Positions 1 through 64,000 of a stretch of 64,000 nucleotides of DNA are shown here, one piece after another (position 1 is the stretch's first letter; each line of letters opens with the position of its first letter). The stretch is from Guillardia theta CCMP2712 (lineage: Eukaryota > Protista > Cryptophyta), in the NCBI RefSeq assembly GCF_000315625.1, contig NW_005434659.1, positions 917,607 through 981,606 of the forward strand, written 5' to 3'. The translations under genes and the position numbers were made by a program. Under the pieces are notes generated by a model, which was not told the origin of the DNA, did no database searches, and saw nothing but the letters and a program-made list of their open reading frames with translations.

Positions 1-395
1 CCGTTCGTCTGGGTCGTCACGGAGGGCGCTTACATCGTGACCTTCACTACCAACGTCTACTCCTTCACTCTCCTCGATGTCGTGACCAAGTTCTCCTTCG
101 CGGTGCAAGAGCAAGATTGCACTGTATGCTTGCTGAGTGAACTGCAGGCTGTTTTCCTCATCCGGATACCGAAGAGGAAACATCAGAAGCTCCGTCATCC
201 TGCGGTGAGTTTGCTGCACCTGCTGCAACCCACGTGACAACCCAGGGCAGACTGAGAAGATTCAACAACTTCGCAACTTCTTCTCTAGGAGACATCATAC
301 CGCCGACAATGCCGATCCTCGAGATTCCTACAGAACATGATGCACATGAAATTGAAGCAGTGAGATGTCGGTGTATAGACAGTCATCGTGTGTAA
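1..395 (+). CDS. Microbial (type I) rhodopsin, 3' part only (helices F-G and cytoplasmic tail)
   Basis: Frame 1 from base 1 reads PFVWVVTEGAYIVTFTTNVYSFTLLDVVTKFSFA, matching helix F 'YPxxWxxxxEG' and helix G 'LDxxxK(F/G)' with the retinal lysine. Putative introns at 103-147 and 205-245 (or 250). The C-terminal end is uncertain. Confidence 0.75.
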
Positions 396-861
396 ATATT
401 CGTACATTTGTAAATGATTTGTTGTACCTTTGCACAAAGAAAGAACCATACAGAGAGTCGAGCACAACTGATTGTTCTGCATCACTTGTCCTCAGCGAGC
501 CGTGCAACCTTCACTCTTCCAGTGCTTTCAACAGGGAACTAACTTCCTTCAAGGAGTCACGCAGCCTGGCGCAGGGCTGGACTGGCACGGGTGCTCCATA
601 ATGGAGCGCATAGAGGTGGTAGCGATCTTCTTTCCCTTGCTGGCAGTGCTGGCAGCTGCATTCACGACATTGGCCGTATCTTCCATCCGTTGGATAACGT
701 TCCTCTTGAAGGAATCGTCATTGAAGGCTGGCAGCAGAGGAGGCTGGGGCGTTCCCAGGAGCGATAGCTTGTCGAACATTGGAGGAGGAAAGAACTACAC
801 AGACTCGGTGTGAGAACAGGGATAGAGGGGATGAGCAGGAGCGGGAGCAGGAGAGGGAGAG

Positions 862-895
<34 letters not shown>

Positions 896-1075
896 AAGGC
901 GGCCTTTCACAAACAGCTGATCCTACTAGAGGGGCAGCAATGCATGAAAGTGGCGCAGCCGGAATTAGATTTCAAAGATTACGGACAAATTAAGGGGTCA
1001 TGAAAAGCGCAACAACAGATATTAGTGCCCCTAAATATATATTAATTAAACAAAACCCAAATTAAGCTGGTGTCC

Positions 1076-1839
1076 ATGGCGAGCAACGATGAAGATGCTT
1101 TGAGGCGACGGGTAGGAGGAGGAGAGGAGGAGAGGAGGAGAGGAGGAGAGGAGGAGAGGACTGGAACACGATGATGATAACTATGATGATGAGAAGGAGG
1201 AGGAGGAGGAGGAGGGGGAGGGAGGTGGAAGAGAAGGTGGTGATGGTGATGGTGATGGTGATGGTGATGGTGTGATGGTGGTGGTGAGAAGCTGATGCCA
1301 GAATATAGCGTTGGTGTACGAGCTGAAAGATCTGCAGCTTTTGAATCAAAGTGGCACACTAAACAAACTAGGATTACATCAGCATTTGCTTGACCCCTTT
1401 TCATTTTCTTCCCTTGCCAGATCGTGGAGACAGCAAAGAGGAAGCTGCAATCGTCCGGAGAGAAGGCAAGGCAAGGCTCTCGTCGGTCAAGCGTGAAGCT
1501 TTGTTGTGCAGGACAGACTCAAGGAAATCCTCAAGAAACGTTTGCAGGAGGTGGGATGGGAGGAGGAAATGCAAGATTACTGCAGAGGTCAGCATTAGGA
1601 AGTTACTTCTGAAGTTTGTTGTAACGAACTCTCTCGCAGAACTTATTCAGAACAAGAGCTTGGAGCACATCGATGTGCCTAAGCTCGTGCAGGAAATCGC
1701 GCAGAAGTCTAGAGGTGAGAATGCAAGACTGAGGAATGGTGGATGGCTGATGTTGTCCATAGCTGCGGTGCCGGACAACATCCGAGAAGAGATTTCTTCA
1801 CAAGTCAAATATTTCCTGCAGCATCCGAGCAAGGAGTGA
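1076..1839 (+). CDS. ENY2: ENY2/Sus1 (SAGA DUB module / TREX-2 subunit)
   Basis: Spliced product MASNDEDALRRR-IVETAKRKLQSSGEKAR-LKEILKKRLQEVGWEEEMQDYCR-ELIQNKSLEHIDVPKLVQEIAQKSR-AAVPDNIREEISSQVKYFL has the ENY2 pattern (SGEKxRL...L...GW...VP..K/R.E). Confidence 0.85.
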
Positions 1840-2164
1840 TTGTTCTTCAAACGTCTTTGACAGGAATACGAGAGGTTATTCTTCAGAAGTTTATGTTAAC
1901 AAACTTGAGAATTTAGGCTTAACTATTAGATTATGTTGCACACTGCTTGTAAAAATACATCTAAACTTGACTGCTACATCCTTCATCACGTCAATTTGAT
2001 CCATCTCGTTGAGATCCTACTGTTTCACTTGTTACACTTGTGCGATCTGCGAAGCAGCTGCTTTTCTTCGTTGCACGATCGGAATAAACCTTGCAGCAAT
2101 AGCTCTCATCAACCTTTCAAGCTTTTCTCTCCCCGCTTCACTCTGCCTCAGCTTTGCGAACGTT

Positions 2165-3702
2165 TCAATCTGGGCAACAACACGTCTCAGCTCTGAAAAC
2201 ATGTAGTACGCGCAAAACATCACTGATCACCTCCATATCGACTTGAAAATCGTTCATGAGCTCATTTGACGTCCTAAAGTCTCCCATCTCCCTTGCAAAT
2301 GGCCTGCACATTTCAGGATTTTCCCTCTGAACACGATCAAACTCCTCAGGTGAGACCTGCACAAACAAGAAACTTGAGAGGCGAGATGAAACGTGGCGAA
2401 GGGAAAGAGACAACAGCGAGGTGTGTTAGAGAGCGAAGGAAGCTAGGCAGTGGGAGGGAGGACGACAGGAGGGAGTATAACACTCACAGGGTTAAAGTAG
2501 TAGAGCTGATTCAGAACACGTCCTCGTCCGTCAAATTGACGGCATTGCGACAACTTGCAGAAGATGCAACCCTTTGGCTTCTCTGACCAAATATCCTTCA
2601 CACGATAATAACGCTCTAGCAGGACATCGTTGGCGTGAAAGGCACCCTCAATCGTCTTGCAGAATTGATCCAACTCAGTCATGTAGAACGGAATGTCCTT
2701 TGCAGCAAATCGAGTCAGAAGCTCTTCTTTGTGCAATCCTGTCAGCTTGGTCATTGAATTTGTCACGCACACATCTTTCCTCCTTGACTCCTCAGGGTCG
2801 TATCTGATACGGACACAGGCAGAACCGTGAAGAGAAGAGAAATTTTCCAGGGCACTAATCTCTGAGTCTTCACAATTGCTCAGATTGCTTGCATTGTCAT
2901 TCTCAAGGAGGTGAATGTTATGCCTTGCAGTAGAAATCCCATCATCCTTCAGCACAAACATGTTCTCCAGAAATCTTACTCCTTCCTTCAGCATATCTTG
3001 CAACTTTGGAGGCATCGTCAGAAACATCTTGAGGTTCTGGCTAGAGTTGAATCCGAACTCGTTGAATCTCTTAACCAGAGCAGTGGAACCAGTGAAGATA
3101 CCCTCCAGGGCCTGACCACATTCAATCCCAAAGGAGGCGGTGTTGGCCTTGAAAGCCAGAGGTCGGTCCACTTGTTCTATAGGGCTCACACTCTTGTTGA
3201 TTTCCGTGGGAGGACTTGGCACAGGCGACATCGGGCTCTGCTGATTGACTGGTGAATCCTTGGGCTGACTGGTGTCTTCATGAGAGGAGTCAACGCAAAG
3301 ATGCGTTCTCCCTCTCTTACAACACCGTTTACAAGGCCTCTCATCGTCACATCTTTCCTTCAGCCGGCGGCATGGCTCGCAAGCCTTGGAAACCTGCTTC
3401 CTTGATTCTGGTTTATCCTTTGCCCAGTCAGTGCAAGTACTCGCTATGCCCCTGGCAAGGCAGCGACTGCAAGGCCGTGTGTTGTCACATTTTGTCTTCA
3501 GTCTCCTGCAATTTCCACATGCTCGTAACACACAAAAAGCAGATCTGTTCAACTTCTGGTTTGAGGAATTCTGTTTTACATCCGATGGTGATAGTTGTGA
3601 TTCAATGTCCTGAGGTAAAAACTGACTCATGCTCCCAAACAGACTCATGCCAAGGAGCTCGACGACACTCGTTGCTGGATCATCTGCGCAGCACAAATTC
3701 AA
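2165..3702 (-). CDS. Transcription factor with two Zn(II)2Cys6 binuclear clusters and a C-terminal PAS-like region
   Basis: [29 protein letters not shown] and [29 protein letters not shown] both fit Cx2Cx6Cx5-6Cx2Cx8C. An intron at about 2357-2487 joins the last exon [13 protein letters not shown]...CCCPD*. Confidence 0.85.
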
Positions 3703-3953
3703 TTTCCTTCAAATAAACGGACAAGGTACAAGTTCCATCCAAAGCGTCAGAACAACACTTTTAGATCTCAGTTGCGGCAGTTCAAATTATTACATATTTC
3801 CCCCAGTGATCGAATATGTAAACAGCTTCACTGTCTCACTCATTTTTGTAGCGAAAACCCTTTATTACGTCTGTTCACTCGGCTCAAATCTTCTTGCTCG
3901 ATCATCCACTGCTTATACCCCTGCTTACCTCTCCACGTCCCATTCCTCACTAA

Positions 3954-4242
<289 letters not shown>

Positions 4243-5625
4243 TAACAAAAGGTTCGTTTTCAGGACAAGTCCAAAGTTTTACATAAAATTTGAAATTTAC
4301 ACATCATAATGAAAATTTGATCACACAATGCTAAACCCTGTAACAAGTATTGTAGTAAGTCAGCATTTGTAAACTGTGCCCTGAATTGTACTTCTCCAAT
4401 ATAGTCTGAACCAAGTTTTATAATCTAAAACTATTGATTTTGTACTATATGTATTTATAAAACAACCAGTTGAATTGAAAGTTACCAGATTGCTGATCAA
4501 TATGTTTTATATTGATACATGTATTTTAAATCACTCGGTATCTTTTTTTTTCGTTTTTCGGCTGCTGAATTTTAGCTTTCGAAGCGTTGCTTTGTTTGGG
4601 AGGGGTGGTTCACCAAGTACTCATACATACTACTGCTAATAATTACTTAATTATTGTTCAATAGGAAATTGTCTGGTATTTTACTCCTCATGTGAGGGAC
4701 AGGGTGGTGGGAACCTCGACAAAATTCAGAATGGCGAGACCTTACGCCCACTCATTGAAAGCAATGGCCCAAAAAACCCCGGCCCTCAAGTAAAATTTCG
4801 AGTTTGATAACCAATATTCAATTCAAGAAATCAAATTGGTAAATCTGAGTGCCAACTCAGAATTTGGTATCATTGCGCTATGCGGCGAAGCCGCGGTTAG
4901 TTCCGGATATCCCCCTCCTCTGCCATGGTCTTATCCTCCAAGTCTTCTAGCTACCGGCACCTCTCATCTCGTTAGCAGCAGCAGCAGCAGCAGCAGCAGC
5001 ATCGTCAGTTGTCGAGTCCTCCTAGACCCTCTTCCCTTTCCCTTTTCCCTACGGTCATCCTCAACAAGCCTCATCTTGTTACCACCGCTGTCACATCTCA
5101 AACAGAGCTACATCATTGGCTGATGCCAGGTCTTGTAATCGCTACTCCCATGGTTGTCTTGATGCTTCGGTCCCATCAGACTTCTCCTTCTCTTCACTTT
5201 TACTGCATAGTTTGCTCCATCTACGCAGAATCCTGAATTTGCGAACCTGTTGTTTCACTCTAACGAATATCCTAACTGATTGGATGGCTCTCTTCATCTG
5301 GGTCCTTGATTGAAGTTTCTCTATCCTTTTCAATGTCGAGCTGTGACTGAGAGAAGTTGTGAAATCCTTTGTTATATTCCTTTGCTGCACCGTCTTGTCC
5401 TTTCTCTGAAGCCTCCCTGACGAATCTTTGTGCAAATCTTCTGTCCTCAAACCCTGAACCTATCTTCTTGTTGCTACACAATTGCTAGATGCCCGTGCAA
5501 ACATGACTGGGCCCCTTTCACGGAAATCTCACATAAGCAGCGAGACCTTATCTAATGTTGTGCATGGGCAGGCTATGAAACGTTGATCGTTGCTTAAGTT
5601 GCTGCATTGTTTTTCTTTGGAAACG

Positions 5626-8161
5626 ATGAATTGGTGCTCCCGCCCTCGACCAAAGCTGGATCTGCCATGTTGTGGGAACAATCGAAGGGAAACGATCACG
5701 ATTGATGTCCCAGAGATGCCGAAGCAACAGCTAATCATGTGACTGCAATTATCTTTAAATGCCTTGCAATGACACGAACGATGCAGTTCAAGTGACACCA
5801 TGTTCACGTGCGGGTCTGTCTGTATCGACAGAAACGGTCTACACAAGAAGCTGCTCGACGCTGACATCGCAGCAGCGCCGCAAACACTGCGGAGCTTCAG
5901 AGACAGCTACGCAGACAAAGGGTTGGAGAATCGAAGTTCTCGTCAGAGAATGTCAAGAGCAGACCTGGAGGCGAAACGTGGAGCAGCTGAGGTGGTCTTG
6001 GGCGAGCCAATGTAATCCTTGTTGACTGACAGCGCTGCTAGGGAGGAAGAACAAGCTACGGTGGATGGGTTCCGTTAGGAGGAGCGAAACCCTTGAGGGT
6101 CAAGTTGGAGGACTTAGTCAAGATCAAGGGGATGAGTTCCTGTTTGGGCAAAGGAGTGAGTGGCACGGTCTGGAAGGTATGAATTCGATTGCTGAGAATT
6201 AATTTCCTCACATTTTGCTAGGTGATGGATCAAAGTGTTCAGGAAATACTGGCGTTGAAAGAAATGGTTGGCTCTTTTTGTATCAATGTCTTGAATGGGT
6301 TCATTTGAGTGTATCAGGCACTGGAAGCGGATGAAGAGAAGTGCAAACTCATCGTCCAAGAGATGCAAGTAAGTCAAGATCGCGCGCTCACTAGCCCTCT
6401 CATGCTGCTGACAGATAATGTTGGATCTCGATCATCCATCAATCGTCGCCTGCCATGGCGTCTTCTATGACATGTAATGCCGAAAATGTTTCAGATTATT
6501 CATATTCTTTCTCGGATGATATTCGCGGTGTTGTGTGTTCTGGAAATTGAATGCGACTTTTTAGGGGGATCTTCAAAATTGTCATGGAATTCATGGACGA
6601 GGGTTCTTTGCTGGATATCTTGCGGTTTGGGGATCACAAGGTCTCCGTTCCAGTGCTTGGAGGTGAAAGAAGGGATAAGAATGAATCCGGAAACTGAGCT
6701 ACCTACAGGATTGGCGAAACAAATCTTGGAAGCGATGCGATATTTGCACGTGGAGAAACGAGTGATCCACAGGGACGTCAAGGTTGATGATCCTCATGGT
6801 GGTAACCTGTGAGCTGAAATGATTGAGCTCAGCCTGGAAACATTCTCCTGAACAGAAAAGGTGAATGCAAGCTTGCAGACTTCGGCGTATGCAGGTATGA
6901 ACTTGATTGACATTGATCAAGAGGTTTTGAAAGACCAATCAACAGCAAACCGAGAGATCGATACGACTCTACTTGTGCGACATGGGTAGGAACTGTAACA
7001 TATATGTCACCCGAGAGAATTCTTGGAAATAGGTACGCAACAGTTGTTGATTATTCTCCTCGTCGAGTCATTTCATGTATTCCTAACTCATGTCGCAAAG
7101 CTATTCCTTCAATGCCGACGTGTGGGCGCTGGGAGTGATCATGGTGGAAGCGGCTCTTGGAAGGTTCTGGGGAGAAGAGGAGGAAGGGGCGAGCGTTTGA
7201 GCTGATGTTTAGGTATCCGTATCTCGTCGAGGGAATGGACAAGAAGAAGTTTGAGTTCTGGGATCTGATGGATGTGATGATCAACTCGCAATGCGCCACG
7301 TGAGTCCTTTTATGATTGCGGAATCCGATCTCTTGTTTCACGCACTTCCCCTCCTACAGAAGCTCTTTGTGCCTGTGATTTCTTGTTGGCAGGTCGAAGC
7401 TTCCACACGACATTGATCCTGCGTTCAAGTCCTTCTGTCAGGTAAGAAGGAGCTGACGATGGGAGGAGGAGCTGACATGTTGGTTGTACAGTACATCCTC
7501 GAGAAGGATCATGAGCTGCGTCCGTCGTCGGTGGATGCTTTAACGTGTGTACTTCTGTACTTTTTGTTTGGTCGTGGACATGTGCTCGAATCCTCGGGGT
7601 GTTCAACCGGAGACCTACATTCTTTTCATCATTTTGAGAAGCACAATCACCTCTTGCAACGCGTTTAAGCACTTTCAGTCTTATGCAAACCCATTCACTG
7701 TTGTCATCAAACCCATTCACTGTTGTCATCAAATCCATTCACTGTTGTCATCACCATCTACTCCCATCTTCTGCACCATCATCTCCATCATTATCTCCAT
7801 CACCATCACCATCATTGTAATCGATAACCTTGTTCTCATCTGCATTCGCCATGGGTATTTATCTTGAGATTTCCAGGCATCCATTTCTGCAAACGATTCA
7901 CGAGGATGTGAACATTCACATAGCTCAATGGATATCGGAAGTAAGACAGGTGCCGAGACCGTGTCGAAACACCTTCCTCGTCCCGTCCCGTCCCCCAACA
8001 TTCACTCCCTGCTTCTCTCCTACCTCCATCTCTTCTCTCACTCCTCGTCTTCTTGTCTTGTTTAAGTTTTGTACTAGGATCGAAGATCAATGGACGCTAA
8101 GAAGATTTCTCGAAGCCTCGGCGGCTTGAGCATTGGCGAGCAGAATGGAAGTGCGAGGTAA
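5626..8161 (+). CDS. MAP kinase kinase (MEK/STE7 family), multi-exon
   Basis: Exons encode LGKGVSGTVWK, ALKEM, IVMEFMDEGSL, HRDVK-PGNILL, KLADFGV, STCATWVGTVTYMSPERI, ADVWALGV and HPFL. The N-terminal RPRPKLDLP resembles a MAPK docking site. Start and end are approximate. Confidence 0.85.
7690..7752. repeat. ~22-bp tandem repeat (x3) within a MAP2K intron
   Basis: acccattcactgttgtcatcaa repeated about three times. Confidence 0.85.
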
Positions 8162-8180
8162 CGAACCTGCAAGAGACTTG

Positions 8181-8293
8181 ATGCGTACCCATGTCAAAGT
8201 GCTCATGTCCTATCTTGGCTTCCCCTCCCCATTGCAATCCCTTCCGTCTGCAGCCGTAGAACCTGATGGCGCGCAGCTGCTGCCGTCGCAGCC

Positions 8294-8324
<31 letters not shown>

Positions 8325-9200
8325 GCGAGGGTGATGGTGACTTGCAGCAATCAAACATCTGAGCGAAACAGTGCGAAGAGCACAGCGAGGAGTGAAGTTC
8401 ACTCGTTGAGGTGAAGATATGTGAACATGTCGCTAATCATATCTCAACTGGTTGGCAGGAATGGGGTAGAGGGCATCAAGCTTGCCAACGGTATCGTCAA
8501 GAAGGAAGAGGAGAGGGTCTTTCAAACTTCTTCTGTGCGCGGGATGATGAACGGAGAGTCCAAGTCCCGGCTACGAAGTTCCATGGGGTTGTAACGGTCT
8601 CCTTACCCATCCTCTCCTCGCCTCTCTCCGTCCTCTCCCTCCCCCCACCTCTCCCCATTTGTGGCTTTCTCTCTCGCCTCCTCGTCCTGTCACACCAGTG
8701 CTTGCTTGCCTTCAATTTATTGTTTTTATGAAGTTGCGAGATCTTATCCACATTCCCTTGTAGTCCCGTGTTCCTTCTCCTCTACCTCCTTCAAGCTGCT
8801 GCTCGCTCCACTGCCAGTCTGCTTACTTGCGTTAACGTCAACCCCATCGAACTCTCTGCCTTCTTCACTCCCTCGTCTCCTTAGGTCGAGGCGAGGAGTA
8901 GCAGCGAGTAGGTCAATCCATCGTGCCTCTCAGTCGAGCCAGCAGAATCTCTTCCATGGAGATCTGGCAGGAGATGAAGTGAGAAGAAAGTTGAAGATCG
9001 TAGGGACAGCAGGACGAGCAGCATACCAAGCACAAGCCCAAGCACAACCAGCAGCACCATCACCATCACCATCACCATCACCATCACCATCACCATCACC
9101 ATCACCATCATCATCACCATCACCATCACCATCATCATCACCATCACCATCACCAGCACCATCACCAGCACCAGCACCAGCACCATCACCAGCACCATGA
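8181..9200 (+). CDS. Hypothetical low-complexity protein with a Ser/Pro-rich tail
   Basis: Exon-like segments bounded by gt..ag (e.g. NGVEGIKLANGIVKKEEERVF..., SRRGVAASRSIHRASQ...) end in (SP)n/(AP)n. No recognisable domain. Confidence 0.3.
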
Positions 9201-12200
9201 GAGCAGGTGAGGTCACACCTGGGGAAGGGAGATGATTCTTCCCATCTTGATCTGCCATGGAGTGAAAGTGATTCCTCCGTCTTTGATGGCGTTGAGGCGG
9301 AAAAACGTTCCCTCCACCCTCGCCAGCCTCGCGCTGCACCATGCCTGCCCCGTAGCCGGTCTGCGAGCGAGTGAGACGATGCCCTAGGCACGGAAAGAGA
9401 GGAGCAGGAGGAGCAGGAGGAGCAGGAGGAGCAGGAGGAGCAGGAGCAGGGGCAACCTGTTGCTGTTTCTGAGCGTGCGGGGAGCCGTCAGTTGCCTTCT
9501 CGGGGTGGCGAGTCGCTCGAGCGCTTCTCTCGTCTCGCTGTCGACCTGCTTGCATGGGGCGATGATGCGCTGCCAGGTGGGTCTGCTGGACTTTAGCTGA
9601 AGTCGCCCTGAGAGAGCAGGGAGAGGGTCAGGTGGGAGGATCGAGGCAGCATGGCGACGCACCATGGGAGGAGGTCTGGGGTCTCAGAGTTTCTCCCCTC
9701 CTGTAGTCCAGCAGCAACTGCCGTGTGTGTTACCAGGAAGAGGGCCCGTCCTCGCAGGGTCACCTGGAGGTCCTCGGAGGAAGGAGCAAGACCCTCCCGC
9801 TCAAGGCAGCGATGGTGCCCTTGCAGTACCTCCGCTCGCCGCTGATTCATCTTGCTCGTCAGCTGCTCCATCCCCATGACCTTCTCCTCTGATGCCTGCC
9901 AGCCTCGGTGATGCTGAGGATCAAGGGCCAAGGGCCAAGGGGAGGAAGAGGAGGAGGAGGAGGAGGAGGAGGAGGAGGAGGAGGATATGGAAGAAGAGGA
10001 GGAGGAGGAGCAGGAGGAGGTGCAGGAGGAGGAGGAGGAGGAGGAGGAGTTTAAAGGAAAGGAACGAATGAGTACCCAGCGATGGAAGAGATCAAGCTTG
10101 ACGCTTAGGATCTCTACGTCAGTTGTCGCTGTCACACTGATTGTCTCTTAGTTGTAAGGCTGAGAAGAACTAGGACGAGGAGAACGAGGAGGACGGGGAC
10201 GGGGATAAAGAAGAGTAGGAAGAAGAGGAGCCTGAGAAAGGAGGGAGGAGGGAGGGAGGACGGAGGTGAGGAGGAGAGTGCAGGGAGGAGGGAGGAGGAC
10301 GGAGCAGGAGGAGCAGGAGGTGCAGGAGGAGCAGGAGGAGCACGTGACTGACTTGCATGTCCACGACTTGCCGTTGGCGAGGAGATCAAGCATCGTGATG
10401 CACTGGCCCGATGAGAGAAGGAGAAGAGAAAGCTCCTTCGAGGCCTCAGAGCTCGTCAGCACCCAGCTCAACCCCAGCTGCAGCACCGGGACTCGCCGGC
10501 TGGCCTTGCGATCTCTCGCTTGGAACTTGCTGCGTCGCGTGAGCTGCAGACAGGTGAGGGAGAAGTCCAGCGGACAGAGAGAGCAGACTTGCACTGAGCC
10601 GCTGAGGATGAAGTCGAGGTGCAGGCCCTCCCGCCTCAGGCTCGGAGGTCTCCTCCCTAGAGCAGGGTGAGCAGTTGCGTGCTGACGTCATCGCCCACCA
10701 GCACTCGCCGACGTCCCCGTCTGAACCTCGAGGAGCCTGCCGGGCGCGTGAGAGGCTCTGACGGAACAAGAGGCTCGCACGTGCTGTCTTGGACGGCAAA
10801 GGTCGAGCCCTGCTGGAGGCGGGCGAGAGAGACGGAAGGAGAGAGGGAGAGGGAGAGGGAGGAGGGAGAGGAGGAGAGGGGCGAAGAGAGGGAGGAGAGG
10901 AAGAGGTTGTTGGAGGCTCTGAGCTCTTCGGGCAGGTCCGACTTGCCGAAGACGTGCTCCCTGCAGAAGCTGAGGAGAGCTGAGAACCGGCTGTCCTCGT
11001 GCTGCTTGAGGACCTCCAAGTAGTCTTTGCGGGAGAGCGATAGCAAGCAGACTCTTGAAGAGGAGCGCAAGGAGCAGGCCCACGTGCTTTCCTTCCCTTG
11101 GAACGCTCTGACGCTGCTGAGAAACCCCTGCATGCTCGGGCGTCAATCGCCATGTCGAAGAGGAGCCAACACACACCCGATGATCGCGCAGCTGCTCCTC
11201 TGACCTCTCCCCATCCCCACTCCTGACCTCAACGATCGATCCTCTGAGCCTGATCAGCAGAGCCTTGAGCTCCTCACCAGCTGAGCAGATCTCCTGCCCC
11301 TTCTCCAGCTCCACCAATTTCAACTTCCCAGCTAGTGACCTCCGCACGTCACTCGACAGCTGGCAGAAGAAGCCGTCCTGGGGTCAGAGGCCTCTCAGTG
11401 CCCGTCAGCCCAGAGATCTTTCGCACCTCCTCTTCGAGGCCGTCGAGGTAGTCCATCACCTTCTTCTCCTGCTCCTCCGACCTCCACTGGCGTCAGAACC
11501 AACGGGGTGCGAGGCGACGAGAGGAGGCACCTCTCCTGCTTCTGACGGAACAGAGCAAGGATCTCCTGGCTCTTCCTCGCAGCCTTCGCCCTCGCAAGGT
11601 CTTCCCTGCTGTACACCAACACGTCTGCTCCTCCGGTAGAGTCTCGGCTCACTTGCACGCGGATGCTTCCAGTCCGCACGCGCTGGTTGACCAAGGCTGA
11701 GGGGAATTTCAGCTCACATCGGAGCAGGAGCAGGAGAAGGAAGAAACTCTCTACCTGACTCCCCGAAGACATCTCCCTTGGTGAAGCGCTTGCACAGCTG
11801 CGGCATCTCTACCCCGTCATGGTTCCTGACGATGTAATCAACAGCTCCTTGAGCGATGATGTAGTTGCTTGTGAGCTCTTCGTCTTCAGAGCACATGACA
11901 AACTCTTGAGGAAACCTGAAGGCGCCATGAGGAGTCGATGAGGAGTGACGCTAGCAGTCATCGCGGGGTCACCACGCGTGCTTGAGATGCTGACACAAGT
12001 AGCTGATGTCCACGTGCTTGAACTTGTCGTGCTTCGCCAGCAAGTCCAGCAGCTCCAGCGGGACTTCCTCGCTCTGGTTCGCCTCGATCTGAGGGCTCAT
12101 GAGGGAGAGCAAGGAGGCGGGCGATGAGATCAATCCTCAAGCCGCTGGGAAGAGCAAGAGGAAACAGAGAAGAGGCAAAAGTAGAGGAGCAGAAGGAGGA

Positions 12201-12214
12201 GGAAGAGGAGGATG

Positions 12215-12278
<64 letters not shown>

Positions 12279-13320
12279 CTTACCAGTGATCTGCGCAAGA
12301 AAAGTATGGGAGGAGCCTCAAAGTCTCCGTCAAAGTAGAGGTCGAAGAATTGCAAGCGGGGCAGGAGGTCCATCATCTCGGGGGTCAGAAAGTTCTGGTT
12401 GACAACGAGGAGGAGAGGAGCTGCGCTCCAGCCTCGCAGCAGCTCCCTCCCCACCTTCATGGAGCAGACGACGACACAGACTGAAGGCATGTCAACCCAA
12501 CCTTGGTTCCACACTCAATCCCCTCACATTTGCAGCCTGCATCGTTCGCTCGGACATGCTGCCTCACTGCCTCCAGCTCCTCGTCCAGCTCTCCACCACC
12601 CGGCACAAGGCACAAACTTGCACTGCTCGTGCATGCTCGGCTGGCGGTGTGTTCAACTCGCTCGATGCACATCTGTGACATGTTGGTTGCGATCTCGCAG
12701 GTTGTTCGACTGACCTCACTCTGACATCGTTCGTCGGTGTTGCAGTAGAACGGAATCACCTGCAGGCGTGCACAGACTGAGACTGAGACTGAGACTGAGA
12801 CTGAGACTGAGACTGAGACTGAGACTGAGACTGAGACTGAGACTGAGACTGAGACTGAGACTGAGACTGAGACTGAGACTGAGACTGAGACTGAGACTGA
12901 GACTGAGACTGAGACTGAGACTGAGACTGAGACTGAGACTGAGACTGAGACTGAGACTGAGACTGAGACTGAGACTGAGACTGAGACTGAGACTGAGACT
13001 GAGACTGAGACTGAGACTGAGACTGAGACTGAGACTGAGACTGAGACTGAGACTGAGACTGAGACTGAGACAGCCTTGCGATACTCACACGAGCCAATGA
13101 AAACAGACAAGAAGAACCGATCGATGAGCAAACCAGAAAGCAACACTTAGGAGCAGGAGGAGGAGGAGGAGGAGGAGGAGGAGGAGGAGGAGGAGGAGGA
13201 GGAGCAGCAGCAGCATCAAGAGCAGGAGAGACACTTTCTCATTCTTCTCGTCTAATCATTCACCTTCTGAGCCAGAGGTCGCAGCAGCAGCAGCGACCCG
13301 CCGCTTCCTATCGCCATGGC
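9200..13320 (-). CDS. Cyclic-nucleotide-binding domain (CNBD) protein with several divergent domains, multi-exon
   Basis: Exons encode FVMCSEDEELTSNYIIAQGAVDY...RFTKGDVFG...RVRTGSI...VLVYSREDL and LAGKLKLVELEKGQEICSAGEELKALLIRLRGSI...LSRKDYLEVL, both typical CNBD beta-barrel and hinge patterns. Boundaries are uncertain. Confidence 0.6.
12774..13070. repeat. (GAGACT)~49 perfect hexanucleotide microsatellite, intronic
   Basis: About 297 bp of uninterrupted gagact, lying between a minus-strand GT donor (~13088) and a CAG acceptor (~12760). Confidence 0.97.
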
Positions 13321-14128
13321 TGGTCAGAGCGAGCCGTTGGAGGCCCGGCGGGGTTAGAACCACCGTGGCACCTACTCCTAGCCTTAATTGTTTCAACTTC
13401 AACCCGCCGGGCAATCAGTCTGGCGGGCCTACCCTGGGCCTACCCGGCGGGCCCCGGCCCCGGCCCGGCGGTAATCTGTACCGTACCGTGATCAGCGGCC
13501 CCGGGGCCCGGCCGCCCGGCAGTCACCCGTGCGGATGATGATTATGGTCGACAGTACGGTAGCCTCATGTCCGTGGCGCTGAGCGGCTGGGTTTACTCAA
13601 AGTTAAGGTACGAGTACAATCCGAGCTGAGCGTGGCCGCGCGAAGGGACTTAGGGAAATGAGAGATGCTGTCAGAGGAGCTGAAGAAGGCACTAGAGCCC
13701 TTAAGTTAAATCACTTTTTTACTGGTTTGTTTCCCTGCTGCTTCTTAAAACTCTCCTGTTCGCGTCCTGCCCTCATCCGCCTAGGCGCTGCAAGTACCCT
13801 ACCCCTTCATTTCCAATAACCCACCCATCTACTTCCCCTTCCTTCCTTTCCAGCACACCCCTCCCCGTTTCACCCCCACCCACTCGTCAAGCAGGGCCCC
13901 GGGTGCGCGAAGAAGTTGTGTCGGTCTAGGAGCAAACCTTGAAAGATTGCCGATGGTTTATCAAGTCAGCTTCCCCTTCCCTCCTCTCATCCGCCACCTC
14001 CTCGTTCCCTCTCGTCATATCTCATCCACTCCTCCTCACTCCCCACTCCCCGTTCTCATCCTATTCTCGACTTTCCGCTTTCATTAACGGTACAGATACC
14101 GCTTGCTCAAAACAAATCAAGGGAGACA

Positions 14129-15856
14129 ATGTTTGCTTCCTGCTTAACAATGCCCGCTGGTGCTCAAAAGAAGGAAAAGAAGGCCCTGGTCGTCCCTTTC
14201 TTCTTATTCAAGACCCGCCAAAACCCTGAGGTTGGAAGCTTCAAGAACGTGTACGGTCGCGTCATCCATTACGGAGAGATCCCTCTAGCGCTTGATGAAA
14301 AGACTCTGCAGAAACATGTAGTTGACAGCTGGGTCGAGCTTCGATCCTCGACTTCTAAGATGCTGCACGAAGCGGGGAAATCAAACTTTGATTGCGACGA
14401 CTATTTGCGGAAAATTGCAAAGATTGAAACAACGGTGTCGATTCTTACGAGACACGCAATGATCGAACCCAATCAAAAGGTTTTACCTCTGATCTCTGAG
14501 AAGTTACATCATATAGTGCGTCTGCTGTACATGCCGGCTGCAGACGGCGAAGCCCTTGCGTCGATGTCGATTGAGCTCGCGACACTCGTTGCGGACCTCA
14601 AGTTTCCTCCCACCTTGGTAGAGCCGGAGAGTTCAGTCTTCAAACCCAGCGTTGGAGCTGCGAAAGATCTAGTGAAAAACATCCAGGTAGCGACTGCAGC
14701 CTTGAACGAGAAGCGAGCCAAGTACGACCATAAGAGGGAGAAGAAGTCGAGGAAAACTTGCAAGAAGCATCCTGACGCGGCTGAACGAGCATTACACGAG
14801 AAAAGGAAACGAGCACAACATTTCCGAGTCAGGACCTTCGGCTGGAGGGGAGACCAAGGCATTGACAAAGCCATCAAGGTGATCGATAAGGGCTACACGT
14901 CTTGGGCCGGAGGATGGTCGCCCATTTCCAGCAGCACCTCCACCATCCATGATTCGCTCTGCGATGCTCGTGCTGTGTTGTGGCAGCTTCACTACAAGCT
15001 CAAGGTTGCAGACGCTGCGCTGCTCTTCCAACAGATGGACTACGTGTGCTCAAAGTTGGAGGTCGTAGATATCAACAAGGAACTGAGAGCCGAGGTGAAG
15101 ACCTGGAAGAAATCTGCGATCAGGGAGCTCAAACAGAAGAAGAGCAAGGTCACAGACTGGAGAAGCATGTGCGTCCATTCTCTTGTGCACAGGAAAGCAA
15201 GAATGATGAAGTGGGTGAAGAAACAAGTCTTCAAGCAAGTTATGAGTGATGCACTCGGCGAACTGGGCGATTTGATGGAAGGACTTGACTTGGACTTCGA
15301 CCTCGACCTGGACCTCGACTTCCTTGATGGGTTCGACATGGACATCTTCGAGGGTTTCCCAGACGACATGTTCAACATCCCCATCGGAGATATCAACATG
15401 CCCGACGGCTACGGCGAGTTCTCCCTGAACTCGGGCGAGCAGGACGATGCCATGGATACAGCGCCTGGAGGAGGCTGCGAGGATGTCGAGATTGAACAAG
15501 AGGGTGGTGACGAAGGAGAGGAAGCAGAGGACGAAATTCAAGAGGAGGACCAGGAACAAGACCAGCCTCCGGAGGAGGAGGAGGAGGAGGAGGAGGAAAA
15601 GAAGAAGAAGAAGAAGAAGGATAAGAAGGAAAAGAAAAGTCGAAGGCATCATCGACATCACACCACGACCTTGGAGCAGGTCCCCGAACAACCGGCCTCA
15701 TCTCAGCAGGCCGAGAAGCAAAGCGATGGGGAGATCGAGGTTGGAAAGGACAAGAACAAGCCAAGCGAAGGAGGGTGGACTCAGCCCTGGGTGAACGATC
15801 TGTCAAAGCTGCTTTCCTTTGGTCCAACCCCACCAACGAAGCAAGAAGCAGCGTAA
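14129..15856 (+). CDS. Intronless hypothetical protein (575 aa) with an acidic and lysine-rich C-terminus
   Basis: Long uninterrupted ORF with coding-like codon usage and no recognised domain. Confidence 0.7.
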   Translation: MFASCLTMPAGAQKKEKKALVVPFFLFKTRQNPEVGSFKNVYGRVIHYGEIPLALDEKTLQKHVVDSWVELRSSTSKMLHEAGKSNFDCDDYLRKIAKIETTVSILTRHAMIEPNQKVLPLISEKLHHIVRLLYMPAADGEALASMSIELATLVADLKFPPTLVEPESSVFKPSVGAAKDLVKNIQVATAALNEKRAKYDHKREKKSRKTCKKHPDAAERALHEKRKRAQHFRVRTFGWRGDQGIDKAIKVIDKGYTSWAGGWSPISSSTSTIHDSLCDARAVLWQLHYKLKVADAALLFQQMDYVCSKLEVVDINKELRAEVKTWKKSAIRELKQKKSKVTDWRSMCVHSLVHRKARMMKWVKKQVFKQVMSDALGELGDLMEGLDLDFDLDLDLDFLDGFDMDIFEGFPDDMFNIPIGDINMPDGYGEFSLNSGEQDDAMDTAPGGGCEDVEIEQEGGDEGEEAEDEIQEEDQEQDQPPEEEEEEEEEKKKKKKKDKKEKKSRRHHRHHTTTLEQVPEQPASSQQAEKQSDGEIEVGKDKNKPSEGGWTQPWVNDLSKLLSFGPTPPTKQEAA

Positions 15857-17804
15857 CTGAGCCAGCTCACCTGTTTCTGCCGTTCGAGTCCGAGGAGCCT
15901 TCGTATGTCTGCGGCAGAGTGTAGTTGAATAAAGGATCGTTGAACGTACTACCCGATAGTTGCTGTGCCGCTGATGCCATGATGCCATCCAACGGAGCCT
16001 TAACACTGAGCCTCTGAGTGACTGGCCGGGCTGAAATTGAACTTCACTGGCGGAGTTAAGTCGCGGCTCTGCACCGTGCGGCTGTTCTTCCGTGACTCTG
16101 AGACTCGAACGGCCTCAGGCTAGTACTGCCGCGTGACGGACCGGTGACCGGCGGCCCTGCGGCGGGCGTCCTCGCCGCACCGTGAAAGGGCGGAGGGTGA
16201 AGCGGAGAGGAGATAGAGGATCAGGCTAGAGTCGGCCCTGAGGGCCGACTCTAGCCTGACTTTGAGTAAATGTTCTAGGGCCTCAGTTATTGATGAGTCC
16301 GACGGTCAGACCGTGCGGCGCAGGCCCGGATCCGGTTGACCCGGGATGATGGTCGACCATCTTCTACCCCCTTTTTCTCCAGGATTCCATGGTCTCAGCA
16401 CCCCGGTGGTAAGTGGAGAACCCCCCAGACCCTTACCCCTACGTTTCCCTACTCTCGACGAGACTTATGTAGGGGTAGTGGATGTGTATCTGAGACAGAC
16501 CACCCACCCTATTCAACAACAAAACTCTGAGAAAACCACCGGTGTATGTTAACCCTACCTTACGAAATGATGAAAGTAAAGATACCCGGTACTTTTGATA
16601 TTAAAGTACCGGGTACTGAAACAGGTCTGAGGACCCCCACCCTCTGTTTTCCAGTTATGAGATGACAACCCCTCCTGATAGAAGAATCCTGGTACCCCGC
16701 CGACAACATGAGCAATGTACTTTTGACCCCCACCCTCAGATTTCCATCTCTGATTTCAAATATCCTAACTCATTACATTTTACTAACTCATTTCACGATT
16801 AATTATCAAATTTCCCTCCAACATTTCAAAGAAATTCGATCACCCACCATGGAGCTGCTACAACAATACTCACTATTCACTGACCACCCCTGCTATGATC
16901 ACCCCACCCACCCATACTTTCGGCAGGGCAGCCCCCGCAGCCGCCGTGCAGCATGCTCAGAGCATGTGTACAGCGAGCGAACGTCGACATAATCTAACAT
17001 GCATACATAGGACGAGAACCAACAGTTTATCACTGATCCTCTATCTCCTCTTCGCTTCACCCTCCGCTCCCATGCTTTCATCACTCTCCATCTAGTTCCT
17101 CCTGGATCTATATCCGACACCTTCGACTTTATCCTTCGTGCATCTGTTGCCTTTGTTGCTCCGTTACCTTCTCGTTTCATCTCTATTATTTTGTATCAAA
17201 TCTTGTTGTCACGATATCATCCTCCAGACTGTGATGCGTGTACTGGTTACATTGTTCACCACATCGATCCACGGTCTTCCCCATCCCCATCCCCATCGCT
17301 TCTTTCTTTTGCTATCATGCGGATCATGGAATTTACATGCCATCTTCACCCTTACAAGCTGCACATATTCTCGAGTTCTTTTTTATTTGTGCAATGCCAA
17401 TACCCCATCAAAGTCATCCGCATCAACTTGCGAGTATTCCTCCTTTACTTGAGTTGCAAACATGAGTCTGTTGGTCACATTGCACTTAGTGGACGATTGC
17501 TAAACCTTACTTGATTTCCTAGCCCTTGTTGTGCCTTACACTTCGCGTGCATACCTAATTGGACACTCAAATGTTCGGTTGCGCATGCTGAACCAGCCTG
17601 TTTTGCATTTCCTGAAGTCCTATTTGAATAGGTTGTGTAGGCAGAAGCAGGCCTGCCTCGAAATTTCAGACCATCACTTTCGTAATTGAATCGTTTTGAG
17701 CGAAGAGGAGGCAAACATCAAGTCACAGGGAGGCGGCTCCCTGCATCTTCATACAACGCGAGGGTTCGCGCAAGGATTTTAAGTCGGTCGAGACTTGATC
17801 AGGG

Positions 17805-18869
17805 ATGGGCGCTACAGGCTCTAAGGACAAGTTGGGAGGGTCCCCGAGCATGACAGGACTGTCGAGCAATGTGATAGCGGGTGGAATGCCAGGAGGAGAC
17901 CTTCAGTCTCCGGAACTGAAGTGTGCCGTTCCAATCGCGTTCAGATGGCACCATGGTGCACAGCGGGAGGTTTATGTCGTGGGTTCGTTCAGCAACTGGC
18001 AAACGAAGATTCGTCTGACAAGAGAAGATGATGGGAGCTATGGTACAGTGGTGCAGATTGTGCCTGGTATCCATCAGTACAAGTTCATCGTCGACGGAGA
18101 ATGGCGTTGTGCACAGGTAATAGCTGAATCTTTCTTGCATGCTGAGGGTTGTGTAGTCGTTGTCATGAAGAAAAATCCTTCAGATCGTTGTGATGGAATT
18201 GTTGACAATTTTCCAGGATCAACCAAGATGTTTGGATTCTGTTGGAAATGAAAATAATTGTATTGAGGTCCGCAACATCTTTGATCTCAGGCTTGGTTCC
18301 GGCTGATGAGTACAATACTGAGCAGGTTGAAGAGGCAGAGGCAGCCGAAGAGGCGCCCATGGACCAAGACCCTACAAGAGAAGAGCCGCCTTCTCCTCGA
18401 AACACGTGAGGATCTCGATCTTCCTATCTCGTGGTCAACGCTGGGTTTTGAATTTGATTGCTCCAGATATTCTTGCCCACCGGTCGATCCAGATGAGTAT
18501 ATCAAGGATCCACCAGCGATGCCGCCGCATTTGCAGGTGCTGCACGAGAATCATTGAGAAGGTGGTGCTGACTATGAACTTTCAGTTCTCGCTTCTCAAT
18601 CATCCTCCGATGCCCATGCAAGGATGGTGAGCAAGTGATATTTTGTAACCTGTGGCGTGATGAGCTCGTTGAGCAGCATTCTCCCGATGCCTCATCATAG
18701 CACTCTGAATCATGCGTTTCTCAACAAGGATCTGCCAGATGGACTTGTTGCAGTAAGTCTCTCATGTCCTCACGGGCAAAAGAGTGACGATACTTTGTTC
18801 ATCAGGTTGGGTTGACAAGTCGGTTTAGGGGGAAGTTTGTCTCGACAGTATACTACACTGCAGGTGGTT
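17805..18869 (+). CDS. PRKAB: AMP-activated protein kinase / SnRK1 beta subunit
   Basis: N-myristoylation start MGATGSK; CBM48 glycogen-binding domain FRWHHGAQREVYVVGSFSNW...HQYKFIVDGEW; C-terminal ASC motifs PPAMPPHL, PHHSTLNH and TSRFRGKFVSTVYY. Confidence 0.92.
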
Positions 18870-20749
18870 GACCGTCCTGTTGTCCAGCGGTTTTGACTTG
18901 TCTCTGCTCTCGCTCGCAGCGTCGACATGATGCAGCCCAACTTGTTGAACTGTCCGGCCGGCCTGACTTCCATTTATTTATTCGCCCACAGCAAGATGTC
19001 GTTGAGATCAGTCTCCTGAGAAAGTTGAAGTTTTATGGCTTCCGGGCGTCTCAAGTATGGCGAGGAAAATCTCGACAGTCATCGTCTCAACATTTTTTTC
19101 TGCCTGGAATTCACTGTTTCATACTCAGTCTCATATTTCTACTTGTTTTTTTCTTTCTTCAATAATCATAACCAGGGAAAAATAAAGGAATCAAAACTGT
19201 GCTTCAAGTCGCTTTTGATGTTGGTTGATACTGATGACAACGATGCCGAGGTCATGCTCATCATGTAGTCCTTAGGTAATTACGACAACGATGCCGACGT
19301 ATACTCAGCATGTAGCCCTTACCTTGCACTTTCTTGGCTGAACTGCTTCGATTAGGTCGGGTTAACTGGTGGTCCAAATCTTGCTTTGTCAATGTGCACG
19401 CACACGCTGGGTACCATGAATTTCCTCTTGATGAGTGAAAAGTGATACCAAATGATGGTATTAATTGCTTGAGTGCTCTGATACATCTCTCGAGTGAAAG
19501 CTGCAATGAAAACGTGGGTAAACTTCTATCAGACGAGTATCGCTCCTCTTTGCTCGGCCCCGTCTATCACCTTTTTGAGTAGCACAGACTTGCAAGTATC
19601 GACATATCAACCCCGTTTAAAACAAAATGTTCCAATCACACGTTAATGCACGATATTTTACCTTGGTGAGATCACGGGTTTATATTTATCAAGATGTGAA
19701 TCTCTGTCTCTGTCTCTCTGTCTGTCTGTCTGTCTCTGTCTCTGTCTCTGTCTCTGTCTCTCTCCCCTCCTCCCTTCCCCTTCCTCTCCCTCCCTCCCTC
19801 CCTCCCTCCCTCCCTCCCCCTCTCCCTTCCTCTCTCTTCTACCGACATTGCCCACAAACTTGACGAACCACCTCCACCCCAACAATGTACCGGTACTACC
19901 CCCCTTCATATGCACCTGTCGTTCCCCACTCCCTACACATTGAATATTGATTTCAAATTTCATTTCTCCTCAAATCACTACCCCCTGTGTCGCGCAGTTG
20001 ATATGAATGTACCCCCTTATTTATTTCATCTTAGACGGTCCAGTACCCCCAATTTGCTGACAGTACCCCAGCATTTAAATCAACCTGATGACATCTGAAC
20101 AAAAGTAGAGCTATCCCCCGTTATTTTCAATGCACCCCTACCCCCTAATGAGAACTACCACCCTCCAGCTATCCTTGCAAACTACCCCTGTTGAAAAGGT
20201 AGTGCAGACCCCCTACCATGCGGAATTCAGACCCAATACATCTTACGGCTGTTCTTTCACTACTGTTTCATGCTGCTCCTCTGTGATTCGTTTGCTGTGG
20301 CGAGCACTAAGGAGGAAGAGGAGGAGGAAGAGGGAGAGGAAGGAGGAGTAAAGGGAGAGGAACAAGGACACATGTCCAGTAGTACAGGAAATGCAAGAAC
20401 GTTATGAAAACCAAAGGATGTGGAGTGAAGAAATTTCAAAAGGACAAAGACGTAGTGGGTGAGGAAACACCCATGTTGAAACGAGGACCCAAAATCCTAG
20501 GAAAGTACTGATAATAAGAATGTACATGGTGAAAGATGCGAAATGAGAAAGAATGGGAGAGATCGATTCAGGGCAATGTTCTCACAAAGATGAATAAGAC
20601 TGATAAGGAGAGCTTCAAACTGCAATGTAGGCTGAATCATCTAGTCCTCTATTCCTTCCTTCTGAGAGATCCTGATTCTCATCACTTCCTCTCTGCATCT
20701 TGCTCATTCTTATGGATCTAACATCGTTCATTGACCAGGGAATCGCATC

Positions 20750-24457
<3,708 letters not shown>

Positions 24458-24594
24458 GAGCCCAGCAGGCTCCGAGCAGAACGAGCCGACGAGGTTGTTC
24501 AGCTGGGAATTGACAGGGAAGCCTTCACAGCACGAGGGTTTGACAAGTTTGAGGGTTTTAGCTGGGGTGTGAAAGAATAAACGAGTCAGCTGGA

Positions 24595-26454
24595 CTATGA
24601 GAGGTGCTGGGAAAGCCAGAGTTGCTGCTGCTGGGGGAAGGAGGCGAAGACTTCTCGCATCGGCTCCGCGTACTCCTTGTGCAGGTGACTGATGTAAGAC
24701 ATCATCCCCACCTTAGTCTGCATACAAGTCAGCCTCCTCCTCCTCCTCCTCCTCCTCCTCCTCCTCCTCTTCCTCTTCCTCCTCCTCTTCCTCCTCGTTC
24801 CCTCCTCCTCACCTCCTCCTTCAAGTTCTTCGCGTTCGCCTCGTCAGACAGCAGCGTCACAAAACCGGCGACGGACTTGCCGAGGAAGGGGTGGAGGACC
24901 TCCGGGGAGAGCCTGTAGACGGCGAGGATGCAGGAGGAAACAACCTCGTTCTCCGCCGCATCGCCATGCAGCGGCAGATTCTCAACGAGGACACCAANNN
25001 NNNNNNNNNNNNNNNNNNNNNNNNNNNNNNNNNNNNNNNNNNNNNNNNNNNNNNNNNNNNNNNNNNNNNNNNNNNNNNNNNNNNNNNNNNNNNNNNNNNN
25101 NNNNNNNNNNNNNNNNNNNNNNNNNNNNNNNNNNNNNNNNNNNNNNNNNNNNNNNNNNNNNNNNNNNNNNNNNNNNNNNNNNNNNNNNNNNNNNNNNNNN
25201 NNNNNNNNNNNNNNNNNNNNNNNNNNNNNNNNNNNNNNNNNNNNNNNNNNNNNNNNNNNNNNNNNNNNNNNNNNNNNNNNNNNNNNNNNNNNNNNNNNNN
25301 NNNNNNNNNNNNNNNNNNNNNNNNNNNNNNNNNNNNNNNNNNNNNNNNNNNNNNNNNNNNNNNNNNNNNNNNNNNNNNNNNNNNNNNNNNNNNNNNNNNN
25401 NNNNNNNNNNNNNNNNNNNNNNNNNNNNNNNNNNNNNNNNNNNNNNNNNNNNNNNNNNNNNNNNNNNNNNNNNNNNNNNNNNNNNNNNNNNNNNNNNNNN
25501 NNNNNNNNNNNNNNNNNNNNNNNNNNNNNNNNNNNNNNNNNNNNNNNNNNNNNNNNNNNNNNNNNNNNNNNNNNNNNNNNNNNNNNNNNNNNNNNNNNNN
25601 NNNNNNNNNNNNNNNNNNNNNNNNNNNNNNNNNNNNNNNNNNNNNNNNNNNNNNNNNNNNNNNNNNNNNNNNNNNNNNNNNNNNNNNNNNNNNNNNNNNN
25701 NACGTCCCGTTCGTTGTCAATGTCTAAGTCTCACCATGTGGAAAGGTTGTCACCGTCTCAGCCTCTTCCAGTTTTGTAGGTAGCCATAGGATAAGTTTGA
25801 CAATGCATTGGTGGTCGTCATCCCTCCTCCTCCTCCTCCTCCTCCTCCTCCTCCTCCTCCTCCTCCTCCTCCTCCTCCTCCTCCTCCTCCTCCTCCTCCT
25901 CCTTCTCTCCAACACTCCTCCCCTCCCTCTCCAATCTCGTTCTCTCCTCTCGCCTTCCTCACCGATGGCCATGAGACGGTCAGAAGCTTGACGAGAAGGT
26001 TTCAGGTACTTCTGCAGGCTCGGGTAGATGCCTTCAAAGTAACCGCTGCAGACACGTCAGTCTCCTCCTCGTCACCATCCTCTCTCCTCTCTTCTCCTCC
26101 TTTCTTTCCTCTTTCCTCTTTCCTCTTTCCTCTTTCCTCTTTCCTCTTTCCTCTCTTCTTTCCTCTCTCTGCTCTTTACCTGAATTCTTGGCCATAAACG
26201 GACGCAACAACTCCAAGAAGATCCGCAACCGCATCAATGAGAACCTGAAAATTCCTTAGACTTCCTCCTTCTCCTCCTCCTCNNNNNNNNNNNNNNNNNN
26301 NNNNNNNNNNNNNNNNNNNNNNNNNNNNNNNNNNNNNNNNNNNNNNNNNNNNNNNNNNNNNNNNNNNNNNNNNNNNNNNNNNAGGACGAAGAACGAGGAC
26401 AGAGAGGATTGAGTGTACAAGGACGAGAAAGGATGGAAAAATTGGGAAAGAGGA

Positions 26455-26485
<31 letters not shown>

Positions 26486-28427
26486 CCTTCTCATCCAGCC
26501 AGGCTGTTCGCACGGCGAGGGCCTTGGGGTCACTCTCGTCCTCATCGTCACTGTCCGGGGACACGATCCCCCGCAGGCTCGGAGCCCCATCCTCCTCCAC
26601 CTCCGTCACCCCATCCTCCGACTCGATCGACTCGATCATCTTGGGGAGCAGCGACGGGAGCAGCGGCAGCATCTCCTCCTGCAGCACCCCAGCAAGGTTC
26701 GCAAACGCCCCGTAGGTGTACTCTCTCAGCTCGTTCGAGTCCAGCTGCAGCCCAGCCATCGCCAGCTGGACGAACATGACGCTGTCCCCCGCAAACTTCT
26801 CCTTGCCCACCGTCACCGCCATCACGGCCCCGCACTCGGTCGCGCGCGCTCGTAGGGACAGCGCATCATCCTCCGTCAGGTGCATCAGCTGCAGGACCTG
26901 CTGCATGACGGGCGGGTAGTAGGGCACGAACTTCTCCCCGGACGAGCCGGCAGCGCTGGCGATGGCGGAGATGGCAAGCTCGCGGATCTCGAGCGAGTCC
27001 CCGTGCAGCAGTTCGAGCATCTTTCTCATCAGCTCCTCGAGGTACGGCTCCAGCTCCTCCCCGAGGTTCTCGCAGAAGGCGTCGAGGGCGAACATAGCTC
27101 CCCTCCTCACGTTGGGCGCCGCCTCCTCCTGCAGCGTTCGGAAGATGCCTGGCAGAACTTGTTCGTAGTGCTCCATGATCTCAGGCTGACAGAACTCAGC
27201 GCACTGCACCAGCGCCCAGCACGCGTGCTCCTTCACTACCTTCTCCTGATCCCCTAGCCCCTGCAGCAGCCACGGCAGGATGGTATCCAGCTGCTCCACG
27301 TAGCTCTCCGAACAGCCCTCTGCGCAGACTCCGAGGATGTAGAGTGCTCCTCTCCTCTTGAACTTGTCCGGGCTCGACACGTTGGCCATCACATGCGACA
27401 TGACCTGGGGAACGATGACGCGGGAGGACAGCTGCTGCGACAGGACGTCTAGCGCTACCGTCCCGAACTTGAAGACTGGCTCCTCGTCCGCGTCCTCATC
27501 CTCCTCCTCCCCTCCCTCGCTCGCCAGCGTGAAGGTCGCCTGCAAGATCATCGGGATCATATGCTTCTTCTTCAGCAGCTTCGCCTTCTGACCGCACAGC
27601 TCCGTCACAAACATCATCGCTTTTTCCCGCACCGCCACCTCCACCCGATCCTTCGCACAGGACACATCCAGCATGAACTTCACCAGCGTTGCCAGGTGAC
27701 CCTCCAACAGCTCAAAGTTGCTGTCGATCGTCTCTGTGAGCATCTCGACTGCCTGCAGCGCCGTCTCCTCCTCCCCGACCTCGATGCAGTGCTGAGTGAC
27801 CTGAAGCACCGACGGCACCATCTCTGCTCCCATCGCCTTCTCTTGCCCGCTCTCCAACCACTGAATGAGGTTCCCTGCCGCTGCCAGTGCCGCCATCCTC
27901 ACGGGAGCCGCAGCATCGCTCATGCCTCTGAGGAAGATGCGGACGAGCTGCTGGAAGTGCGGGCGCAGCTGGCTGCCGATGCTGTCGGTCAGGGAGGAGA
28001 ACACCATGAGCGCGACCTCCCTGTGCTCGCTCTTATCGCTCTCGCTCGCTTCCAGGAGGAACTGCAGCAGCCCCGTCCACTGCCCTGCAGGGACTGCAAG
28101 CTTGGCTATGGAGGACACGAGCTCGGCGATGCTTCGCCTCACAAGGTGCTCAGGCTCGTGTGCGAGCATGTGCTCCAGCATGCTCCTGACCCTACCGCGA
28201 TCCTCGTCTCCCATCATGTCCCAATGGCGGATGCACTTGCGGCGGGCAAGCACTGCAGCAAGCTGACGAATCTGAGGGGAAGGAGAAGACATGGCGCGAT
28301 CAATGAGGAGGATCGTGTAGGACGGAGAGGAAGAAACAGCTTTGAGACGCTGTTCTGCTGCCTTGATCCCATCGTTCTGAGGGAGGAGGAGAGCTCCTAG
28401 CAGGGCCTCTGCCTCTGCTGCCTCCAT
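24595..28427 (-). CDS. IPO4: Importin-4 / Kap123 (importin-beta family), interrupted by assembly gaps
   Basis: IBN_N start (IKAAEQRL...RQLAAVLARR), HEAT repeats, LRARATEC, ELREYTYGAF, acidic loop and VRTAWLDEK. The last exon ends ...LWLSQHLS*. Confidence 0.88.
24998..25701. other. Assembly gap (N run); others at about 26283-26382, 29265-29387 and 39954-40053
   Basis: Runs of n. Confidence 1.
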
Positions 28428-28557
28428 CGTGAGGAAAGTGAGGGGATACTGTGAAAGGAAAGAAAGATCAGCAACGAGGACGAGAGGATGGAGAAAGTGC
28501 CTGAAGAGGAGGGAGGAGGGAGAAGAAACAAAGGAGAGGGTTCTCGATTATGCGGAA

Positions 28558-28594
<37 letters not shown>

Positions 28595-28985
28595 TGTAAG
28601 AGCTGCAGGAGAAGGAGGAGGAGGAGGACTTTCTGAGGACTCTAGCAAGGAGCACGTGCGATTGGACCCTCATCCCCCACATGTCCCCCCTCATCCCCCC
28701 CACTGTCCATGAGCCGTGCCACTGAGCTGGCCACTGAGTCTCAGTGACAGCAGACCGGGCCGCGGGTTCAGTCACTGAGAATTTCTGCGGGAGGCCCGGC
28801 CCCGGGCTGTTGAGCTTCACGTGTTCGAGCCAAGAACGAAATTTATCAACAACAAGAAGTGAAGTGTTGCTATGCCACGACAAGTGAGTCGAGCCATGTT
28901 GAGAAGAGATCAGACGAGAAGGGAGGGAAGGGAGGAGATGAGAAGCGAGGAGTGAGGAGAGGGAGAGGGGAGAAAAGAAGCTGAG

Positions 28986-31820
28986 CTAGTAGCGGAGGGT
29001 ATCGAAGTTTCTACTTCTTGTCCTTGTTAGAATCCACTGGGTAGACCTTGTCCCACATGTCGGAGCCATCGACCTGAGCGACGTGAGAGGAGAGGAGAGG
29101 AGAGGAGAGGTGAGGTGAGGAGAGGAGAGGAGAGGAGAGGCGAGGCGAGGCGAGGAGAGGAGAGGAGAGGAGAGGAGAGGAGAGGAGAGGAGAGGAGAGG
29201 AGAGGAGAGGAGAGGAGAGGAGAGGAGAGGAGAGGAGAGGAGAGGAGAGGAGGGAGGGAGGGAGNNNNNNNNNNNNNNNNNNNNNNNNNNNNNNNNNNNN
29301 NNNNNNNNNNNNNNNNNNNNNNNNNNNNNNNNNNNNNNNNNNNNNNNNNNNNNNNNNNNNNNNNNNNNNNNNNNNNNNNNNNNNNNNCTTCAAAGGAGGC
29401 GTTCAACTACACCCGTTCCTCCTCCTCCTCCTCCTCCTCCTCCTCCTCCTCCTCCTCCTCTTTCCCCCCTGATCTTCCCTGCTCCCTCCTCTCCCACCAT
29501 CTCTTCTTCTGCCTTTCGTCCTCCGACAGCCTTCTGAATCATTCCTCTTTCTCTTCCTCTTCCTGCTTGCTTCTTTCTTCTGGCACTTCGTCCCTCTCAA
29601 ATTTCATTCCATCAACTTTCCGCTTTCCCCATTACCTTCCAACCTCCTTATCCTCTTTCTCCCTCCTCCTCTCCTCCCTCCTCTCCTCCCTCCTCTCCTC
29701 CCTCCTCTCCTCCCTCCTCCCCTCTTGTCCCCCCCCTTTCCTCTCGTGCTGCCCGCGTTCATCCTCACATTCATATTGTTGTCAACAAGGACGAGGCAGC
29801 GAATGTCAAACTTTCTTCCCTTGTACAGCAGCGGCCGCTCAATGTACTTCTGCACGATCACCTGCCGTACGCCTTCTGTCAGAGTCTGTGGCAATAGGGA
29901 GGGAGGAGGGAGGAGGGAGGAGGGAAGAGGGAGGAGGGAGGAGGAGGGAAGAAGGAAACGAGGAAGAATATTGAGGGAGGGAAGGACGAGGAAGGAGGGA
30001 GCAACGAGGGTTCAGGACAACTGGAAGGAAGGCACAAGAGGAGCAGGAAGGGGTGGAGGAGGAGGAGGCGGAGGAGGAAGAGATCAGTTACCTGGCTGCC
30101 TACTTGCTTCTTCTTCAGGTGGGTGTCGACATCGCTGAAGCCTCGGAAGACTCGGATTCCATTCCCTCTGTTGTTGTTGGTTGGTTTCACCTAGAGCTCC
30201 AACTTCAACTTCCCCCCGTTCACTGCTCTCTCTTCTCTCCATTCCCCTCCTCCTCCCTTCCCCTTTTCTCTCCCCCCTCTTCTCTCCTCCTCCTTGAAGT
30301 CTCACAATCCAAATGTTTCTTTCGCCTGCTGTGTTGGTGTTTGAGATGGCATCTCCCCGGGACATCTGAAATTCATCGGTCACCAAATCTCCTCCTCAAC
30401 TTTCTCCTCTCTCCTCCTCTCTCCTCCTCTCTGCTCTCTCCTCCTCTCTGCTCTCTCCTCCTCTCTGCTCTCTCCTCCTCTCTGCTCTCTGCTCTCTGCT
30501 CTCTCCTCCTCTCTGCTCTCTCCTCCTCTATCCTCTGTCCTCCCTCCTCATTCACCTTGGAGTGACTCGACTTGCTCGGAGACTTCATGCTTGCCTTCGA
30601 CCCCGTCTTGGAGGAAGAAGCAGTCCTGGACGCTGACTCGCTGCCTGGCTCATCGGTACTCGCAGCTAGACAGAAGAAGTGAGGAGGAGTCGGGGGAGTA
30701 GCTGTGGCACACAGGGAGAGGAGGAGGGGAAGGAGTGAGATGAGGGAAACAAGTGAGAGAAGAGGAGGAGAGTGGGAATGGAGGAGGAGGAGGAGGAGGA
30801 GATCTCGTCTGTTCAGACCTGAGAGGCTGTCGGGATGGTTTTCACCACTCCCAGCCCCATCCTTTCCTGCCTTGTCATCTGCTCGGCATGAAATCACCCA
30901 GTTCTCCTCCAGGAGGCGACTCGACTCACTTCCTTTCGAGATCTTCGCCGAGCTTTGAGAGGCTCCTTGCCCCTTCAGCTTGCTATCCAGCTGCTTGCAC
31001 ACCTGCGACCCCCGTCACCCGTCTGCTTCCTCGATGCTGCTACAACCTTGCAGAACTCGGCATACTCCGGACATGCTTCTCCCACTGATATCACAAACTG
31101 CAAACACGTCAGTTGCAAGGTAACAACATCCCTCGACCTCACAGTCGGCGGAGCAATCTCATGCACGTTAATTTTCCCTGCGCAACAACACCGTGAGCAC
31201 GAATCGAGCGGTCAAAGCCTGGACTCACTTCTCACAGTATGATTTCAGGTTGAAATACAGCTCGTTCTTCCTCCCGATGCACGTCAGTCCGTCAAGATGG
31301 TTCAGGTATTGTTTGTTTCCCATCCTCCTCACCCACTCTGCGACTGACCGCTGTCGCACCTGCAACACATTCATCATCCTGACCACGTGACTAGCAAGCG
31401 CTTGCCTGCAGCCACTTCAAATTGAGCTCAGGGTCGTCCTCCTTTCCCAGCTCCCACCATGGTCGCCTCTCAAGAGTCTTTCGCACTAGCTCGCTGTTGT
31501 TGCCAGGGCCCACAAAGAACGTGAACTTCGACTCCGAGCCGGGTGAGTTTTCTTGTTTGATGGCTTCTTTCAGCGGGACGTCGTGCACCATGTCGTTGAC
31601 GACAGGAAGGAAGGCAGGTCCGAGCCCAGGGTTAGCTTCTCTCGCTCTTGCCTTGTTCCTACCTGCAGAACGGCGAGAGAGTGGTCATGGCATTGGAAAC
31701 AACTCAAACGCTCCAACGTCTTGTTAATCAAGTCCTTTTCATCCTCACTATCTTTTGACTAGAGTCTGACATGTTGTTGATGATGATATTTCTCTGGTTC
31801 TTCTCAACACGTCAGACATT
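28986..31820 (-). CDS. Tubulin-tyrosine-ligase-like (TTLL) protein, possibly glycylase-type; part lost in a gap
   Basis: Motifs GPGNNSELVRKTLERRPWW, NHLDGLTCIGRKNELYFNL, NIWIV-KPTNNNRGNGIRVF and VQKYIERPLLYKGRKFDIR. Confidence 0.85.
29085..29264. repeat. (GAGGA)n microsatellite next to a gap
   Basis: Long agagg/gagga array. Confidence 0.9.
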
Positions 31821-32404
31821 CGAAATAATCGCGATGTTCTCACTTCCTGATACTGAAATCTCAGTTGTTGACCTTAATGCTTATACTCTTCCTCACCATC
31901 GCCATCACTAACACCACCACATGGTCACGATTATGTCATTCTGATCAGTTTGATCATGTTATCACCACCACCACCACCACCATCGTTTTCCCTTCTTCCT
32001 GCCAACCCCTGCATTTCGCTTGCACCATCTCTCTATCTTGCTGGTCAACGGCCGATGTGTAACCGAAAGAAACGGTTACTCAGTGACTGGCACTACGGCA
32101 GGTGCCCGGCACTGCACCCGGGCCGTAGCACACTGCGGCGGCACGGACTGTATCCCGGAGTCCGGGCCGGCGACGGCGGCGGATGTTAACTGAATCAGTC
32201 TAGCCATTTAGATCGAAACTTGAAGGCTCGAACGGCGAGAGTGAACTTTTTCATTTAGTATATCAAAATATCGCAATTCAAGGTATGATCGAGCGCAGTG
32301 CAGACAGTTGTTCTTTCCTCCCATCACAACAGAGAGACAACATCATTCTTGTCGTCACAGCCTCTGAAGTTATCAGCTGAATCTATCAGGTGAAAGCATT
32401 CCGT

Positions 32405-32869
32405 TCACTGGACAATGCACGATCCTGACGCACTTCGAGCAGACTCCCAAGGAAACTGTTGACCGTTCCTGTCCTCAAGGATGACCTTCCTTCCGTCCTT
32501 GGTGAGAATCTTTCCGTCCTCAGGGTTCACGAGGACGAGGAGGGGAATACCGTTCACTCCGATCTGACCAGCAATCTGATCCTTCAACGACCTCTGGGCG
32601 AAAGGCAGGGCGAGCCATGGCATCTGCGAGTAGTACTCCTTGAACTGCGCTTCTGACTGATCGGAAGATAGGAACACAATCTCAAACTCCTTTCCCTGCG
32701 ACTTCATGGTGCGATAGGTCTCCGCCAGCATCGGGGTGAAGGATCGGCATGGAGGGCACCAGTGCGCTGAGAAGTACAGCCCGACTACCTTGTTCGACCT
32801 CAAGCTACTGACAGCCACTTCCTTGCCCTGAGCGTTGATCAATGTAGCGTTTCCAAAATACTTGTCCAT
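32405..32869 (-). CDS. Nucleoredoxin/tryparedoxin-like thioredoxin (single domain) with a C-terminal CaaX
   Basis: GLYFSAHWCPPCRSFTP...FEIVFLSSD...MPWLALPF...GIP; ends SGSCIVQ*. Confidence 0.92.
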   Translation of the reverse strand: MDKYFGNATLINAQGKEVAVSSLRSNKVVGLYFSAHWCPPCRSFTPMLAETYRTMKSQGKEFEIVFLSSDQSEAQFKEYYSQMPWLALPFAQRSLKDQIAGQIGVNGIPLLVLVNPEDGKILTKDGRKVILEDRNGQQFPWESARSASGSCIVQ

Positions 32870-33720
32870 AATACTTGTCCTGTCACAGGAAACGTTATAT
32901 TATGGAAAGAAGGCAAACGAGCTGTAGTTTTCTGCAACTAGATTTGTTCGTGCTTTTGTAGTGCAGGAATTCCTTCACTGCTTGCGATGATTGCGAGAAA
33001 GCAGAACATCACCACAGATACAGCAGACACAAAGGGGAGAAGGCAAGGAAAAAGTAGGATCTTTGCAGGAATCGAGGTGAGCTGCACACAGTAAAAGAAG
33101 AGCCAAGGAGGGTGAGAAGAGTGAAGATGTGGTTGTGAATGGCAGAACAACATGACAGGAGTGATCATGGGGAAGAAAGGAGGGTTGTGGAAGGCAGGGA
33201 GTCAAGGAGGGACAAACGGAAAAAAGGGTGGGAAAGAGAACAGTTTGGGGCATCAAGGTAACCGACGAAAAAAGATAGCAGATATGAGTGGAGAGGCGAA
33301 GAAAGGCGAGGAGAAAGAAGAAGAGAGGAGAGAGGAGAGAGGAGAGAGGAGAGAGGAGAGAGGAGAGAGGAGAGAGGAGAGAGTTGATGTGAGGCGACAG
33401 AGAAGGGGAGAGAGAAGGAGAGGTGCATTTTAGTACACATCGAGCGCATTTTATCAGGCAGTACGACTGGGAGTTTATGGAAGGGGTGTACACTCACAAA
33501 ACAATATTGAACGCTCCGATGGGAATTACACATAAATTATTGCAAAATGTATTGAATATACAATATTTGCCATGGCTAGTTTACAGGATTTTATAGTAAG
33601 GAGACACCTTCTAGAACCCTTATCCCTTTGTCGCTATGGAGCGGCAACTTCGTTGTTGTTATTACTGCTGCTGCTGACCGATCCTAAACCTCTTCACATC
33701 GTCGTCGTCGTCGTCATCGT

Positions 33721-33752
<32 letters not shown>

Positions 33753-34089
33753 TCTCGTAAACTCTCTATCGTCCTCTTCTTATATTTCCTTGTCTCGTGT
33801 TCTGTTGATGTTGTTCCTTCTCCATTCCCCATCGCCATCTAGCTCACGGCCTTGATGAACAATGCCGTGTCGCCGCACGCTTCATGTAGACATGTTCATG
33901 GCGTTTGTTGAAATAATATCAATTGAAAGAGAGTATAAGCATTAAGAAGCTCTTTCATTTCCAATAGATCCCTCCCGAACTCTCCAAAAGAGCCTTTAGA
34001 GTGTTCAATACCTCCTGCGAACATGCTCAATTGCACGCTTCGATTTCTGTGTGACAGCAAGGACTACCTGCTTTACGCGCATGGATCCT

Positions 34090-36200
34090 TCACCTTCCTC
34101 CTCTAGAAATGCGACGATCAATGCATGGATCTGGATAGCGACCAACATAAGTATACAGGAGGAGCAGGCTGCTGTTGAGTACCGTTTCTCGGGCTCCCCC
34201 ATCGGCCAGCATGTCTCCATCGGCGATTTTGGTAAGAGCGCGGACAGCTTCCAACTATGAAAGATGTCAGTAAAGATCTCATGTGAAGATGTCAGGAAAG
34301 ACATCATGGAAAGACATCATGCAATAGATATCATGAAATAGATCTTCCGTAAAGATATCATGGGACAGATGTCATGCAAAAAAATCATGGAAAAAATGTC
34401 GTGTCAAGATATCATGGAATAGATGTCATGCAAAGACAACGGAGCACAGCTGAAAATAATCGCCGTACCCGAACATCAAGAACCGCGTCATCCAGAACTC
34501 TGCAAAGAAGCAACTTCCACGCAGTTTGCGATCCTGGCAAGCTATTCGTCAACGGGTAGAACCAGCCAGACACAATCAAAACCTCGAGGACAAATTTTTG
34601 CGACCAATTCAATCGCTTCGCGAGTTAGCGCCTGTGTGACCGGGGCGGTAAGAGGCAATGACCATGGAAGGACTTGAAACCTGAGGGTCGCCATGTGGCT
34701 TGAAATATTCCTCACCCCTCAGATCCTGGGGCGAAGCGTCAGCCTCGTAGCTTCTATGTTGAAAGCGGAACGACCTTTTTGCGAAGAATATCAAAAGCAA
34801 TCTCGATCGCAGTTTGATCGCTCTTGATGGCCTGCATACACCAGTCAAGTCCAGCTGCCCTGTGATGAAACCAAGGTTTCACCTTAGTCGCAAGACATCT
34901 CAATGATTGCTTTCGAATATCAAAACACTCATCCATCTTGGCTGAGCGTGCAAGCACGGTTACCTATCAATCCGTCAGGAACCTTTTGTGGACGACCGAC
35001 CTGCTCTTACCACTTTCGGATCTCCCACCAATCCGAGCTTCGAGATGACTAAACAAGCAGCATTCCGAACAGATATTGATTCCTGATCCGCTTTCAAGTC
35101 ATCATACCATCTCAACACAGGTTAAATTGGCTCATACTCGTTTGTCCAGCAGAGCCCCACACGCGGCCTCGATTGCTTTTCTATGTCCGACAGGAGCTTT
35201 CACGAACAAGGTAGCCAGCAGCTGCCTGGAACAACGGAACATCACATGAAATTCACATAGCATCACATCAGAGATATGACATTAATGACATCCAAATGCT
35301 CCCTGGAAAACTAGCGGCCGGGTCAATGTACTCACCTCTTTTTAAATGCATCTCGGCAGCCTCGCAGTTCCATCAGTATGATGTCCACCTCATCCAGCTT
35401 GCATACACAAGTCAAGAGCAACTTCGATGAGCAGGCGAACATACCAGATCATTCATTCCTCTTCCGTCGCATTCGACCGCTCTCTTGAAGGAGGACGTGG
35501 GCATCGCTCGCATGGTCGCCCCGTCCTCCTCAGGTTTCCCAGGATCGTTCTTGACGCCCCTGAGCGAATACAAACGAGTACTCCCCTTAGCTGCTCGACT
35601 TGCTAGTGCCCTGTTGCCTTGCAGTCCTTCCACCGGGAACGAGCCCTCCAAGGATGGAGGAGAGAGAGCACGTTGCCGTCGCGCCGACTGCTTGTCTGTT
35701 GCAAGTGAACTGAAAGCTGCTTCTCCGAATCTTTTCCCCCAAGTTCCTTCGTCGGCATTGATTTGCATGGACAGTACATTCCTTATCGATCGAGCGGATG
35801 CAATTGCAGCACTTGACTTCTTTCCTCTCTCCTGCTCGCCCCCTCGCAGCGTTAGCAACCGTGCCCCTCGTTCCGGATGACCTTCAGCTGCCTCCCCCCG
35901 TTGACAGTCTTTGCAGCAACCAATAATCGAGATCTCTTTAGCTTGATCCACCTTCCTCCCTCCCTGCAACTTGACTCTCTCACATTGCACCCCTCGACTG
36001 CCGTCGCAGCTGCAACCCTCCGCCCCTCCTGTTCGCTGAGTCGGCGTTCTATAGGACCTGATTCTGTTCAGACAATCAACCATGACATGCAGATTGTTCG
36101 CTGTCTTCACGCTTGCGAGGTTCACTTCCATGTCGCATGACGCTACCAGCAGCGACGCCATCGCCACCATGGTCATGGCGCAAAAATCCTTCCTGCCCAT
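34090..36200 (-). CDS. Hypothetical HEAT-repeat protein, multi-exon
   Basis: Spliced segments such as DQESISVRNAACLVISKLGLVGDPKV, DECFDIRKQSLRCLA and LEAVRALTKIA resemble PBS-lyase-type HEAT repeats. The long first exon is Arg/Gly-rich with a hydrophobic start. Confidence 0.45.
34300..34436. repeat. Degenerate ~13-14-bp minisatellite (GAYATCATG core)
   Basis: gacatcatggaaa, gatatcatgaaat and gatgtcatgcaaa units in tandem, probably intronic. Confidence 0.75.
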
Positions 36201-36564
36201 GGCGCGTTGCACTACCCGGTAAACCACTACCCAATTTATGGTACCACCCACCTTGGCTGGATGGACCCATGACATTCGTCCATATACCCCTTCTTTCAAG
36301 CTAATTTTCTATCCAATAACACCCCTTAATCAACACCCCTACCCCCAATTATACCTTCATCCCCACCCCTTGAACCTCTTTCATTTAACACCCTGGTCCC
36401 CATTCCAATCCGAGGACCCCAGTAGCTCACGGGGATCCTGACTACCCACCCACCAATACAGAGAGTAATTGTAGTGATATAACCGGTACCTTTATTTTTT
36501 TGTTTACCCTACCCCCACAAACAATTGTTGCGATCCTCAGCCGTTACAGACGTTTCAACTCGTT

Positions 36565-38115
36565 ATGGAACACCGTCAGACGTTTTTTATCGTTACAGGA
36601 ATCAAACGGTCGAAGAGTATTCGGCGACCTTCTGAAATGCCGAGCAGGCCAGGGCGGGGGCGGTCAACCCCGAGGACATGCTCTGCTCTCGCTACCAGCC
36701 ATCTCGCATCAGCCTCCTCCTCGTCTTGCTACCCTTCCCCTTCCTCTCCTCTCCCTGGTGCTCATCCCAAGCAATCTGCCACTCGTGGCTTCAAGGGGTT
36801 CGGATGCTCGGGGGTGCTCTTGGTCGCGATCCTGGCGACGATGCCGCAGGAGAGCTCCTCCTTCATGATCTCTGCTCCGGCTCCAAACTCAAACAACCTG
36901 GGCATGTGGAGATCGTACAGCATGTTGAAGCAGGCAGGAACCACCTCACGTGGGCTCACGCGGATTCGAGGAGGGTCCATGAGCGCGTCGGAGAGAGTTC
37001 TCTCTTGGATCTTTCCCAAGGCCAGCCCTCCTGCCTACGTGGTTCCCAAGTACGTGCCTCCTCTGGTGACTACCTCCCTCACCCTTCTCTACGGTATCTT
37101 AGAAGGGATCCCGGCATTGTTCGCGGCCTCGCTGTTGGTGTCCCTGCTGGGCTTCTATAGGGTGACATGGTTTTTCAGCCTGGGCTACGGTCTTTCAATG
37201 GCCTTCATGTCCTGCCTCTCCCTCTTCTTCTTCTCCGTCATTCAGGGCGCGTCCATCCCCTTGGTTGCCATGCTGCACGCCAGCCTGGTCATCGCATGGG
37301 GAGTTCGGCTGGCTGCGTTTCTTGCATGGCGAGAGTTCAAGGCCTGGCCAGAGTCCAAGAGCCGATACGTCGAGACGAACAGACGGACTGGACTGTCCAA
37401 AAAGATCTCCACCTGGGTGTTCGTTGCGATCTTCGACTCGCTTCTCTTTGCTCCCTGCCTCTTCCACATGAAGACTCCGTCGAAGCTCGAGGTCCTGTCG
37501 TGGTTCGGAGTTGTCCTGCAGTTCGTGGGGCTGCAGGTAGAGTCCTTGGCTGACCAGCAGAAGAGTCTGAGCAAGCGCGAGCGTCCCGGTCAGTTCTGTC
37601 AGGAAGGCCTCTACAGGTTCTCTCGGCATGTCAACTACCTCGGCGAGATTCTGTTTTGGTCCGGCAGCTACATCGCGAGCCTTGGGAGCCTTAGGAATCC
37701 CTTGCAGCTCCTGACAGCCTCAGCTGGGTTCTTGGCGATCTTGGGCGTCATGGTGGGAGCCACCAACAACCTTGACAGGAAGCAGGTGACTAGCTGTTGA
37801 GCACACGTCGACTGCTGCTGACGTGGTTGACAACCAGTTTGACAAATACAACGGATCCCCCGAGTACCAGAAGTACATCAAGGAGACGCCGAAGCTGATC
37901 CCCTTCACCAGGTGCCTGTGGTGCGACAGTCTTGTGCCATCGGCCTGACCCTCGTGACGTGTCAGGTGTCAAACTCTCGACGAGCTCAAGTCGGATGTAC
38001 GTCCCTCGACGTCCGACTCGCTCCCGTGACCCGGTCATGGCAGGCGGACAAGGCCCGGAAGAAAGACGAGGCGGACTCGAAGCCGACCACGGTGATGACA
38101 AACTCTTCCTGGTAG
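36565..38115 (+). CDS. DUF1295 / steroid-5-alpha-reductase-like membrane protein
   Basis: WGVRLAAFL, ESLADQQK and GLYRFSRHVNYLGEILFW, then a spliced exon YQKYIKETPKLIPF. A hydrophobic stretch followed by SSS-F suggests plastid targeting, so the true start may lie downstream of 36565. Confidence 0.85.
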
Positions 38116-38458
38116 AGCCCAGCTGACGCCCTGCTAGCCCATCGAGAGCAACTACTCCAAGAGGAAGCAGCCCTGGGACGTGTAGTGGGCGAGCTGGAGG
38201 GTCGACGAGCCTGCCAAGTGTGAGTGATAAGGTAGATTGATGGAAGGGGGTGATAACAATCAGGTTGTAGTGGTAGAAGTGAAGGACGAGGGTCAGAGGC
38301 GGGAGGAGGATGGATAATTCATTAAAATTATTTACATGCAAGATCTCTCCTCCTCCTCCTTCCCCTCCTCCTCCTGCTCCTCGATCTCCTGCTCCTTTTC
38401 TTCTGCTTCTGCTCCTCCCCCCACTCTTCCTCGTCCTCCTGCTCCCCTGTATCCTCTC

Positions 38459-41400
38459 CTACAATCCGAACATCCTCTTGAGCTGTGTGAGCTCTCGCTC
38501 AACCGCCCGGTCGAGCCCGCGGGTCGAGCTGGACCTCTGCTGGGCCCGTGTGGAGCCGTAGTCCGCACGTTTGACCGGCGCCACGTGGCTCCTTGACCTG
38601 CAAAGTCCATGAGACAGCTCAGCTCTAGCTGGGGTCTGCCAGTACCTCATCGCGCTGGAGGGCCTCCTGTGCTCGTGGACCTCCAGGTCGTCGCTCTCGG
38701 ACGGAGTGCTCTTCCTCCAGGAGGAAGGGGACGCGCTTCTTCTCCCGCTCATCCTCCTCAGTCCCTCGCTCCTCGCCGGCGCCTCCTTCCCCTCCCGCGC
38801 CCCCCGGGCTCGCGCCGCCTTCATTCGCTGCATCTCCTCCTCCCCGCTCTCCGATGATGTGTCCTGCGCCTCCCATGCTCTCCTCGTCTCTTCTGCTGCC
38901 GCCGCTGCTGCCTCACCTCCTCCTCCTCTGGCCTGGGTCTGCCGGCTCCCAGCTGGATTCTTTGCCTTCCACTCTTCCACCTCCTTCCTCGTCGTCGCCA
39001 TCTGCTCCTGCAGACGCTGCACTGAGCCCTCCAGCTCACTGCCAGCAGGTCAGGGGACGACGACGAGCCTCTCAGCGTCTCACCTGCGCTTGTCCTCCCC
39101 CCTCGCCGTCGCCTCGCACTTGCTCGAGATCTCCTGCTGGCCAGTCAGCCACCGCAAACTCATCTCGACCCACCTTCAGTGCTGCCCTGGTGGAGTCCAG
39201 CTGAACTCTGATGTCCTGGAGGTCAACAACGACCGGAGCTCCGCCCGCCTCCTCCAGCTTCTCCACCCTCGTTGACAAGGCCTGTAGCATCGTCTCGACC
39301 TGCTCAGAGATTAGGAGACAAGAATCAGGAGGAGGAGGAGGAGGAGGAGGAGCAGGAGGAAGAGAGAGGAGAGAGTGAAGAGGTAACCGAGAGAGAAAGG
39401 GAGGGGGGGGGGGGGTAAGGATCCTTTTGCAGCTCCTGCTCACCTTCCTTGCGCTCTTGCTCGCCGCGTCCACCTGACCAAGGGTACCCAAAAAAAAAGG
39501 GGGGGGGGGGGGGGGGAAAAATTAAAAAGGTAAGGAAAAAAAAAGGGGGGAAAAAAAGAAAAAAAAAAAAAAGTAACGGAAAAAAAAGGGGGGGGGGGGG
39601 GGAAAAAACCCTTTTTTTTTTTTTCTCCCCCTCCCACGATTTTCTCTTTTTGTGTCCCCCGCTTTTTTTTTCTGGAGCTTCCCGGGGTTTGAAAACCCAA
39701 TTTTCAAGGGTGTGGGTTTCTTCTCTTTTTTTTCCTTTAAAAAAAAAAATTCAAATTTCCCCCCTTTTCCCCCCCCCTTGACCCCCCCCCCATTTAAAGG
39801 CCCCTTCTTCCCCCCGGGCTTTTTTTTCCACCCCGCTCGCGCGGAACCCCCCCCCGTTAAAGAATCCCTCCTTTCCCTTTTTTCCCATTTTAAATTCCCC
39901 CCCCCCCCGGGGGGATTTTCTCTCCAAATGTTCTCCCCCCCCCGGGGGGGGAGNNNNNNNNNNNNNNNNNNNNNNNNNNNNNNNNNNNNNNNNNNNNNNN
40001 NNNNNNNNNNNNNNNNNNNNNNNNNNNNNNNNNNNNNNNNNNNNNNNNNNNNNCCCCTTCCCTCCCTCCCTCCCTCCCTCCCTCCCTCCCTCCTCCTCCC
40101 TCCCTCCCTCCCTCCCTCCCTCCCTTCTACCCCTCCTCTCCTCTCCTACCTTGACGATCTTAGTTTCGAGGTACTTGAACTTATCCTGGTAGTCATCATT
40201 TCGGGTTTTGAAATCATCCAGCCGCGACTTGAACTGTCAGGTCCGCCTCGTCAGCTTATCGACACCTCATCCTCAGCTGGAGACCTGCTGGGCTTGTCGC
40301 TTCAGCGACTCATGCTCGAGCTGCATGTTATGGATCTCGTCCATCAGGCTCTGATCTGCTCCCGAGCTCGACGCCAGCTGGTCTAGTCGCGCATAGCTGC
40401 AGGTCACATCAGCACGGCACACGTCGAGCTGGGAGGTACATCTCGGTGATTCGCTCGTCGGCTCCGGACATGTGCTTCTCCACCTGCAGCCACGGGCTCA
40501 GCTGAACTCCAGCAGGAGCCCGGGACTCACCTCTTGCTGCGAGCCGCTCAGAGAAGTGACTGTTGACTTGACATCTTCTAGCGCCCGCGTTGCCTCCACC
40601 AGCTGTTTCTCCAACTCCCCCAGCTTGTTATCTGCCGGCGGTGGCGAAGACTGGGTGCTGATCTTCCCCAGCTCTGCCTTGACGTCTGTGAGAGATTCGC
40701 TGGCCTCCTCGACCTGCAGGGCCAGGGAGTCCAGCTGACCAGCCACCTTCTCCTGCTCGGACGAGACGACCTTGAGGTGCTTGAGGGTCTCGAAGATCGT
40801 CTCGTAGCGCGAGGCCTCCTGCTCCTCTTCCTCCTGCATCGGCTTCCCTACGAGCGTCTCTAGAGCATGGCAGGACTCCCTCAGCAGGATGATCTCAGGG
40901 TTGATCAGCTCCTCGAACATCTTCCCGAACGTCTCCCGGACCCTCTCCTCCAGCTCTGGCTCATCCCTGGCCGCTCCTCCTTCCTTGCTGCCCTCCAGCT
41001 CGTCGAGTCGTTCCTGCAGCCCTTCAACCATCCCGACAACCCCAGCTGAGACATTCAGAACTTTTCTCTCGGCTTTGCTCATTTTACCCCACAGCGCTTC
41101 CTCAAGCTCTTTGATATCAGCCGCGGGGCCCGGGCTGCTGGCAACGAGCTGCTGCAGACTCTCAAGATCAGCGGCAAACTTCTTCAGCTTCTCGGACGCT
41201 TCCCCCTCTCCTCCTTCCCCTCCGCCCTGCTCGCTCTTGGAGGACATTTCGAGGTTGGAGACTCGCTCTTCGATCGAGTTGAGAATGTTCACCTGCACGC
41301 TCAAACCTCAACAAGGAAACCCGTAAGATTCAGGAGGTACCTTGCGCGTGAGCTCCGACATCCTGTTCTGAAGCTCGGAGTGCGAAGTCGCCAGGTTCCC

Positions 41401-43622
41401 CTCCTCCTTGAGCGACTTGTTCAGCTCCTCCCGCAGGCTCGTGACGTCTTGTGACATGTCCGACATCCTCGCTCGCAGGTCCCTCAAGTCCGGCGGCTCG
41501 GTCACGTGCTCCTCTTGACGCTTCGCGAGTTTGCTTGTTAACTGCGGACAAGGAGGTCAAACGAGGTTCAATGCCTGATATGACTGCTGAGAACAAAAGA
41601 CGGTCACCTTTTCCATGTCGTCCAGCCTGTCTGACATCTGTTTCGCTTCATTCTGACTTGTCTTGATGCTGCAGACAGCCAAAGAGTTAGCCAAGGAGCC
41701 TATTAATCCGTCGAGGAGACCTGTCTTCTGCTTCTTCCACCTTTGACAGGATATCGTCTATCCGTTCTTCCAGTCTGTCTTTGTCTTGTTCAACCTCCAT
41801 CATCTTCTTCTTCAGAGATGAAATCTCGTTGTTCAACTCGCTGCTGGTACCCTCACTCTCGCTAACTCTCCTTGCCTCCGTCTCAGGCGGAGCTTCCTTC
41901 GATTTGTTTTCGATCTTCGCCAACACTTCTTCGGCCTCCTTGATCACAGGCTTCACGGCATTGGCAGCGTTCACCGCCGCCTCCCGATGCAGCTCCTTCA
42001 TTTGTTCCTCCTTCCAGGCCCGCAGGTCCTCCTCGACCTTGCTCCTCCATGCTTCCTGCTCCTCTTGCTTAGTCTTCTCCATCCGCAGAACAGCGTCTTC
42101 GATCGCCTTTTGCACGGCAGGGCTGAGGTCTGCTTCAGGGCCCTGAGAGGTTCTCAAGTGCGAGTCATCGTCCCCTGCCTTCTCCTCCAGCTCCTCGATC
42201 CGAGAGTGTATCGACTGCATCCAGTTGTCCATCTTTCTCTCCAGGTCCTTCGTTGCCTGCTGCATCGTCAGGCAAGCAGCACCCCTCCGAACCCCCCACA
42301 CGGACCTGAGCGCTCCTGTTGGTCGTCAGCTCGGAGAGTTTATCCTCTACAACTTGCATCAGGTGCGCGTGCTGCCTGTCAACTTCATCCAGCCTCTCCC
42401 GCAGCTCCAGCACCTCGTCAACAATCCCTTCGTTGCTCCTGCCATCCACCTGCGAGACGCTCAGCGGGAGCAGCAGGCGGTGAGTGCGAGGTGCTACCTT
42501 GGCCATGAGGTGAGACAGAAGCTCCTTGATAGCCTGATTCGAGTCCGTCAGCTGCTTGATGGCTGCTGCTCCCTCATCCAGCACGACAGGCAGCTGAGCT
42601 GCGGCATCGCTAAGATCGAGAGCAGACTTGGAAGGTGTTCTCTCAGGGGAGGGGACTGACAGCATGGGAGAGGGGGAGGACAGCGACGAGTCAGCCCCTG
42701 CCTTGCCTGCCTTGCCGCGGGAACCTCCTTGTTCTAGGTCGTTGATGAACTTCATAACAAGGTTCATGAACTCGACGACTTGGATCTCCATCTTGGAGGG
42801 GCTCTTGCTGTCAAGCACTTGCTTCTTGAACAGGCTGCGGGAGAAGATAGGCAGCAGCTCCGAGATCGAGTGCCTGTTGGAAGACTTCTGACTCTCGAAG
42901 TCTCCGATGAACCTGACCACGTAGAAGATAACGTTCTTGCTGACATCTGGGAGCTGGCGGAAGAGAGCCTTGAGCTCTGCCAGCTGCAAGCTCTCGTTCT
43001 GATGGTAGATGGCTTGAAGGAAGTCGATGTCAGGCGGGAGGAGGTCCGGAACCTCCTCTAAGAACGAGAGGATCATGTATCCGATAGTGAGAGAGTCATA
43101 CTCGTCAAGGTCGATCTCCTCCAAGGCGAGCTCCTCGATCTCCCTCCTCAGCCGCTTGATCTGATCGCATGCCCATCACAACCCTATCCTACTCTGTCAC
43201 AAACACATGCATCACCTCCAGCTCCCTCGGCCTCGACCGAAAGATTGCTACTTCATTCAAGTCTTCCGAGAGCACATGCTTGCACAGAAAGTCCAGAACA
43301 GCAGGGACTCCTGAGTGAAGAGAGAGGAGGCTGTCAGGTGAGGCCATCAACCAGGAGCATGATTCACCGTTCTCACAAGGCAACTGAGTAACCACTTGTC
43401 CGAAGACCTTTGACTTATTGTCGGCTACCTTGGTCTTGGACATCACTTTCTTTGCATTGGATTTCTCTGTGGAACAAGTGAGAAGAACAAGAAGCTCCTC
43501 TATCGCTGTGAGGATCCTCCAGTCACTACTTCCTCTCGGTCACTCACGCACTGAAGCTTTCCTGATTCCATCATCGGTATGTTGACACCTATCTTGTCTT
43601 CTTTACGCGGATCATAATTCAT
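38459..43622 (-). CDS. RhoGAP-domain protein with a long C-terminal coiled coil
   Basis: VFGQ...VPAVLDFLC...EVAIFRSRP (arginine finger)...LFRQLP...NRHSISELLPIFSRSLF, followed by many heptad-rich exons. Spans a low-quality stretch and a gap. Confidence 0.75.
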
Positions 43623-44210
43623 ATCTCCAGTCACATGTTCGGGCAACTTATAATCATCTCATGATCCTTCATCTTAATTCTGCGCTCATCTCCTCATCTC
43701 CTCGTCTCATTGTCTGGTCTGCTCCTCCTCCCTTCCCTAGCCACCCTCTGCATTTCCTTGTTCAAAGTTCTCAACGCCGGCACGATACAGAACTGTTACA
43801 GTGGATGTGACGAATTGTTGCGGATCTGTTACGCCGGCCCGGGGCTCCGCAGGTACGCCCGGCCGCACCATTCAGACGGTAACTAGGCTGAGCCTAGCTA
43901 GTGGTCACAGTACTGATCTTTAACTTAACTTTGAGTAAAAAAAGTTGAGCCTGCCGAGCCTTCTCACGGTGACCGGGGCCGCCCGGGGCCTTGAAGGTAG
44001 GCTGCCCAATCACAGCCTCCGTATCGCTCTCACATGGGCCGGGCCTTGCGGTCCTCCTCGCAGGACCTCCGAACTTCCGATAGGGTTTCTGAGTCCTCGT
44101 CCTCCTTTTTAGAGAGTCGGAGGGTTTCAACTTTTCCACTCTTTTGGTCTGATGGAACTTGACTATTTTTTTTCTGCAACGAACTTTCATTTGCCCCCAT
44201 TCACGCGTGC

Positions 44211-45790
44211 GATGGCAGCGTCAGGCGCTTCTCCTTCCCACCACAAGCAGCTTGATCATGACCCTCCGACCCGCCGCATGCGCTCCTCCTCCTTCTCATC
44301 TCCCACCCCCTCTCGCCTGCGAGTACGGGCTGCCTCTCCCAGCGCCTGGGATCTCGAAAACTTCAGCAAAGAGTATGAGCTACGGGACGGTGTTCCAAGA
44401 CTCAACAAATGCCCAAGGTACGGGTCACGTGTGATCCTGTACAACTTGGTATCTCGACCTCCATGTTTGTTTTGAGGCATCATATGGTGGCAGGAGAGAG
44501 ATGACGAGAGGCAGTATAACGGTGAAGCGGGAGTTATCATAGGAAAGAAGCGCAGTTACTGGATAGTGAAACTTGACATCATGCCCCATGGCGCATCTAT
44601 CCAAGTCAGCCCAGACAACGTCAAGCACGAGCTAGGGTTTAAGCACGCTGAGGTTGCTCCCTGTGTTTGGGTTGAGGAGCTTTTTGACTCCTTTGGTGCT
44701 AGTCCAGTACACCCATTGTTCCCCGCACAGGGGATGTGAGTGTACCAGTGAGTCATGCTCAGCAGCATGGAGCTTGGCTGACCATGACCGACGTCAGGGG
44801 TTCATCCATCCTTCATCACGAAGACGCTTCAGTAAGTCGGAGGACGACGAAGTCCTCCTCCACGACCTCTCCCCTCGCACCAAGAAGTTGCTCGCACCAG
44901 GCAATCGAGTGCAGCTGAAAGAACTTGTGAACAAACCTGAGCTCAACTGGAGAATTGGAACGATAGTTGAGGTTGAAGATGGAATCGGTGATAATCACAA
45001 GTGTGTAGTAGCTCTGGACGATGGCAACATGATCAAGGTGTTTTGTAACAAGTTTTTTCCATTCGTTTGACTCACTGCAAGGTGAAGAGCAAGAATTTGA
45101 TTCCCAAGAGCCATATGCTTGTAGATAAGGTAAAATCACGTGATTGTTTTGCAACTTGTCTGATACTTATCCTTCTTGTGTGCAGGAGATTCAATCTGCC
45201 GAGAAACTGCGACATGAACTCAATGCCTGCACTGCACACATTGCTGAGGTAAGAAATTACATGGATTTCCTCCGCTGAAAGCCCTCTGTTTCATCTCAGC
45301 TCGAAGACAAGCTAAAGAACTCAAGAGTGTATTACGAGACATATGAATCACAAAGAGCCTCAATCCGAGTGGGAACGCTCTATCCTTGTTTCATGGATGC
45401 TGACCAGAGCGCAGAGAACAAGGAGAATCAACAATGGCCTTGACCCGGACGAGCGCGAGCCAGCCGAGAGAACGTGATGCTCCTTCTATCGTTCAAGTCT
45501 CAACCTGTATATCTAATCCCATCTCATTATCTGCAGAAACAGAGTGAAGTCAAATCCTTCGAGTTCTGCTGCCCACGATGACGAGGATTCTACGACGGGC
45601 ATTAAAGACCCCGTGGTGTTGAGGAAATCAAGAAGCAGGCATACCGTCATGTCAGAGTGTAAGGAGAGTGAGAACGTGTTTCAGGCGAAGAAGTGATCAA
45701 CTGTGGGATCTCAATCTCAACAAGATGAACTTGACGGGCACACATGGATTCGCATCTCCTAGCCATGGCAGCAGAGCTGAAAGCCCCGGT
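44211..45790 (+). CDS. Hypothetical protein with two SH3/KOW-like beta-barrel repeats
   Basis: GSRVILYNL..QYNGEAGVII...WIVKLD...IQVSPDNV and GNRVQLKELVNKPELNWRIGTIV...VVALDDG...KVKSKNL. The 3' end is uncertain. Confidence 0.55.
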
Positions 45791-46141
45791 AAGGATTGCA
45801 GTTGAGGATACTTGTGTGCTTCTAATGCTATGGCAATGACGTTGCAGTGCTATGGAGTGAGAGAAGAGAGATGGATCTTCGGAATCGGTGAGATCGTACA
45901 ACGCCTTGTTAGCTCACCATCGTCAGGTTCCGACTGACGCTCCTTGCTCAGGAGGATGGAGAAGGACGCTTTCTTTGACTCGCTGAAATGATTAGAGAAA
46001 TAAATCAGACACTTAGCTTGCATGCCTTTGTCACCCTCGACAAATATTCCCGATCTTTTTTTTTAGTTTTCTTTTACACCAGTTTTTTTAGGCACAAAGT
46101 TTGTGGCCTCAGATTTCCCGCCTTGGAGATTCGTTGCCGCC

Positions 46142-47277
46142 ATGCCGCCAAAGGGAGTGAGCATGGATGAGAAGCGCCGCCGCATCCTCGACATCTTCAA
46201 AGATGCACAGGTAGACATATCATCGTTGTTGATTCTGTTATGTGATAATCATATCTTCAAAAGAATTCGAGATGTCTTCAAGAACTGATGATTGAATGAA
46301 AGGTGTACTCTATGAAAGAGATAGAAAAAATTGGATCCAAAAAGGGGATTTCCGGGATGCAAATACCAGATATTGTCAAGGTTGAGAAATGATTTTCTAA
46401 TTCATGTTGATGTCTTTTTGCTGGGTTGCAGTCTTTATGCGATGACAACCTGATCGACACAGACAAGATAGGCTCGTAAGGAGGATGTTTCGATTCTAAA
46501 CAATGTTGAAGATCCTGCTTTTCTCCAGGGGTAACTTCTATTGGTCTCTTCCGAGCAAAGAAGGACAAAAGAAGCGCTCAAGATTAGAGTCATTGCAATC
46601 TAAAGTGGACAACACGCTTTCCAAGTTGAATAGCGAGAAAAAAAGGAAGACAGAGCTTGCAGCTGCTCGAGAAGCTACAACATCCAGGACAAAACTCCTG
46701 GAAGAACATAAGAAGCTGAAAGAAAATGAGGAGCAGTTGAAAGAGGAATTGAAGAAGTATGCGGACAAAGGTACCAAATATCACACTCATCTCATCTGAG
46801 AGTGTTTTGTAGATCCAGCAGTATTGAAAAAACTAGGTGCAATTTTCAGTTTCTGCAATGGCAATCTAATACTGCCTGTACTCCAGAAAATGATCTTGCA
46901 AAAGCATTCCAAACAGCAACTTTGTGGGGCAATAATCTGGAAGCAGTGAGGTATTCCGATAAAAGCTATCGTTACATGCAATGTGCGCTTTCGTTTCACT
47001 GATTATCCATTCAGGTATTACTTCTGCAAGAAACATGGTATGAGTGACAACGACATCGAGGCCAGATTTGAAAGTATCGTTACATTCTGCATTTCTCCTA
47101 TCGATTGAATCATATGTCACTTCCAAATTTGCTCACGTTAATTTTGCTGCAAACGTCTACACCTTGTCTTGATCTGCATATGTCCCTCACTTAACTTGAT
47201 CAACAGTTGCGGAAAAAGACCTTCAGCAAGTGGATTGGGCATATTTCAACTTGCCAGAGCCCGAAGAGTGTGAATGA
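46142..47277 (+). CDS. MND1: Meiotic nuclear division protein 1
   Basis: MPPKGVSMDEKRRRILDIF...YSMKEIEKIGSKKGI...SLCDDNLIDTDKIG-GNFYWSLPS, a coiled coil, and ATLWGNNL (homologous to ANRWTDN). Confidence 0.92.
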
Positions 47278-47402
47278 GCAAGGAATGAAGATTGTGAAAG
47301 AAGATTGTGAATGAGCTAGGATGTTTCAGAAAAGGATGATGGTAATTGTACTGCACAATCACTTTATATGTATGTCGAATCTGAACCCCTCTGTTCCACT
47401 GC

Positions 47403-48592
47403 CTAAAGCTTGTATCGTTCCTCTTCCGCATAATAATCATTAAAGCCAACAATATCTCTAAGCTCTGCAAAATCGAGGATATCATCGACAGGACGACCTT
47501 CTTTAAGTGATTCCAGTGCTTTGTTCCTGGAAAATAGTCACCATAGAAACCAGGCACAAGTGTTGCATCGCTCACATGGCCTTGACGGCCGTGCTGACGA
47601 GAGTGAGTGGGTAGGCAGCTATCTTGTATCCCATCTTCTCTAGTTCCTTGGGTGGCAGGACGGGAGTCTGTCAAGTTGAGATGAATCAATCAAAGACCCC
47701 GCCAACGAGATTGCTCCACCTTCCCTCCCTCCAGCATGTTAGCCAACTTGGGTGTGTTGGGAGCAGCCTCACAATGCATCTTCATCTCCTCAATCGACTG
47801 CGGGGCCTCGAGAAACACTGAGATCGCATTTCAGTCAGTTCACTGCAAGCAGAACATGGGAGACTTCACGAAAAGCTTTCGCTCACCGATGTCTGCCCCG
47901 ACCTTCTCGTAGAGCCGAACGCGCTCGAGAGCTTCGTCCATGCTGATGCACCCCCGCGCGTCTGTGCGGGCCAGGATGAGAATGTCGGCGCCTTCATCTC
48001 TTGCATCCACCGCTGCCTGCACTCTCTGAATGGCTTCTTCTCTGGAAACAACTTGTTTCCCCCTGGTGTGACCGCAGCGTTTGGGCGCTACTTGATCCTC
48101 TATCATCACACTCGCGAACCCAGCTTGAGCGTAGCCCCGCACAGTTCGCTTCACGTTCATGGCGTTGCCATATCCCGTGTCCCCGTCACCTATTACCGGG
48201 ATTGAAACCGCAGAGCAGATATCTCTTCCAGCGTCCACCATCTCCCCGTAGCTCATGTACCCGGTGTCAGGAAGCCCAAGTTTCGCTGCTGAGGTGGCGA
48301 ACCCGCTCATGAATGTGAGATCAAATCCTGCCCTCTGCACCAACTTCGCAGACAACCCGTCGAAGCAGCAGGGCATGACAAGGATCCCTGGCTGCTTTAG
48401 AAGTTTCCTGAGTTTGTTAGGCGCAGATTCCTCTGCCTTGCACACCAGGACGTGCGAAGATGCTCGGGGTCTCGCAGGGAGCCGACAAGTCAGCATGCTC
48501 TCCTTCCGTTGTCCTGCCATGGGGAAGGGCTGAGTTATGTAGCCAGAGCAGCAAGCAAGCGACGCCGCTAAGAGCAAGAGGCGCAACGCCAT
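47403..48592 (-). CDS. PEP mutase / isocitrate lyase superfamily enzyme with a bipartite leader
   Basis: DGLSAKLV, MSGFATSA, DGDTGYGN, IEDQVAPKRCGH, ARTDA and a C-terminal VGFNDYYAEEERY. The N-terminal MALRLLLLAASLACCSG-Y looks like a signal peptide. Confidence 0.9.
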
Positions 48593-48965
48593 TGCAGAGG
48601 ATCGAATGCTTTCCACCCACCACCCCATTGCCCCCATCTCACCACCCCTGTCTACATGAGTACACTTTCCGTCCCCTTCCCTCGTCCTATTCGTATCTGC
48701 ATGCACCCCCTCTTTCTCTCTGCGGCTCAGGTTCACACCATCTCAGCTGTTCTTCCCTCCTCTCTTCTAGGCTCGTTCCAGTGAACATGGCTTCACTCCT
48801 GTTCAGCTGCTGAGAAGATTCTTGTGCCGCAAGTTCAAGGTTTTGAGCATTCCGTTTCTTTCAGTTGAAAATTCGTTCATTCACAGCCGCTCAAAACTTC
48901 AATCTGAGAGACGGCTACATCACTGTGTAAAGCTGATGCTATGGCATGTTGCAGCCTCAACGACA

Positions 48966-49900
48966 TCAGCTGCCAAACCCAAACATCTTCATCAGGTTAC
49001 TCTTGCGCTCGTACGTGACTTCGATCTCGACATCCTGCTTGATCGGTTCGGTCAGAGGTCCTGCTGGGATATACAGCACTCTCGTCTCTCCAGCTTTCAT
49101 TCCTTTCACTATCGGAATGGTCAGATCTCCGAAGGGCGGCATGGCACGACGTACCTCCGTCCTCCAACCCTCTGATTGTCTTGCCTTTGCCCAAAGCAAC
49201 CTGTGATTAGACTCATGAGTGTGACGTTTGGACGATTTTGTGTTTCTGCAGGATCTGACCGCGAAACCTTGTCGCGACTTGGATGTATCCATCACTACCT
49301 GCAACATGAGCCGTCACCACGACGTTGAAGGAAGGAAGGACACACATACATTTCCATCAGCCGTCTTGGCCAAGATGGAGAGGATCACAAGGTCGCCATC
49401 CTCTGCAGTCTCGACGATTCCAAACTTTTGGCCAAAAGATCAACAAGCATTCAGAGTGGAACCAGCTTTTACCTTGTCTCCCGGCGCCGTGGTGGTCTTG
49501 AGGATCTTGTACTTGACTCCAGACTCAGTTTGCTGCTTCCGACAGTCACATATTCCTCAACATCATCCTCCGATTGGTCACCATCAAACCACCATCCTCT
49601 CCTGCAAGGGCTGGTGCGACCCCGCCAGCGAGAATGAAAGCAGCAGCGCCTGCTTGAGTCAGCATCGACAAGGTGTCAGCATTGTCTCGTCTTGTTCTGC
49701 GCTGTACTAGTACACATACCGCTGAAGAGTTGCCTCCTTGCAACCACAGTGCTTGGGGTTGTACATGCCTGCTTCTCGTTCGCTGAGCAGCGGAGATGGA
49801 GCAGAGGGGAGACGTATCCCTGGCAGATGTCGACCAACAGGAACAGCGCCAAACTGAAAACAACTGCGAACTGTATGAGATGAGAATTATGAAGCCATAT
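48966..49900 (-). CDS. FKBP-type peptidyl-prolyl isomerase, probably thylakoid-lumen
   Basis: TESGVKYKIL...GDLVILS...LGKGKTIRGLEDG...GMKAGETRVLYIP, preceded by a signal peptide, an RR motif, a hydrophobic stretch and A-L-A. The start codon is not resolved. Confidence 0.75.
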
Positions 49901-50286
49901 CGTCGCTGGAGTACTGACCAATCTTTCTTTCGAAAGACGATACAAGTTCAACTCCACCTAGATGAATCTGAACTTGCTAATTATCGACTCCGCCTCTGAC
50001 ATCCCATCTGAGATCATCGGATCACTGCCCTTATTCAAAATTTCCTTCGTTCCCTCCCTCTCTTCTTCCCTCCCTCCCTCCTTCTCTCTGTCTACTCCTA
50101 ATTCTGGTCCTCCTCCTCCACCACCACTTCTCCCCCTTCCGTCACCACGCATACCTCTCTGCCCGGCCGTCGCCGCCATGACGAGTTTCGATTTTCGCTG
50201 AGGCAGACCTGATCTTACACCCCACCCATAACCCTACCCAACAATGAAAAGCTGAACAGGGGGGTGAAACAGGAACCGGGTCTGCC

Positions 50287-52344
50287 ATGCCGCTGGGATC
50301 GCTGGGATCGCTAGGATGGCTGAAGGATGGCGGGAGGAGACGAACAGGTGAAGAGAGGAGAAGATAATTGATAGGCGATGAAGAGACTGATGTGTCTTTG
50401 TCTATGAACTTCTCATATCTCTTTTGCTTTCCTTTGCCCCTCCTTTCCTGCTTTACTTCTGAACAAGCTCATGTGTCCGGTTGCAGGTGTGATGGATATA
50501 GTCATCATCATGCACGATGACGGTACGATGAAGTCGACGGGATGGCATTTCCGTGTTGGGAATGACTCACTGGTGATATGGAGACATGTCTGACCCCTCT
50601 AATCTCCAAATTTTCGTTGCTCAGATGACAACCTGGCAAACTGCAACAGTGAAAGTGCAGATCAATGGAGTTGTGAGCGAGTGCTTGGAGATGAAAGTAG
50701 AGAAGGATGGAAACTGCTACTTCGACAAAGGAGACCAAGGGTTGTCCAATGTGCCCTCGCAAGACTGCCTTGCTCAGCTGGATCTCCAATTAGGAAGAAA
50801 CGAGGTTTGGGTTTCTTGCTTGCACAATGCGATGTGATGTTAGGGGCGCAGGTGAAGTTCGAAGCACACACAGGATCCGTTCTCTATGAAGCAACTGCTT
50901 CGATCTTCCTCTGGGAGGCCACCGACCCTGTCGTCATCTTCGGCGTCGAATCGTCAATCTTTGCCAAAGCTCGATTAGCGCGAGGAGCTGAGATGATCAC
51001 ACTGGGACGGTGAGTGGGAGGAGCACATGAGCTTGGTCGCTGAAGCTGAGGCCCAGACACTCTGGTGGATCGCTGGGATGGGAGCAGCCGTTCGAAGATG
51101 TCTGTGAGCTGCTTGTCTACCTGGACGCCTCGGGATACCGCATCGCCTTCCTTACCTCGTCTCCAATGACTTGGTTCGACAAGATCCGCAGCAAGATGAG
51201 CAACATCCGCGGGCATCCGGTAGAGGATGGGAGGCAGAAGGACCCGGGGGACTGCTACCTGCGACTCCCTGCGGGAGCGCTGCTGACGTCATGTGACAGT
51301 TCTCTAAGATATGTGGTGAGTGAAGGTGTAGTTATGGGTCCTGTGACTCTTTGGATGCTCAGATGAACTCAGTGGTGGGGAAGGGAAAGTACGGGCTGCA
51401 TGATCCCGTCAGTGCTCTGGTGGACGTCTTCACAGCAGATGTCGCGGATGATGCGAGCGAGAGGGCACAGCCGTTCGTTGCGGCATTCGGGGGTTCAGGG
51501 ACTGATGTGAACTTTTACTTGGATGCGGGTATGCGATGATAGGATTTATTGTGCCGTATGTCTTGTTTGATGTGTTTGCAAGGTGTGGAGGCCAACAAGA
51601 TCTTCGTCGTCTCTCCTTCAGGCAGCATCGAGGTCTCGTTCCCGCAGACAAGAGCGACTCTTGCAACTCATTTTGCTTCTTCAGATGAAAGTTTGCGGGG
51701 GACGAAAATTTCAAGGATACAAAGAAGTCATTCCCTTCTTCGTCCATAACTTCCCCCCGGTATATCCATCCCGTCGCCTCGATTCTCCTTATGCTCTTCA
51801 GGTTCGAGGACACTTCTTGACACCAACGTTTGTATACAACAAGGAGTACAAGTTCCCCAAGCGATCTCGTCAGCCCCACGAGCACACCAAGACTTGCCCT
51901 GTGCCTCAGAAGGGCATTGAAGGCATCGAGTATAGCACCGCTGCTGTGCCGTCATCAACATTCAAGAACTGCGATCATGGGGAAGATTTCTCGCCGGAGG
52001 AGGCTGAGACTGCGATCCGACCCAACTTTCAGACCTGCGACGACGACGACCCGATCGATGCGGATGAACCAGACTTCACCTACTCGCAGCATCCAGAGGA
52101 GGGAGACGGAGAGGAGGAGGAGGAGGAGGAGGAGGAGGAGGACCAGCAAGCTGCCGTTTCTATAAGAACCCGAGAGCAAGACCGTGACTCAGGCGCATAC
52201 CAGGTCGCAGTTACGAAGGGTAAGACGAGTGATGATGGAGGTGTTTCGGAAGCTTTGGACTCGAGGGATGTGAAGTGCGATGGTGAACAAGGGTCTGATG
52301 CTCAAAGTCTGGCATCTTCAACGAGCGATGACGAGTGGATGTGA
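50287..52344 (+). CDS. Lipin/Pah1-like protein (N-LIP + LNS2) lacking the catalytic DxDxT
   Basis: N-LIP: GVMDIVIIMHDDGTMKSTGWHFRVG...VQINGV...MKVEKDGNCYF. C-LIP: LDLQLGRNEVKF...ASIFLWEATDPVVIFGVESSI...FLTS...PFVAAFG...DVNFY...KIFVV. Acidic tail. Confidence 0.82.
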
Positions 52345-52649
52345 TGAAAATCTTGAAATCCCGGAAAGGCCCGGAAAGGTTGATTGCCCATACAACGTTC
52401 CTCTTCTCTAGCAGCTGTTTCATATCGTCACAACTTTGTAAATATTGCAGCCAACCTGATGCAACAATCTGTAAAACATTCGATGTTTAATACATTCTTT
52501 CTCTACAACTTGGCAAGGATTATTGCAGGCATCGTGATCAGGCATCGTAAAAGATCATAACTTTCATCGCAACTGCCCGAAGTGCTGATTGTCAACACAT
52601 CGACCCTACTGGTCTTGCTCTTACCTCTCACGAGTTCTCTCGCTATCAA

Positions 52650-53055
52650 TTTAGCTGCTTGCCGTTGCAGGTGTGGAGCCAGCCGCCTGGATCTTGAGGG
52701 AGGATGAGGTTGAGTCGTAAAAGAAGGATGCATGTACCTTGTAGTAGCTTCCACGGTAGAAATCAGCTGGATCATGGCATCCTGTTTTCTCCGTGTATAT
52801 GAAAGCTTGCCTACCACGACAACTCTCAATCACTCAGCTGTGAAGTCATCCCACCCTCACCCATCGAAGTCTCTACAGTAGGTCATGTGGTCTCCGGTTG
52901 TCTGATAATAGTCTTTGCTTTGCTCCGTGTGCCATGGCTCTGCTGTCGCCGTCCCGGCAGGGATGCTGACGGCGAGTGAAATTTTCTGCTCCGTATGTCA
53001 GCGTGTTTGAGCGTGAGGACACAGAAAGAGAACTTACCCTCAGCAGTGAGAACAT
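52650..53055 (-). CDS. Small hypothetical protein, multi-exon
   Basis: Short exon-like segments bounded by gt..ag (…EPWHTEQSKDYYQTTGDHMTYCRDFDG, …CHDPADFYRGSYYK, DPGGWLHTCNGKQLN*). Confidence 0.3.
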
Positions 53056-53884
53056 CTCAAGTTAATGTTCCCTTGACCTGTTTGTCTCAACAATGAGAAC
53101 ATAGGAACATAACATCACTTTTTCATCCGTGCTTGTCTCCCCCTCCTTCCAAGACATCTGAATACGGCAATGGCACCAAGCCTCCTCCTCATCACTCCTC
53201 TTTGAAACTGAGAACCCTCTCTATGTCTCTCCCTCTCTCTTCGCCTCCCTCATTCTGCTCTCCTTCATCCAGCATTCCGGCAGGCCATTCTCTATTTGCG
53301 GTGGCAGTTATTACGGTTATGGTTTTTATCACCGGGTCTGCCCTGCCCACTTTCTTTAGTTGAGGTGAGAGATGAAAATCAACTTGACCTGCGGACCGTG
53401 ATCCAGGCAGTGGCCCGCTTGCTGGATCTCCGAGAGGAGGTCAGAACTCTTCGGGCAGGAGATACCGCGAGGCAGAGCTCATCAAGTGAAATCGTTTTAG
53501 TCCTCCTCCAAGTCACGTGCGCTACTTGGTGGCGCAAGGTACTCGGTAGTGTAGAGTAAAATGGGTAGCCGCGGAGTCCGGTGGTTGATAGGCTTACTGA
53601 AAGGGTGGGGGTACTAGGTTCGGCATCTTGACGTGCTCAGCTGGTCTTCCATAGCTTGAGATGATCAATTTATGGTCGACTACCCCCACCCACCCCTGGA
53701 AGCTCCACTGCCTCCAAACCACCCACCTGAATAAGGGATCACTAGATACAAGCTCAGCGGGGGTGGGGTTGAAGACGGGAGGGGGGTGGAATAGAGGGGT
53801 ACAATTTCCTACGGCTGCACAAGGAGTCCTCCTGTCATTTCTCGTATCATTCTCCTTCAAGGTTGATAACCAAGCTTCGACAGC

Positions 53885-56800
53885 ATGAGAGATTTGATTC
53901 TTCTTCTTCTGATCTTTCACCCCATTCCATCAATGGCACAAAGTCAAGTATCATGCGGAGATTGCACCTTCACAATCTCCGCGGACGGAGTGTTGACAAG
54001 ACAAGCTGCTTGCGGCACAGGATGCACCTCGTTGGACTTATACAGCAAGCGAATATCTCAGATCTCGGACCCCGACGTTTTCAAGGGACTGACTCAGCTT
54101 CAATACCTTGGGTTGGCTGGCAACTCCCTTACGAGTTTGCCATCAGGAGTCTTCGACGGCCTCACCAGCATAACATCCCTGAACCTGCGAATCAACAGAC
54201 TCACGTCATTGCCAGCAGCAGTGTTCGACCAGCTTGTCAAACTTGAGTATCTCTACCTAGACAACAACCGGCTCACCAGCCTTGCAGCAAGAGTTTTCGA
54301 TGCCAACTCGAAGCTATGGATGCTATGGATCTACAACAATGACCTTACGAGCCTGCCGGCAGGGTTGTTCAACAATCTTTCACGGCTTAACATATTGTAT
54401 CTTCAAGGCAACCAGATCTCATCACTTCCTTCAAGGCTCTTCGACCATCTCTCAAGTTTGAGGGTTTTGATCTTGTACGACCTGCAGATGTCGCAGGCAC
54501 CGAATGAACTCTTCCAAAACCTAACGAGCTTGGAGCAGCTCTACGTCTCAACGTTCGATTATGTCCAATGCGGGGGCTGCACGTTTGTGGTGAGTAGCAG
54601 TGGGGAGCTCATGCGACAAGGCACATGCAGCCATGACTGCCAAAACTCCTTACCGCTATCATCACGAGGGATCAAGTCGTTGACGAGCAACGTGTTCCAA
54701 GGGATGCCGTCACTGAGCCTTCTTGATCTATCTTACAATGACTTGACGGAGATACCGGCTGGGGTGTTTGACAGCCTTACCCAAGTATTTAATTTGTTCT
54801 TTCTTTGGAACAAGCTGTCAGCTCTACCTCCGGGTGTCTTCAACAACAACAAGAACCTTGCATACCTTCGGCTTGGAGGTAACATGCTCCAGTCGCTACC
54901 AGCTGGATTGTTCGATAATCTTTCAAACCTTAACGAAGCCTCTCTGTACTACAACAAGCTTGAGAGCCTTCCGGACAGGCTCTTTGACAGTCTGACAAGG
55001 CTGCGTTACATCGACCTTTATGGAAATTACTTGAAAAACTACCCGACAAACATCTTTCACAACCTTCCCAGCCTCATCTCCCTCGGGCTAAGGTACAATA
55101 GCATCTCTTGCATCCCTTCCTCAGCATTTGCGAGTCTTCCTGCCAACATTTACATTGACGTTACACACAATCTTATCCAGTGTCATCGCGCATGGCCATC
55201 CTGGGTACAAACAGAACAAGGCCTGCCAAACTGTGTTGAATATGCAAACGATGCTTTTACAGATGATTGCCTTTGCAAACTCGGATACTACAACAAAACA
55301 AAGGGAAGTTGTGATGCATGTACACAAGGAACCTACAAGAGCGTCATCGGCGATGGATTCTGCTCAGCATGCATGAGAGGAACTTGGTCAAAAAGCACAG
55401 CATCTGCGTGCACAAACTGTGAGCTTGGAAGCTTCAGCAGAGTGCCCGGGGCGTCGGCGTGCGGAGCATGCGCGGCGGGGAGCTACAGCGGAGTGCCCGG
55501 GGCGTCGGCGTGCGGAGCATGCGCGGCGGGGAGCTACAGCAGAGAGCCCGGGGCGTCGGCGTGCGGAGCATGCGCGGCGGGGAGCTACAGCAGAGAGCCC
55601 GGGGCGTCGGCGTGCGGAGCATGCGCGGCGGGGAGCTACAGCGGAGTGCCCGGGGCGTCGGCGTGCGGAGCATGCGCGGCGGGGAGCTACAGCGGAGAGC
55701 CCGGGGCGTTGGCGTGCGGAGCATGCGCGGCGGGGAGCTACAGCAGAGAGCCCGGGGCGTCGGCGTGCGGAGCATGCGCGGCGGGGAGCTACAGCAGAGT
55801 GCCCGGGGCGTCGGCGTGCGGAGCATGCGCGGCGGGGAGCTACAGCGGAGTGCCCGGGGCGTCGGCGTGCGGAGCATGCGCGGCGGGGAGCTACAGCAGA
55901 GAGCCCGGGGCGTCGGCGTGCGGAGCATGCGCGGCGGGGAGCTACAGCGGAGAGCCCGGGGCGTCGGCGTGCGGAGCATGCGCGGCGGGGAGCTACAGCG
56001 GAGTGCCCGGGGCGTCGGCGTGCGGAGCATGCGCGGCGGGGAGCTACAGCAGAGAGCCCGGGGCGTCGGCGTGCGGAGCATGCGCGGCGGGGAGCTACAG
56101 CAGAGAGCCCGGGGCGTCGGCATGCGCAGTGTGTGGTTTGGGACATTTTTCAACTTTTCTTGGATCTTCGGTTTGCTGGGAGTGCAGATGTCAAATGAAT
56201 TATCGCGTAATCGATGGATGTAAGGACGGCATCTCAAACTTTCAATGTAAAGAATGTGAAGCTAACGCGTACAGCGATGGCACAATGACTTCGTGTGTCT
56301 GTCCAGCTGGTCACACAAACACAGGGCCGTCCTGCTCAAAGTGTGCTCCAGGAACGTCTAAGTCAAGTATAGGAGCTGCACCCTGCTCCGTTTGCCTATC
56401 AGGGACATGGTCTACGGAAGCATCATCGGTTTGTGCTGCATGTCCGGCAGGTAGCTTCTCATCAGTCAGCAAGGCATCGGCATGTACAGGTTGTCCCATC
56501 GGTTTCTTCTCTTCTCTTGCTGGCGGCACGACATGTTCGGCGTGCCAGCCAGGAAGCTTCTCAGGCGACGGAGGCGCATCCTATTGCTCGACGTGTCCAG
56601 CAGGAACCTACTCCAGCACGGCAGGGTCCACCACGTGCACAGCCTGTGCTCCAGGAACTTATTCAGCTGGCTCAAAGGCCTCGAGCTGCTTGGCGTGTGC
56701 GGAAGGATCTACATCTGGGATAGCTTCGTTTGCGTGTAGCGAGAGCATTCAAGCTGCGATACCTTCGGAGTTGTCCTCCAAGTCTCAAGTGCAGCCGACC

Positions 56801-58081
56801 GCGACTCCATCGGGAACTTCGGCTTCTTTGCTGACGGCGGTTGGAACGTCAGTGTCGGGATGCCTCGTCCTGGGGATGATTGGATGTTATTGCTGGTGGA
56901 TCAAAAACACAGTCAACACTCGCACTGCAGATGAGGCCTCGCATGCCATGTCAAAGGAAAGCTTAGGGTGCGAGTTGGTGATCGAGAACGGATCTCAAGA
57001 CTGCAAGTTGAGCCTTGTCGACATTTCTAATTTCCTTATCGATGTGCTTCCCCATGGCACAGGTACTTACAAGTCCATGTTCAAAGCGCAATGGAGGCAA
57101 AAGACGCCTGATGGTAACGAGACGTTCATGGACGTTGCAATGCTTGAGTTCAGAGGCAAAGAACACGACGACATGGAGACCTTCCGCAATGAAGTAGAGA
57201 TCATGCGGCTGATTGGGAATCATCCGCACTTGGCAAAGTTTTACTGCCCGACCCAGTTGAGAAACGGTCACTATGCCTTAGTGATGGAGTATGCTCCGGA
57301 AGGTTCTCTAGACAATCTCCTTCAGAAAGCTCAGCAGAGCAGCAAGGCTGTCAGCGACGAGGTGCTACTGCAGGTCGGCAAGCAGGTGTGCGACGGGATG
57401 ATGCAGCTGTCAGTGTACAACGTAGTCCACGGGGACCTCGCCTGCCGCAACATCCTGGTGTTCAGCTTTGACTACTACGACAGGAAGCTCATTCGAGTCA
57501 AGATCTCAGACTTTGGACTTTCTTTGCGATTGACCGCCGCGGCCCCGGCCAGCCTCAGCCGTGAAAGCCGTTATGGCGAGTTGACTGGTGGGCCTCTGCG
57601 ATGGATGGCTCCAGAGGTGATGACGAGGAGGGAGTTCTCAGAGAAGAGCGACATCTGGTCCTACGGCGTCACCCTGTGGGAGCTGTGGACTAACTGCTCT
57701 GTCGTGCCGTACGCGTCCGTCACAGAGGACGAGGAGCTGAGACGAAAGATCATCCTGGGCCACTTGCTCGAGAAGCCGGAGTGCTGCAACCCGAGATTCT
57801 ACGAGATCATGCAGGCATGTTGGAGACCAGACCCGTCCGAGCGACCGAGTTTCACGCAGGTGAAGGAGCAGGTTGAAGATGCTTTCCTGATGTTGCACTC
57901 CAAAGCCCCTGCAGACACCAACAAGGGGGGCGAGTGTCAGATCTGCCTGTCTGACCAGGTCGATTACGCTATCTTGCCTTGCGGCCACAAGTGCCTCTGC
58001 TCTGAGTGCAGGAGCGTTGTAGGGACACAGTGCCCTCTGTGCCGCAGGGACATCCGGGAGATCGTCCGAATCTTCGACTGA
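53885..58081 (+). CDS. Receptor-like kinase: signal peptide, LRRs, Cys-rich (GCC2/ephrin-receptor-like) repeats, TM, tyrosine-kinase-type domain and C-terminal RING finger (1398 aa, intronless)
   Basis: MRDLILLLLIF signal; 24-aa LRRs (LxxLxLxxNxLxxLPxGVF); CxxCxxGxYS repeats; TM LLTAVGTSVSGCLVLGMIGCYCWWI; HGDLACRN, KISDFG, PLRWMAPE and SDIWSYGVTLWE; RING CQICLS...LPCGHKCLCSEC...CPLCR. Confidence 0.95.
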   Translation: MRDLILLLLIFHPIPSMAQSQVSCGDCTFTISADGVLTRQAACGTGCTSLDLYSKRISQISDPDVFKGLTQLQYLGLAGNSLTSLPSGVFDGLTSITSLNLRINRLTSLPAAVFDQLVKLEYLYLDNNRLTSLAARVFDANSKLWMLWIYNNDLTSLPAGLFNNLSRLNILYLQGNQISSLPSRLFDHLSSLRVLILYDLQMSQAPNELFQNLTSLEQLYVSTFDYVQCGGCTFVVSSSGELMRQGTCSHDCQNSLPLSSRGIKSLTSNVFQGMPSLSLLDLSYNDLTEIPAGVFDSLTQVFNLFFLWNKLSALPPGVFNNNKNLAYLRLGGNMLQSLPAGLFDNLSNLNEASLYYNKLESLPDRLFDSLTRLRYIDLYGNYLKNYPTNIFHNLPSLISLGLRYNSISCIPSSAFASLPANIYIDVTHNLIQCHRAWPSWVQTEQGLPNCVEYANDAFTDDCLCKLGYYNKTKGSCDACTQGTYKSVIGDGFCSACMRGTWSKSTASACTNCELGSFSRVPGASACGACAAGSYSGVPGASACGACAAGSYSREPGASACGACAAGSYSREPGASACGACAAGSYSGVPGASACGACAAGSYSGEPGALACGACAAGSYSREPGASACGACAAGSYSRVPGASACGACAAGSYSGVPGASACGACAAGSYSREPGASACGACAAGSYSGEPGASACGACAAGSYSGVPGASACGACAAGSYSREPGASACGACAAGSYSREPGASACAVCGLGHFSTFLGSSVCWECRCQMNYRVIDGCKDGISNFQCKECEANAYSDGTMTSCVCPAGHTNTGPSCSKCAPGTSKSSIGAAPCSVCLSGTWSTEASSVCAACPAGSFSSVSKASACTGCPIGFFSSLAGGTTCSACQPGSFSGDGGASYCSTCPAGTYSSTAGSTTCTACAPGTYSAGSKASSCLACAEGSTSGIASFACSESIQAAIPSELSSKSQVQPTATPSGTSASLLTAVGTSVSGCLVLGMIGCYCWWIKNTVNTRTADEASHAMSKESLGCELVIENGSQDCKLSLVDISNFLIDVLPHGTGTYKSMFKAQWRQKTPDGNETFMDVAMLEFRGKEHDDMETFRNEVEIMRLIGNHPHLAKFYCPTQLRNGHYALVMEYAPEGSLDNLLQKAQQSSKAVSDEVLLQVGKQVCDGMMQLSVYNVVHGDLACRNILVFSFDYYDRKLIRVKISDFGLSLRLTAAAPASLSRESRYGELTGGPLRWMAPEVMTRREFSEKSDIWSYGVTLWELWTNCSVVPYASVTEDEELRRKIILGHLLEKPECCNPRFYEIMQACWRPDPSERPSFTQVKEQVEDAFLMLHSKAPADTNKGGECQICLSDQVDYAILPCGHKCLCSECRSVVGTQCPLCRRDIREIVRIFD
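55437..56127 (+). repeat. Coding 51-bp (17-aa) tandem array, 14 units
   Basis: Unit S[R/G][V/E]PGASACGACAAGSY, near-identical at the DNA level. Confidence 0.97.
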
Positions 58082-58288
58082 TGCTTGTTGTAGGATGATG
58101 CGAGATTAAACATGATGACCATCTTGACTCTTCCTCTTTGTTGTATCTCAGATAGGTCGTAGCTCTGCTTCCGTCACCCATAGCTCATGGTGGGGGGTGG
58201 GGTAGGTTTATCAAAAGTTTGTGAGTTTTTCTCGCCAATTCGCAAAGAGGACGACATGGCGAGAAAGTGAAAAGCGCGGGAGCAAGAC

Positions 58289-58402
58289 AGCAAGAGCAAG
58301 AGCAAGAGCAAGAGCAAGAGCAAGAGCAAGAGCAAGAGCAAGAGCATGAGCAAGAGCATGAGCATGAGCATGAGCATGAGCATGAGCATGAGCATGAGCA
58401 AG
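58289..58402. repeat. Compound (AGCAAG)n/(AGCATG)n hexanucleotide repeat
   Basis: Directly visible tandem units. Confidence 0.93.
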
Positions 58403-58879
58403 AGTTTCACAAGATGATTATTCGGATGTATGCTGAATGAACGCTAAGATGCTCAGCTGTGTCGTCCAGCTTCTCCCCAACAGCGATCCTCCACGTCGAG
58501 CGTCTGTTGGAAGAGATTCCACCATAATAGATGGTGATTGGGCCGATCCGAGCGCCTTCAGTCATTGCGTCTTGCTGAGGCACTTCAACGTTGCAGTACA
58601 TCTGCTGCTTCAGTCGTGTGTTACTACCGGAACTAGAGCCCCTCCAGAGGCATCGTCTTCTTGCGACCTCCAGGTAAGCAATGCTGATAGTGTCCGATGG
58701 GTTGGCATCTTCAACCGTCACGCTGATCACTCTGCTGCGGCTGCGGCATCGCTCCACGAATCCGTCGGTCCCATGTGATGCTCGCAGCCCTCACGGTTGA
58801 CCAACGCAGAGGAGCTCCTCTGCGTTGGTCAAGTTAGGTTTGCAACTGTCAGCCGCGCTAGAGATGCTCCCATCTCTTC

Positions 58880-59773
58880 TGTGTTTGTGTTATAGTCTTT
58901 ATATGGCAAGAATCCTTACTGATATGGTAGTCTACATCAAGCGAGACCCTCTAGTCCTTTCAGCGCCTCTGCAGCAGGAATTTCTTGCACTTGTCCACCC
59001 TGCCATACACGTGAGAAAATCATGGAGCAAAACAGCAGAGGTGAGCTGACTTGAGACACCCTGATTGCAGTTCCTCTCGCTCCAAAGAAAGTGAAACCGT
59101 CTTCAGTCAAGATTATAGTCTGTCTGCTCGAGTATTTGTTCTTGATACGAATGTAGTCACCGAGGACTTCTGCGCTCCAACCTCCTGCCTGTTCGGGAAT
59201 GAGCAGCAGTGGTAGCGAGAAGAGCGTGACATACCTCAAGGAAATCTTTGATCTTGTAGTTTTCCAGCGTTTTCTTCGTTGCAGCTTGACGCAACATGCT
59301 GTATTGCGAACCCCCCGAAGGGAAAACTTGAGTTGGCCTTTCAATGCATACAGCCCAAGTATCGCACAGGACCACCGGAGCTCCGTCGTAGTTCATGAAG
59401 TCAAACCAGCCGAAAGATCCCTTCCAAAGTTCAATTCCCGTCCCTTCGACGTCGTGCCTCCATGTGCAAACATCTTCAGCCTGTTCCGGAGGAGGTCAAA
59501 ACAAGCACTTCGCATAGGACACTTTACCATGTTCCCTCCTCCATAGTACTGGTTCCCGCGAGCGCTGGAGGCACCCACGACACTCCATACGTCTTTGGCT
59601 GCAGCCTGCAAGCCTAACACTGCGTTACGAGTAGCTCTTGTTTTCAACTGTGTGAGCTTGCAACTGTGATCCGTCAACACCTTTCCAAGAGTTCCAGAAT
59701 AAGGGCCATGGCAAGCGAAGCCCGAGATTTCTGTGCCCAACAATACGAAACAGAACCATGACAGAGCTCTCAT
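58880..59773 (-). CDS. Hypothetical protein with a bipartite (signal + transit) leader
   Basis: MRALSWFCFVLLGTEISG-F signal with Phe at +1, a Thr/Arg-rich transit-like region and several spliced exons. The 3' end is uncertain. Confidence 0.55.
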
Positions 59774-60416
59774 TGTTGTTTCAAACAATCTGCTTGAATC
59801 CAACAGGATCTTTTATTCAGGTCACAGTCAACCTGACAGCCCTCAAGAAATCTTGAAAGTCACAAAATCCGACGCGTACAACTTCGCTCGGTCAAGAAAA
59901 GGAGTAGAAGAGAGGAGATGAAGAGAGTCGGGTGTCAATGGGGTGTAAGAGTAAGCGAGGTATCAGCCATCAAGCTCCTTCCTTCCCCATTCCTGCGTCA
60001 ATCCTCTTGTGTTGTCGGCCTCCCTGGACATGAACTTATAAAGACAGCAGTTACAGCAGTTATACAGGCGCGGCGACGCCCCGAATGCCGGGTCACTGAC
60101 TAGGCCGGGCTTGATTTTTGCCGCGGGCCCCGGCCTGGTAGTCCAGGACGCGTTTAATGCAACTCGCCGATGTGACAGTGGGAGTGATCGGATCCTGGGT
60201 TTTACTAGATCATTCTTCTGTTATGTCATACTTCTTCCGCTTGCATCATCATCTCCAGCAGCTCCTGCACAAGCTCATCAGTCTTGTGGGTGGGTCATAC
60301 GATATTCGCACCTGCTCTACCTCCAACGCCTCACTGTCCTCCACTCTATTCACATGCTGCTTCAACTGACCCTCCTCTTTCTTCGAGAAATGCTCCCAAT
60401 ATCTGCACATGAAGCA

Positions 60417-61843
60417 TCATTTTTGTGTGAGAACACTGAGCTGCAGGTACAAATGGCCGTAGTCGAGGAGGAATTCCTCCCCCTCCTCCACTTGTCTCGT
60501 CGTGACGATGAATAAGGCCGGAGCTCCTCGTATCCACGACCGCGAGAAGCAGCAGTTCGATGCTGCTGCGATGCCCCTGGGAGGAAGAGGTTTACACGGG
60601 AGGAGGAGGTACAGATTGGCAGGGGGGAGACAGGAGGATGGGGAGAGGGTGGCAGGGGTAGGACAGGAGGAGGGGGAGAGGGTGGCAGGGGTAGGACAGG
60701 GGGAGGAGCTGGGATGACCTGTAGTCGTTGATCATTCGCATCTCGTTGCCGCAGGTCGAAGCATCGATCTTGACAAGCAGGTCAAAGTCACGCGGTCATA
60801 GGAAAGCATTCTACTCCGATCATGGTCGAATGAGTCAGCAGACTTCTCAGGGATCCAGCAGTATCTCCCTCGTATCCGATCTGTCGAGCTGGGAGATCAG
60901 ACGAGGAGGAGGCAGGAGGGGTCGACCAGGCAAGCAACGTAGTCTCCTGTATGGAGGCTCCTCCCGACCTTCCCCGTGTATTCCCCCAAAACTCTCCCGG
61001 CAGACCATGGTCTTGCTGCACACCTAATCGCCAAATCACGAGAATACTGGCAAACACGAAGCTCACAGCATGTACTGCCCGCAGGCAGGATGATCGGCAT
61101 GCTCGACTCGGACAACAGAGACGCCGGGTAGCCTCCTCGACCTCATATCCTCCTGTGAGATTTCCTCAGCAAAGACAAACGAGAAGCAAGGATGGCGCGA
61201 CCTTGTCTTGTTTGCCAAGAGTCAGCGATGGTTCAAGAGAGTAGGACAAGTCAGTCGGCCATGAAGGTCTGCTGTTAGCTCCCTCCTTCACGTTGCCATC
61301 TGATAGCGTTTGTGCATGAATGGGATCAGAGAGTGAGAAAGTGACGTGCAACTTGTCGTTGCCGATGACATAGGTGTTTGACTCCATGGAGTATTCTGAG
61401 TTGTCTAGAATGAGTTCTGAACCCTCGCGAACTTCCTCTGTGCTCACAACCAGCAGGCATGGGATCTCGCGGACAACTGCCATGACTACCTCGCAGTTCC
61501 CCGCCATCCTGACGTTCTCTTGAGCTTCCACTTGCGACCGATGCCGAAGGAAGTTCAGTTCGTTACCCTGCGCATGGAAGCTGACGCGGAGGACAGACCG
61601 ACCAGAGCTCTCCCTCCCTTCTCCTCCATGAGACATCTCTCCGCAGAGCTCCCCGATCACTTCATGGCGGCTCCAGTCTTTGCTCGCCACCACTCTCACC
61701 CACCCGCTCGCTCTTGAGAGCTCGACTCCAGGGACGCATCGCTTCCTCATGGCGCGCTTATCCTGCATGCTGTCAGGGCTGCATGCGAGGCAGAGGCAGG
61801 GGGATGGAGGAGCGGACCTGAGACGAGAGCAGGGAGACGTCAA
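60417..61843 (-). CDS. Tandem SET-domain protein
   Basis: SET1: VVASKDW...IGELCGEM...GNELNFLRH...NCEV...VREGSELILDN. SET2: CAARPW...LGEYTG...DASTCGNEMRMINDY...NCCF...VEEGEEFLLDYG. The start is uncertain. Confidence 0.75.
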
Positions 61844-62059
61844 GACACGTCGCGTACTTCACCTCCTCCGGCCACACCCCCGCCATCGTTTACCACTCCC
61901 TCTTTCCCTTTTCTTCGGCAGCCTCCGATTTCCCCGATTCCTGTCGCCCCCTTTCCCCTCCCCGCCCCTGCCCCCCCCCCCGCCCCCCCTCCAACTTCTC
62001 CCCCGTCGTCTGCTCTTCGGGCAGCTTCACGCGCGTTCATGCGGCTGCATGGAGGCTGC

Positions 62060-63640
62060 ATGCTGCTGGTCATGGCTTCGCTCAGGCAGGCGCAAAGCTT
62101 CGCCGGAGGAGGCAGTCATGTTGGCTCTATGCTGATGGGCAGGAAATTCGGTCTTTTGGTATCGTGCACGAGATTCCCTGGAAGGAGGAGGAGCGCAGCA
62201 GCATGGAGCATGAAGCGAAACTCACGAGAGCTCTCTATGAAGCCCTCTACCAGGAGTGTCACAGTGGACGAAGAGAGTCTTGCGGAGATCAGAAGGGAGC
62301 GGTACTTTGGCTTCGACACGCAGCAATACCCGTTCCAGGATGCTGTTCGGTCAGTCCTCGGCATCGACGAGTCAGTTCCCTTCGGAGATCTGCATCAAGT
62401 GACGGAGTGGTATGTTGACAACAACAACTTCAGGATGAGTAAGTTCCAGAAGATGTGGAACGCTGACAGAGACAGGAGCGGCCGGTACCTGAGCGTGAGC
62501 GAGGGAGACTGTAAGAGTTACGGTGTCTTCGACGAGATCTATCACAGGTTCATACGAGAGGTCGTCTCCAAGGTCATGGGAGGAGGGGCTCTCCAGTTTC
62601 AGCGTGCTCCCACTTTGCGGGTGATGGTTCCAGCTGAGTGCGGCCTCGACCCCAGGAAGAGCACGACCAAGATGCATACGGATATGGAGTACCACCACCA
62701 GCCCAGCGAGATCAATTTCTGGCTCCCCCTTTCCCCCGTCTGGGATACCAACTCCTTGTGGATCGAGTCTGAGCCGGTGAAGAGGAGGAGGGAGAGGAGA
62801 AGAGAGAGGAGGGAGAGGAGAAGAGAGAGGAGGGAGAGGAGAAGAGAGAGAAGAGAGGAGAAGAGAGAGGAGAGGAGGAGGGAGAGGAGAAGAGAGAGGA
62901 GGGAGAGGAGAAGAGAGAGGAGGGAGGAGAAGAGAGAGAAGAGAGGAGAAGAGAGAGGAGAGGAGGAGGGAGAGGAGAAGAGAGAGGAGAGGAGGAGGGA
63001 GAGGAGGAGGGGGGCAGAAGGCAGGAGGAGCAAGGAAGGGGACCGGGAGTAAGGAGAAGGGAAGGAGGGAGTAAGGGATGGTAGAGAAGAAGAGTGAAAG
63101 GGAGGAAGGAGGAGGATGATTTTGGAGGCAGGGGAAGGGAGACTTTCATCCTATCGAGCTCGAGTATGGATCCTTCTGCCGCTTCTACGGGAATCAGTGC
63201 AGACACTTCACGAAGCCCAACTTGACGCAGAAGACTCGGTGAGAGGAGAGGAGACCGGGAAGGAGGAGAAAGGGAATGATGATGATGATGACGACGACGA
63301 CGTTGATAGTGGTGGTAGTGATGGTGGTGGTGGTGGTGGTGGTGATGATGATGATGATGACGATGGTGAGGAGGAGGAGGATTAGGATTAGGAGGGGTGT
63401 GGAGGGGGAAGGAGAAGGAGGATGACGAAGACCGCAGGGTCTCTCTTGACTTCCGAGTGGTTTCGGAGACAAGCGGAGGGCACGATCCGTCCTTCAGGAA
63501 GTGAGTTCGGGTTGAAAGGCTACTGAGTCTGAAGGCTGTGCAGGGGGAGAAGGAGAGGGCCCAAGGCAAAGTTTCAAGATTGCTTCGATGTGGGCGGCTA
63601 CTATGAGGAATGCGTGACAGAGCAGTCTGTACTGTTCCCC
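62060..63640 (+). CDS. StrG-like / PhyH-type Fe(II)-2OG oxygenase-fold protein with a leader peptide
   Basis: FQRAPTLRV...MHTDMEYHHQPSEINFWLPL...TNSLWIESEP-GDFHPIELEYG...FYGNQCRHFTKPN.T..TR-VSLDFRV, giving an HxD...H facial triad. Introns are filled with GA repeats and the 3' end is uncertain. Confidence 0.8.
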
Positions 63641-64000
63641 CTTTCGTCCTCCTCGTCCTCCTCATCCCCTTCCCCTTCCCCTTCCCCTTCCTCTTCCCCT
63701 TCCTCTCCCTCTCCCTCTTCCTCTTCCTCTTCCTCCTCCCCATCATACGTGCAATGAAGGCAGGGGGTCGCGTCTTTGTGTTGTTTTCTTGTCATCCACC
63801 AGAAAAAGGATCTGGAGGCTCGTAAGGGGCTGTGCCGATGGCCTGCATCTTCATCTTGGTGACCTTGCGGCTGCCACGGCGAGTTAGAAGGCAGGGGATT
63901 GAGAGGGAGAGAGGGGGGGAGGGAGAGAGGAGGGGAGGGGAAGAGGAGGGGAGGGAGAGAAGAGGGGAGGGGAAGAGGGGGAGAGGAGGGGAGGGGGAGA

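What the first reader, a model, noticed from the sequence alone, without database searches (positions are those of the whole stretch)
53885..58081. LRR / Cys-repeat receptor tyrosine-kinase-like protein with a built-in RING E3 ligase
Seen: one intronless 4.2-kb ORF with signal peptide, two LRR blocks, a long Cys-rich stalk, one TM helix, a kinase with TK-type signatures (HGDLACRN resembling HRDLAARN, PLRWMAPE, SDIWSYGVTLWE) and a terminal C3HC4 RING of the IAP/MDM2/MGRN type. Established: receptor tyrosine kinases are chiefly holozoan and recruit a separate RING ligase (Cbl); plant LRR receptor kinases use Pelle/IRAK-type domains; 24-aa 'LPxGVFD' LRRs are the type used in lamprey VLRs. Inference: a self-contained sense-phosphorylate-ubiquitinate receptor, possibly part of an undescribed algal non-self or immune recognition family with variable ectodomains.
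Basis: partly seen in the sequence, partly recalled or inferred. Interest (0 to 1): 0.9.

Follow-up and report, generated by a model that had tools for sequence, protein, structure and literature searches.

The report
Algal LRR receptor kinase with RING
A cryptophyte alga (Guillardia theta) carries one intact 4.2-kb gene for a membrane receptor joining a leucine-rich-repeat sensor, a tyrosine-kinase-type domain whose ATP-binding lysine has moved to the glycine loop (as in WNK kinases), and a ubiquitin-ligase RING finger; it belongs to an uncharacterised protist family.

Summary
Window 53885-58081 (+) is one uninterrupted 1398-aa ORF. In order it encodes a signal peptide, two cap+LRR modules (about 14 repeats of 24 aa) and a stalk of 25 CxxCxxG units. 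Fourteen of those units are a 97%-identical 51-bp tandem array. Then come one TM helix, a kinase and a C-terminal C3HC4 RING.

The kinase is tyrosine-kinase-type by motifs, by best sequence and fold matches, and by a tree (96/95 support with animal TKs; only four TKL references).

This WNK-like swap is shared by a 97/97-supported clade: about 21 G. theta kinase-RING paralogues, Hanusia, Rhodomonas, Telonema, marine metagenome proteins and bdelloid-rotifer U-box kinases.

The RING keeps all zinc ligands, the residues that in characterised RINGs contact the E2, and an IAP/MDM2-like tail. A homodimer model passes its controls.

Limits:
- No RNA reads were found.
- SH2 domains were not detected in the genome.
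- Tyr specificity, E3 activity and any immune role are untested.
- The public gene model covers only the last 317 aa.
- The scan had already noted paralogues elsewhere in this genome.

Verdict: a new variant of protist receptor kinases.

The parts
53885..53938 (+). Signal peptide (aa 1-18, MRDLILLLLIFHPIPSMA)
   Evidence: Hydrophobic N-terminus directly at the first ATG, with a stop 5 codons upstream. The cleavage site is inferred.
53948..54550 (+). LRR module 1: 4-Cys N-cap plus about 7 LRRs of exactly 24 aa (aa 22-222)
   Evidence: Pfam LRR_8/LRR_4/LRR_5; 24-aa register
54563..55249 (+). LRR module 2: second 4-Cys cap plus about 7-8 LRRs and a Cys-containing C-cap (aa 227-455), an internal duplication of module 1
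55310..56737 (+). Cys-rich stalk: 25 CxxCxxG units of 16-17 aa (Ephrin_rec_like / TNFR-like), aa 476-951
   Evidence: Pfam Ephrin_rec_like 117.7 bits, 9 stretches; unit list
55430..56126 (+). Recently expanded 51-bp tandem array (13.7 copies, 97% identical) inside the stalk. Apart from one site in the first copy and one S-to-L change, copies differ at only two nucleotide sites; all changes are nonsynonymous (R/G, E/V)
   Evidence: TRF; copy table. Short-read contigs of run X1 break here.
56822..56902 (+). Single transmembrane helix (aa ~980-1006), preceded by an S/T/P-rich linker and followed by a basic KNTVNTR stretch
   Evidence: Highest Kyte-Doolittle 19-mer in the protein
57044..57883 (+). 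Tyrosine-kinase-type kinase domain (aa 1054-1333). G-loop GTGTYK with K1063; beta3 VAML with L1087 in place of Lys; HGDLACRN (1182-1189, non-RD); DFG 1209-1211; PLRWMAPE
57071..57073 (+). Codon of K1063, the relocated (WNK-like) candidate catalytic lysine
   Evidence: The column is K in nearly all of the 40-row clade and G in nearly all TK/TKL references. Alignment to EGFR/MER.
57929..58078 (+). C-terminal C3HC4 RING (zf-C3HC4_3; C1351...C1386), Arg R1387 after the last Cys, and IAP/MDM2-like tail ...IVRIFD
   Evidence: Pfam 44.5-47.7 bits; family conservation; homodimer model

Best explanation
This is a type-I single-pass receptor of Guillardia theta. A double LRR ectodomain is held on a long Cys-knot stalk. 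The cytoplasmic part is a 'kinase-RING cassette'. Its kinase is tyrosine-kinase-type, and the ATP-anchoring lysine has moved from strand beta3 to the glycine loop, the solution otherwise known from WNK kinases but reached independently here. About 15 residues after the kinase comes a C-terminal RING of the dimerising IAP/MDM2 type.

Proposed mechanism (inferred): ligand binding to the LRRs brings two receptors together. This allows trans-autophosphorylation of the kinases and lets the two RING tails form the active dimer that recruits an E2~ubiquitin. Sensing, phosphorylation and ubiquitination of the receptor and/or nearby substrates are thus coupled in one polypeptide.

The cassette is a reusable output module. 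In the same genome and in other protists it is attached to other sensors: LRR, Cys stalk, short TM ectodomains, ankyrin, TPR, WWE, ubiquitin-like. Which residue the kinase phosphorylates is not known.
For: Shown:
- The ORF is intact and the domain order is as stated.
- TK-type motifs occur across about 21 G. theta kinase-RING loci and 29 relatives.
- All top PDB sequence hits and Foldseek hits to a pLDDT-89 model are tyrosine kinases.
- In the careful ML tree the family, the rotifer and metagenomic U-box kinases and further G. theta kinases form one clade (97/97). That clade joins animal TKs (96/95), excluding plant RLKs, MAP3K13 and amoebozoan TK-like kinases.
- In that clade the G-loop third position is basic (K in 36, R in 1) in 37 of the 39 rows that cover it, and the beta3 K is lost in 38 of 39. 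All reference kinases that cover these columns keep the beta3 Lys, and all but two keep the third Gly.
- The catalytic D, N, DFG, APE and the alphaC Glu are retained.
- WNK1 is active with a beta2 lysine replacing the beta3 lysine (PMC4718504).
- The RING has all eight ligands, and the CPxCR Arg is at least 90% conserved.
- RING homodimer model: score 0.41 against a best control of 0.00. The interface uses tail residues 1394-1398; runs agree in at least 78% of contacts; partner pLDDT is at least 72. The tool's mark was reached by 21/30 solved homodimers and 0/23 solved monomers. On eukaryotes the figures were 17/29 and 0/30, and the pass may come from memory of solved RING dimers.
- A 65%-identical orthologue with kinase+RING is present in the Hanusia phi transcriptome.
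Against: - No RNA-seq read of run X5 (about 6% of the run sampled) lies on the gene.
- This copy is non-RD (HGD) and lacks the beta3 Lys, so it could be catalytically weak or dead.
- No coordinates were available to check that K1063 reaches the active site.
- No SH2 domain and only weak PTP-like hits were found in the genome, which argues against classical pTyr signalling.
- The Hanusia model does not end at the conserved tail.
- TKL sampling in the tree is sparse (4 sequences), and references were drawn from similarity hits.
- Ligand, substrates, dimerisation and E3 activity are all inferred.
Confidence: 0.55

Rival explanations
1. Pseudokinase receptor. The kinase fold is a catalytically dead dimerisation or allosteric scaffold, and the RING is the only enzymatic output.
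For: The beta3 Lys is absent (L1087) and HRD reads HGD in this copy. Some paralogues are clearly degenerate: HRELAARS at C239/C122 and HCNLAAHN at C29.
Against: The G-loop Lys is almost invariant across a deep clade, and D1184, N1189, DFG, APE and the alphaC Glu are retained. WNK1 shows this arrangement can be active.
Confidence: 0.2
2. A Ser/Thr or dual-specificity kinase that only looks like a TK. The clade is a protist offshoot using TK-like motifs without pTyr signalling.
For: No SH2 hit and only weak partial PTP-like hits in the 87-Mb genome. The activation loop is rich in Ser/Thr with a single Tyr. Monophyly of the animal TKs apart from this clade has only 59/73 support, and TKL sampling is thin.
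Against: The HRDLAARN and PxRWMAPE signatures are those that distinguish TKs from Ser/Thr kinases (Hanks-Hunter criteria, own knowledge), and they are met family-wide. The nearest solved sequences and structures are all TKs. The SH2 search is exon-by-exon and had no positive control.
Confidence: 0.35
3. Immune or non-self pattern-recognition receptor. Variable LRR ectodomains detect microbes or viruses, with non-RD kinase signalling.
For: The gene combines an LRR ectodomain with a non-RD kinase; own knowledge is that non-RD kinases are enriched among plant and animal innate immune receptors. The same LRR type is hugely expanded in the genome. The stalk repeat expanded recently.
Against: There are no expression or challenge data. 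Only 3-4 of about 21 cassette genes have LRR or Cys-rich ectodomains. The LRR type is generic. The gene sits among housekeeping genes, not in a receptor cluster.
Confidence: 0.2
4. A silent or decaying gene, or an assembly artefact of the repeat region, so that the full-length protein is never made.
For: Zero RNA reads. The public annotation models only the last 317 aa (P0121). Short-read contigs break at the 51-bp array, and one contig has an extra G at 57394.
Against: A 4.2-kb open frame with every domain in register and catalytic and zinc residues intact is not expected of a pseudogene. The extra G lies in a GGG run and is a likely read error. Contigs on both sides match at 100%. The orthologue is transcribed in Hanusia.
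Confidence: 0.08

Closest known systems
Holozoan receptor tyrosine kinases (e.g. EGFR, FGFR, TIE2, Eph) with the separate RING ligase Cbl
   Same: Type-I topology; a Cys-rich (ephrin-receptor/TNFR-like) ectodomain element; TK-type catalytic and P+1 loops. These are the nearest solved sequences and folds, and the gene groups with TKs in the tree.
   Different: The beta3 Lys is lost and the G-loop Lys gained. The E3 is built in rather than recruited through SH2/pTyr. No SH2 was found in the genome. The clade is distinct (97/97) from the animal TK families.
WNK ('with no lysine') kinases
   Same: The catalytic lysine is supplied from the glycine-loop/beta2 strand while the beta3 position is non-basic.
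   Different: There is no specific homology. The N-lobe alone matches TIE2, EGFR and MER, not WNK. The catalytic loop is HxDLAxRN, not the Ser/Thr type. The resemblance is convergent.
Protist and plant LRR transmembrane kinases (oomycete LRR-TMKs, plant LRR-RLKs; PMC10463195)
   Same: The layout is LRR ectodomain, single TM helix, cytoplasmic kinase.
   Different: The kinase is not RLK/Pelle; plant RLKs fall outside in the tree. The C-terminal RING is an addition. The survey does not mention Guillardia, cryptophytes or RING.
Cryptophyte phytochrome-kinase hybrids (PEK) with C-terminal kinase and RING (PMC4525182)
   Same: Same organism group and same logic: a sensor, then a kinase, then a RING in one protein.
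   Different: The G. theta PEK locus (C31) has a canonical Ser/Thr kinase (GEGAFG, AVK, HRDLKPDN) and an internal classical RING. It scores only 41 and 25 bits against the cassette profile. It is an independent fusion.
IAP/MDM2/RNF4-type dimeric RING E3s; Arabidopsis KEG and plant U-box kinases (own knowledge)
   Same: zf-C3HC4_3 RING at the extreme C-terminus with an aromatic at -2 or -3. The model predicts tail-mediated homodimerisation. The kinase and the E3 are in one chain.
   Different: Here the RING hangs on a TM receptor with a TK-type kinase. KEG and the PUB kinases are cytosolic, with Ser/Thr kinases and a different domain order.
Bdelloid-rotifer U-box-kinase proteins (uncharacterised database entries, e.g. 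P0293, P0309, P0330)
   Same: Same kinase clade, same lysine relocation, even the same HGDLACRN loop, and fusion to an E3 domain.
   Different: The E3 is an N-terminal U-box rather than a C-terminal RING. The examples seen are about 380 aa and lack an ectodomain.

Membership tests
Tyrosine kinase (TK) group | Catalytic loop HRDLAARN/HRDLRAAN instead of HRDLKxxN | tested here: met
   HGDLACRN in this gene; HRDLAARN in most paralogues and relatives
Tyrosine kinase (TK) group | P+1 loop P-[IVL]-[KR]-W-x-APE and the CW...RPxF motif | tested here: met
   PLRWMAPE and ACWRPDPSERPSF
Tyrosine kinase (TK) group | Phylogenetic placement with TKs rather than TKL or other groups | tested here: met
   96/95 support for the clade plus 16 animal TKs, excluding 4 TKL and 6 protist kinases. 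TKL sampling is sparse, so this is provisional.
Tyrosine kinase (TK) group | Canonical beta3 (VAIK) lysine | tested here: not met
   VAML, L1087; family-wide L/Q/M
Tyrosine kinase (TK) group | Phosphorylates tyrosine | not testable with these tools
   Needs a kinase assay. The genomic context (no SH2 hit, weak PTP hits) gives no support.
WNK kinases | Lysine in the G-loop/beta2 substituting for an absent beta3 lysine | tested here: met
   K1063 and L1087, conserved across the clade. WNK1 precedent in PMC4718504.
WNK kinases | Sequence homology to the WNK kinase domain | tested here: not met
   N-lobe and whole-domain searches return only TKs (plus B-Raf for the N-lobe), never WNK, among the best 60
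Plant-type LRR-RLK (RLK/Pelle) | Kinase domain of the RLK/Pelle/IRAK clade | tested here: not met
   Plant PBL8 and S-RLK kinases fall outside the 96/95 branch
RING E3 ligase, zf-C3HC4_3 (IAP/MDM2 type) | Eight zinc ligands with C3HC4 spacing, over the Pfam threshold | tested here: met
   44.5-47.7 bits against a cut-off of 27. Ligands are invariant or nearly invariant in 28 of 30 relatives.
RING E3 ligase, zf-C3HC4_3 (IAP/MDM2 type) | C-terminal tail-mediated dimer and a 'linchpin' Arg after the last Cys | tested here: inconclusive
   R1387 is conserved in at least 90% of relatives. Homodimer model: 0.41 against control 0.00, with the tail in the interface. It is a model only and may reflect memory of solved RING dimers.
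RING E3 ligase, zf-C3HC4_3 (IAP/MDM2 type) | Ubiquitin-ligase activity | not testable with these tools
   Needs an E1/E2/Ub assay
Cryptophyte PEK (phytochrome-kinase-RING) | Homologous kinase-RING output module | tested here: not met
   The PEK locus on C31 has HRDLKPDN, a canonical Lys and a different RING. It scores 41 and 25 bits against the cassette HMM.

The most novel reading that the evidence does not exclude
The lysine-relocated, TK-type kinases fused to RING or U-box domains form an old, unrecognised eukaryotic signalling module outside the holozoan TK system. The module spans cryptophytes, Telonema, other marine protists and bdelloid rotifers. In it, one polypeptide writes both a phosphate (possibly on tyrosine) and ubiquitin. 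Its LRR-bearing members, such as this gene, would act as surface pattern-recognition receptors whose dimerisation switches on both activities.
Probability: 0.2. Interest if true: 0.85.

Novelty: new variant of a known kind. Interest (0 to 1): 0.62.

Why it matters
Tyrosine-kinase receptors are usually treated as a holozoan invention, and WNK is the textbook active kinase with a relocated catalytic lysine. This gene and its clade show TK-type kinases outside animals that made the same lysine move independently. They are also hard-wired to E3 ligase domains.

If the kinase is active, this gives a second natural test of how the beta3 lysine can be replaced. It also gives a minimal sense-phosphorylate-ubiquitinate receptor that could be dissected or engineered. 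It bears on how phosphotyrosine-like signalling evolved without SH2 readers.

Practically, the public gene model is truncated to 317 aa, so architecture-based surveys miss this receptor.

Tried and rejected
- WNK ancestry of the N-lobe is rejected. N-lobe-only PDB searches give TIE2, EGFR, MER and Eph, not WNK.
- Identity with the published cryptophyte PEK kinase-RING module is rejected. The kinase and the RING type both differ.
- Expression: one RNA-seq run (X5, raw reads, about 6% sampled) and two presumed RNA contig sets gave no coverage. Run X1 covers the gene and its intergenic flanks and looks genomic. So there is no transcript evidence either way for G. theta.
- The look-up of encoding contigs for the public model P0121 returned nothing; records of this genome are withheld.
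- A findings look-up near the window returned nothing.
- A regex and phmmer survey of 8 kb upstream of 20 paralogues found receptor-type exons at only 3 loci. Other N-terminal domains were not resolved because the exon structure is unknown.
- A VLR-specific LRR type is rejected. The same LRR_8 type is found in bacteria, animals and hundreds of metagenomic proteins.
- The geometry of K1063 in the AF2 model could not be inspected, because coordinates are not exposed.
- Literature searches for Guillardia or cryptophyte tyrosine kinases, HRDLAARN in algae, and rotifer U-box kinases found no description of this family.

Full report
**1. Observation**

The ORF listing shows a single ORF at 53885..58081 on the + strand, 1398 aa, starting at an ATG. 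The open frame is only 5 codons longer upstream (open frame 1403 aa), so the ATG with its hydrophobic leader is the likely start.

Pfam finds the following:
- LRR_8: 182.7 bits, seven stretches.
- Ephrin_rec_like: 117.7 bits, nine stretches.
- PK_Tyr_Ser-Thr: 198.4 bits, against 116.2 for the generic Pkinase model.
- zf-C3HC4_3: 44.5 bits, cut-off 27.

A script places the parts as follows:
- Leader at aa 1-18.
- Two modules, each a 4-Cys cap followed by LRRs in strict 24-aa register (aa 22-222 and 227-455).
- Twenty-five CxxCxxG units at aa 476-951.
- An S/T/P-rich linker.
- One hydrophobic helix at aa ~980-1006.
- The kinase at aa 1054-1333.
- The RING at aa 1349-1398, which ends the protein.

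Tandem Repeats Finder reports 13.7 copies of a 51-bp unit at 97% identity (55430-56126). Apart from one site in the first copy and one S-to-L change, the copies differ at only two nucleotide sites; all these changes alter the residue (R/G and E/V). This indicates a recent expansion.

**2. Organism and context**

The window is contig 15 of an 87.1-Mb, 669-contig genome. Paralogues carry the names 'GUITHDRAFT_... [Guillardia theta CCMP2712]', and the genome holds phytochromes.

The neighbouring ORFs are housekeeping genes: an acetate kinase/phosphotransacetylase fusion, an importin-beta, DUF1295, a PEP mutase, a RhoGAP and a Zn2Cys6 protein. The gene is therefore not part of a receptor cluster.

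The public protein for this locus (P0121) is only the last 317 aa. It starts at M1082, inside the kinase N-lobe. In the length class 769-2446 aa, no kinase with a C3HC4_3 RING was returned. The full architecture therefore appears absent from the protein sets searched.

**3. The kinase is TK-type**

- All 60 listed PDB sequence hits are tyrosine kinases, including EGFR, TYK2/JAK, FGFR, TIE2, ABL, CSK and RET.
- An AlphaFold2 model of kinase+RING built on a 30-sequence alignment has pLDDT 89.1 and pTM 0.80. Its 50 best Foldseek matches in the PDB are all tyrosine kinases, including JAK3, FGFR2, SYK, PDGFRA, EGFR, RET and FAK.
- The paralogues carry the canonical HRDLAARN and P-x-R-W-M-A-P-E motifs. 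This copy has HGDLACRN (non-RD) and PLRWMAPE.

A careful IQ-TREE analysis of 67 kinase domains gave these results:
- A 40-row clade has 97/97 support. It holds the cryptophyte kinase-RING family, further G. theta kinases, bdelloid-rotifer U-box kinases and metagenomic U-box kinases.
- That clade joins 16 animal TKs at 96/95. Plant RLKs, MAP3K13, and the Balamuthia, Planoprotostelium and other protist kinases fall outside.
- Whether the clade is sister to the animal TKs or nested among them is unresolved (59/73).
- Only four TKL references were available, all drawn from similarity hits, so the placement is provisional.

**4. The relocated lysine**

Alignments to EGFR, MER and TIE2 show two changes:
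- The VAIK lysine is Leu here (VAML, L1087).
- The third glycine of GxGxxG is Lys (GTGTYK, K1063).

Across the tree's alignment, the G-loop position is basic (K in 36, R in 1) in 37 of the 39 rows of the 97/97 clade that cover it. The beta3 position is L/Q/M/V/T/C in 38 of 39; the exception is a U-box-PARP protein, P0015, with the canonical G and K. All TK, TKL and other reference kinases that cover these columns keep the beta3 Lys, and all but two keep the third Gly. The catalytic Asp, Asn, DFG, APE and the alphaC Glu are retained.

[quoted passage not shown] N-lobe-only searches find TKs and never WNK, so the resemblance is convergent.

Some paralogues and the rotifer proteins have a Lys one residue after the beta3 position (VAVLK, ILLK), so a one-residue register shift cannot be excluded for them. 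This gene and most RING-family members have no Lys there.

I could not inspect model coordinates. That K1063 reaches the active site is an inference.

**5. The RING**

The sequence is C-x2-C-x11-C-x-H-x3-C-x2-C-x7-C-x2-C, followed by R and the tail DIREIVRIFD.

The eight ligands, the Pro before the last Cys pair and the Arg after the last Cys are invariant or at least 90% conserved in the family. In characterised RING E3s these residues contact the E2 and hold E2~Ub closed (own knowledge). Most members end one or two residues after an aromatic, as IAP, MDM2 and RNF4 RINGs do.

A two-copy complex prediction of aa 1335-1398 scored 0.41, with a best control of 0.00:
- The runs agreed in at least 78% of contacts, and partner pLDDT was at least 72.
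- The interface uses residues 1359-1369 and the tail 1394-1398.
- The tool's mark was reached by 21 of 30 proteins solved as homodimers and by 0 of 23 solved as monomers. On eukaryotes the figures were 17 of 29 and 0 of 30.
- Because similar RING dimers have been solved, the pass may be from memory. It shows likeness, not binding.

**6. The family**

The genome holds about 21 loci with kinase plus RING at 31-42% identity to this gene, among 87 kinase matches overall. Most are a terminal exon of about 350 aa.

Upstream of twenty of them, three loci showed receptor-type exons:
- C8 shows LRRs and a TM helix.
- C9 shows LRRs.
- C29 shows a Cys stalk plus TM, with a degenerate HCNLAAHN loop.

Outside G. 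theta the cassette occurs in several places:
- Hanusia phi: a transcriptome orthologue, 65% identical, with kinase and RING in one ORF.
- Rhodomonas abbreviata.
- Telonema subtile.
- Many marine metagenome proteins.

The N-terminal parts of these relatives vary. Some carry strong TM helices with short ectodomains; others carry ankyrin, TPR, WWE, ubiquitin-like or LRR_6 domains. The cassette is therefore a portable output module, and this gene is the longest and most elaborate version found.

The LRR type is generic. There are at least 151 matches in this genome, and the best outside matches are metagenomic, bacterial and slit-like animal proteins.

**7. Comparison with known systems**

- Protist LRR transmembrane kinases are a known kind, but the published cross-kingdom survey does not mention Guillardia, cryptophytes or RING (PMC10463195).
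- Cryptophyte phytochrome-kinase hybrids (PEK) are drawn with kinase and RING domains (PMC4525182). I located the G. theta locus on contig 31. Its kinase is an ordinary Ser/Thr type (GEGAFG, AVK, HRDLKPDN), and its RING is internal and of another type. It is therefore a parallel, independent fusion.
- I found no paper describing the lysine-relocated TK-type clade or the rotifer U-box kinases.
- The scan's own notes record two paralogous loci of this genome with the same reading. I reached the lysine relocation before seeing them.

**8. What weakens the functional reading**

- Laying reads gave no RNA-seq coverage from run X5 (about 6% of the run read). The contigs of run X1 cover the gene and its flanks and break at repeats, as genomic data would.
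- One X1 contig has an extra G at 57394, inside a GGG run. This is most likely a read error.
- No SH2 domain was detected in six-frame searches of the genome. The Y_phosphatase hits are weak and partial. The SH2 search had no positive control and works exon by exon, so it is a hint only.
- The Hanusia model runs on past the RING tail, possibly an artefact.
- Tyr specificity, E3 activity, dimerisation in vivo, the ligand and any immune role remain untested.

**9. Verdict**

The architecture is real and unusual. The best-supported reading is a single-pass LRR receptor whose output is a TK-type kinase with a WNK-like relocated lysine, coupled to a probably dimeric RING E3. The gene belongs to an uncharacterised protist family.

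I rate it a new variant of a known kind (protist receptor kinases), with interest 0.62.

Noticed in passing
window 21294-24572 (+): A 1092-aa ORF fuses the C-terminal half of an acetate kinase, AAA_26 and DRTGG domains, and a phosphate acetyltransferase (PTA_PTB, 349 bits). This is an ACK-PTA fusion in a eukaryotic alga. The N-terminal half of the acetate kinase must lie in an upstream exon.
   Followed up: no
window 58289-58404: A hexamer microsatellite (AGCAAG x 19.3, 96% matches) lies about 200 bp after the stop codon. Short-read contigs break there.
   Followed up: no
P0293, P0309, P0330, P0334 (bdelloid rotifers Rotaria, Adineta, Didymodactylos): A large rotifer family of U-box + kinase proteins of about 380 aa falls in the same kinase clade. 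It shares the G-loop lysine, the lost beta3 lysine and even HGDLACRN. I found no literature on it. Whether the link is common descent or horizontal transfer is open.
   Followed up: partly
G000:C31:36000-45999 (L021), + strand: The G. theta phytochrome (PEK-type) locus has PHY/PAS exons, then a canonical Ser/Thr kinase (HRDLKPDN) split by an intron, then an internal C3HC4 RING. This is an independent sensor-kinase-RING fusion in the same genome.
   Followed up: partly
G000:C29:672107-672955 (+) and C29:683382-684344 (-) (L048, L039): Two nearly identical kinase domains about 10 kb apart, in opposite orientation. The catalytic loop is degenerate (HCNLAAHN). In L039 the kinase follows a stalk with 22 Cys-repeat units and a TM helix, and a RING follows the kinase. 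These are likely pseudokinase receptors of the same family.
   Followed up: partly
G000:C47:318919-320697 (+): The closest LRR paralogue of the ectodomain (62% identity, 743-aa ORF) has no kinase hit on its contig. The LRR module therefore also occurs in non-kinase proteins. At least 151 LRR matches of this type are scattered in clusters (C104, C226, C249, C5, C13).
   Followed up: no
window 24001-26000: GC content drops to 0.37, against about 0.5-0.57 around it. Long ORFs overlap on both strands (24857-25779). This may be a low-complexity or repeat island between the ACK-PTA and importin genes.
   Followed up: no
window 57394: One contig of run X1 carries an extra G inside a GGG run of the kinase coding region. 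This would shift the frame. It is most likely a homopolymer read error of the 2011 data.
   Followed up: partly
window 2443-3702 (-): An ORF with a fungal-type Zn(2)-Cys(6) binuclear cluster domain (38.9 bits) in a cryptophyte.
   Followed up: no

What the first reader, a model, noticed from the sequence alone, without database searches (positions are those of the whole stretch)
57045..57150. WNK-like catalytic lysine swap in a tyrosine-kinase-type domain
Seen: the beta-3 VAxK lysine is absent (DVAMLEF), while the Gly-rich loop reads GTGTYKSMF with Lys (codon 57071-57073) in place of the third Gly. The alphaC Glu (FRNEV), HGD..N and DFG are intact. Established: WNK kinases show this arrangement (GRGSFKTV ... 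VAWCEL) and are active through the relocated Lys. Inference: convergent 'with-no-lysine' chemistry in a TK-like receptor, which automated tools would mislabel as a pseudokinase.
Basis: partly seen in the sequence, partly recalled or inferred. Interest (0 to 1): 0.8.

Follow-up and report, generated by a model that had tools for sequence, protein, structure and literature searches.

The report
Tyrosine-type receptor kinase with moved lysine
A cryptophyte-alga gene encodes a cell-surface receptor whose tyrosine-kinase-type domain carries its ATP-anchoring lysine in the glycine loop, as WNK kinases do. The same swap is conserved across a large, apparently undescribed protist family that is usually fused to a ubiquitin ligase, so the domain is probably a working kinase, though no activity has been tested.

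Summary
The AAG codon at 57071-57073 puts Lys1063 at the third-glycine position of the G-loop (GTGTYK). The beta-3 motif reads VAML, with Leu1087 where the catalytic Lys normally sits. The alphaC Glu, HGD..N and DFG are intact.

It lies in one 1398-aa ORF (53885-58081, +): signal peptide, LRRs, Cys-rich repeats, TM, tyrosine-kinase-type domain, C-terminal RING. The public annotation splits this ORF into three models. Its kinase model starts at MDVAMLEF and so lacks the G-loop.

The swap is a family trait. In 55 aligned relatives, 54 have Lys at this position and only one has the beta-3 Lys; that one also has Gly back in the loop. Among 361 canonical kinase domains, none has the loop Lys. The other catalytic residues are 89-98% conserved. 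A tree built without the trait columns places the gene inside this clade.

It is not a WNK: the catalytic loop, fold matches and Pfam scores are all tyrosine-kinase type. That makes it convergent with WNK and POMK.

Caveats:
- Only two independent evolutionary contrasts support the covariation.
- Expression of this gene was not shown.
- Activity is untested.

This scan had already noted the same motif at least 10 times on other DNA of this genome, so this is another paralog.

The parts
53885..58081 (+). Single uninterrupted 1398-aa ORF encoding the whole receptor (stop codon included)
   Evidence: ORF list. Pfam hits run along its whole length. Genomic contigs of two runs cover it without joints. 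The public annotation splits it into three models.
53885..53938 (+). Predicted signal peptide (MRDLILLLLIFHPIPSMA)
   Evidence: Hydrophobic N-terminus read directly; second-highest hydropathy peak.
54032..55204 (+). Leucine-rich-repeat ectodomain (about aa 50-440)
   Evidence: Pfam LRR_8 at 9.3e-55 in 7 stretches, plus LRR_4, LRR_5 and LRR_14.
55247..56809 (+). Cysteine-rich Ephrin_rec_like / TNFR-like repeat region. It includes a 51-nt tandem array at 55430-56126 (13.7 copies, 97% matches).
   Evidence: Pfam Ephrin_rec_like at 1.8e-34; TRF; 13 CGACAAGSYS units 17 aa apart.
56828..56902 (+). Single transmembrane helix (aa 982-1006)
   Evidence: Highest Kyte-Doolittle peak of the protein.
57056..57871 (+). 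Tyrosine-kinase-type catalytic domain (Pfam aa 1058-1329)
   Evidence: PF07714 scores 198 bits against PF00069 at 116 bits. The best PDB sequence hits are all tyrosine kinases. AF2 model pLDDT 92.5. The Foldseek top 50 are all tyrosine kinases.
57056..57073 (+). Glycine loop GTGTYK. Lys1063 (AAG, 57071-57073) replaces the third Gly and is the proposed ATP-anchoring lysine on strand beta-2.
   Evidence: Lys in 54 of 55 family domains. It is the first residue of strand beta-2 in the AF2 model. Same position as the WNK1 Lys.
57134..57145 (+). Beta-3 motif VAML, with Leu1087 (57143-57145) at the canonical catalytic-Lys position
   Evidence: In the family this position is L 40, M 6, I 3, K 1 of 55.
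57191..57193 (+). AlphaC Glu1103, the presumed salt-bridge partner of the lysine
   Evidence: Glu in 52 of 55 family domains; lies inside helix 56-71 of the model.
57428..57451 (+). Catalytic loop HGDLACRN: non-RD, with the tyrosine-kinase-type A-x-R-N signature. Asp1184 is the catalytic base and Asn1189 a Mg ligand.
   Evidence: In the family: D 49/55, R 53/55, N 54/55.
57509..57517 (+). DFG motif (Asp1209)
   Evidence: In the family: D 54/55, G 53/55, middle residue Y 30 / F 24.
57935..58042 (+). C-terminal C3HC4 RING finger of the IAP-like zf-C3HC4_3 type, with all eight zinc ligands present
   Evidence: PF13920 at 1.3e-11; ligands read directly. RING found in 22 and U-box in 6 of 42 family proteins.

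Best explanation
The ORF at 53885-58081 encodes a type-I receptor: LRR plus Cys-rich ectodomain, one TM helix, a tyrosine-kinase-type domain and a C-terminal RING. I propose that its kinase is catalytically competent and uses Lys1063 on strand beta-2 (the third-Gly position of the G-loop) to hold the ATP phosphates and pair with alphaC Glu1103. The canonical beta-3 lysine is replaced by Leu1087. This is the arrangement known from WNK1, but it arose independently inside a tyrosine-kinase-type lineage.

The gene is one paralog of a conserved family found in cryptophytes, green algae and uncultured marine protists. That family is habitually fused to a RING or U-box E3 ligase. The likely logic is that ligand-driven dimerisation of the ectodomain switches on both trans-phosphorylation and the dimer-dependent C-terminal RING, coupling phosphorylation and ubiquitination in one polypeptide.

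Shown: the residues, the domain architecture, the family-wide conservation and complementarity of the two positions, the fold class, and non-membership of WNK.

Inferred: ATP binding through Lys1063, catalytic activity, tyrosine specificity, the dimerisation logic, and expression of this particular gene.
For: - The Lys sits exactly at the WNK1 position: GTGTYK against GRGSFK, VAML against VAWC.
- Family conservation (alignment A2, 55 domains at 28-40% identity to the query): loop Lys 54/55, beta-3 Lys 1/55. The single exception (P0015) has Gly in the loop and Lys in beta-3, so both sites switched together.
- None of 361 canonical domains in the same search has Lys at the third-Gly position.
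- The rest of the active site is under the same constraint: alphaC Glu 52/55, HRD Asp 49/55, Asn 54/55, DFG Asp 54/55, tyrosine-kinase-type Arg 53/55, beta-2 Val/Ile 51/55, and beta-3 Ala 37/55 with Val/Ile in the rest.
- D+N+D are all present in 31 of 39 loop-Lys domains, against 27 of 61 domains that have neither lysine.
- Trees built with the G-loop and beta-3 columns removed place the query inside the loop-Lys clade (FastTree support 89). That clade lies within a superclade without the beta-3 Lys (IQ-TREE support 94).
- The AF2 model is confident (pLDDT 92.5, pTM 0.91). Lys1063 opens strand beta-2, Leu1087 is in beta-3 and Glu1103 is in alphaC. The best structural matches are active tyrosine kinases, including activated FGFR1.
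- Precedent that a beta-2 Lys supports catalysis: WNK1 and POMK (PMC13686953, PMC10211241, PMC13519141).
Against: - No biochemical data exist for any member.
- Corrected for relatedness, the two-site covariation rests on two independent contrasts only; the sign test cannot reach significance.
- Some sub-branches carry HRN (for example the Tetraselmis tandem proteins) and look like genuine pseudokinases, so possession of the loop Lys does not guarantee activity.
- This gene has HGD rather than HRD.
- Expression was not shown. One RNA run, of which 6% was read, gave no coverage, and the public model omits the N-lobe.
- I had no model coordinates, so the Lys1063-Glu1103 geometry was not measured.
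Confidence: 0.62

Rival explanations
1. The domain is a pseudokinase: a folded, possibly nucleotide-binding module that serves as a scaffold or allosteric switch for the attached RING. In this reading the conserved loop Lys has a non-catalytic role, such as nucleotide or anion sensing, or a structural contact.
For: It meets the formal sequence definition of a pseudokinase, because the beta-3 Lys is absent. Related branches have HRN and degenerate DFG motifs. Tandem arrays in the sister clade contain clearly decayed domains. The query is non-RD (HGD).
Against: In this gene and in about 80% of loop-Lys relatives, the catalytic Asp, the Asn and the DFG Asp are all retained. The alphaC Glu and the spine residues are retained too. 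Domains that lack both lysines keep D+N+D in only 27 of 61 cases. WNK1 and POMK show that the same layout is catalytic.
Confidence: 0.27
2. The G-loop is not part of the real protein. Either the true product is the annotated 317-aa model that starts at MDVAMLEF, or the locus is a silent, decaying paralog. In both cases the swap has no functional meaning for this copy.
For: The public model P0121 starts after the G-loop. No RNA reads were laid on the ORF in the one RNA run sampled. The 51-nt array is nearly identical between copies, and short-read contigs break there.
Against: The 4.2-kb frame is open from a signal peptide to the RING, with significant Pfam domains throughout. A kinase lacking strands beta-1 to beta-3 would not fold. 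Full-length relatives carry the same N-lobe in frame. The closest relative found, in Hanusia phi, comes from a transcriptome set (P0122; 63% identity by BLASTP, 65% by phmmer). The RNA run was only 6% sampled and carries a different organism code from the runs that hold this DNA.
Confidence: 0.08
3. It is a divergent true member of the WNK family, so the shared lysine placement reflects homology and not convergence.
For: The Lys placement is identical and the G-loop wording is very similar: GxGxΦK, then VAx[C/L]E.
Against: The WNK1 catalytic and P+1 loops read HRDLKCDN, DLG and GTPEFMAPE. The query reads HGDLACRN, DFG and PLRWMAPE. The best 60 PDB sequence hits and the best 50 fold hits are all tyrosine kinases with no WNK among them. 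PF07714 outscores PF00069 by 82 bits. No WNK-type C-terminal domains are present; there is a RING instead.
Confidence: 0.02

Closest known systems
WNK1-4 (with-no-lysine Ser/Thr kinases)
   Same: The catalytic Lys sits at the third-Gly position of the G-loop on strand beta-2, and a non-Lys residue sits in the beta-3 VAxK motif. The alphaC Glu, HxD, N and D-x-G are retained.
   Different: A different kinase group: tyrosine-kinase-type catalytic and P+1 loops against the Ser/Thr type. Different architecture: a receptor with LRR ectodomain and RING, against cytoplasmic WNK with autoinhibitory and CCT-like domains. Different taxa. Chloride sensing is unknown here.
POMK / SGK196 (protein O-mannose kinase)
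   Same: It lacks the VAIK Lys and uses a migrated beta-2 Lys, which shows the relocation has arisen more than once (PMC10211241, PMC13519141).
   Different: POMK also has migrated HRD and DFG equivalents, pairs its Lys with an Asp instead of the alphaC Glu, and phosphorylates a sugar. The gene here keeps the canonical HxD, N, DFG and alphaC Glu.
Metazoan receptor and cytoplasmic tyrosine kinases (FGFR, EGFR, JAK JH1, SYK, KIT)
   Same: They are the best sequence and fold matches (about 26-33% identity, TM 0.79-0.86). They share the A-x-R-N catalytic loop, the P-x-R-W-x-APE P+1 loop and the CW...RP C-lobe motifs. The type-I receptor topology is also shared.
   Different: Canonical GxGxxG and VAxK motifs, HRD instead of HGD, and no fused E3 ligase. 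Ubiquitination of metazoan receptor tyrosine kinases is supplied in trans, for example by Cbl (my knowledge, not tested here).
Kinase-E3 fusions in plants (U-box kinases of the PUB class; KEG RING-kinase) (my knowledge, not tested here)
   Same: A protein kinase domain and a RING or U-box E3 domain in one polypeptide.
   Different: The plant proteins have canonical beta-3 Lys kinases of the RLK/Pelle or other Ser/Thr type and are not LRR receptors with a C-terminal IAP-like RING.
Plant and other LRR receptor kinases, including non-RD pattern-recognition receptors (the non-RD link is my knowledge)
   Same: Signal peptide, LRR ectodomain, TM and kinase, with a non-RD catalytic loop (HGD). LRR receptor kinases are known to have been invented repeatedly in eukaryotes (PMC3268121).
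   Different: The kinase here is tyrosine-kinase type and not RLK/Pelle. It also has Ephrin_rec_like repeats, the relocated Lys and a RING. Cryptophytes are not covered in that survey.

Membership tests
WNK kinase family | Lys on beta-2 (third-Gly position) and no Lys in the beta-3 VAxK motif | tested here: met
   GTGTYK / VAML against the WNK1 PDB sequence GRGSFK / VAWC.
WNK kinase family | Ser/Thr-type catalytic loop HRDLKCDN, DLG, GTPEFMAPE | tested here: not met
   The WNK1 motifs were confirmed in PDB 5w7t. The query has HGDLACRN, DFG and PLRWMAPE.
WNK kinase family | Closest sequence and fold relatives are WNK/NRBP | tested here: not met
   The top 60 PDB sequence hits and the top 50 Foldseek hits are all tyrosine kinases, none WNK.
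WNK kinase family | WNK-type flanking domains (autoinhibitory / CCT-like) | tested here: not met
   The Pfam scan shows LRR, Ephrin_rec_like, kinase and RING only.
Tyrosine kinase-type domain (Pfam PF07714; TK signatures) | PF07714 above threshold and above PF00069 | tested here: met
   198.4 bits (cut-off 23.1) against 116.2 bits.
Tyrosine kinase-type domain (Pfam PF07714; TK signatures) | Catalytic loop H-R-D-L-A-A-R-N and P+1 loop P-[IV]-[KR]-W-x-APE | tested here: met
   HGDLACRN (R to G in HRD, otherwise conforming) and PLRWMAPE. In the family, R149 is 53/55 and R200 is 54/55.
Tyrosine kinase-type domain (Pfam PF07714; TK signatures) | Phosphorylates tyrosine | not testable with these tools
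   Needs phospho-amino-acid analysis of the recombinant domain.
Loop-lysine kinase-E3 family (undescribed; defined here) | GxGxΦK loop, VAx[LMI] beta-3, A-x-R-N loop, D[YF]G | tested here: met
   Alignments A1 and A2. The query falls inside the clade on trees built without the trait columns.
Loop-lysine kinase-E3 family (undescribed; defined here) | RING (zf-C3HC4_3) or U-box in the same polypeptide | tested here: met
   The query has PF13920 at 1.3e-11. RING is found in 22 and U-box in 6 of 42 members. The query included the RING, so the hit ranking favours such members.
Pseudokinase (sequence definition) | Lacks at least one of the VAIK Lys, the HRD Asp or the DFG Asp | tested here: met
   The beta-3 Lys is absent, while the HxD Asp and the DFG Asp are present. 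The definition is known to misfile WNK (PMC13519141).
RING E3 ligase, C3HC4 IAP-like type | Eight zinc ligands in C-x2-C...C-x-H-x3-C-x2-C...C-x2-C spacing at the C-terminus | tested here: met
   Read directly in CQIC...PCGHKCLCSEC...CPLC; PF13920. E3 activity was not tested.

The most novel reading that the evidence does not exclude
These proteins are active tyrosine-type kinases that use a beta-2 lysine. That would be a third independent origin of 'with-no-lysine' catalysis after WNK and POMK, and the first in the tyrosine-kinase-type lineage. It would have been kept for a very long time in a large protist superfamily hard-wired to RING or U-box ligases, in which one polypeptide senses a ligand, phosphorylates and ubiquitinates. 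A further possibility is that vacating the beta-3 position gives these receptors an anion- or osmolyte-sensitive active site, as it does in WNK.
Probability: 0.5. Interest if true: 0.75.

Novelty: new variant of a known kind. Interest (0 to 1): 0.62.

Why it matters
Recent reviews still call the WNK lysine placement unique (PMC13686953), with POMK as the only other case I found. A large, deeply conserved, independently evolved family with the same relocation would matter in four ways:
- It would show that the solution is repeatable, here in a tyrosine-kinase-type scaffold outside animals.
- It would provide many natural sequences for asking what the relocation buys.
- It would warn that motif-based pseudokinase calls, and gene models that clip the N-lobe, hide active enzymes in protist kinomes.
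- The habitual fusion to RING or U-box domains points to a receptor design in which phosphorylation and ubiquitination are coupled in cis. I did not find this described for LRR receptors.

Tried and rejected
- **Word-index searches.** They gave only two close hits: the window's own truncated model, and a Hanusia phi fragment that lacks the N-lobe. I therefore used the exhaustive search.
- **First MAFFT alignment of 494 domains.** It put the U-box group's FGK loop one column off, so these domains were first scored as 'neither'. The family-only alignment A2 puts their Lys in the same column.
- **Independent-contrast test of covariation.** It is underpowered: two informative pairs, both complementary, p = 0.5. 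I do not claim statistical covariation beyond the raw 2x2 table.
- **RNA evidence.** The one raw RNA run (6% read) laid a single read, in the repeat. The runs that hold the DNA are probably genomic. Expression therefore remains open.
- **WNK membership.** Rejected on the catalytic loop, the P+1 loop, the nearest relatives and the domain context.
- **Lys1067 in SMFKAQW.** I considered it as the relevant lysine. It aligns with the common, non-catalytic Lys of the VYKG motif in tyrosine kinases and is not the conserved one.
- **Lys one residue after the beta-3 position in the U-box group (LLKIDG).** It varies (K/R/T/Q) while the loop Lys is invariant.
- **Literature searches.** I found no description of this family. 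The library is incomplete, so this is not proof of novelty.
- **Geometry.** The Lys-Glu and Lys-ATP distances could not be measured, because the model coordinates are not exposed.
Full report
**1. What is at the coordinates**

The finding lies in one long open frame, 53885-58081 on the + strand, 1398 aa. Pfam finds the following:
- LRR_8 (9.3e-55, seven stretches) and other LRR models over roughly aa 50-440.
- Ephrin_rec_like Cys-rich repeats (1.8e-34).
- PK_Tyr_Ser-Thr over aa 1058-1329 (198 bits, against 116 bits for the general Pkinase model).
- A C-terminal zf-C3HC4_3 RING at aa 1349-1392.

The N-terminus is a hydrophobic signal-like peptide. The strongest hydropathy peak is aa 982-1006, just before the kinase. 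The protein therefore reads as a type-I receptor: LRR plus Cys-rich ectodomain, TM, kinase, RING.

- GTGTYK at 57056-57073, with AAG for Lys1063 at 57071-57073.
- VAML at 57134-57145, with Leu1087 at 57143-57145.
- FRNEVEIM, containing Glu1103.
- HGDLACRN at 57428-57451.
- DFG at 57509-57517.

**2. Is the lysine really 'swapped'?**

HMMER aligns the domain to EGFR as LGSGAFGTVYKGLW...VAIKEL against HGTGTYKSMFKAQW...VAMLEF. Lys1063 therefore occupies the third Gly of GxGxxG, and Leu1087 occupies the catalytic Lys. The WNK1 chain in PDB 4pwn reads GRGSFKTVYKG...VAWCEL, which is the same placement. Reviews place the WNK catalytic Lys on strand beta-2 and call the placement unique (PMC13686953). 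POMK is a second case (PMC10211241 and PMC13519141).

An AlphaFold2 model built on a family alignment is confident (pLDDT 92.5, pTM 0.91). In it, Lys1063 is the first residue of strand beta-2 (residues 24-34 of the model). Leu1087 lies in beta-3 (40-50) and Glu1103 in the alphaC helix (56-71). I had no coordinates, so no distances were measured.

**3. Source and annotation**

The window's own public protein, P0121, is only 317 aa and begins MDVAMLEF, after the G-loop. It lies on scaffold JH992979.1 of assembly GCA_000315625.1. From memory, that accession is Guillardia theta CCMP2712. This fits the nearest homolog, which comes from the cryptophyte Hanusia phi (P0122; 63% identity by BLASTP, 65% by phmmer).

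The public annotation covers the 1398-aa frame with three separate models: locus L001 2806-3900, 4246-5007 and 6001-6954, where window coordinate = locus coordinate + 51127. The relocated lysine is therefore invisible in the public proteome.

**4. Relatives**

The word-index searches found few close relatives. The exhaustive HMMER search over 1.84 billion representatives found 503 proteins at E ≤ 1e-30. Among the best 150, many match the query end to end, kinase plus RING, at 35-41% identity.

Named members come from these sources:
- The cryptophytes Hemiselmis rufescens and Rhodomonas abbreviata.
- The green algae Ostreobium and Tetraselmis.
- Tara Oceans and other metagenomes.

Of 42 full-length members scanned, 22 carry the same RING type and 6 carry a U-box. 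The ranking was biased, because my query included the RING. One member, on a 7-kb metagenome contig, is WW + U-box + kinase.

**5. Covariation and conservation**

I extracted 494 kinase domains from all the proteins fetched and aligned them. Among the 461 with a complete N-lobe:

| Class | Domains |
|---|---|
| Canonical: beta-3 Lys, and Gly (298) or a small residue at the third-Gly position, never Lys | 361 |
| Loop Lys without beta-3 Lys | 39 |
| Neither lysine | 61 |
| Apparent 'both' (a misaligned degenerate domain) | 1 |

Seventeen of the 'neither' domains carry a loop Lys one MAFFT column off. Most belong to a U-box-kinase group with the loop wording FGKTIY, and the family-only alignment A2 puts their Lys in the same column as the others.

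Counts in A2 (55 domains, 28-40% identical to the query):

| Position | Count |
|---|---|
| Loop Lys | 54/55 |
| Beta-3 position | L 40, M 6, I 3, K 1 |
| AlphaC Glu | 52/55 |
| HxD Asp | 49/55 |
| Asn | 54/55 |
| DFG Asp | 54/55 |
| Tyrosine-kinase-type Arg | 53/55 |
| Beta-2 Val/Ile | 51/55 |
| Beta-3 Ala | 37/55 (Val/Ile in the rest) |

The one sequence with the beta-3 Lys (P0015, a PARP-kinase-U-box protein) is also the one with Gly in the loop.

D+N+D are all retained in 31 of 39 loop-Lys domains. The figures are 303 of 361 for canonical domains and 27 of 61 for domains with neither lysine. The loop Lys is thus as conserved as the catalytic residues. The active site of its bearers looks maintained, unlike that of relatives that lack any lysine.

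**6. Phylogeny**

All trees were built with the G-loop and beta-3 columns removed.
- The FastTree of 461 domains places the query in a clade of 41 (support 89), 36-38 of which carry the swap.
- The sister clade of 31 (support 83) holds the U-box and tandem HGDLxCxN kinases, which also lack the beta-3 Lys.
- An IQ-TREE run on 117 rows recovers the 72-member superclade plus one canonical sequence with support 94. It nests the canonical P0015/P0018 pair inside the loop-Lys clade.

The swap is therefore ancient and mostly inherited. The few changes go in complementary directions. However, only two independent contrasts are informative, so the sign test has no power. I rest the case on deep conservation and not on a covariation statistic.

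**7. Not a WNK**

WNK1 has HRDLKCDN, DLG and GTPEFMAPE (PDB 5w7t). The query has HGDLACRN, DFG and PLRWMAPE, which are tyrosine-kinase signatures.

The best 60 PDB sequence matches are tyrosine kinases: EGFR, TYK2, FGFR, TIE2, ABL, CSK and RET. So are the best 50 fold matches: JAK3 JH1, SYK, FGFR1/2 including an activated FGFR1-substrate complex, KIT and EGFR, with TM 0.79-0.86. The resemblance to WNK is convergent.

**8. Expression**

Contigs from two 2011 runs, which are probably the genome project's DNA, cover the ORF without joints. They break in the 51-nt tandem array. The single raw RNA run, of which 6% was read, laid one read, in the repeat. Expression of this copy is therefore not shown. 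The Hanusia relative P0122 comes from a transcriptome set.

**9. Reading**

Most likely (about 0.6), this is a working tyrosine-type receptor kinase that anchors ATP with Lys1063, coupled in cis to a dimer-type RING E3. The main rival (about 0.27) is a pseudokinase module that regulates the RING. Minor rivals are that this copy is silent or truncated (about 0.08), or that it is a true WNK (about 0.02).

HGD makes it a non-RD kinase. From my own knowledge, non-RD kinases paired with LRR ectodomains are typical of pattern-recognition receptors. That parallel is only a lead.

**10. Prior notes of this scan**

The same motif has been noted at least ten times on other pieces of this genome, three times with follow-up reaching the same conclusion. 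I re-derived the family conservation independently.

This report adds:
- the split and truncated public gene model;
- trees built without the trait columns;
- the double reversion in P0015/P0018;
- the U-box sister clade;
- the weakness of the phylogenetically corrected covariation;
- the POMK precedent, which corrects the earlier wording 'known only from WNK'.

Noticed in passing
window 55430-56126: A 51-nt tandem array (13.7 copies, 97% matches) encodes near-identical 17-aa Cys-rich units (CGACAAGSYS...PGASA) inside the ectodomain. Short-read contigs of runs X1 and X2 break here, so the copy number in the assembly may be uncertain. The near-identity suggests recent expansion or concerted evolution of the ligand-binding region.
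   Followed up: partly
window 53933-58081 (locus L001 2806-6954): The public annotation of GCA_000315625.1 covers this single 1398-aa ORF with three separate gene models of 283, 254 and 317 aa. The kinase model starts at an internal Met, after the G-loop.
   Followed up: yes
window 58289-58404: An (AGCAAG)n microsatellite of 19 copies lies just downstream of the stop codon. On the minus strand it reads as a poly-Leu/Met ORF.
   Followed up: no
P0015 / P0018 (metagenome and Logan proteins): PARP-kinase(-U-box) proteins nest inside the loop-Lys clade but have GRGSFG plus VAVK. This looks like a reversion of both positions together.
   Followed up: partly
P0125-P0134, P0016, P0022, P0374 (Rotaria sp. 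assemblies and metagenomes): A sister clade of N-terminal U-box kinases has an invariant FGK loop, HGDLACRN and DFG, and no fixed beta-3 Lys. Many are labelled as bdelloid rotifer proteins. I did not examine whether they are rotifer genes, horizontal acquisitions or contaminants.
   Followed up: no
P0123 (Tetraselmis sp. GSL018, labelled 'Janus kinase 2'), P0248, P0314, P0324: These are tandem or single loop-Lys kinase domains with HRN or HRR in place of HRD. They are probably true pseudokinase offshoots of the same family, and the 'JAK2' label is misleading.
   Followed up: no
L002 128-4455 (ENA metagenome contig): A family member with WW + U-box + kinase sits next to a gene encoding WW plus zf-TRAF domains. 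This hints at a ubiquitin-signalling neighbourhood.
   Followed up: no
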